DNA of 64,000 nt from Zootoca vivipara (Eukaryota): assembly GCF_963506605.1 (NCBI RefSeq), contig NC_083282.1, positions 67,146,001 through 67,210,000 of the forward strand, read 5' to 3'. The notes under the pieces were generated by a model. It was not told the origin of the DNA. It did no database searches and saw only the letters and a program-made list of their open reading frames with translations. Below, piece after piece: positions 1 to 64,000 of this stretch. The translations under genes were made by a program, and so were the position numbers. The number at the start of each line of letters is the position of its first letter. The stretch's first letter is position 1.

Positions 1-1764
1 TCCCTCCCTCCTGGGTTAAATGTTAATCAGGAGGTCTGCCTTGTTCTATCCTGCATTGAGAGTAACTAAGGCTGCAATCCTAACACTACTTATCTGGGAG
101 TAAGCTCCATTAATTCAATAGGACTTACTTCTGGGTAGACATGGTTACATTTGTGCTGGAACACTGGTTCTAATCCCAGGATGATGATTTCTGTTCAGTG
201 GAGTAGTATGAAAACATTTCCTATCAGTTTCCTATCAGTACAAGTAGCCACACACACTCTCTGGCGAACACAAGCACTTGGAAAAACGAAGAGCAGTATT
301 TTATTTTATTTTTGTAACTTTCCCAACAACAAACAGCAGTATTATTCCTCCTTTAAATTAAAACTCTACTTCTCTGCAAGGAGCCCACACTTTTGTTCCT
401 TCCTCACTTTAACTCCTCTCTGTGTGAACATTGTAGGAGTTAAAAGAGTGTTAAACTACATTTGTTAAGCTGAAGCGTTTATGAAATATACAATAATACA
501 GTACGCCAAGGGTATTCATTGTCCATGCAAAACACTACAGCAAGCTGAAAATTGAAAATGTAGGGATTGCATAAAATAAATTAAATTTAGTGCCAAAACA
601 AATACAAGGGCTGGTGTACTGATTGCATTATTCATCTTCATAATTAATTCAATAAACCTTTCAATTTATGTATCTGAAGCTGCCACCATGTTTCCAGACA
701 TGTCAAAGAATAGAGCGAATCCAGAAACTGTGCCTAAGAAATCAGAAGCCCAGCCCAATTTGCATGCTACATGGCTGCAGGACAATCAAACATCTAGAAA
801 TAGTTTCAATAGTATCAATATGTAAGGTAGTTTCCCATTCTAGAGGAGCAGACCCACTGTAATTAATGACACTTTCCTATTCATGTTCATTAAGTTGCCT
901 GGGTCTGCTTGAAATAAAACTTTGTTGAATACCACACATTGTTTTTGCCAAGTCCAGGTGCATGTGATGTACCACCCTGTCTGCCTTCCCAGTACAGCAG
1001 CTTACACCAGGGCTAGCCAACACAGTGCCTCCGGATATTGTGGATAACAAATTCCATCAGCCCCAGTTAGCATGGCCAGGGATGGTCAAGGATTATAGGA
1101 TTTGTAGTCCAGCAACATCTGGAAGGCACCATACTAATTACCTGCTGATTTGCTCTGTCTGTTACACTGGAAGTGGATGCCTAGGTATTTATAAAGTTTT
1201 TAACCTGTTCCAATGGGTTTCCGCTCGTCTCCCACCATTGCAGCTTCCAAGATCTTGAGAAAACAAGCACTTTAGATTTTGCGAAGTTCAGTTCCAGTCT
1301 GTTGGCTATACAATATTCAAGACAAAATGGGAACATGGATGGAGCTGAGCTTTGGGCAATGGCCATCCACCCCGTGTAAACAGGGCACAAGGTCATTTAG
1401 GGAAAGGTTGAATAAATATGGGGCTAAGGCACAACCCTGTTTTACCCCTTTGTTGGCAATGATTTTGGAGGTTAGCCTGCCTGATTGGGAGCATCTCACC
1501 TGGCAGCATGTGGAGGTGTGTAGTTTTCTGATGAGAAAGGGTAACCTTTCATCAGTGTTCAATTTGGATAGTTTGTTCCAGAGCAGCTCCCTCAGGATTG
1601 AATCAAAGGCTCCTTTTAGGTCCAGAAACGCTGTATAAAGTTTTTGATTAGGAGCACTCGAGTATTTATTCACTAGGTGGGAAAATATGACACAATGATC
1701 CAAGGTGGTTTCGCCCACCTGCTCAGGACCTGGTAATACAAATTGGGAAACCCACTGGGTAAGC

Positions 1765-1901
1765 CAGGCATCCCCAAACTGCGGCCCTCCAGATGTTTTG
1801 GCCTACAACTCCCATGATCCCCTAGCTAACAGGGCCAGTGGTCAGGGAAGATGGGAATTGTAGTCCAAAACATCTGGAGGGCCGAAGTTTGGGGATGCCT
1901 G
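1765..1901. mobile_element. hAT-type MITE (URR1-like palindromic element)
   Basis: TIRs CAGGCATCCCCAAACT...AGTTTGGGGATGCCTG; 8-bp TSD GGGTAAGC (1757-1764, 1902-1909). Confidence 0.9.
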
Positions 1902-2089
1902 GGGTAAGCTTTCCCAGAAAATGTTTAGCTTGTAGCTTCCCCACTTTGGAGAATAGGCTTATTGGTCTTTAGTTGGATGGTAATGTGCACTCTCCCTTGT
2001 TGTATATTGGAACGACAGAGGGAATCAGTTTGTCCCAGCTGCAGTAAAGGTCTTTAATGCCAAAGTAGCCCCAAAACTCCTGTATGGCA

Positions 2090-2713
2090 AAACAAAATAA
2101 AAAAAATTCCTTCCAGCAGCACCTTAAAGACCAACTAAGTTTTTATTTTGGTATGAGCTTTCGTGTGCATGCACACTTCTTCAGATACACTGAAGCAGAA
2201 GTCCCTAGGTGTTTATGTAGGGAAAGGGGGGGTATCACTCAGAAGGGTGGTGGAAATGGGCGATTGACTGACTGATAGCTGTTGACGACTGTGAACGACT
2301 GCAAATGGTCTTGCATGAAAAAGCAAGGGTTAGGATGGCTGAAGATCGCTTTATCATGTATAGTGAGATAAGAATCCTAGGTCTCTGTTCAAACCAGGTC
2401 CCTCCATGGTTTTGAGCTTGGTGATAAGTTGCAATTCAGCAACTTCTCTTTCCAGTCTATTTCTGAAATTCTTTTGTAGTAAGACAGCTACTTTGAGATC
2501 TTGTATAGAATGTCCTGGGAGACTGAAGTGTTCTCCTACTGGTTTCTCTGTCTTGTAATTCCTGATGTCAGATTTATGTCCATTTATCCTTTGGCGTAGG
2601 GTTTGTCCTGTTTGTCCAATATAGAGAGCTGAAGGGCTTAGTTGGTCTTTAAGGTGCTGCTGGAAGGAATTTTTTTATTTTGTTTCGACTACGTCAGACC
2701 AACATGGCTACCT
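2090..2713 (-). mobile_element. Penelope-like element fragment (GIY-YIG endonuclease C-terminus plus inverted pLTR ends)
   Basis: Minus strand 2354-2635 translates without internal stops as PSALYIGQTGQTLRQRINGHKSDIR...GEHFSLPGHS...GLNRDLGFLSHYT*. ~50-bp inverted arms at 2090-2139 and 2637-2685. 12-bp TSD TCCTGTATGGCA (2078-2089, 2714-2725). Confidence 0.9.
2151..2188 (-). ncRNA. Minimal type-I hammerhead ribozyme in Penelope pLTR
   Basis: Minus strand reads GUAU-CUGAAGA-A-GUGUGCAUGCACAC-GAAA-GCUC-AUAC: stem I GUAU/AUAC, CUGANGA and GAAA core, palindromic stem II, very short stem III with a UC cleavage site. Confidence 0.8.
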
Positions 2714-3319
2714 TCCTGTATGGCATTCCATATTGGATTGGTACAGTTAACCAATCATTGGAACGCATCCAATCCAAAATTCTGTGCAAAATCCTGGGGC
2801 TTCCAAATTGTGTGCCATATGTAGCCCTGTGCTAGAAACGGGACAAAGGCTTCTGGAAACCAAAGTGTGGCTCACCACTATAAAATTCTGGCTCCACCTA
2901 CATTTCATGCCTGATCCGTCATCTTTTACTTTTCACATGATGACAGAATCCCACCACTCCAAATGGTTAGCTCGCATTGAAATCAGAACCTGTGACCTAT
3001 CACTCGAATCGCTGCTTATTCTCCCACATTTGGAAGCATTCCAGACAATCAAGCGCAGAATCCTAGAGATTGAATTCCAAACCCTTAGCAGCACAGCCAA
3101 TAAAACTTGTTCCCCATTATAGTTGGTAATGACACTCTTGTTTGGCCAGGACACTTCATATTTAAACAAGCTTTACAATCCCCACGTACAGAAAGCTCTT
3201 TTCCTTGCAAGATTTAATGTCTTACCGTCTGCAATTTTGCAAGGTAGATTTTTGAAAATCCCATACGCTGAAAGAAGTTTGGGGATGCAAACTTTTGTGG
3301 CACAAAACAGGTCATATCC

Positions 3320-4582
3320 GGATTTCACCGCTAGAAGCAAAGGCTCAAAAGAAGTTAAATATGGAAACCAAATGGCCAAAATATAGAGATATTCTGGTGG
3401 AAGAAGGAGACCAGTTCAAACTAAAGACATATGAACAGTTAAAAAGTAATTTAGATGACTGGCTCCAATACCATCAGATAAATGAATTGTATAAGATGGA
3501 TAAGAAAAATGGTTTTCCATTAGAAAAGTCCAAGTTGGAGACAGAATTACTAGAGCCAAAGACAAAGACATTCTTTCCAGAATGTATAGTCTATTGCTGC
3601 TCGTGGCACACGAAAGATGAACAGACAAAAAAGGTTATGATAGATTGGGCGAAGGATGTGGGACATAACATTATGATGGAGGATTGGGAAAGGTTATGGA
3701 AGAAGAATATGAAATTTACTGCATGTACTGTTTTAAGAGAAAATATGATGAAAATGATGTATAGATGGTATTTAACACCAGTAAAACTTGCTAAGATTTA
3801 CCATAACCAGGACAATAAGTGTTGGAAATGTAAAAAGGCGGAAGGAACATTCTATCACATGTGGTGGACTTGCCCACTAGTTAAGGACTTCTGGGAAAAG
3901 ATGAGCTGAAAAAAGTGCTGTAAAACACTTTTATTAAGAAACCAGAATCCTTTCTATTGGGCATAGTAGGAAAAGAATTGCCTATGAAAGATGTAAATTT
4001 GTTCTTATATGCCACAACTGCAGCCATAATATTGCTAGCAAAGTATTGGAAGACACAGAAGATACCTACAGTGGAAGAATGGCAAATAAAGATGATGGAC
4101 TATATGGAACTTGCTGATCTGACCGGAAGACTACGCGACCGAGGAGAGGAGAAGGTGGAAGAGGAATGGAAGAAATTTAGAATTTAGAATTTATTATAAA
4201 AAATATTGCAGAATTGATGTATGAGGAGAATTATAAGCAATTGTGAAGTTGCAGGTTAAGAAATTAAGTGAGATATAATTGAAAATAAGTTAAAATATTA
4301 TAATGAGTGGTAAAATTGAGAAAAGGATGTTGTATTTAGATTTAGATAATAAGATATCGAATTTGCCAAGAATGTTATGCAATGAACTGTTAGAAGGGGG
4401 ACTCGAGGAAGTCCCTTACTAAAATGAGGAAAAATGGAATGTATATGTTATTGGTTTTTTTAAAAAATTTCTTCTTTCTTTTTTGTATTTTTGAATATCG
4501 ATGTTATAACAATGTATAATTATATGGATGTTAGTCTTTTCTTTTTATAAAATTTAATAAAAATTATTTTTTTAAAAAACAA
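3320..4582 (+). mobile_element. L1-clade LINE 3' fragment (ORF2 C-terminus with zinc knuckle, 3'UTR, A-rich tail)
   Basis: ORF 3295-3909 contains YRWYLTPVKL and CWKCKKAEGTFYHMWWTC; continuation 3957-4187 (LLAKYWK...PTVEEW). 18-bp TSD ACAAAACAGGTCATATCC (3302-3319, 4583-4600). Confidence 0.9.
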
Positions 4583-5056
4583 ACAAAACAGGTCATATCC
4601 ATCACACACATTTTATTTTATTGCCCATTTTATGCAATAATATATGATAAGTATTTGGCTCCCTTATTGAAGGAGGGGGTTTATCGCACTGACTCTTCCA
4701 GGGTGTCTTATCTGCTGAACAATTGTAGGAATGACGTTGTGGAGAATGTGGCAAGTTTTGAGTGACGCCATGAAATTACATCACCATAGGTCCTAAGAGC
4801 CATTTTTGTACCTCACGATGTCTGGACAGTTTTATCCTAAAGTATCTACTACTATGTTCTGTCAACTGTGTTGTGTTCTGATCCATGTATATGATGCACT
4901 TTTTCTAGGCCAATAAAGGAGATTGATTGATTGATTGATTGATACTCTGTCTGTTCACAACTTTCAGCTTCCCATGGCTGATTATCACCACATCTTTTTC
5001 TGTAGTACTTGGAACTTCTGCTGTTAGATGTACAATCACACCATAATGAATTATGC

Positions 5057-5230
5057 CGCAGCTCAGTGGTAGAGCATCTGGTCCGCATGCAGAAAGTATC
5101 AGTTTCAAAGCTTGGCATCTCTAGGTAGGCATTGTTTTGTCTGAATTTTTTGGAGAGCTGCTGCCAGTCATTGCACTGTAGACAATACTTAACCAGATGA
5201 AACAATAGTCTGGTTTGGTATAAGGTAACT
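5057..5230 (+). mobile_element. Degenerate tRNA-derived SINE
   Basis: A-box-like GCTCAGTGGTAGAGCA head followed by GAGAGCTGCTGCCAGTC body; related copies at ~27360-27490 (+) and ~24570-24715 (-). Confidence 0.55.
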
Positions 5231-6652
5231 TCTTGTGTTTCTACATACCTATACGTATAGTCCATACCCTCCAACATTTCTCCAATGAAAATAGGGATAT
5301 CCTAAGGAAAAGCAGGACATTCTGAGATCGGATCAGAAACTGAGATGGCTTCTCTAAATCAGGGATGTCCCTGGAAAATAGGGACACTTGGAGGGTCTGG
5401 TAATGCCTATGGAAAATCATATCTTCAATCTTATGATCCATGCAACATAAAAAGAGAAGAAGGCCAGTCACATAAATGGAACCTACATATGTCAGCTCAG
5501 ATTGATGCTGGAGATTCTTTCTGGGTGGCATTAAACTGAAAGTTCATTCACAGGGTCCATCGTGAACTGAACTCGTTTCTCGCAATCCTGGATTGAGAAA
5601 GTACCACTTAGTTTTGAAATTAATTATTGCTGAAATATTTCGACGTATTTCTTGCATTTGCAAACGTCACATTCCAGCATGCAACTTGATTATGTAAAAC
5701 CTCCAACAAATCAGGGTTCTGCGATGTTCAGGACTGGATTTAAAGTTGGTTGGCCCTGCTGAAAACCCTGGAAGATTTTGCTGCATAGTTTTAATTTCAT
5801 GACAAAACCTGAAGTCATGCTCTGAACTGCTTAAGAAAATGCATTTAAAGTTTCACCATGGATGGTTTGCATTTCCATTTGCAAATCCATTCACTTGTGC
5901 TGTGGTACCACTCATCAAATCATTTGCTTCACTTGCTATTCCTTTGGGTGATTTTGGATGTACATTTCTCACATTTGAAGCCATGGAGATATCAAGCATT
6001 GTGTCATGGATGCAAATGCCCCGGTGAAATGTTTATGTCTGGTAAATTTTACTAGCATGCAAATATGTCCCACCACCAAGGAGCCGGTGCCTAGCTCTAG
6101 ATATACGAAACAGCTGCGTGCAAATGGCCTTTTAAAATTATCCACACCTTAATTTTGGCTGAGAAATTTGGGGGTGGGGGACCCACTTCATTGAGTTTCT
6201 TCAGTGGGAGAATAAACTCTCCAACACTTACCCAGGGCTGGGGCTCACCGTTACCAATGTTGGTAGCATGGATTCTTTATTTTCCTCCCGAAGATTTCCC
6301 CACCACCACTCGTGCACGTAACAACAGCAGAATCTGTGTTGGCAGCCTGACCCCCTATTTTGCATTCTTGTCATTCTTGGGCATCCTCCCTGGCGCACCC
6401 CCTACATCAGTCCAAGGTTTTCCCAACCTTTAGAGGCCCAAAACACTTAGATTACCTAATTCTAAATATAAAGAATAATAGACCATAAAATAAAATTTTA
6501 TTTTTCAAAATGAAACAAAACCTACAGTAAGATGGAAAATAATGTTTATTTTTGTAATAATAATAATAATAATAATATAATTTATTTGTACCCCAGCCAT
6601 CTGACTGGGTTGCCCCAGCTGCTCTGGGCAGCTTCCAGCATATATAAAAATA

Positions 6653-6654
<2 letters not shown>

Positions 6655-6734
<80 letters not shown>
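6655..6734. repeat. Compound (GT)n(AT)n microsatellite
   Basis: Directly visible tandem dinucleotides. Confidence 0.95.
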
Positions 6735-6736
<2 letters not shown>

Positions 6737-6744
6737 CATTATAT

Positions 6745-6895
6745 TTGAAATTTTTCCTTCTACTTTTTCTAATTGCAAAGTCTTTGATGAGATCTTCAAA
6801 ACTAAGCTTCTGTAACACATCTGCTTCTATACATAGGAGAGATAAGACATCCAGCCTCTCTTGTTGCATAGTTGTTTGTTTGGATTTTTAATATA
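6745..6895 (-). mobile_element. hAT transposase C-terminal dimerisation-domain remnant
   Basis: Minus-strand MQQERLDVLSLLCIEADVLQKLSFEDLIKDFAIRKSRRK matches the hAT dimerisation pattern (TMxQERLxxLxlLxIE...dII.dFA..KxRK). Confidence 0.75.
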
Positions 6896-8186
6896 TTTCA
6901 ACTGAGAAAATGAATGAACAATTTGTGACCATTAATGTTAAAAATTACAGCAGTGGAAAAGTTCTGTGGTGCCCCCCCTTCCCCTGATGCCATAAGCATG
7001 TGCTTATTTTGCTTAATGCTTAGATCTGAAGAAGATCTGGAGATGGAGCAGGGCACGTACAGGGGGAGGAGAGGGGAGGAAGTCTCATTGCACAAGCAGC
7101 AATCCTTGCACTGATGGGACGTGTGAGATGGATCCTGCCCCAAGTCAATAAATTAAAAAATTATTTAACATAAAAAAATTATTATCCATATATACGCGTT
7201 CCCATTGTTTACATAGTACTTCATAGCCAAATAGAATATTCACAGAAGGTCTCTAAAATGTGTAATACAGTAGTATCAAACTATTTTCTACTGTTGTGGC
7301 AACTGCACATCTGAATCTGCCATTAGGTACCTTCTCTTTCAGTATATTGGAGTTCAAGAGCTCAGCTTCAGTCACAGAAGGATGCATAATTTATGACAAC
7401 TGATTTCTTCCTGCTTCTAGAAAGAAGGTAGAAATGTGAATACGCTTGTATGAATGTTTGATGCTGAAATGGGAAATGAGGAAAGTAGAAAACTTTTTTT
7501 CTGAGTTCTTTTTAAATTTTTTTTTAAAAAAACCTCTTGGCAGCACTTTCTGCAATTAAATAGCTCCACGGGGATGCCATATGTTGCCAATAGTTTTACA
7601 CTTCTCAGTAGTGGGAGGCTGGAACTCTTTCCAATAGACATGATAGGATCCCATTACAAAATTCTTCTCTAACAGAAACAGCTAAATGTTCTATCAAGGA
7701 ACTAAATTAAAAATAGACTTGCTGGAATGGTTATCTCCCTGAAAGAATGCACTTGGCATGCTGAGCAACATGGTACATCTGGTGGGCACATCACTTGAAT
7801 TTGTCTCCTGCCTTTACTTGAGAATGGCACAAAGCACCATTACACGGCCACAGGCTCTGCTTTGGGCTCAGGCTTATTTCCCCCTTGTCTGTGGTCCTGC
7901 ATCTTTATTGGGTGGGTAGAGAGCTCTTGGTGATGCTGCTAATAAATGCAAAAATAATGAACAAGAGACAGGAGTTTTGCCTGTGAAAAGTGTTAGTTTC
8001 ACATTAATCATGTTTAAAGAAGCAACATGGAAGACAATAATTGGCTTGCCGGATCAGACGAAGATCCATTTAGTCCAATGAAGGGGAATTTGTAGCCATC
8101 CAGTTCATGTTGAACTGTTCCATCATCCTTTAATATTGACAGGTTCCCCATCCCAGATCCAGAACAATATTCTGCTTCCCATGCTG

Positions 8187-8534
8187 CAGTGGTGTTGCAT
8201 CCTTTATTGACACCTGGGGCAAGTGCATGCACACATCACCAGGCAAACCCTCCACACCAGCCAAACCTTTGCCACCACTGGGCGGGCATGGGGCACAGAG
8301 GGTTCACAAGGGCTGCACTGTACACCTGCCTGCCCACCCATGCAGCAGGGAGCCTGGCCAGCTGATGCAGCACTTGGTGAGGGGGCCAGGGGCACGGTGG
8401 CAAGGCTGGACCCCGGAGATCCCCAGTGGCAGACAGAGCAGGGATCCCTGCATGAGGGCGCCTGGCTGCGCCCTCTCAAAGCCATGCATCTCAAAGCCTA
8501 TGGCCCCCCTGGCACTCCCCACGCTACGCCCCTG
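8187..8534. mobile_element. Non-autonomous hAT element (GC-rich)
   Basis: Ends CAGTGGTGTTG...CTACGCCCCTG; perfect 8-bp TSD CCATGCTG (8179-8186, 8535-8542); same TIR type as 33975-34724. Confidence 0.75.
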
Positions 8535-10226
8535 CCATGCTGGCCAACCAGGTGTCACTGGGGAGTTCAGAAACAGGGCATAATATCAGTCGACACCCCC
8601 ATTTTACACTGTCCTGAACCACACCCACGGCTCCTCCTTTCTGCTTACAAAACCAATAATGCCAGCTGCAGGAACTGTGATGTTTTTATGGTGGCACATT
8701 ACATGATTCTATCAGCAAACATCCAGTCAGGGATCCTACAGTGAAGGGGTTGACATCACAGCACTTTGTCAATAAAATAGTAATGCAAATGAATTCATGT
8801 GAATATCTTCACAAAGGAACACTGAGCAGTTGCATTTTTGACATTGACAAAAGATGTTTGTAACAAACTATGAGTATTGTAGTGTCAGCTCAGCCTTAGT
8901 CCTAACTAAGACGACTGCAAATTCTGCCTACTGCTTGTATATCTTACCCACCTCAGCATATCTTGTTAGACATACACAGTAATATAGAAGAGATAAAAAC
9001 ACTTCATAAAGGTCAATGTGGCCCTGAGGATAAAAGTGTTAAAAGAATATGAATTTTTCTAATAGATGGTTATTGGTTTGTGGATTTCATTTTTCAAATA
9101 CCTTAATTGCTTATGCAGGCAAATATGGGTAAGAAACCCTTCCGTTGGGAGTAGAGCTTATTTTCCAGGATGGAGCCTTCCAGTTCAGGGGACAGAGTTG
9201 CTGTGTCTTGTGGGATGGACTGGGAATGGTCTGGAGGTTCATGAAGAGGTTCTGTTTCTAAATTAACGTGGGTCTCAGAAGACATTATCTTGATGGGAAA
9301 AACTGGGAAGACAGTGATAGGAACCTCCTGTACAGAGCTCCACAGTGACCTTCTTTGAAAGAAGGATGTGGTACAAATTTTATAAACATGAAGGAATACA
9401 CTTAGTAAAAGTTCAAAACCAGTGGTGGGGGACAGGTTGGTTTGTTTTTGAAGATAATTGGTTTGGATCCAAACAAAGCATATCCTGCTCACAGAAGGGC
9501 TTCTTCTGACTTGGTAGAAGAATGTTGCAGGTGAACAGTGATTCCAAATCTAGAGGTGTTCCTCCATTTGTGAATGACTTTTCCCAGACTCAGACTCAAG
9601 ACCTTTAATGGCCCACTAGAGTTTATACACTGGAGGCAAATGTTTTCTTTGTTTATGGTTTAATTTACTGTGATGGAATTTTGGATAAACTGTGGCACTC
9701 AACTGCAACAAGTCCTCTGCTAGCAAGAGTTCATGGAACAGCGCTGCTGCCTTTTTTCATTCTTTTCCTGGATATTTGGATCCAAGTCGAAGTCATTGAT
9801 CTCATACTCAAGGCAGGAACCAATCTCCTATGAAGTTAGCATTATGTCTGAATGTCAGGTGTTATTGGACTTTAAGGGGTAAAATGAGTAACAACCAATC
9901 AAGGCATTGGTGGGAGAAATCATGTGCTGAATCTGATGAGTATGGAACTTCTGGAATGTGGATGCTCACATCCATCCAGGCTTCCGTGATTCTTTCAGCC
10001 ATGATGATTACAGAGTGGTGTGGAGGGTAATGCATTTTGACAAGTGGAACAAATACATTTATCTAATCATGAGTTGTAAACTAGTTGATAATTTAATGAA
10101 CTAAAATAACAGATAAATAAGTTATAGATGACCATTAAAAACAAGGTAAAGCATAGACACCGACACTGTTATAACTGCATTAAAAATGTCAGAGCTGCCT
10201 ATATGTCATAATCATCCTTCTAACAG

Positions 10227-10419
10227 CCAATGAAAGTGTGGGTTGCAATTGCCTTCATTTTTTGGTTGGGAGGGAATATTTCATTGGCCCTCACTGTGAG
10301 GCACATGGGTCTGTACAGGCACCATCATAATGTTACTACCAATGGCTTTGTCCTTGCTAACCAATCATGGAGCTCAGAAATGTTCTGCTATTTGCATACC
10401 TGGCAGTATATAAGCCAAT
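10227..10419 (+). promoter_or_regulatory. H2B-type promoter: CCAAT boxes, octamer ATTTGCAT, TATA box
   Basis: CCAAT at 10227, 10339, 10361 and 10415, plus reverse ATTGG at 10283; octamer ATTTGCAT at 10390-10397; TATATAA at 10407-10413; ATG ~70 nt further on at 10485. Confidence 0.75.
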
Positions 10420-10484
10420 AGGGTGGGTGGAGCCCCAGGCACTTACAGTAGAGGAGGCACCTAGAGTGGAAACAGATTGGAGTC

Positions 10485-10919
10485 ATGCCTTCTGCATACA
10501 GAGGGAAGAAAAGAATTCCGCTTCCGAAAAGAAAGCAGCTCAAGGGTAGGAAGCCTCGGCCTGTAAAGAAGACGTGCCATTTCAGACGTGGAGCGCAGGC
10601 AAAGCCAAAGCCGGTCAAGAAGGTTGGAAAGAGGAAGCCGAACTCTCCCGCCCTTAATGATTCCAAGACCCTGCAACAACTTCGAAGGGACAACATGTAC
10701 ATGACCACCAAGGCCAAAGGGATAATGATTTCTTTTGTAAAGAACCTCTACAAATGGGTCTCCATTGAAGCCGAGCGCTTGAGGAGGGAGAAGAATCGCC
10801 CCAGCATTGGCTTCATCGAAATGCGGACAGCCCTGAGGAGTGTTATGCCAGGGAAATGTAATAAATGCAGAGGAAGCACCCCGAAAGGTGGGGGCCCTCG
10901 CTTTCTGAAGGCCTCCTAA
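10485..10919 (+). CDS. Divergent histone H2B-like protein (candidate H2B variant), intronless, 144 aa
   Basis: KAKGIMISFVKNLYKWVSIEAERLRREKNRPSIGFIEMRTALRSVMPG aligns ungapped to canonical H2B [48 protein letters not shown] (20/48 identical by hand count). KTLQQL..D matches KVLKQV..D. MP start, G at -3, basic N-tail, H2B-type promoter upstream. Confidence 0.8.
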   Translation: MPSAYRGKKRIPLPKRKQLKGRKPRPVKKTCHFRRGAQAKPKPVKKVGKRKPNSPALNDSKTLQQLRRDNMYMTTKAKGIMISFVKNLYKWVSIEAERLRREKNRPSIGFIEMRTALRSVMPGKCNKCRGSTPKGGGPRFLKAS

Positions 10920-12143
10920 AGAAAAATCCCTCCCCTTCACCCTGGGGTGAGGAAGAACTAAAGGGAGAAGGGAGAGGAATATATCAGAGGCACCCCAACC
11001 CCCCAAACCCCCGTCTTATATTGCCAAGGGAATATAACCCTCATAATATGGCAGTTCTTCAACAATGGGATGGAGTTGGAAGGAGGAAAGTTGGATGAAC
11101 CAGTGGAGCTCAGGTTAAATATAAAACTGTACCATTGCACTGCAGCAAACTTCACAAGCCCTTGCCAAACATTCCACCACCAACCACCCTTTGGCCCGAG
11201 CAAGTGGGAGAACTTCCATAATGGGTAAAGACAGACAAGCATGTTATACGTAAGCGAGAGAGAGAGAGAGAGAGAGAATTGTCTATGAATCAAAGATCAT
11301 AACATGCAGAACGTACAAGAGCTAATGCATTCTTTTGTATTAGAGATGAGAGAGATTGCCCATCCTTTAAAACTGAAGAATTGTATTGTGAGTTGTTATT
11401 CTGAGGGCATTATAATAAAAAGTGGATTTTTGAATATTTTGGGTCTTGTGTTTTTCCAGTATTTTAGAGATAAGGGGAGGTTAGTGTTTAAAGAGGTAAC
11501 ATTATTAGGAAGAGTCTGAATCTGTAATTTTTGGGTGCCAATGGAACAGTCTGCTTTTGCAGAATATCTCGAGCTGCTCTATTGTGTAGTAATGTAATGC
11601 CTGTTGCTTTATGAATTGCTTATAGCATTTAGATCTAAAAAGAAAATGAAAAAAGCCTCTCTCCTGCATTTTGGACCTCCGTAAGTTAATCTTCTAATTG
11701 CTATGACCCTGTCAAGATGAGATCATCTGATTTCCTCAGTATGTTCAGGTAAGAATAATTCCACATTTCTGGTACCACTCTGTGCAATCCAGATCCATTA
11801 GACTTGCCATTGACTTTAACAAGATGTGGACTGCATGCAAAATGTGTCATCCAAAGCAAGGGTGACAGTCGTGGTTTGAAATATTTCAAGCTGCCCTATA
11901 ACTTTCATTTTGATAATTGGTTGACAATGCAATCCTATACATCTCTACTAAGAGGCACATTCCACTGAGTTTAATTAGACTTACCCACAGGTAAGTGGGA
12001 TGTGAAAAACAGTGTGGTTTGTCAGCACACATATTTTGAATGTGAAACCTCATTGATCTTGAAATTTAAATTTGCTTTCTCTGGGAGATCAAATTTTAAT
12101 AGCTTTAACAGCAACGGTACATACTGTATGTGAATAAAGTTTA

Positions 12144-12386
12144 CAGTGGTACCTCTACTTACGAATAACTCTACTTACGAATTTTTCTACTTACAAATGG
12201 AGCTCCATCCGCCATCTTGGATGCGGTTTAGATAGGATTTTTTCTACTTACGAATTTTTAGATAGGGTTGCTTCGACTTACGAATTTTTCTTCCCAATGC
12301 ATTCCTATGGGATTCGACTTACAAATTTTTTCGACTTACAAATGTGTGTTCGGAACGCATTAAATTCGTAAGTAGAGGTACCACTC
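12144..12386. mobile_element. Tc1/mariner (Tigger-like) MITE
   Basis: TA|CAGTGGTACCTCTACTTACGAAT...ATTCGTAAGTAGAGGTACCACT TIRs; internal repeats of ACTTACGAA. Confidence 0.85.
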
Positions 12387-14716
12387 TTTTGTTCCACCTT
12401 TTTCATCCTCATTTAATACTGTTATTCATTCATCTATTTGTTACCAACATGGGATAAAATGTTAACAATAATAATAATAATAATAATTATTATTATTATT
12501 ATTATTTTAAAATTACACATACAGACTCCTCCAAAATAATGTGAAATGTAGCTTTTACCCATGTTGAGGGCATGAAGACATATGTGAACTTGCTGGAGCT
12601 AAGTAGATCTGGGTCAATGGGAGACCATATTGGAACCCTGTGTTGCTGCCTTAGGCTTCCTGGAGAAATGTTGGCTGCAAGTGTCGTGAGTTGTTTCCAT
12701 GTTATAGCTGGAATCAAAGACACAGAATGTACTTTATGTATTCCGAAGATCCAATAGAACTTGCAACGAAATGTTGCAGTAGTAGCTGGCAGTGTAGCAT
12801 GGATAGGACTGTGTTGCTTTTTAGTTACGGAGACTGGGAGGGGAAGCTGGTTGTGGTGCAGGAGCAGCGTTAGGAAGCCAACTTGGCAATGCAGAGCTGG
12901 CTGCTACAGAGAGCTTCTGTTCATGGCTTCAGCCAATCAGCCATTCACCATGCTCCCCTCTTCTACAAAACTTTATTCCATCCCCCCTCCCCCTCACTTT
13001 TCCACCCCAGCCCCAAACAGCCATAGCCACTGAAAACACACAGTTTCGGTTGCATTGTTTTGGGGGGCCCTTGGGATTTGCTGTAAAGATTTTAGTACTT
13101 TGACAAACCTTGGGGTCTCTCACCGTCTTCCGATTCCACCCTCTTGAGTAGGGGCAATGCTGTTTTGGCTGCATAAAGCGGTGGCACTCAGCCGCTGAAC
13201 TTCAGAAATATAGAGATAATTAAATTCTGCAAAGCAAATAGGAAAGCTTGTGACTTCTTAGTTATAAGACTCAGAAACCTTCCTTCCAGGAGGAGATAAA
13301 ACTATTGGTCCATACAGCCATAGACAGCATTCTGACCTAACAATAGCAGCTGCCCTGTACTGTACAAAGGCAGGTGTTTGCCTTTCCTATATTCCCAGAC
13401 TACACTAACCAGATCCTTTCCTGCACAATAAAAAAGAAGGGAGCAAAGGGGAGGGGAGAAGCAGAGCCCCTTCATATTTTTTAAAATGTGTGATTCAACA
13501 GTATTGCTTTGGCTCAAGGGATATGAGACTTGACATTAGAGAGCAAAGGGGAGGGGGAGCTCCATTAGGCACTGTGTACTTAATCCTAGAGTTTATAGAG
13601 TTCACCTAAAATATCCAGGTTGTGAAACAAGATAGAGTATAACACATAAACACTGTGGTTCTATTGTACTTGGGGAAGGGGGGGGGGGTCCTGGAGATAA
13701 TAGAGATTCTTGGCCTAATCAGATAAGATAAGCAATGGGAGGAAACCAGTGGGACGGAGGCTCTCTTTTGCGGCTTAGTGTAACAGGATGAGGCCCTTTG
13801 CTACATCTCTCAGGGGATTTAGGACAGATGAGACTAGCGCTTGCACCTCATAACTCTTATACCTAGATCTGGATGCAAACCAAGGCTCCAAATGGTGCTA
13901 GAACACAAATTGCCATCTGCACTGGTTGTGTGCAGTGCAGGGGGTTCCAGAAGCTGCTGACATCATGTGGCTAGTAAAAAAAGGTGTAGCAGTGAAAAAG
14001 TGGGGCTACCAAAGGCTCCTTTGTTTCTTGTCTATGAAACTTTGAATATGCCTATTGTGTACAGTATTAATATTATATGTTCCTCCAAGGAGGTTTACGG
14101 TAACTATAATACATGTATGCTATCTGGTGCTAACTGTACCTCAATCATTTAAGGTAGGTTATTCAATAAGATAGGCCTTATTATGTTATTATGTGAACTG
14201 CCCTGAGATCTATGGGTATAGGACAGTATATGAATTTAATAAATAATAAATTCATATTATTAATAATGATAATAGTAATTAATAATATCAATACTAATAT
14301 TCATATTCATATATACCAATGAAGGAAGTGGGCAAATCTGCCATTTTTTATTTCTCTCCATCTCTCATTTTTCCACTCTTCAGTTGATTTCCATGCCTTT
14401 CTGCATCAATTTGCAATTTCTTTTTAAAGTCCTCATGAAAATTCAACAGCATAGTGCAAAATTCTTCTAATAAACACATTTTAGGATCTGGTTTTGCCCA
14501 ATATACATATTTTTGCAAATTGGTTTTACCTAATATAATTCATTTTTGTATATTTTTACCAATATATGCATTTTTAAAAAAACAATATTTACCATATGCA
14601 TTTTGTTACACATTATTTGGCCAGAGAATAGCATTGCAAAATTTGGAGAAGTGCAAATTTCAAAGGAAGGCTGTCTTTCAGTTTACCTTGAAATGAGAAA
14701 CTGAATCAAATTTCTC

Positions 14717-14805
14717 TCTTGACAGGCATATGTCAAGAATGCTTTGATGGGGGTTGGACTGGATGGCCCTTGTGGTCTCTTCCAGCTCTATGATTCTATG
14801 ATTCT
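14717..14805 (+). mobile_element. CR1 LINE 3' tail fragment
   Basis: GGGTTGGACTGGATGGCCCTTGTGGTCTCTTCCA..CTCTATGATTCTATGATTCT, identical in type to 60234-60432. Confidence 0.8.
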
Positions 14806-15129
14806 CCCCTATTCCTAGAGGCAGGATTGCATGCCCTGGACCACTGAATATATTCATAGAACCTACAAATGAGATCAGGAACCAGCTTTCCCAAAATTCC
14901 CAATTGCAGGGAAGGAGCCTTAACATGCACACATGCAGGTTCTAGGCACTGAACTGTCTGCGTTGGGGTCAGGAGCTGAAACTGAACATGTGATTTTCCT
15001 CCACGTTTGTTGTCCCTACTATGTGAATAGGGCTTCTGAGACTCTTTCAGGGTTATCCAACAAGTTTCATGGCTGAGCAGGAATGTGAACCAACATTAGT
15101 ATTAATTAATTAATTAATTAATTAATTAA

Positions 15130-15735
15130 TTAGTAAATATTTTGCTCTTCCTCCCAAGGAGCCCAGGGCAGCAAATAAGGGATTAAAAACAAGAACAATA
15201 TTTTAAAATCTTAAAAATAATTCCAATGCAGATGCAGACCAGGAAAGATCTCAACTTAAAAGGTTTGTTGAAAGGGGAAAGTTTTCTGTGGGCTCCAAAA
15301 AGACAGCAGAGATATTGCTTGTCTAATATTCAAGGGAAGGGAATTTTAAAACATAGGGTGCCACAATACTAAAGGCCCAATTTCTATAATGTAACTGTAT
15401 AAGGCTTTAACACTCGAACCAGCACAACATAGGCTAATAATATCCTGTGGCAGGAAGCGGTCAAGCCACCACATCTTGCATGGACCAATCTCAAGGCAAG
15501 CCCCGCATTGAGTGCATTGCAGTAACCCAGCCTGGAGGCCAGCAGCACATGGATGACAGTCCACTCTGCTCACCATAGCTCTGAAAGGCACTCAAACTGA
15601 TTTGAAGCTCAGACTGGGAGCTAGCATAACCCTGCATTGGCCTCAACCTGTAGTATGTGGTGCATTGGATTCTTTGCAGATGCTTGTGTTGACTTAAATG
15701 TTCCAATAGTCCTCCAGCATTGGTCTGGTTCACAC
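15130..15735 (-). mobile_element. Old L2 LINE fragment
   Basis: Minus strand CTCCAGGCTGGGTTACTGCAATGCACTC (SRLxYCN motif) and L2-type 3' region; heavily decayed. Confidence 0.6.
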
Positions 15736-15784
15736 ATGCACATCAAGTGCAAATGAACACATTGCTGCAAGTGCAACGTTTTCC

Positions 15785-17547
15785 TTTTTTTTATTTTTTA
15801 TAATAATATTTATTGAATTTTCCAACAATACAAATCAGAATACCTTCACGTCAATTTTATATCTTCAACAAAGAAAAAAAGAAAAAACAACAAAAAGAAG
15901 AAAAAGAAGGGAAAAAAAGAAAATACAAAAAAGAAAAAAAGAAGCACACTGAAAAAAAAAAGAGTTAAACATTCAGTATGTAAACCACTGTAATAAACTT
16001 AGACTTCCCCGTTCCGTCCTTCCCGAGTCTTGTTAATATCCCATTTTGGCAATTTTCCTGATTCTTTACATTTATCCACATATCTCAATTAAATCTTTAT
16101 AATATCCACTTACATACAATCCCTTCAATTATATTCCCCACACTTTAATTCTATAATAATTCCCTTCAGCCTCATGTTTTCCCTAAAAATCTCCTCAAAT
16201 CTCTATTTTTAACAGTTTCTAACAAAAAAGAACATTTATTATTTTACAAAAGATCACCCTCCTTCATCCGGGTGCCCTTCTCTGGATGACCCGACCAGCA
16301 TCTTTAAACAGTCCGATTTTAAACCGTATTATCCGTCTCTTATTTGTAATGTCCAATCAACCTATTCCGTCTCTCACCCACTCCAACCCCCTCTCTTCTT
16401 CCCAGCAACCCTTCTGTCGCCCCCATTGTTCATGTCCTTCTCCCGGACCTACCCTCCCCTCTCTCACTGAGGAGGTTCGAATCCGGGCCATCGCTTGCTT
16501 CTTTTTTCCTGGAGCCAACTCTCCTCCTCTCACTAGGAGAGACAGCTTCTGGATTTTTTTAGGCATTGGAGCTCCTTGGTAGCAATCTAGGTCCTGTGCA
16601 AGCTCTCTCACCGCTTGCACTTCGATCTCAAACTTTTCCTCTTCTTGTTCTGTCACCTTTGTATCAGTATTCTTATCATCCTCTAGTTCGTCCTCTTGTT
16701 TTTCTTCCTTGTCAATGGAGAGAAGTCGTTGCTGTGTCTCAAGACATGACTTTGTAATCCTTTTGTATTCTTTTACTCCTTCAAAGATTTCGTAGATTTT
16801 TTCCCAGACTCTTTGTATCCCATTCTCTCCCATCTTGTGATGTTGTTTTGTCTAGGGATTTCCTTTGTCCTCTCCAATTTCAATATGGCGATCAGGCAGA
16901 AGTGTCGGAGACGTATCTTAAACTTTGACAGCCGGGGCTCCAGATTCCCGCCCCCGGTTTCCAAAGGGGTCGTCAATTAGAAAAATAAACCCAATTTTGC
17001 AGAAATCCAGTCTTGTGACCTAAAATCGTCTCCCCTTGGCTCTGCTAACCACAGGGGAGAGCTCCTGCTTGCTATTTTTAGGGAGATTCCAAGTCCCGTT
17101 CCAGCTTAGTAGCTGCAGGCTCTGTAATTGCATCTAGAGAGTCTCAGTGAAGGGGGGGGGAACGACCTCCGTCATCTTTAAATTCCTCCCCCAAGTCCGA
17201 ATTATTTTCAATTTAAATGTAAAATCTTACTTGAACGTCCAATTTTGATTCTGGAGGCATCTGGTGCGCAGTTGGTGTCGGCTCGGAGCTTTGCGCCGCA
17301 GAGTGAGCGCATTGTCCCGAGGCTCCATCGCACGCCGCCTGCTGACTTCGCCCCCTAAAAAAGAGGGGTTACTCGCAGCGGCCGCGACTTCAAGGAGCTC
17401 TGCCGGGTGCCATGTCCCTGGACAGCCCAGTCCAGGGGTTCTCTGGGGGGCCACCTCGCTCGGATGACCTTCCCCCCCCTCTGCAACGCTCGGGGATCTC
17501 GGAGATCGAGAATCCCCCGCCGATCCCAATGGCTACCAGACCGGAAG
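15785..17547 (-). mobile_element. Non-autonomous L1-related (HAL1-like) retroelement, TSD-bounded, 1.76 kb
   Basis: 19-bp TSD TGCAAGTGCAACGTTTTCC (15766-15784, 17548-17566). CpG-rich 5' end (~17230-17547) starting CTTCCGG. E/K-rich coiled-coil-like ORF remnant 16357-16833. T-rich 3'UTR, AATAAA and A-rich tail on the minus strand. No RT or endonuclease motifs. Confidence 0.7.
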
Positions 17548-17730
17548 TGCAAGTGCAACGTTTTCCAGTGGGTCACACATTCATCCGCCAGTCATTAAAT
17601 GCATCCCAAACAAATGTACAGAAAATCAAGTGATGTTTGTTTGCTGATTGATGATGTTTGTTGCTTGATGAACCAGCCCACTGGGAGTGCATTCCCATAA
17701 GCACATTCTCCCTATGTATTTGGTCTTGAA

Positions 17731-17866
17731 CAGGCATCCCCAAACTTTGGCCCTCCAGATGTTTTGGACTACAGTTCCCATCTTCCCCGACCATTGGTCC
17801 TGTTAGCTAGGGATCATGGGAGTTGTAGACCAAAACATCTGGAGGGCCGCAGTTTGGGGATGCCTG
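17731..17866. mobile_element. hAT-type MITE (same family as 1765-1901)
   Basis: CAGGCATCCCCAAACT TIRs; 8-bp TSD GTCTTGAA (17723-17730, 17867-17874). Confidence 0.9.
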
Positions 17867-20237
17867 GTCTTGAAACTAGCTCACTCCCACGGTCATGTCA
17901 TTTTTGAAATGTGGTGGTACCACCAATAGCTGTTGCATGCCATTACTGTTGACAGTGGGCTTTATCATTTTGATGTGAGAGAGGTTAACTTACCAGCTTT
18001 TCCTCTTTACAAAAAAAATACTTTTGGCTGTGGAAAAACAAAGTGAAGGGTGAGATGTGTTTCCATAATCCATGTGTTTCCATAATCCAACAGGTAAATG
18101 CTGCCCCCAGCATCTGTATATAGATACGTACGCAATATAGCAGCATGAAGCTGTCGCAGTGATTTTCGGTGGTTTTGTTATGTGCCGCCTGGAACTTCAC
18201 AAGGGAATGAATCCATTCATCTTGGAATAAGAGGGAGGAAGGGGGTGGGTGGGGGTGGGGAGACGCCACAATCAGGCAAAAAGGACCAAAAGGCCAGATG
18301 AATCCTACTGCCACAAAATAGTTCAATAGTTTTTATTCTTTTGTATCAGACACAAAAGTACTGCCCCTGAGTACTTGTCGCCATTAAAGATCTTTACAAA
18401 GGAAAGTCTATAATGTACTGAAGGTTTGGTGGGGGGGGGCAGGAAACACATCTCCTGCATCTGAGGTAGATTTTACTGTGGTAACATCTTTTTGGTGAAA
18501 AGGGAAGGTTCTGTTAGTGAGGGCAGTGATGATCGCGTGCACATTGCTATTATTTGGCGGAACTGGAAAATGATTGTTTGCTGCAAGGGATGCAAGGAGG
18601 AGTCTATGTGCTGTGTGGCTGCGGCCAGTGTACATTTGCTCAACTTTGTGAGAGAATTGCTAACGAGGGGTTGGGGGAGTAATTTGATCCAGTTTGCATT
18701 TAAAAGAGAACCTACCTAATTTGCACTTACCTAAATAATGTGTACTGCACTTTCTCTAAATTGTGCAGTGCAATCATTCAGCCAAATAATATGTACAAAA
18801 AATATTTACACTAGGGTAAAGCGTGCTTTAAAAAGGAATGTGTTAATGAAAATAACACACACAAAAATGCATTTTACCAAGGAAAATTGACTTGCAAAAA
18901 ATGTGCATATTGGACAGAATTGGAAATAAAAATGTGTATATTAGGAGAGATTCAAAGGCTGGTGGATTTTCACGGGGGTTTTAAAATATTAAGCTGATGT
19001 GGAAATGTGGAGAACTGAATTTAAGATTGGAAAAATGAGATGCAGAGAAACTAAAACTGGCAGATTTGCCCATCCCTATCGCTAACATAAAAAAGACTGC
19101 AACAATGGCAGAAACCCCTTACTCCAAACACTTTGCAATTCGGCAAATGCTGTTTCACAAACAGACAATGTCAGGTTGAGAATAGATCCATGCAGAATTC
19201 AGTCTGTGGCTCAGTGTTGTGCTAGTTTTAACTAGCACTGGAAAGAGAAGACTGTGGCCTGGATCAGATATCACTTTGAACCATGGTTAAAATTAACTAT
19301 GGTTTAAAGGTGAATGTTCAGCATGCCAATGTGAGGGGCAAACATTGTGGATAGTTCACTTCTCCACTCCTTCCATTGCTGCGCCACTGAGAGCTAAGCC
19401 ATTGTTTGGTTTAGCATTACATCCAAGCCAGGGCTCATGGTTTGCCTCTCTCCAAACAAGCTGTGAGCATGTTCTTGGCTTAATGCTCCTAGCTTGCTTG
19501 CTTGCTTGCTTGCTTGCTTCACTGGAGGTGAAGCAAAACTGCTATGTGTACTTGTGCACCACCACACTGCATGCTTGCCTTTCAAACATAGTTATGCTTA
19601 ATGATTTGCAATCCTTGACCCTATCTATCACAGTTGTGATCATAACAAAGACAAACATGAAGACCTTGGGCCAGCTTTTCTTAAGACTTCCACTCGGTAG
19701 TCATAACTTGTGTGTGTGTGTGTGTATTCCATGTACCTAAAATACAATGACACACCTCCTTCTCCCTCCCTTCTTTATATATTTCCTCCCTCTTTCGTAA
19801 ATGTTCTTTTACTGGTACTGTTTCTTTTGCTCATCCTTCCATATTTGTGAGTCGCTAAAAATAAATAAATCACAATTTTAAAAATGTGTTATATAAAAAA
19901 GTAGCATCACTCCACGGTTCACTACAGGCAAGCAACACCAGCTTGCATCTTTCCCTAAGACTGCTTTTTACTACGACTACGGTACATTCTGGAGAACTGG
20001 TCACCTTTTCAATTGACAACAAACTACTGCAGCTGGCAGAGAATTTTGATGAGGATAAAGGGGAAAGTGGTTACATGAAAGAATAAGAGGGAGAAGAATC
20101 ACTTGCAGGTAGTTTGGCTTGGATTTGGGTGCACACAGATGTCTCCTGCCTTGCTACCATACAGATCTCTATCATTCCCATCTTTCCTGAATAAGCATCC
20201 CATTACCCTTTAGGCAGCCAATGCTACAGGCAGGCAG

Positions 20238-20452
20238 TAGGTTTGCCAGACTCAATAGAGGACAGGACTTCTGTGCCTTTAATTGCCCTGCTCTCTTTTG
20301 AGTCTGGAAAGCTTAAAGAGAAACCAGCAGACTCTTTGCTTGGAAATTAAACAAAGGGTCTGCTGGTTACTCTTTAAGGTTTCCAGACTCAAAAGAGAGC
20401 AGGGCAATTAAAGGCACAGAAGTCCTGTCCTCTATTGAGTCTGGCAACTGTA
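20238..20452. mobile_element. Near-perfect palindromic hAT MITE (~100-bp arms)
   Basis: TTGCCAGACTCAATAGAGGACAGGACTTCTGTGCC... mirrored by ...GGCACAGAAGTCCTGTCCTCTATTGAGTCTGGCAA; 8-bp TSD GCAGGCAG (20230-20237, 20453-20460). Confidence 0.9.
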
Positions 20453-21489
20453 GCAGGCAGTGACTTGATTCAGTCATTCCTATATGACTGCTCTGCTATC
20501 CATTTGGTTTGCATTATGATTTTTTCCCCCTGGTTTAACCATGACTGATACACAGGGGGTATAAATTACTCTGCATAATTTGTACCTTACCTAAGTATAG
20601 GTATGATACACAGACATAGGTGTGTGTACACACTACAGGAAATCAACTGGGTCTTAACCAAATCATCAAAGAAGTTTGGGTTTGAAGTATTTGCACCTCA
20701 TTTGTCTGTTAAATGCCCCGTGAGAAATTCTTTATATCCTATTTGGTTTGGTTTGATCTTTATAGGATTCACTATTACTGTGTATCATCATGTATGTATG
20801 AAAGTGTCAAGAGAGTATAGATTACAGTTCTTATTAAATTCACCTACAGGCACTAGTCTGGATTCTCCCGATTGCTCAAAACCCAATCTATTCAAGCAAT
20901 ATAAAATAAGACAGGCTGTGACAAATTTATAAGCTACTTGCCACTTCTTTATCCCACTGCAACCACAAATTCAGGTCATTAGTGTATGTTGAACATGCTG
21001 AAAATATGTTGCTTCCCCTCCTATTCTCTTTGATCACTCTGGGGCAAGATCATGTATCTGTATGCAGTGCCAATGGACTACTTTCATTTTTATGTGCCGT
21101 TTTGAGGAGGCCAATATTTTCCATGTACTCATAGCAGATTTTAGCCAGGGGTTGGGAATTAGATAAGCACACCCTCCAAGGAACAATGGTAATAAGCCTA
21201 ATGGCAGGGGGGCAATAAGGTTACCTGCCCCAGGGGCAGCTACGACAGGGGGTAGTGCATTTTTTTTCACATAATAACTACAATATACTGTATTTAAAGT
21301 TATTAACAGGTAAAATTATGCAATTTTTCTTTTCGTTTTATAAAAATGGAACATGTTTTCTAGGTGGTGGGTGAAACAGAGCAATTAGAACTTGGAATTT
21401 CTGTAGCTATACTCAGTAGTTATACACATTCATAAATGAAGTGTCCTGATATTCATCAGTACAGGGTTAAATTTTGCTTTATATTAGAT

Positions 21490-21856
21490 AAAAAAAGACC
21501 CCTGACAGTTAAGTCCAGTCGCAGACAACTCTGGGGTTGCGGCACTCATTACAGGCTGAGGGGGCCGGCGTTTGTCCGCAGACAATTTTTCCGGGTCATG
21601 TGGCCAGCATGACTAAGCTGCTTCTGGCGCAACGGAACACCAAAACCAGAGCAGTGCACGGAAACGCTGTTTACCTTCCCGCCAGAGCGGTACCTATTGA
21701 TCTACTTGCACTTGATGTGCTTTTGAACTGCTAGGTTGGCAGGAACTGGGACAGAGCAACGGGAGCTCACCCCGTCGTGGGGATTTGAACCGCTGACCTT
21801 GCAATCAGCAAGCCCAAGAGGCTCAGTGGTTTAGACCACAGCGCCACCCGTGTCCC
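21490..21856 (-). mobile_element. Sauria SINE
   Basis: Homologous along its length to copies at 44274 and 50913; tRNA-like A/B boxes at the right end on the minus strand. Confidence 0.85.
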
Positions 21857-24800
21857 ATCTTGTATTACATATATTATTACATATTATTATTCATTTTATT
21901 TCTATGTATACTGCTTTTACATTTTTAATGAAAAATCTCAAAGTGGTCTACAACACATCAAATAAAACAAGCCAAAATAAAACATTGCTGGAGCAAGTCA
22001 AATACAAAGTATACATTCAAAGCAACATAATTAACAGGAAACTAAAATATTACCTTAAAGATTTTTAAATAAAACATCGCAGAGGTCAACTACAAAATGT
22101 ACATTTAACACAGCAGAGTTAACAAAAGAAATTATCTTAAACATTTCAAAAGAAAACATTACTAATGGAAGTCAAATATAAAGTGCACATTTAAAACAGC
22201 ATATTGCCACAGAAAGGATGTTTCTTTGGAATTTCTGTGATGCTAAGGCCCAAGGGTGGAGAATATGGCCTCAAACATGAAAAACACTAGTTACAGTACT
22301 GACTCAGATATAGGGGTACTCAGGAAGCCAAAATTGGTCCAGGCAGGATGTGAGACATCAGAAAAGGGAAGTGTTCTATTTACACATGGCCCAGTGACTG
22401 GTTAGCAGCATTGTCCAAGCCGATTGCAATCCTGATCTCCCATACCAGAGAGAACACTCTTACACTCACCTAAGAATGGGGAAGAAATTCAATTCAGTTT
22501 GCATTTAAAGACAAATCTTCCTACACTGCCGTTCCTGATACAATATGCAAACCAAAATATAACCATATTTTCAAATTTGCACTTCTTTGAATTTTGCAGT
22601 GCTGTTGTTTAACAAGGGATGGAACGGCAGGTCACTTTCCCTTCTTTTGGTTTCTCATTTTTCCAGCCTTTTGCAGAATTTTTCAGTGCCTTTTGCAGAA
22701 TTCGAAACAGAAATGTACATAGAAGCAATACATCAGGACAGTAGTAAAGTCAGATTGAAACATAAGGCAAGTGTGTCCGATGGCACTGGCACCGCAAGAA
22801 GAAATTATTATGTTCCATAGAGTGTTCATTTGTTAAAGCAATTCCACGTTTGTTTGTTTGTTTGTTTGGCTGATGCCTTAATATTATGCATTAATGGACT
22901 CACTTTTTCAGCCGCTGATGATTGTGGTTCTTGAAAATTTATTGTTACTATAAAATGAGTCTCTCACTTTCCCTCTGCCTCTCTCTCCTGCTAATTGACA
23001 AAGAGGCCCAGTAATTAAAGTACAATAAAAGTTTTCCAGTAATTAGTTTCTGTTGTTTGGTTACAGGCCATCAATTGTTCTTTAATAATACTGATTGTTA
23101 ACATTCGGTAGTCAGAAGTCTCTCAAAGGATTCTGGGGCACAGCCACTTACAAACACTACACATTCCATTCCCATGAGGGCATTTTGCATTCAGAAGGAA
23201 GTTAACCCTCTCCTAGTGTACAATGCTGGTATGATAGCTTTCTGTTTCTGGATAAAACAGCTGAACTAATGACTGCAGGCATGTAGCTAAGGCAATTTGG
23301 ACTGCATTCGCAGGATGCAGTACTCCGCTTTCACTCCAGTTCTTTGGTGCTAGGCTGGAAGTATGGAAAGTTTTGATACTTGGATTACTTTGTCCCTGCA
23401 AAAACAGATAAAAATAACAGTAATTATATAATTATCATTATGATTAAAGAAACACATGAAACAAACTAGACATTGAGGTAGACTTTTCATCATACAATGT
23501 ATCCTTCAAATCCCTTTTCAGTTCCCTCTTTCGAGCTAGTTGGAAAATCTCCATCTTAAAACAAACAAACAAACTTATGCCTCCTTTGCTGGCTACATTT
23601 CAGCTTCACATTTCAAACTATTTTTCCACTGCCCAAGCAAGCAGGTGATGTGTGTAGCTCTACATTAGCTAGTAGCCACCAGCCATAAGAGGCTCTCAAT
23701 GCTAATTGAAGCAAGCATTTTCTAACCATCAACGCATATTGGCCTAGAAATTGTATTTCTGTGTGTTATATGGTTAGACTGGGGGTGTTTACTGGGAAGT
23801 GATTAATAAATGAAGTAAATAAATATTATAGATGCATCTCTAGCTATTAAGCTAAACAAAAGTCTAGAGGAAATATTAAAAAGATACCACAATGATATGT
23901 TTAAAATTAAACATTGGTGGTATTTCCAGGGAGGTGCATCATTGTTATGAAATAAATAAACCCGATCCTTACCCAATCCAGTCACTTATAGTACAAAGGC
24001 TGCCTTGCAGTTCAGCTTGAGTTGAGAGAAATAATGTTCTGCTTAATTTTCAGTAAGGCTTGATATTTTCAATCCAACACTATGGATATGTGGTTTCTGT
24101 TCAGTTGAGCCCTATGGAGCTGTGATGTTTGTGGATGAAGTGGACTCCCTCTGAGTACCTCTTGTGATATAGCAGTATCTAAGCATTGTGGCTCAATTAC
24201 AATTCGCAATAACTGAGCCTCAAATCAGCTGGTTTAGCAATTCACCTGTTTCATGAGAAATCCTGACTGGCATAAAGATGACCTCTGGTCTGATTTATTT
24301 AAGGCTCTTTCTGTGCAGCTCTGCTCCCTGAGTTGTTTTGAAGGACCTGGTCTTGTTGCCCCAACCCACTCCTTGCTTCATTTCTGCCACATGATCTTCC
24401 TTTCTTTCCTGATCCTTTGTGCTTAAAGATGGCATCAGGGCAAAATACTCGAAAGCTCTACTTCAGGGGGTAGATAGGGATACAACAAGGGCTGGTGGTC
24501 TTGGTCAGCCTTGATGTCCGTTCTGAGTGTTTTGAGTTCTGTGGTATGGCAGATTTTTAGGAATCACTGCCTTATACTGAATCAGATCATTGGTCCATCT
24601 AGTTCAGTGTTATCTATTCAGTCTTGCAGTGGACATTCCCAGCCCAACCTGATGATGTCAGGGATTGAACCTGGGACGTTCTGCATGCAGGCGACACTCT
24701 GCATCTAAACTATGGCCTTAAATGGCCATTTAACATAGCACTACTGTGAAGATGCTACAGTGAACTTTTAGGACTAACATATGCAACTAACATAGCACTA

Positions 24801-26884
24801 CTGTGAAGGAGAACACTTTTCTCTTTACTGTGGTTCTGGTAGTAGTAGCTGCCTTTGATGAAGGAGACTTTTGGTCCAGTTACCACATGCTCATGAAAAG
24901 GGCATATGTAGTTCAGATTGCACAGGTGGGATCTGTGGTGGCCGGATGAATAGTTGAGGGTAGGTTCTGCTGCAAACCGGAAAAGCCATTTCTAAGGAAT
25001 GAGTTTTAGGGAAAGTAAGTGTTATTTCAGTTTAGAAGGGTTGCCTAATGCTTTTTTTCTCACATCATATCTAAAACATAGATTGGCCTAGAAACTTCAG
25101 ATTTGTTTAATGCAAGAGGCCGTGAAGTAATCTAAGGAAGAGGGTGATGTGCAGCTTAGGAATTATTCACATCTGAGTTAGAAATACATGAGTGCGCCAG
25201 CAAAAAATACCACTTCCATGCAAGTACATAGAAAATTCTGCTCCAATATGTTGTGGAACACATCTAATTTAACACAGAGTCATTTCCAACCACGCTAAAA
25301 TTACAAAGTAACTGAAGCATACTCATAGAATTGTATAATTGTAGAGTTGGATAGGATCCCAAGTGTCATCTAGTCCAACCCCCTGCAATGCAGGAATCTC
25401 AGCTAAAGCAGCCATGACAGATGACCATATTTGGGACTATTTTTTGAGGGTTCCCTACCATCTCAAAGTGGTTTGTCTGGTGGGGTGGAACCACCCTGCT
25501 AACTTCCTAGCAAGAGGAGGGTGCTGCTGCTGCCTGTCAGAAGGGAGAGGGTGAGGGGTGTGGTGGGGAGGCTGTGGCAGTGTGGACACAGTGGCAGGAG
25601 TGCTGAACTGGTTCCACTGGAATGACTGAACTGCATTGACCTTCCTAGCATAATAGTAAAGCACATGCTTCCCTGATTTGACCCCTGGCATCTTCAGTAA
25701 AAATAATCTCAGGTGGTGTGGCTGGAACAAACCCGTAGCTGAAACTCCAGAGACCTACAGGCAGTCACAGAGGGCTGCATGGGCAAATGGTCTGACTCAT
25801 CATCACTAAATGTGCAAAAGTCAGCAGTAGAGTGGCACACCGAGTACAGAGAGGATGTTGTGTGCAGAGTCAGGGTGTATGGTCACATCTCCCTACACTG
25901 CTGGGGATACAGTATGTGTTTGAAGAGAAGACCAGCCCTACCATTTGGCAGAGTGCTGTGGCCACCTCAGGCAACAGATGCCGGGAGTCAGGATGTTGGA
26001 CGACAAAACTGTGTGTTTGTGGCTTGCCCTGTGCCAGCCTGTGAAGAATGTTGTCTCACTGCCAGTACTGAAGTAAGATTCAACTCAATTGACTTCTTTA
26101 AGTGGAATGGGAGTACATGGGGTGCCATTTTGCCCTTCGCCTCAGGCAGCAAAATATCTTAGCCCTGGAGAGGCGGATGACAGAAGCTTAACTCTTCCTG
26201 TTCTGTTTAGATAAGCTTTTTTTTATAACGCCCTTTGAATTTGATGTATTTGTGTTGAGCTTTGGTTAACTTTTGCTGCTCTTTATTATTCTTCTGCTGA
26301 TTGTTTTATGGTTTTTTATCTTGTTTTTGTTTTTGTGACACCTGAGGGTGTCGTATAGGATGGAAAATGTGAGGTATAGATTTTATTGTAAAATTCTAGC
26401 AAACCTAAAATGTTACCACAGCAGTTTTTAAATTGACTGACACCATCTCAAAATCCAAGAAAGGTTGTTTGTGGGTTAATACTGGGCCTAGAAAGCGAAA
26501 ATAGCCTTTCATAAATGATGAATGCCAAGTATCAAGGCTAGCAGTAGCTGGCCAATACTTGAAGGTAATCTTTAAATCCTCGACATCAAGTACATTCAAA
26601 TAAGAGAAATCACTCCTGCCAGATTTATATGAGCTATGAGCAAATGCCAGACAACCTCTCAAACCAGAGGAAATAATGTGGCCCAGTGTCTTTTATCCTG
26701 TCAAGAAAGGACAAGTGAAATGTCTGATAGAGCTCTGTGGACTTTTCAGAAGGAAAATTATGCTAGCCTGTCACAACTATAAAGGTAGCCTGTTTTAGGG
26801 CCATGATCCAATTTTGCCCCTAATGTTCACACATCCTGTGGGTTTATCTTGAGCACCTTCTCCTCACTGCTCAACCACACTACA

Positions 26885-26933
<49 letters not shown>

Positions 26934-27607
26934 TATACCCTGCCCATCTGGCTGGGTTGCAAACAACTTTGCAAGCACAGGAAAATTTGCAGTCATGGTA
27001 GATAAGTGCTATGAGAAAGAAAACCAATCACAGAGCTGGAAAGGACCTCAGAGGTCATTAAGGAGCACATGAAGTTGCCATATGTTGATGACAATTGCTC
27101 AATCCAGCTCAGTATACGCAGTGGTGGCAGGTGCCCTTTGGGACTGGCAGGGCAGAAGGTTGCACTACTGATCCCATGATCTTAGAATCATTGGTTTTAT
27201 TCTGGGGCAGTTTGTCTCTTTTCAGTGCTACACTACAAGTAAGATGCAGTGACTTCTATTTCGCTTATTGTTGGTCTTCAACTGATGGATTGCAACCTTA
27301 GCATGCAGCTGGTTGCACTTGAGATCTGTGGTGGCTATCTTTTAAGAGAGGGAAAGCACCATAGCTCAGTGGCAGAGCTTCTACTATGAATGAAGAAGGT
27401 CCCAGATTCAGTCCCCAGCATTCCTGAGCTGGACTGGGAGAAAACCCTATCAAAAATCCTGAAGAGCTGCTGCCAATCAGGGTAGACATTGCTCTGCATT
27501 ATTCCTATGATCTGTGATCAGCAAAAGAAACAAAAGGGAATAATTATGTAGTATACATGGATGCATTAATACAAACCTAACGCAGGGATGCGAAACCTAT
27601 TACTCCC

Positions 27608-27785
27608 TAGGTCATGGGTAGGCAAACTAAGGCCCAGGGGCTGGATCCGGCCCAATCGCCTTCTAAATCTGGCCCACAGACGGTCCGAGAATCAGAATGT
27701 GTCCTTTTATTTGAAACGCACCTCTGGGTTATTTGTGGGGCCTTCCTGGTGTTTTTACATGAGTAGAATGTGTGCTTTTATTTTA
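27608..27785. mobile_element. Partial hAT (Charlie/MER20-like) element
   Basis: GGCAAACTAAGGCCC..GGATCCGGCCCAATC..TTTTACATGAGTAGAATGTG, shared with 28098-28349 and 47893-48144. Confidence 0.7.
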
Positions 27786-27896
27786 AAATTTAAAAATATA
27801 TGGCCTATGGCTTTGGAATCTAACCCAAGGACTCACAGAGAAGTAAACTGTTTGGTGTCTAATAATGGCTCTAATAATTTGACTGTGAATGTAAAA

Positions 27897-28500
27897 AGGT
27901 AAAGGGACCCCTGACCATTAGGTCCAGTCATGACCGACTCTGGGGTTGCGGCACTCATCTCACATTATTGGCCGAGGGAGCCGCCGTACAGCTTCCAGGT
28001 CATGTGGTCAGCATGACAAAACCACTTCTGGCCAACCAGAGCAGCGCGTGGAAATGCCGTTTACCTTCCCACTGTAGCGGTACCTATTTATCTACTTCAG
28101 GGGGTCCCCAAACTAAGGCCCGGGGGCCAGATGCGGCCCAATCACCTTCCAAATCCGGCCCACGGACGGTCCAGGAATCAGCATGTTTTTACATGAGTAG
28201 AATGTGTCCTTTTATTTAAAATGCATCTCTGGGTTATTTGTGGGGCATAGGAATTCGTTCATTTCCCTCCCCCAAAATATAGTCCGGCCCCCAACAAGGC
28301 CTGAGGGACAGTGGACTGGCCCCCTGCTGAAAAAGTTTGCTGACCCCTGCCTTGCACTTTGACATGCTTTCGAACTGCTAGGTTGGCAGGAGCTGGGACC
28401 GAACAACGGGAGCTCACCCTGTCGCGGGGATTCGATCCGCCAACCTTCTGATCGGCAAGCCCTAGGCTCTGTGGTTTAACCCACAGCACCACCCGCGCCC
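27897..28500 (-). mobile_element. Sauria SINE interrupted by a hAT MITE
   Basis: AGGTAAAGGGACCCCTGACC (ACCTTT tail on the minus strand); SINE sequence breaks at TATCTACTT and resumes at CTTGCACTTTGAC after the insert. Confidence 0.85.
28098..28349. mobile_element. hAT (Charlie/MER20-like) MITE nested in a Sauria SINE
   Basis: CAGGGGGTCCCCAAACT...AAGTTTGCTGACCCCTG TIRs; near-identical to 47893-48144. Confidence 0.85.
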
Positions 28501-28980
28501 CGCCCCCCAGACTGTGAATCTGTGTGCAAAAGGGAGAGATCATCATCTGAAATATTTATCACTTTAAATTTAGAGTTATGCCATTTGCTTTAATGAACTG
28601 TATCTATCTAATTTGCACATGACAAGATTACATTCTTGCCGATTACCTTTTCATGTGTCTGGAAAATTTAGTCAGGTCTGTCTGTCACCCCTGACTTAAG
28701 CAGTGAGAAGCTGCCTCAACTGCGTCCCCATTTGTCACACTCCTTTATTGACTGTTAGTTGCCTGGCCAAGGCAACCATTTTTTTGGCCTATGGGGAGAC
28801 CTTGGCTTGCCCTGATCACTGTTTTCTTGCTTCTCAGATCCATGTTGCTGCCTTACTGGCTAAATGGTCATGGCTCACAGTGGGCATGTTCCCAACTCTC
28901 CCCCTTGGCCCCCACATTCACTGAATATTTGAAAAGGTTTATAGTGAATACCAGATTATGCATCATGTCTATTGGGGGGA

Positions 28981-31900
28981 CCCCTTCATGGATCAATGCC
29001 TTGTCGTGGCGAAGGGGCTTGAATAACTCAGAGAAGCTATGAGCTATGCCATGCAGGGCCACCCAAGATGGACAGGTCATAGTGGAGAGTTTTGACTAAA
29101 CGTGATCCACCTGGAGAAGGAACTGGCAAGCCACTCCAGTATCCCTGCCAAGAAAACTCCATGGACAAAGACAACAGGCATATAAAAGTTATGACGCTGG
29201 AAGATGAGCCCCTCAGGTCGGAAGGCGTCCAACATGCTACTGAGGAAGAGCGGAGGACAAGTACAAGTAGATTCAGAGCTGATGAAGCGGCTGGGCCAAA
29301 GCCGAAAGGACGCTCAGTTGCGGATATGCCTGGAAGCGAAAGGAAAGTCCGATGCTGTAAAGAAAAATATTGCATAGGAACCTGGAATGTAAGAACCATG
29401 AGTGGAGGTAAGCTGGATGTGGTCAAAAATGAGATGACAAGAATAAATATCGACATCCTGGGCATCAGTGAACTAAAATGGAAGGGAATGGGCGAATTCA
29501 GTTCGGGTGACTATCATATCTACTACTGTGGGCAAGAATCCTGTAGCAGAAATGGAGTGGCCCTCATAGTCAACAAAAGAGTGGAAAAAGCTGTAATGGG
29601 ATGCAATCTCAAAAATGACAGAATGATCTCGATACGAATCCAAGGCAGACCTTTTAACATCACAGTAATCCAAGTTTATGCACCAACTACCAGTGCTGAA
29701 GAAAGTGAAATTGACCAATTCTATGAAGACCTACAACAACTTCTAGAAATGACACCAAAGAAGGATGTTCTTCTCATTACAGGGGATTGGAATGCTAAAG
29801 TAGGGAATCAAGAGATAAAAGGAACAACTGGCAAGTTTGGCCTTGGAGTTCAAAATGAAGCAGGGCAAAGGCTAATAGAGTTCTGTCAAGAGAACAAGCT
29901 GGTCATCACAAACACTCTCTTCCAACAACACAAGAGACGACTCTACACATGGATATCACCAAATGGGCAGCATCGAAATCAGATTGATTATATTCTCTGC
30001 AGCCAAAGATGGAGAAGCTCTATACAGTCAGCAAAAACAAGACCTGGAGCTGACTGTAACTCAGATCATCAGCTTCTTATAGCAAAATTCCAGCTTAAAC
30101 TGAAGAAAGTAGGAAAAAGCACTGGGCCAGTAAGATACAATCTGAATCAAATCCCTTATGAATACACAGTGGAAGTGAGGAACAGGTTTAAGGATTTAGA
30201 TTTGGTGGACAGAGTGCCTGAAGAACTATGGATGGAGGCTCGTAACATTATACAGGAGGCAGCAACGAAAACCATCCCAAGGAAAAGGAAATGCAAGAAA
30301 GCAAAATGGCTATCCAACGAGGCCTTACAAATAGCGGAGGAGAGGAGGCAAGCAAAATGCAAGGGAGATAGGGAAAGATACAGGAAACTGAATGCAGATT
30401 TCCAAAAAACAGCAAGGAGAGACAAGAGGGTCTTCTTAAATGAGCAATGCAAAGAAATAGAGGAAAACAATAGAATGGGGAAAACCAGAGATCTGTTCAA
30501 GAAAATTGGAGATATGAAAGGAACATTTCGTACAAAGATTACCATAATCAAGGACAAAAGTGGTAAGGACCTAACAGAAGCAGAAGACATCAAGAAGAGG
30601 TGGCAAGAATACACAGAGGAATTATACCAGAAAGATATGGAGGTCTCATACACCCCAGGTAGTGTGGTTGCTGACCTTGAGCCAGACATCTTGGAGAGTG
30701 AAGTCAAATGGGCCTTAGAAAGCATTGCTAATAACAAGGCCAGTGGAAGTGATGATATTCCAGCTGAACTATTTAAAATTTTAAAAGATGATGCTGTTAA
30801 GGTGCTACACCCAATATGCCAGCAAGTTTGGAAAACTCAGCAATGGCCAGAGGATTGGAGAAGATCAGTCTACATCCCAATTCCAAAGAAGGGCAGTGCC
30901 AAAGAATGCTCCAACTACCGCACAATTGCGCTCATTTCACACGCTAGCAAGGTTATGCTTAAAATTCTACAAGGCAGGCTTAGGCAGTATGTGGACCGAG
31001 AACTCCCAGAAGTGCAAGCTGGATTTCGAAAGGGCAGAGGAACCAGAGACCAAATAGCAAACATACGCTGGATTATGGAGAAAGCTAGAGAGTTCCAGAA
31101 AAACGTCTACTTCTGCTTCATTGACTATGCAAAAGCCTTTGACTGTGTCGACCACAGCAAACTATGGCAAGTTCTTAAAGAAATGGGAGTGCCTGATCAC
31201 CTCATCTGTCTCCTGAGAAATCTCTATGTGGGACAAGAAGCTACAGTTAGAACTGGATATGGAACAACTGATTGGTTCAAAATTGGGAAAGGAGTACGAC
31301 AAGGTTGTATATTGTCTCCCTGCTTATTTAACTTATATGCAGAATTCATCATGCGAAAGGCTGGACTAGATGAATCCCAAGCCGGAATTAAGATTGCCGG
31401 AAGAAATATCAACAACCTCAGATATGCAGATGACACAACCTTGATGGCAGAAAGCGAGGAGGAATTAAAGAACCTTTTAATGAGGGTGAAAGAGGAGAGC
31501 GCAAAATATGGTCTGAAGCTCAACATCAAAAAAACCAAGATCATGGCCACTGGTCCCATCACCTCCTGGCAAATAGAAGGGGAAGAAATGGAGGCAGTGA
31601 GAGATTTTACTTTCTTGGGCTCCTTGATCACTGCAGATGGTGACAGCAGTCACGAAATTAAAAGACGCCTGCTTCTTGGGAGAAAAGCAATGACAAACCT
31701 AGACAGCATCTTAAAAAGCAGAGACATCACTTTGCCGACAAAGGTCCGTATAGTTAAAGCTATGGTTTTCCCAGTAGTGATGTATGGAAGTGAGAGCTGG
31801 ACCATAAAGAAGGCTGATCGTCGAAGAATTGATGCTTTTGAATTATGGTGCTGGAGGAGACTCTTGAGAGTCCCATGGACTGCTAGAAGATCAAACCTAT

Positions 31901-32199
31901 CTATTCTTAAGGAAATCAGCCCTGAGTGCTCCCTGGAAGGACAGATCGTGAAGCTGAGGCTCCAATACTTTGGCCACCTCATGAGAAGAGAAGAATCCTT
32001 GGAAAAGACCCTGATGTTGGGAAAGATTGAGGGCACTAGGAGAAGGGGACGACAGAGGACGAGATGGTTGGACAGTGTTCTCGAAGCTACGAACATGAGT
32101 TTGACCAAACTGCGGGAGGCAGTGCAAGACAGGAGTGCCTGGCGTGCTATGGTCCATGGGGTCACGAAGAGTCGGACACGACTAAACGACTAAACAACA
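28981..32199 (+). mobile_element. Full-length BovB (RTE clade) LINE
   Basis: ~3.2 kb; 12-bp TSD CTATTGGGGGGA (28969-28980, 32200-32211); BovB-type 5' end (GCCTTGTCGTGGCGAAGGGGC...GGGCCACCCAAGATGGACAGG) and 3' end (GGGTCACGAAGAGTCGGACACGACT..AAACAAC). Confidence 0.95.
29161..32193 (+). CDS. BovB ORF: APE-like endonuclease plus reverse transcriptase
   Basis: Uninterrupted frame from 29092 (TTG); first ATG at 29161. Endonuclease motifs GTWNVRTM, LGISE, GDWNAKVG, QIDYIL, SDH. RT motifs YRTIALISH, FIDYAKAFD, GVRQGCILSP, YADD. Confidence 0.93.
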   Translation: MDKDNRHIKVMTLEDEPLRSEGVQHATEEERRTSTSRFRADEAAGPKPKGRSVADMPGSERKVRCCKEKYCIGTWNVRTMSGGKLDVVKNEMTRINIDILGISELKWKGMGEFSSGDYHIYYCGQESCSRNGVALIVNKRVEKAVMGCNLKNDRMISIRIQGRPFNITVIQVYAPTTSAEESEIDQFYEDLQQLLEMTPKKDVLLITGDWNAKVGNQEIKGTTGKFGLGVQNEAGQRLIEFCQENKLVITNTLFQQHKRRLYTWISPNGQHRNQIDYILCSQRWRSSIQSAKTRPGADCNSDHQLLIAKFQLKLKKVGKSTGPVRYNLNQIPYEYTVEVRNRFKDLDLVDRVPEELWMEARNIIQEAATKTIPRKRKCKKAKWLSNEALQIAEERRQAKCKGDRERYRKLNADFQKTARRDKRVFLNEQCKEIEENNRMGKTRDLFKKIGDMKGTFRTKITIIKDKSGKDLTEAEDIKKRWQEYTEELYQKDMEVSYTPGSVVADLEPDILESEVKWALESIANNKASGSDDIPAELFKILKDDAVKVLHPICQQVWKTQQWPEDWRRSVYIPIPKKGSAKECSNYRTIALISHASKVMLKILQGRLRQYVDRELPEVQAGFRKGRGTRDQIANIRWIMEKAREFQKNVYFCFIDYAKAFDCVDHSKLWQVLKEMGVPDHLICLLRNLYVGQEATVRTGYGTTDWFKIGKGVRQGCILSPCLFNLYAEFIMRKAGLDESQAGIKIAGRNINNLRYADDTTLMAESEEELKNLLMRVKEESAKYGLKLNIKKTKIMATGPITSWQIEGEEMEAVRDFTFLGSLITADGDSSHEIKRRLLLGRKAMTNLDSILKSRDITLPTKVRIVKAMVFPVVMYGSESWTIKKADRRRIDAFELWCWRRLLRVPWTARRSNLSILKEISPECSLEGQIVKLRLQYFGHLMRREESLEKTLMLGKIEGTRRRGRQRTRWLDSVLEATNMSLTKLREAVQDRSAWRAMVHGVTKSRTRLND

Positions 32200-33208
32200 C
32201 TATTGGGGGGAAGAAATAGAATTGAGATTGCCTAGTGAGTGTTCACACCTATTCAAAACACTATGCATTGTTTCAGACAACCTTTAGTTGCCTCAGAATG
32301 GGTGGAGGGGGGCATGCTTAATGATCTGCATTGTGTTTCTGTGCTTTCCCATGATATAAAAACACACCACGTTTATTTTAAATGCCTTTATTGCTGTGCT
32401 GTTACTCAAAACATCATTTCAACGTCTCCTTAGTTTTTCATGTCTAAGTTAATTTTTTTTAAGAACTCTGTCTCACCCTTGAGAATCTGTTATCTTCCTA
32501 GATCTCCTTATATCCCAGGGAATTTATCCTTTTATCTTTTCAGAATGGAATTGATAACATGTTCCCCCCTCAAATTCAGAGCTTGAAACAAGATAAGATT
32601 TATTAAACAACATGGCAAATGACAAGAGGTGATACAAAAATGTTTCGTATAAGTGGTGGGATTTTTTATTTTTATTTTAATATAATAAATTAATCTTGCA
32701 CAATCCATCCACCAAGTGGCTACAAAAAGAAAGCCTTGATGAGTAGCCCCGATTCAGAAAGTGTAACATTATTCCATTGCATTAAAACGTTTTAAAGGCA
32801 ACATTTATGTTTGCATTCTTCTAATGCCTTTCTTCTAGAGCTGTGATCTTTTAAACATGCTTACCATACTTGCTTCACATATTATTTTCTCCCTGATAAC
32901 ATGGAGAATAATGGCTGTACAATTCTCCTCCTTCCCCCCTTTTTAGTTTAGTTACAGGCACCAAAAAGCTATTGCTTTCTAAAATGAGTTCCCAATATGA
33001 TTTTTAAAAACAAAATACCCATGTCACCATATATATGCAACACGGTGGATGTTTTCTTTCTGACGCCCAGATTAATCAAATATAAGGAATATTAAAATGT
33101 AAGGCTCTGTTGAAGTTTTAAACATCAGATCTCTAGCCTGTTTAGGGAAGTTTTTAATGTTTGATGTTTTATTGGGCACGATATGAATTATTATTATTAT
33201 TATTACTA

Positions 33209-33450
33209 CAGTGGTACCTCAGGTTATAAACACCTCGGGTTACAAACACTTCAGGTTACAGACTCCAGTAACCCAGAAGTAGTACCTCGGGTTAAGAACT
33301 TTGCCCCAGGATGAGAACAGAAATCGCGCGCCGGCAGCATGGCAGCAGTGGGAGACCCCATTAACTAAAGTGGTACATCAGGTTAAGAACGGTTTCAGGT
33401 TAAGAACGGACCCCCAGAAAGAATTAAGTTCGTAACCAGAGGTACCACTG
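33209..33450. mobile_element. Tc1/mariner (Tigger-like) MITE
   Basis: TA|CAGTGGTACCTC...GAGGTACCACTG|TA; near-identical to 45671-45912. Confidence 0.9.
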
Positions 33451-33974
33451 TATTATCCCAAACTCTGAAGGCTGGAATCCTACTCTAAGTTTACCATGGA
33501 ATAAATTCTGTTGGATTCAATTCAACCCAGTAGGGTGGGAGTTTGGATCATACCCTTACAATTTTATCCCACACTGTTTCAGCACAGCATACAGTGTTGT
33601 CCTCTCTATTCTTTTAATCTACACAACAACCCTGTGAAGTAGATTAGACAGAGTGATGGCAACTGATGAAAGGACACCTAATGAGCTTCGTGACTGAGTG
33701 GAGATTTGGACTCTGATCTCCCTGTGCCAAAATTGGGAAGCCTTACCCAACACTCCATCCATTACATCACACTGTCTGTAAATAAATAATTATAGTATTA
33801 GAGCTGAGCTAAAATTGCTCAAAAGACATTTTTCTGAGAAAATTTCTGATCTTTTCCCTTTTCCACTCCCTGCTCTAGAATAAAAGCCCACTTTTATTCA
33901 GAATCTCCCACCAGTTCTCCCCACCATTGCTTTGATAATTGCTTTGATAATAGTTCTCTTTCCTTGTCCCCACC

Positions 33975-34724
33975 CAGTGGCGTAGGGAGCCGCTCGGTCA
34001 CCCGTGGCGGCAACCTGCTCTGTAGTGTGCATCCGCAGCGTCACTACGGAGCGCGCACATACAATGTCACTACGGAGCGATGCTGCGCATGCGCACTACA
34101 GAGCGGGTTGCTGCCGCCGCCGCTCCAGCGCCAGGATCCTCTGCTCGCAGCTGCGCTAGAGCGGTGCCGCCAGCAAACCGTGACCAAACCTTGGAGTGAG
34201 GTTTTTTTTAAAAGCCTTGCTCTGCAGCTTGCTCACTCACCTGCTAGGCACGCTCAAGCGGAGGCAAGGGGTGGGCCAGGGAGGGGTGTCAGCAGCGGCC
34301 CCTCCCTGGCCCACCCCTTGCCTCCACCTGAGCAGTAAGAAGCAAAAAGCACTACGGAGCAGGTTGCCGGCGGCGCTGGAGCGCCACCACCGGCAAACCG
34401 TGAGCAAGCCGCGGGGCGAGGTTTTTTAAAAAGCCTCACTCTGCAGCTTGCTCGTTCACCTGCTCAGCGCATGCTTTGCTTCTTCCTGATGGGGCGGAGG
34501 CAAGGGGTGGGCCAGGGAGGGGCGTCAGCCTGCCCCTCGCCTCCACCCGAGCAGGAAGAAGCAAAGCACTCCTGCCGAGCAAGTGAACGAGCAGCCAGCC
34601 GCCGAGCGAGGCTTTTACCAGGCGGCGACTGGCTGCTCACTTGCAGGGGGGGTGCCGAGTGTCACCCCCCTCCAAGGTGGCACCCGGGGCGGACTGCCCC
34701 TTCACACCCCTTGCTACGCCCCTG
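33975..34724. mobile_element. CpG-rich non-autonomous hAT element with an internal duplication
   Basis: TIRs CAGTGGCGTAG...CTACGCCCCTG; perfect 8-bp TSD TCCCCACC (33967-33974, 34725-34732); internal imperfect direct repeat (~34165-34350 vs ~34385-34570). Confidence 0.85.
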
Positions 34725-48144: not shown

Positions 48145-50912
48145 CCTTATATTCTTCATTTATTTATTCGTGTTTATAACTTCTTTTTGTAAACCACTTT
48201 GAAGGTTTTGGGGTTTTTTTAAGCCTACAACAATCAAGTAGTATATAAATGTTATGAAATAAAAATATATATATTTAAAAATCAGCTGATAAGTGGGTTT
48301 GTTATTCTGCATTGGCTGCGCATGCTAATTCCCCTGCTGGGAACTGGCGTAGGTAGCCAGAGCAACAGGATTTAACTCCTGCTCAGCAACTGATAAGCAG
48401 GGGTTGAATCCTGCTCAGTTCAGCAGGGAGCAGAACCTGCAGCCAAAGCTCACTGCCAGGTGATTGACAGGTGGGCCCACCAGTGATGTAGAGATAAAGA
48501 ATCAGCTGAAGAATGCCTAGTAGAGAGTATTCTAGCTGTTCTACAAAGGTTGGTTGACAATGGTGTCCAGTTATTGGCTTGTATGTAGATGTAATTTTTC
48601 CTAAGGTACTTGTGCTGTATCATTTCCATCCTGTATGTTGTGATGTAGAGAAGAGTTCAGCTCTCAAGGGCTGGCTTAGGCCACAGAGCATTGTAGGGCT
48701 TAAAATTTGTTCTGTGCTCCACAGCATTCCACAGAATGTTTGTTAAGCAACACACATTATTGGCCAGACTTCTAAATGTCCTTCTTACAGGGAAGAAGCT
48801 GAAATGGAGCAAATGTTCGCCACTGTTAGAAGACCAGTAGACAGAGGAGTGTCAGAGCACCTTTGAAATTCTCACAAGAATTCTAGTACTGGAAATTGCA
48901 CACTGAAAGTTTCTGTATGTTTCACATACTTGTGCCACTTGCATGAAGCTTGGAACAACTTTCTAGAAGGCATGAGGGAAAAGGTCTAATGAGCAGAGGT
49001 TTAAGACCCAGTGAAAGAAGATTGTTTTCCCATAAAGTTCAACTTTTTACTTCTCAAATGGACCAGAGAAGTAACATTTTGTGATTATCTCTATAGCTCA
49101 AAGATTACAATAATCACAAATAACAGCCCCTCGTGTCCTAATCTGAGCCACAAGTTCCTGTATTTATGCTCAGCAACTTCTAAATGTAGAAAAGCCAGAA
49201 TCTGGGAATGATCCAGGGAGTATTTTTACACAGTCATCATGCTACATGTGTGAAATTATTTCTAAGCAAAGGAAGTTGCTTATAAATGAACCCCAGTGGT
49301 CACTTTATTGAACAAGGGGCAATGCTATGCCAGGCAATACACTAGATTCAAATCTCAACGCAGAGGCTATAGAATATTCGCCTCAGCTTCACCAACTTAT
49401 GACTCTCCATCCAGCATCAGTAGGAGAGATGTCAAGGTGCAGAAAACAGAAGAACCACCATCAAGTATCTTCTACAAAGACAGATACTACAGTATTTGTA
49501 ATGAAGACAGTAACTGGCTATGAGAGGGTATGGTTGAAGTACAATCAACCTCAACATCCTTATCTATTAAAGAAAAAGATTAACCACCCAATGAGTTGAA
49601 GACTTTATTGCTGTTGCTGTGTTTTGTTTAGGATAGCGTGTGACCCAGTGGACTGTTGAAGGGGACAGTAGTTTCACAGGGGAGGATGTCACCCCCACTT
49701 CAAAATGCTGAAAATCTAAAGGCATTGTTGTTAATGGTTCTTTCTGAGGTACGGTAAATGTGTTAAGACAAAGCCAGGTGTTGGGTTTGCTTCAGTTTTG
49801 AAGTACTGCTGAGTTTGGGTGTTCTTAAGAACCTTATTTTTTATAGATAAGGATGCTGAAGAACTGATTATGCTTCAGCTATCGCCTCTCATAACTACTC
49901 TCTTCATTACTGTAATTATAGTCTAAATAGCATCATAGTTTCAAAAATTATGATATAAAAACTGGGCATTCAGTGGTTAAAAGCGTCAAGAGCTGGAGAT
50001 TCCAGGCTGACAGAAAGCTTTACCTCAGAAGAACAACAGGAGCAACATGACCTGAGGCCTAGTTTATTTGCTTGTAATGCAAGCCCTTATCATACATTAT
50101 TCACGTATACAATAAATATGTGAGGGGCTGGGTGGGCAGCAGGCTGTGCCCCTAACGTACACACATTCATTGTATTGCCTGAAGAGGACCCCATTCATAC
50201 AACTGGGAAAACAGGGTCCCCAAACAGGCAGGGAAAAGCCCTCCACATCTACAGTTGTATGTGTGGGGTCCTTTCTTTCTTTCTTCCTTTCTTCTTTTTA
50301 CAGAACAATGATCGTGTGTACATTGGAGCAGAGCTGCTGCCACAGTGCCACCCCCCCCCTCATGCAATTAACTGTATGCATAGAATAACATATTAAAAGG
50401 GCTATTGTGTTTCAAGTATGAGGGAGATGTTTCAACCTGATTATTGAAGGAGATTCCAGTTGTAAGAAGAGACAGCAGCTGACATGAAACATCACAGGGA
50501 CAACACAATAGTGGATGGGTTAAACTAAAAAAGACCTATGATGTAAAGAATGTGTTGCACAGAGTGTGGAAAGTTCCATTTTGTAAGTGAAAAACAAGCA
50601 TTTTAAATAGGAAAATATGCCATTCTGACCTTGCTTATTATTGTGTACTACCATAGATCCAGGGAAACTACAAGTGGGATCATGCTGTCCACCCTAGAAC
50701 TGAATCCAGTCACCTTAACTGTTGGGGAAAATCCTTTTAGAATTCTGTTTTACAAAGGTGGTTACACTGGCAATTCCTCTCACATTTTCTTTATGCAGTA
50801 TAACATCAACCAGACCAAGAAAATCAAGTAATAATAATCCTAAGCATTCTTACTGTGAAAAGACTTCCAGGAGATTTGCTTCAAAGCAACTTAAATTTAC
50901 TTCAAATTAATA

Positions 50913-51270
50913 GGTAAAGGTAAAGGGACCCCTGACCATTAGGTCCAGTCGTGACCGACTCTGGGGTTGCGCGCTCATCTCGCATTATTGGCCGAGGGAG
51001 CCGGCGTATAGCTTCCAGGTCATGTGGCCAGCATGACAAAGCCGCTTCTGGCAAACCAGAGCAGCACATGGAAACGCCGTTTACCTTCCCGCTGTAGCGG
51101 TTCCTATTTATCTACTTGCATTTTGATGTGCTTTCGAACTGCTAGGTTGGCAGGAGCTGGGACCAAGCAACGGGAGCTCACCCCGTCACAGGGATTCGAA
51201 CTGCCGACCTTCTGATCAGCAAGCCCTAGGCTCAGTGGTTTAACCCACAGAGCCACCTGGGTCCCTTTAC
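50913..51270 (-). mobile_element. Sauria SINE, complete with TSD
   Basis: (ACCTTT)n tail on the minus strand; 13-bp TSD CTTCAAATTAATA (50900-50912, 51271-51283); near-identical to 44274-44619. Confidence 0.92.
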
Positions 51271-53422
51271 CTTCAAATTAATATTGAGATGTTAATCTAA
51301 CAGTTTCAGAGAGGAACGTTACACTTTCACCTGTGAGAAATGTCCTGGAAGTTACAATAACAGTGAGAAACATACTTTCAAGTATGACATCTCATCCTTA
51401 ACCCAGTTATGAGATAATTCAGGCTTGAAACAAATTTGTAAATATGATGCACATTATTGGTTTCCCTTCACCCTCTAATCTGGAGTGTGTTTGTGAAAGA
51501 GAGACCTAAAATTCAGCCCTTTTGGGGGGGAAACAGAGCATCTCATAGAATAATAAAGGGCATTTGGACTTCCTTAAACCAATCCTATGGTTTCCTTGTG
51601 TGCATATTTTCTGTGGTTGATACGGCCAGTTCGTTCTTCTACTCCTTCCCATGGTATATATTTTGGCTTCCTTTTCCTAAACAAACACCCATTTCACCCA
51701 TGCCTTCCTCTGTTGCTGCCCAATACTATATATTTTTATTTCCTTATCTATGAGACAGAATTTATTTTCCTCTTAGTAGGCTTTCAGCTTTATTTCTTCA
51801 CCATGGTACAGTACTGTTATGAGTTTGGGTGCTAGAGTTTGTGGGTGCAAGGCACTCATAATTTCTGGATTTAGTAAATTTTAGGATTTAATCAATGCTT
51901 GGAGTATTAAAATGGGATGCCAGATGCTGGATTTAGCATATTGAAATACAGGTCAAAACAGATTCCTGTGTCAGGTAAATCTCCTGGGGAGATGGATCAT
52001 TAAAAGAGGTCAAAGAGAAGACAGGGAACCATCAAGAAAGGGATTGATAAAGCAATGACTCTCCGCCAGCCAGCAGATGGGTGAAGCCCCACCCTGAGCT
52101 CTGAGCTCATGAATCTAAAGACAATGCCAGAGGTTATTGTTAGGAGGAAGTTTTAGGATTTCAGTGGGCTGTGGCATGATCAAGGGTAAAAGGGGTCAGT
52201 CTGTAAAATGTTGCAAGTCGGAGACCACGTTCAGATAACAATGTGGGCTCCTTGTATCAGAAGCTGCAGCAATGGGAGAGACAGGAGTGTAATGCTTTGA
52301 ACCCCTCCATTGTAGGCTCAGGATGTACATATGTGTAAATAAACAATATATCATAAAAACACCACAGCCTCATTTCCAAACGAAACATGAACCCTGGTTA
52401 AATGCTTGGAGCCCTGGAATCTCACATCACTTGGAGATTGGGGTGGTGTTTAACAATATTCTACACTCTTCCAACGATATTTTTGCCCATTCACTGCCCC
52501 AAAGTTCTTCAGCCATTCCTACCTCACTTTTCTATACTGCCTCAGAGCCAAACGCTCTATGATGCCCTGTATGGACTGTATAACTAAGCACCATGATCTG
52601 GTCCTTTTGTAGCAAGGTAAATAAAATACTGCCATTCATAATTAAAATGCAGACACTAGTTGATTCATGCCATATACCCAACCATAAATGGTTATTTATT
52701 CCGTTGAGCTTTTCCTCAAATGACAACCTTCTCCCAAAGTATATTTTTTGTGTGGTGTTCCTCAAAACAAATGTTTTGAAACACTTGGAGAGGAAGCGAA
52801 GACCACGACACAAACCTGAACAATGTCCCGGACGTGCCAATTGTAAAGCTGGTTATCCAACTGCAGAATGTGACTCTTACTTCATCAATACTACCTTCTT
52901 CCTCTTTCACTTCCTGTAGAAATCCATTACTAGGTGCAGGCCTTCCAGTATGACTCTACAATTTTCTGATGAGCCTAAACTGAACAGTGAATGTTCTGAG
53001 ATTCTTAATTCCATATTCTACAAGCAATTCTTTCCCCCTGTATTTTCCCTATCTTATTTTAATTTAGTCTTTATTTGAAATATGATCGGTTGGGAACCAT
53101 TTCAGGTCCACTCCATTTTTAAACTGTTCTTTCTTTTGCTTAGGGACATTAATAGTCTACCCCACATGCACTTTTTCTTCTGAACTTCAGTTGCCATGTT
53201 ATATTCCATTCCTAGAAACATAAGAAAATGGTAATAATGAGTGGGTTCCATACATCATTATCCCCCCCCCGCCTCATAGCTGTCAACCCCCCCTCTTTTT
53301 TTTTTGCAGGAAACTCCCTTATTGCAAGCCACAGCTGTCAGCCTTCCCTTTTTTTGCTGGAAATTCCCTTATTCCAGCACCGTTTCCCGCTGCTACCTTG
53401 GATTGTTAGATATACTTTAGAC

Positions 53423-53557
53423 CAGGCACCCCAAACTTCGGCCCTCCAGATGTTTTGGACTACAATTCTCATCTTCCCTGATCACTGGTCCTGCTAGCTA
53501 GGGATCATGGGAGTTATAGGCCAAAACATCTGGAGGGCCGCAGTTTGGGGATGCCTG
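53423..53557. mobile_element. hAT-type MITE (same family as 1765-1901)
   Basis: CAGGCACCCCAAACT...AGTTTGGGGATGCCTG; imperfect TSD CTTTAGAC/CCGTAGAC. Confidence 0.85.
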
Positions 53558-53959
53558 CCGTAGACTGTCCCTGGGACAGGTGAGGCTGCTGCTGATCCCT
53601 TATTTTCAAATCCAAAAGTTGACAGCTTTGCCCCCATTCCGCTTCTCTGCATAGCTCTTCAGCTTGTACTTCAGTGCTTAACACATTGTCTATTTTCACG
53701 TATGAAAAAATAAAGGCACTAACCCTGCAACATCAAGGTATCACAGAAGCCTCTCTTCACAAAGCTGCCAACTATTTATTGGTGGTTTGGAGCCTACTCC
53801 TCCAGGGCAGAACATTACCTGGAAGGAACTTTCCTTCAAAAATTGAAGTGACTTATGTGTTCTAGCCAAGAGTGCCTTCTGATAGATCTTAGAAGATTTG
53901 CTGAAGACAGTTAATTGGGACAAACGCAGGTTGTTTATCACTCTGTGCTTCCTAGAAAC

Positions 53960-54245
53960 CACTACTACAACATCTCTGAGAGGTAGCCATCCAGCCTCTT
54001 CATAAAAGCCTCGAACCACATTTGGGGCAGTTTGTCCCTCTGGCAGAACAGTTTGTAGTCAGGAAGTTCCTCGTGTTTAGTCTAAAGTTCTTGCCATTCG
54101 AAAGAAGTTGTGCTTTTACCCCCTGTAGGGTTGTGCTTTTACCCCCTGTAGGCACAGAAACAAATTCGCCTCTGTGACAGCCCTTCAAATATGTGAATAT
54201 GGCTATCAAATCGGCTCTTGAGCTGCCTCTTCTGCGTTTCTTTTT
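53960..54245 (-). mobile_element. Old CR1 ORF2 C-terminal fragment
   Basis: Minus strand KKRRR..RADLIAIFTYLKGCHRGE...FRLNTRNFLT resembles CR1 KRRLRGDMIxVFKYLKG...FxLNIRKNFLT. Confidence 0.65.
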
Positions 54246-54349
54246 GGGGTGGGGGCAGGTCCCAGCCCAGTCCTTCTCAGGTATGGCAAAGTGCTGGTAA
54301 CTTTGGGAGCGGATCTCGGCTCTAAGTTGAGAGTTTAGCCCAAGCCCTT

Positions 54350-56100
54350 CACTTGTGTGCGAGCGAAAACACGCCCAAGGGGCATACCTGGAGACTTGGG
54401 GAGTCGGTAGGGGAGTTCCTCCAGGTTCGCCCCCCCCCTCCTGCCGCAGGGTTTTGCGGAGAGCAAGCAGGTCCGCAAAGTGAAAAGTCTGCCCGTACGA
54501 GCCCCTCTGCTGCGACCCCCTTGCAGAGTTCACCGCCTCTTCTTTCTGTGGGACCCATTCCCCCGTGGCCAGGGTGACTATAGAGCCCCATGCGGTACCT
54601 TCCCGCGAATGAACCTGAGGGTTGGGAAGGGGTGTGTGGAAGCGAGAAGAGAAGAACAAGCCCGGAGGGGCTGCGGCGAAGAACCTGCCCCAAGCCCCTT
54701 CCGCGAGAGAGTGCGGCCAGGAAAGCGGCGGCGGCGGCGCTCCCTGCTCGCTCCGCACATGCCAGGCCCTCCCCGTCCCTCGGTGGGTCGGCATTCGGGG
54801 CAGGCCCGCTCTCAGGCGCGGGGTGTTCTGGCGACACCCTCCCGCCCTGTGGCGGTCCCAGCGCCCGCCTGAGAGAGGTTGCTGTGGGAGCCCAGCCCAG
54901 GCGCTCTCCCCTCCCCCCATCCTCCTCCTCCTCCTCCTCCGCTCTCTCTCTCTCCCCCCCCTCGCCTCGGTGCCTGGAACAATAGAGTGCGAGTGGAGCC
55001 GGCTCTGGGCTGCGCTCCCTCCCCTTCTCCCTCTCCCCGCCTCTCCTCCCCTCCCTCCCGCCCGCCCTGAGCCAGAGGCAGAGCAGCCGCCGCCGGAGGA
55101 GCCGGTTCCATGCCCGCTGGAGCCTCCTCTCGCCTCGTTCTCCCCCTCAGCTCGCAGCCCCGGCATGGACGTTAGGTTTTACCCTTCCGCCCCCACCGCC
55201 GTTGGTTCCTTGTCTGGGGCCGACCCCACTTGCTTGGGCCCCCTGGACTATTACCATTGCAACAAGGTAACAAGGGGGAGGGATGAGAGAGGGGCGGGCG
55301 GGCGGACGCGGGAGGGGGGGAGGCGAGGAGGGACGGGCGCAAGTGACCGTGCAAGGGTGGAGGATGCAAGCGACCGTGCGCCCAAGTCTCAGCCCCCTAC
55401 CCCACCCCACCTCCCCTTATTCCCCACGTCGCGCCTCCTCCTCTTCCCCCCCTCTGGGATGCTGCCCCCTTTGCCCCACACTAACAGCGATGGCGCGCAC
55501 GGCGCTGCGCGGGACTTGTCAGCGCTCCCCGCACGGGGCAGCGCCAGGAGTTGATTCAATGGCACCCCTGAGCAAAGCTCTCGCTCTCGCTCTCTCACCT
55601 CCCCCCCCCACCGCCCCACGCACTTTGGTCCAGTTGCGAAGGCTCCGCAAAAACTGGGGAGGGAAAGGTTTCTGCCTCTCTCGCAAATCGCCCCAAAGTC
55701 CCATGTTCAGATCGCCGGCTTGCTTGCTACGGTAGCAGCAAAGGGAAAAGAAGCAAGCGCTTTAAAAACCGGGAAGGGAGAAAAAAACGATCGAGGCTGA
55801 AACTTCTCCTCCTCCTCCTCTGGGGAGCAAGAGTGTGGAAGGTAGCAAGAGAGCGGCTGCATCCTGCAGGAGGGAATTTCAAAACTATTTGGTTTCCCAG
55901 CACCCAGGCTGCTTGCTTGAAAGCTGCGACGCAGTTCTCTTTCCCATCTTCGAAGCAAAAGCAGAACAGGAGGGGGGGGTGTTGTTTAGGGTGGATGGGG
56001 GATATGCTGGGAAGGGTGGGGGGGAGAGGAGTGGGAGAGAGGCAGTTGGTTATCAGTTGCGTCGTCACTTCAGACCCCGGATTAGACCTCTCAGTTTTGG
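54350..56100. promoter_or_regulatory. CpG island / promoter and 5' region of the TOX-family gene
   Basis: Abrupt rise in GC and CpG density around the first coding exon, with GC-box-like and polypyrimidine tracts; not bounded by TSDs. Confidence 0.85.
55165..55266 (+). CDS. TOX2: TOX high mobility group box family member 2, coding exon 1 (34 codons; gene continues beyond window)
   Basis: MDVRFYPSAPTAVGSLSGADPTCLGPLDYYHCNK followed by a phase-0 donor AAG|GTAACA; Kozak GGCATGG. MDVRxYP is the TOX/TOX2/TOX3 N-terminus; PSAP-AVG-GA(D/E)P-LDYYH best matches TOX2 as I recall it. Confidence 0.82.
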
Positions 56101-56145
56101 TAAACATATTATAGACGGGAAGAAAAACAAAATCTGAACGCAGAA

Positions 56146-56182
<37 letters not shown>

Positions 56183-59100
56183 GTTTGGGGGAGGAGTGGA
56201 ATTGTATGGGCTCAAGAGGCTGCTTGGTTGGAAATGTATTTCTTGCATGCCTGGCTATGGTTTCTGTTGGACAATGTACAGGCTAGGGGAGAAATGCTTT
56301 AGGGTGAGTATATTATAACCCCCCTCCAATTCTTTAATGTCTGTCTCAGAGGAATCTATATATGATAAAGACTGTTCACACCTGGATTTAGCCATATATG
56401 CAGTGGTTAGAACTTAACAGCCTTTATGTTTTTGTTTTAGCATTTCTCTAACTCAGGCTGCAGGTTCTTGTCCCTTAGTTGTCAACCCCTCCCCTCTCCT
56501 CCCCCTCCCCACAATACAGTTACTTCTGTTAAATGCAACTGAGAGACATGGATTATGTATAATTCATAAGATCTACAGCACAACATGAAAATCTTTCTAA
56601 CCTAGATTTGTCTATTTACTACTGCAAGAACGTGCACTGTGTGTGTGTGTGGTGTGTGTGTGTAAGAGAGAGAGAAATTTGTTAGAAGATATTTAAGAGT
56701 GCGTAGTGTTTTGGCCAATGGCTTTAACTGAGAGGAATAAGAGAGTAAAGCACAGATATTGTCGGTATTTATCTGTGAGTACTATCCATTTCAGGCTTGA
56801 GGACAGCAAAACTTCAACATTTCAATGAAAGAATTTGAAACTTTGGATTATTTAATCATGCACAAATATGTATTTGTTTCATATTATCAGATGCTTGCAA
56901 TTTTGTAAAGTAATGGAAGTTGCAGAGCAAAAGGTTTTGTTTTTGTGGTATATTGAGTTTTCTAATACAAATTTGTTTTAAATTCTGAAGCTTTCCCTTC
57001 CTACACTGATATGTGCCTTTAAACATTCATCACAGTTTCAGGCTATTTGCAATTGTGATATATTTGCATATGGTTTTATATAAACATTTAAAAATCTATA
57101 GTACGTCTATCCACAGCTGTCTGGGCTGTCAAATCTAATTTGAAAATTTCTTTCTGAAATGCAAGTATTTTCCAATTCATATCATTTTATTCATGTAACA
57201 ACAATGGCTTCCAAAACACAAAGTGTCACTTATTCTTGCAGGAAGAAATTTTACATTTTCATTATTATCAAAGAACCAACTGCTAACATACAAGACCTAT
57301 ATAATACCAGTCTTTAAAGAAAAATAAACGCGTTTTGGAATGTTGTCTTTTTTTATATATAAATATTGAAAAATGTTAGAAGTAAATCCATGGTGGTTTT
57401 TCTTCATCTGGAAAGTTGAAATATAAAGCATTACAACTTGTAATTAGCCATTAAAAGGGGTGAATGCAAGAGATCTGTAGCAACTTTAGAGTAAAATGGA
57501 AAGTTACAGCATGACTACTTTGCCATAAACTTTGATCATAGGTAGGCCAAGGGGAAAACACAATTATTGCACATGTTGGGCAGGTGTTTTGGCTGCAGTT
57601 AGTTGAAAGTCACTTGCTGTTAATGCATCTTTTTACAAAAGTGCTGTTTCTAACAATGCCGGGGAAAAGCAACACAGAGAGAGTCACAGAGTGCTGTAAT
57701 AGTTCTTTGTCAATTTCTCTGATAAAGCAAATAACTTCAAGTTTGATTGATAAAGAGTCCAGAAGAGGTGATGAAAAGGAGCACATACAAAATACTGACC
57801 ACTGCCACCAGGTGCTGCTGTTGTCACTGTTACCAGGATCTTAAAAAGAGAGAGAGGAAAGAAGAAAAAATGTTAAATATGTAACTAGCAACCAATATAA
57901 ATATCCCACTGCTGTCAATTGCTATTTACATAGTCAGAATGGGCCAAATGGACTTGTACAGTAAATCATCTTTGTGTAAAGAAAGTAGGATTGCAGTTGC
58001 AGTATCCCAGAGGCCCATGTTCAGCCTGTTCCCTTAAAAGATGTTACCATGGGCTCTAAAATTTCTCTTCCCCCAAAGTACTCATATAGAACGATATACA
58101 GTATGTGGATTTTTCTCTCACAGTGATAAACATTGTCATTTTGCTCAATGCTGTAGACAAGGTTTACAGGTGGTTCTTTCCTCAAAGGTTGCACAATTTG
58201 AGAGCCTCAAAGAATACACATTGCAAGGGGATCGTTTCCTTAGGCAGGACAATCAGGGAATTCAGCAGCTCCTCCAGGTGAATATTATGAAAGAAGCAAA
58301 AGTTTCAATGGGGTTTGAATGGAAGAAAGGGAAATAGACTGAGATGTGTTCGGGATTGCTAACTCTGCCCTTCCTTAGTTGAGATTTTAGAATGAAGGAG
58401 GGCCAGCCTCTGCTTTCTGTAATTTAAGGGGAATGTTAGCTTGGAGGAGACTGATATGAGGCCTAGTTATTGCTTCTTTTCTTCCCCCCCCCCCAAAAAA
58501 AACACACAAAACAAACCAGGGAATTTGAGAGTGTGTGGTACTGATTTTCTGAGGTTTCCTCAGGAGCTCAAACACGAAAAGGGTGGGATTTTGCCAAACA
58601 AGCTTTCAAGCTCTATGATTGAAATGTTTTTCCTTCCAGAGGAGTGGGTGGGCACAGAAACTCTGCAGGAGGAAGGGTTGTGTAGTGTGCATTGTGCACT
58701 AGATGTAGGAATAGAAGTGAAGGACATAGTATTGCAATAGCTCTGTGTTTTCATACCCCTGAGCCAATAGGTGTTTCTGATATGGCCATTGAGCTTTCTG
58801 TAGAAACACTGTTTAGCTCAAACCATCCTGAAGTGCTAATGTTTTGTGCATTTATTGAACACAATATTGTCATCATGAGATTTCCTATTACATTTGTGCA
58901 CTGCAGCAACAGTTTCTCTTTGCAGTCACTGAAATACCTGTTATACACCAGCATTTCCATTTTAATAGGACAGGGATGTTTGTAGTAGGGCTTGTCTAAT
59001 GTCGATGTGAATACCCAGTTAAACGCCATTTGCTGTGCTCTGGGGTATCGTCCAGTTGCTTGTTTGGAATAATCTGTTGAGAGCTGGCATTGTGTGGTGG

Positions 59101-60233
59101 CCAATAATGTAAGCCATGGTCCAAGAAGTTTTGTTTATTTATGGCATTTATACCATGCCCTTTAGCCAAAAAGGCTATTGGAATGGCTTGCAAAAATCAA
59201 TATTAAGTTCTTGTTCAAATGGCACCTCACCCACAAAGTCACTAGGTTGCCTTAGACAAGCAACTATTCTCTCAGTCTTAGCACTCATTATGCAATATAC
59301 TGCAAACATTGCCAGTAATTCTAGCCAACCTTACAGGATTCTTGAGAGGATTACTGGGCTATGTGAAGTACTTTGAACACTGAAAAGTCGACATATAAAT
59401 GCTATGTTCTTGTTATTAGGTCTCTATATATTGAGAGTGACCTTGCAAATAAGCAAAAATGTGATTAGCCTGCAAAATGTCTACTAGTCTGCTTGTCCAT
59501 ACATTAGTAGCCAAAATAAGTAAAAGAACTCACTCATGATATAACAAAGCTTCCCCTCAGATTTGTAACTGGAGGCAGTAGTAAATCACCACAGGAAACC
59601 AAGCAAGTTGCTGCTTATGGCCTGAATATTGGTTCTTACATTGGCACTCAGTGCTTCCATGCCACCTTATCTTGTAGCAAAACAGTAGGCCTGACAATAT
59701 TTCACCATTGTGTTGGCTTCCAGCTGATTTCTGAGCCAACTGAAAGTGCTGGTTCTGATCCATAAAGCTGTAATGGTCTGGGACCAGAGTTATCTACAGG
59801 AGCACCTGTTTCTATATGAACCTGCCAATTCATTAAGATCTGCTGCTTCAGGTGCTCCCTTTAGAAGTGAAGTTGGAGGCTTCTGGGGATGCTGCCATGA
59901 CTGTGGTAGCACCTTGACTGTGGAGTTCCAACTCCAATATAATTAGCTACGTGCCAACACTTTGGGCATTTAGATGTTGGAGTTAAAACTTTGCTTTCCC
60001 CCCAGGCATTTGAGTTATCAACTTTTTGTTAAGGCTGACTCTTTTTTATTATTATCACAATTTAATTGGAGATCATTCTCTTTCAACTTTGTTGTTGGGA
60101 AAAAAGTTGTGTGTGTGTGTGTGTGTGTTTGTGTGTTATTATCTATTTAAAACAAATAGGTACTCTTGCTACATATAATTTGTATGTCTTGTTTCCTATG
60201 TGTAGATGATCTCAGTGTATTAACAATATTATG

Positions 60234-60432
60234 TTACTTCCTGACAGTAAGAGCTGTTCGGCAGTGGAATTTGCTGCCAAGGAGTGTGGTGGAGTCTCCT
60301 TCTTTGGAGGTCTTTAAGCAGAGGCTTGACAGCCATCTGTCAGGAATGCTTTGATGGTGTTTCCTGCTTGGCAGGGGGTTGGACTGGATGGCCCTTGTGG
60401 TCTCTTCCAACTCTATGATTCTATGATTCTAT
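60234..60432 (+). mobile_element. CR1 LINE 3' end
   Basis: FLTVRAVRQWNLLPRSVVESPSLEVFKQRLDSHLSGML* plus an (ATTCTATG)n tail. Confidence 0.92.
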
Positions 60433-61344
60433 GTGTAAAGTGGCCTTTATTCTTCCCAGGATGATCTGCTGTTTTATGCAAACTTTTAAGTTCCCTAAAA
60501 CCAAAACTGCTGCTTTTGCGTGAAAGCTTAGGAGTATAACTGGGACTCCTTTTAGATTCTCTAACTCTTAATTGTGCGTATCCCATATTGAAAGACGTCC
60601 ACCTCCCAATATGTCAGATAAAAATTACGATATGTACAAATTTCCTTTAAATTTCTATCCCCCCGTCGAGAAAAGAAAAGATTCTCAAACAAATATGTTC
60701 ACAAAGTTAAAAGAAAAATAGCAGCTTCAAAAAGCCTTTTAAAGACAACCCCACAAATCTTATGACTATGGCAAGCAAATTCTGCATCAGATACTTATGG
60801 TGAGTTTGAATGTTTATACAACAGAAAGGCCCAGTTCTAAATTCCTTACTCGGCCAAAGGTGCCATTGAAGAAAAGCAATATAGAAGGATTCCTGTGTGA
60901 TTGAGGAATGCAGGGTCAGGGAATGGTGATAAATGTATTATTGCTTGTGCTCTGTTTTTTTCCCCCTACAGAAAACTTGTAAAAGTAGACGTAAAGTCTC
61001 TGGTTTTTCAACTGTGTAGATGTAAACAGAGACTTTTTGTTCTTCATTACAGTTGCAGAAGTAGCTTTAATTACATTTTCAAAGTCCCTGATAAATATGC
61101 TGAGCTAAAATTTGCCTGAGAATAACCTTCCGAGAAGTTTCCCTTTTCTGGTTCCCTCCTGCAACTGTTGGAAAATTCTAGCCCACACTCACCAAATATC
61201 AGATTCAATGGGCCTGGCAATATGGTGGGGAATTTTGAGCACAACTGTGGATCCAACCTAATAATATATTTAAGGAAGCAATGGGCTTGGCCCCTACTCC
61301 TTTCCATTCTTCTCTCTTAGCCCATTGCTTCCTGCCATCCACCT

Positions 61345-61490
61345 ACATAGCTCAGTCGCTACAGCATGAGACATTTAATCTCAGGGTCATGGGTTTGAGC
61401 CTGATGTTGGGCAAAAAGATTCCTTCATTGCAGGGGATTCGACTAGATGACCCTTGTGGTCCCTCCCAACTCTGTGATTCTGTGGTTCTA
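61345..61490 (+). mobile_element. tRNA-head / CR1-tail SINE (POMSINE-like), degenerate
   Basis: tRNA(Lys)-like TAGCTCAGTCG..GCATGAGAC.TTTAATCTCAGGGTC.TGGGTT.GAGCC followed by CR1-type GACTAGATGACCCTTGTGGTCCC..CCAACTCTGTGATTCT. Confidence 0.65.

Positions 61491-64000: not shown

Follow-up and report, generated by a model that had tools for sequence, protein, structure and literature searches.

Does the promoter in front of a divergent H2B gene of the lizard Zootoca vivipara record the origin of that gene, and is it still in use? The question is raised by a 64,000-nt stretch of contig NC_083282.1 (assembly GCF_963506605.1, positions 67,146,001 to 67,210,000; hereafter the window), where an earlier note described an intact CCAAT-octamer-TATA promoter of the H2B type ahead of a divergent H2B open reading frame (ORF). 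All positions below are window coordinates and, unless stated otherwise, refer to the forward strand.

Promoter layout and its specificity

Vertebrate H2B promoters are described as consisting of CCAAT box, Oct-1/OCA-S octamer and TATA box (PMC5706932). Each of these motifs was found where the note had placed it. Distal CCAAT box lies at 10339-10343 and proximal one at 10361-10365. The octamer ATTTGCAT (the H2B element, 10390-10397) starts 29 nt after the latter and is separated by a 9-nt gap from the TATA box TATATAAG (10407-10414, TATATAA from 10407), an 8-mer that is identical in two paralogues, C12 and C7a. The likely 5' UTR (10436-10484), its start placed about 30 nt past TATA, contains no upstream ATG and leads to the ATG at 10485. 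Further CCAAT copies occur at 10227 and 10415, along with ATTGG at 10283. No fixed counterpart of these three was found in paralogues, the copy at 10361 being the conserved one. The region from -200 to -1 is devoid of CpG.

Two additional motifs are present. CTTTGT (10346-10351), located 15 nt ahead of the proximal CCAAT, conforms to C[AT]TTGT, which we take to be a SOX/HMG-type candidate site. CATCATAAT (10323-10331) is the reverse of YTATGA, a motif derived from family comparison of variant promoters and presumably a CRE/ATF-like half-site.

How specific is this arrangement? The octamer alone occurs eight times in the window, four times per strand. Taken alone, the octamer-TATA pair is not diagnostic, because a second pair exists at 57062; the CCAAT-octamer-TATA triple with its spacing is. 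A strict pattern of the triple has 11 matches in the 1.44 Gb genome, six of them at H2B ORFs (four canonical genes, this gene and one paralogue) and five with no histone ORF behind. A relaxed pattern is found once in the window, at this site, in 9/11 canonical H2B promoters and in 5/10 variant promoters; there was no match in 30 Mb of simulated DNA or in 248 kb of background loci. The spaced triple is not a chance arrangement. H2B ancestry that can be read independently of the protein is borne out by this layout, shared with nine of 11 canonical genes and absent from background, and we regard it as virtually certain. DNA search with the promoter as query recovered only the promoter itself.

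The second octamer-TATA pair (57062-57085) is embedded in AT-rich intron-like DNA following a TOX-like exon. It has no CCAAT at the right distance and was taken as background.

A diverged and very basic H2B

The intronless ORF (10485-10919) encodes a divergent H2B of 144 amino acids with net charge +36. Among PDB entries it matches H2B chains, with a best single-domain E of about 2.5e-9, and no family was matched in a Pfam search of the protein. A structure model predicts helices at residues 58-67, 75-103 and 110-120; a C-terminal helix is not predicted with confidence. When this model was submitted to Foldseek, the top rows were nucleosome histone chains (best E 1.2e-3, none under 1e-3). The model has the three helices of a histone fold, and the nearest relative of the protein is H2B. 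Identity to canonical H2B amounts to 21/66 residues in the fold and 3/22 in the C-terminal part; in pairwise alignment the canonical acidic residues E105 and E113 as well as K120 are all replaced.

The closest protein was found in Podarcis lilfordi (98% identity), followed by Varanus (73%) and a partial king cobra protein (74% over 58%). Orthologues with open ORF exist in lacertid, monitor and anole. The ORF is single, with no intron within the fold, and two contigs from congeneric runs (X2 and X3, see below) cross it without a joint. The predicted gene is a diverged, very basic, intronless H2B variant conserved across squamates.

A family of variants in reptiles and birds

Searches of the same genome revealed 10 intact divergent H2B ORFs at five loci: two on C7, one each on C12 and C15, and six in tandem on C2. 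Among the loci fetched there are also 11 intact canonical H2B genes, a comparison set that leaves out the broken L016 and the truncated L018. Judged by sequence, this gene is one of ten intact paralogues, not a lone relocated canonical H2B.

Several of these loci deserve separate description. The C2 cluster (G000:C2:18054800-18073900; L020, L022 and L023) comprises six family genes of two subfamilies. Arginine makes up 27% of the C12 paralogue (L002:1471-1845, reverse strand), which combines a protamine-like N-terminal half with an H2B fold and has gecko orthologues. Its processed copy L025 (G000:C1, about 111255700-111256260) is 81% identical over 572 nt and 5'-truncated. L016 is a canonical-type H2B whose start is broken and which has neither promoter nor stem-loop; behind L012 the 3' end of an H2B is duplicated.

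Profile searches retrieved relatives from geckos, skinks, anoles, agamids, snakes, an amphisbaenian, turtles, kiwi, duck and kakapo (names were checked for 27 proteins). Among 50 matches listed in one profile search, none bore a mammalian or amphibian name. In a phylogenetic tree of 52 sequences, the 43 that belong to the family, turtle and bird proteins among them, are united in a single clade (UFBoot 100), with canonical H2B and two proteins that we take to be H2B.W-like outside it, and this gene groups with its monitor and anole orthologues in a clade with support of 100; the tree has long branches, is based on 75 columns and covers a set without H2B.L, H2B.N and H2B.K sequences. The family carries only automatic names, "H2B-like" or "uncharacterized". 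Literature searches brought up no account of such an H2B variant family in reptiles or birds, though older biochemical work on their sperm proteins may have been missed. The promoter element is known, and the family marked by it appears to be undescribed.

Promoters of paralogues and orthologues

The CCAAT-octamer-TATA layout is kept in six variants and lost in four. Where it is kept, the distance from CCAAT to octamer is 29 nt in five genes and 28 nt in one, and the gap to TATA is 9 nt; in ten of 11 canonical genes the corresponding distances are 30-31 nt and 8 nt (9 nt in two). Since the 29/9 spacing is specific to the family, this promoter came via the family ancestor.

The octamer itself is perfect in 2/10 variants versus 6/11 canonical genes. 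Other variants carry ATTTGAAT (twice), ATTAGCAT and ATTTAAAT, and four are degenerate or deleted, so that five of ten are within one mismatch. Canonical genes of this genome also use ATTAGCAT and ATTTACAT. In the C2 cluster, two genes lost CCAAT and most of the octamer by deletion, and two genes have a degenerate core with TTATGACG and reverse CCAAT.

Variant promoters are further distinguished by low CpG content (0-4 CpG in -200 to -1, 3-13 in canonical genes) and by the two additional motifs. C[AT]TTGT on either strand is present in all ten variants, 1/11 canonical promoters and 91/387 background pieces, YTATGA in all ten variants, 0/11 canonical promoters and 62/387 pieces, and both together in 15/387 pieces; the motifs were picked after viewing these promoters, and the genes are related, six of the ten belonging to one tandem cluster. 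At four separate loci C[AT]TTGT stands exactly 15 nt ahead of CCAAT.

Promoters of orthologues were read as amino acids from over-extended predicted proteins, that is from open frames only. In P0008, a cluster-mate of a 69%-identical orthologue, 34 of 47 promoter positions are identical (score 178, shuffles at most 40), which is as good as the ORF match; the best promoter match of P0010 is also this gene. Proximal CCAAT and SOX-type site fit both orthologues. Distal CCAAT fits P0008 and is deleted or shifted in P0010. The octamer is altered in both: threonine replaces alanine in the octamer codon of P0008, which forces a change at octamer position 5, and glutamine replaces histidine in P0010, which forces one at position 8. 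YTATGA fits one orthologue and is changed in P0008, TATA is changed in P0010, hence these two elements also turn over. Gecko protein P0021 and P0028 fit CCAAT, ATTTGAAT and TATA of two paralogues, in one case the C7a promoter with a gecko protein. P0037 and P0044 were set aside, their promoter matches scoring no or little better than shuffled sequences. When the P0008 extension served as query in a protein search, no additional match was obtained.

The earlier note had asked for conservation of these motifs in other species. As judged through amino acids, the upstream region is conserved and the exact octamer is not. With the octamer perfect in two of ten paralogues and changed in 2/2 readable orthologues, its preservation as a functional feature is not supported; the original claim is weakest where it calls the octamer intact.

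Loss of histone gene features and a putative two-stem element

The histone stem-loop is absent from all ten variants (by pattern or inspection) and present in 11/11 canonical genes. Rfam search of the 3' region gave no match at gathering level, histone family included. The gene has instead a poly(A) signal, AATAAA at 11414, with likely cleavage near 11436 and a T/GT-rich stretch downstream (11414-11455 in all), as indicated by sequence and contig ends. The H2A partner has been lost as well: no H2A or H4 match at E<0.5 was obtained in the window or in 100 kb upstream, and no H2A remnant was found upstream of the gene. A weak H2A-like match in the C2 cluster (E about 0.09) has its frame broken by stops and was dropped.

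In most variants a pyrimidine tract occurs within 6-9 nt of the stop codon. It is followed by a short G/C-rich arm, by a purine tract and by a sequence complementary to the arm. Here the predicted pseudoknot-like element spans 10928-10997, starting 8 nt after the stop, with putative stem S1 formed by 10928-10938 and 10967-10977 and putative stem S2 by 10943-10949 and 10991-10997. When scores of crossing stems were compared with shuffled sequences, six paralogues ranked 1/100, three including this gene 9-10/100 and one 56/100; among the 11 canonical controls, one ranked 1/100 and one 2/100. Cognate pairing of S2 ranked 3/720 among permutations, that of a control segment 16/720 and that of S1 75/720. 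Plain folding of the element gave z between -0.75 and -1.95, and an unsupervised helix scan of the MAFFT 3' alignment returned pairs of S1 type only, S2 not being recovered. In congeners, four substituted positions and one insertion were observed within 10920-11000, all outside the 36 stem positions.

The element could be a pseudoknot or a two-state switch, a plausible though unproven reading. Stop-adjacent readthrough pseudoknots are known from gammaretroviruses; the likeness consists in two crossing stems starting about 6-9 nt past the stop codon. Unlike there, no conserved frame after the stop was demonstrated here, the next stop following after 13 codons; the loops are long in this copy and an Rfam match is absent. 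It may represent a new post-transcriptional signal that has taken over from the histone stem-loop.

A 5-nt insertion at 10959, in the loop of the element, creates an AATAAA and is seen in four of five congener runs shown there, plus X1. Contigs X2 and X3 reach the distal poly(A) signal in spite of it. Another motif that the variants share in their 3' UTRs, resembling CCAAG-AATCCTG, occurs about 100-140 nt past the stop, in the window at about 11025-11037. L025 has a mismatch in the second 3' stem that is absent from its C12 parent.

Evidence of expression

Eight of the 20 runs listed were compared with the window; no run listed as containing this sequence is recorded as RNA. Small assemblies of congeneric runs, which we presumed to be RNA, cover the gene and not its flanks. 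A single unspliced contig of X2 extends from 10449 (35 nt past TATA) to 11436 (17 nt past AATAAA), with flanks empty except for a repeat. The X3 contig spans 10489-11400, and contigs of X1, X6 and X7 cover parts of the gene, ending at 11405 in X1 and 11406 in X6. Their 3' ends come from three studies; contig ends are a hint only, because contigs cannot fix transcript starts or ends. Changes in the ORF relative to three congener runs are mostly synonymous (8/9, 6/8 and 3/3, several changes being shared between runs). Three raw RNA runs bearing the species label of the best DNA matches yielded 0 matching reads of about 7.5 million each, a sample of 6% of each run taken with no positive control.

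The suggestion of ongoing expression is supported by the congener contigs and by the prevalence of synonymous changes, and the gene is very probably expressed. Expression in the germ line seems rather probable: mammalian H2B variants are reported as germ-line restricted (PMC8857922). L025 ends at the poly(A) signal of C12, and a processed copy of this kind needs germ-line transcription of the C12 paralogue.

Origin of the promoter and alternative explanations

The earlier note inferred that a genomic H2B had been relocated at DNA level and not retrocopied. Origin at DNA level is very likely, the promoter and the T/GT-rich stretch behind the poly(A) signal being present and an A-tract absent. 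Transfer of a canonical H2B to this spot is not upheld; the 29/9-nt spacing, the extra motifs and the 3' element, all common to the family, point to duplication within an old variant family as the source. One might assume a retrogene whose source was a long transcript starting upstream of the parental promoter, so that the promoter was carried along. The gene is intronless and isolated, the family occupies five dispersed loci and, as L025 demonstrates, does retropose. However, several loci remain similar up to at least 160 nt above the ATG, a point past TATA, and the one clear retrocopy, L025, has neither promoter nor most of the ORF. The missing A-tract is a weak argument because old A-tracts decay. 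Taken together, such a retrogene is improbable. Still harder to believe, and largely refuted already, is the assumption that the motifs match by chance or form a dead relic ahead of a pseudogene. Strict matches without histone ORF (five of 11) and the recurrence of the octamer-TATA pair at 57062 would agree with it, but the ORF is open in lacertid, monitor and anole, its changes are mostly synonymous, the upstream region is conserved and congener contigs are bounded by TATA and AATAAA.

More serious is the idea that the octamer works as an Oct-1/OCA-S element and that S phase, perhaps the one before meiosis, continues to switch the gene on, as reported for the mammalian germ-line variant TH2B. 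S-phase elements of TH2B include the octamer. Work by Huh et al. (1991) and by Hwang and Chae (1989) reportedly concerns S-phase elements of TH2B. TH2B (H2B.1) is described as keeping S-phase promoter elements within a promoter common to TH2A and TH2B (PMC5384234), and the Oct-1/OCA-S model (PMC5706932) would apply to a perfect octamer at canonical position. Moreover, half of the variants are within one mismatch, canonical genes use other octamers too, and the position has been kept for the age of the family. On the other hand, the exact octamer is changed in both readable orthologues and is perfect less often in variants than in canonical genes, stem-loop and nearby H2A or H4 are absent, and the promoter is free of CpG. 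We therefore consider an S-phase-switched gene unlikely and the octamer probably not an S-phase switch.

Our preferred explanation, to which we assign a probability of roughly 65%, is that the core promoter was inherited from H2B, that the family spread by duplication at DNA level and that added sites likely drive the gene in germ cells, the octamer being tolerated and not required. An ancestral canonical H2B would have left its cluster before the split of lizards and birds. CpGs and stem-loop would then have been lost, while a poly(A) site, two promoter motifs and the stop-adjacent two-stem RNA element were acquired; duplication together with the flanks would have come next. CCAAT and TATA would still serve NF-Y and TBP, and the octamer would keep its position with changes of sequence tolerated. 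SOX-type and CRE-like sites, rather than an octamer switch in S phase, would likely provide germ-cell drive, and the protein, a very basic H2B without acidic-patch helix, would load on germ-cell chromatin.

Relation to known H2B genes

Compared with replication-coupled H2B promoters, the order of elements and the octamer are the same and the distance from CCAAT to TATA is similar (46 nt here, 46-47 nt in canonical genes). The differences are 29/9 instead of 30-31/8 spacing, lack of CpG and the added SOX-type and YTATGA motifs. Divergent H2A partner and stem-loop are absent, a poly(A) signal is present instead, and the protein is not near-invariant.

TH2B is comparable in that this germ-line H2B variant reportedly retains S-phase promoter elements. 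It is however 89% like canonical H2B (PMC4584325), is paired with TH2A and has a stem-loop (PMC8857922), in contrast to the 21/66 identical fold residues and the missing partner and stem-loop found here. Mammalian H2B.N, H2B.L and H2B.W and vertebrate H2B.K share with this family a divergent fold and turnover by duplication and retroposition (PMC8857922). H2B.N is also without recognisable C-terminal acidic-patch helix and H2B.L is intronless, like this gene; H2B.K and H2B.N have an intron and this gene has none. In the tree the family groups apart from the two proteins presumed to be H2B.W-like. Raman et al. (2022, PMC8857922) describe N, L and W as mammalian, report only H2B.K from chicken and make no mention of lizard; PMC3380720 also belongs to the H2B literature drawn on.

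The catalogue of H2B variants is almost wholly mammalian; here ten intact genes occur in one lizard, with further members among reptiles and birds. Their promoters provide a readable record, element by element, of a cell-cycle histone gene turning replication-independent, and bird members would make the family testable in a tractable animal. More speculatively, reptiles and birds may have their own ancient expanded family of spermatid H2Bs, some nearing protamine-like composition (up to 27% arginine). It could have been born when a replication-coupled promoter turned into a SOX/CRE-driven spermiogenic one and the stem-loop gave way to a stop-adjacent pseudoknot controlling translation or readthrough; we consider this possible, if doubtful.

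Genomic surroundings

In 100 kb upstream of the window no genes were recognised by eye. Synteny with MYBL2, suggested by human gene order, was rejected, the nearest Cmyb_C match being 3 Mb away. On the other side, the first coding exon of a TOX-family gene is located at 55166-55267 within a CpG island (about 54300-56000), the H2B variant lying 45 kb upstream of it. From its N-terminus we take it to be TOX2-like. Atlas search with this exon gave no match; an HMG box follows 185 kb beyond it on the same strand. Between the H2B variant and the TOX-like gene there are a GC-rich patch (34300-34900, 59% GC) and an apparently intact LINE with a 1036-codon open frame (29083-32193), presumably of RTE/BovB-like type; a 3' fragment is found on the reverse strand at 39893-40264.
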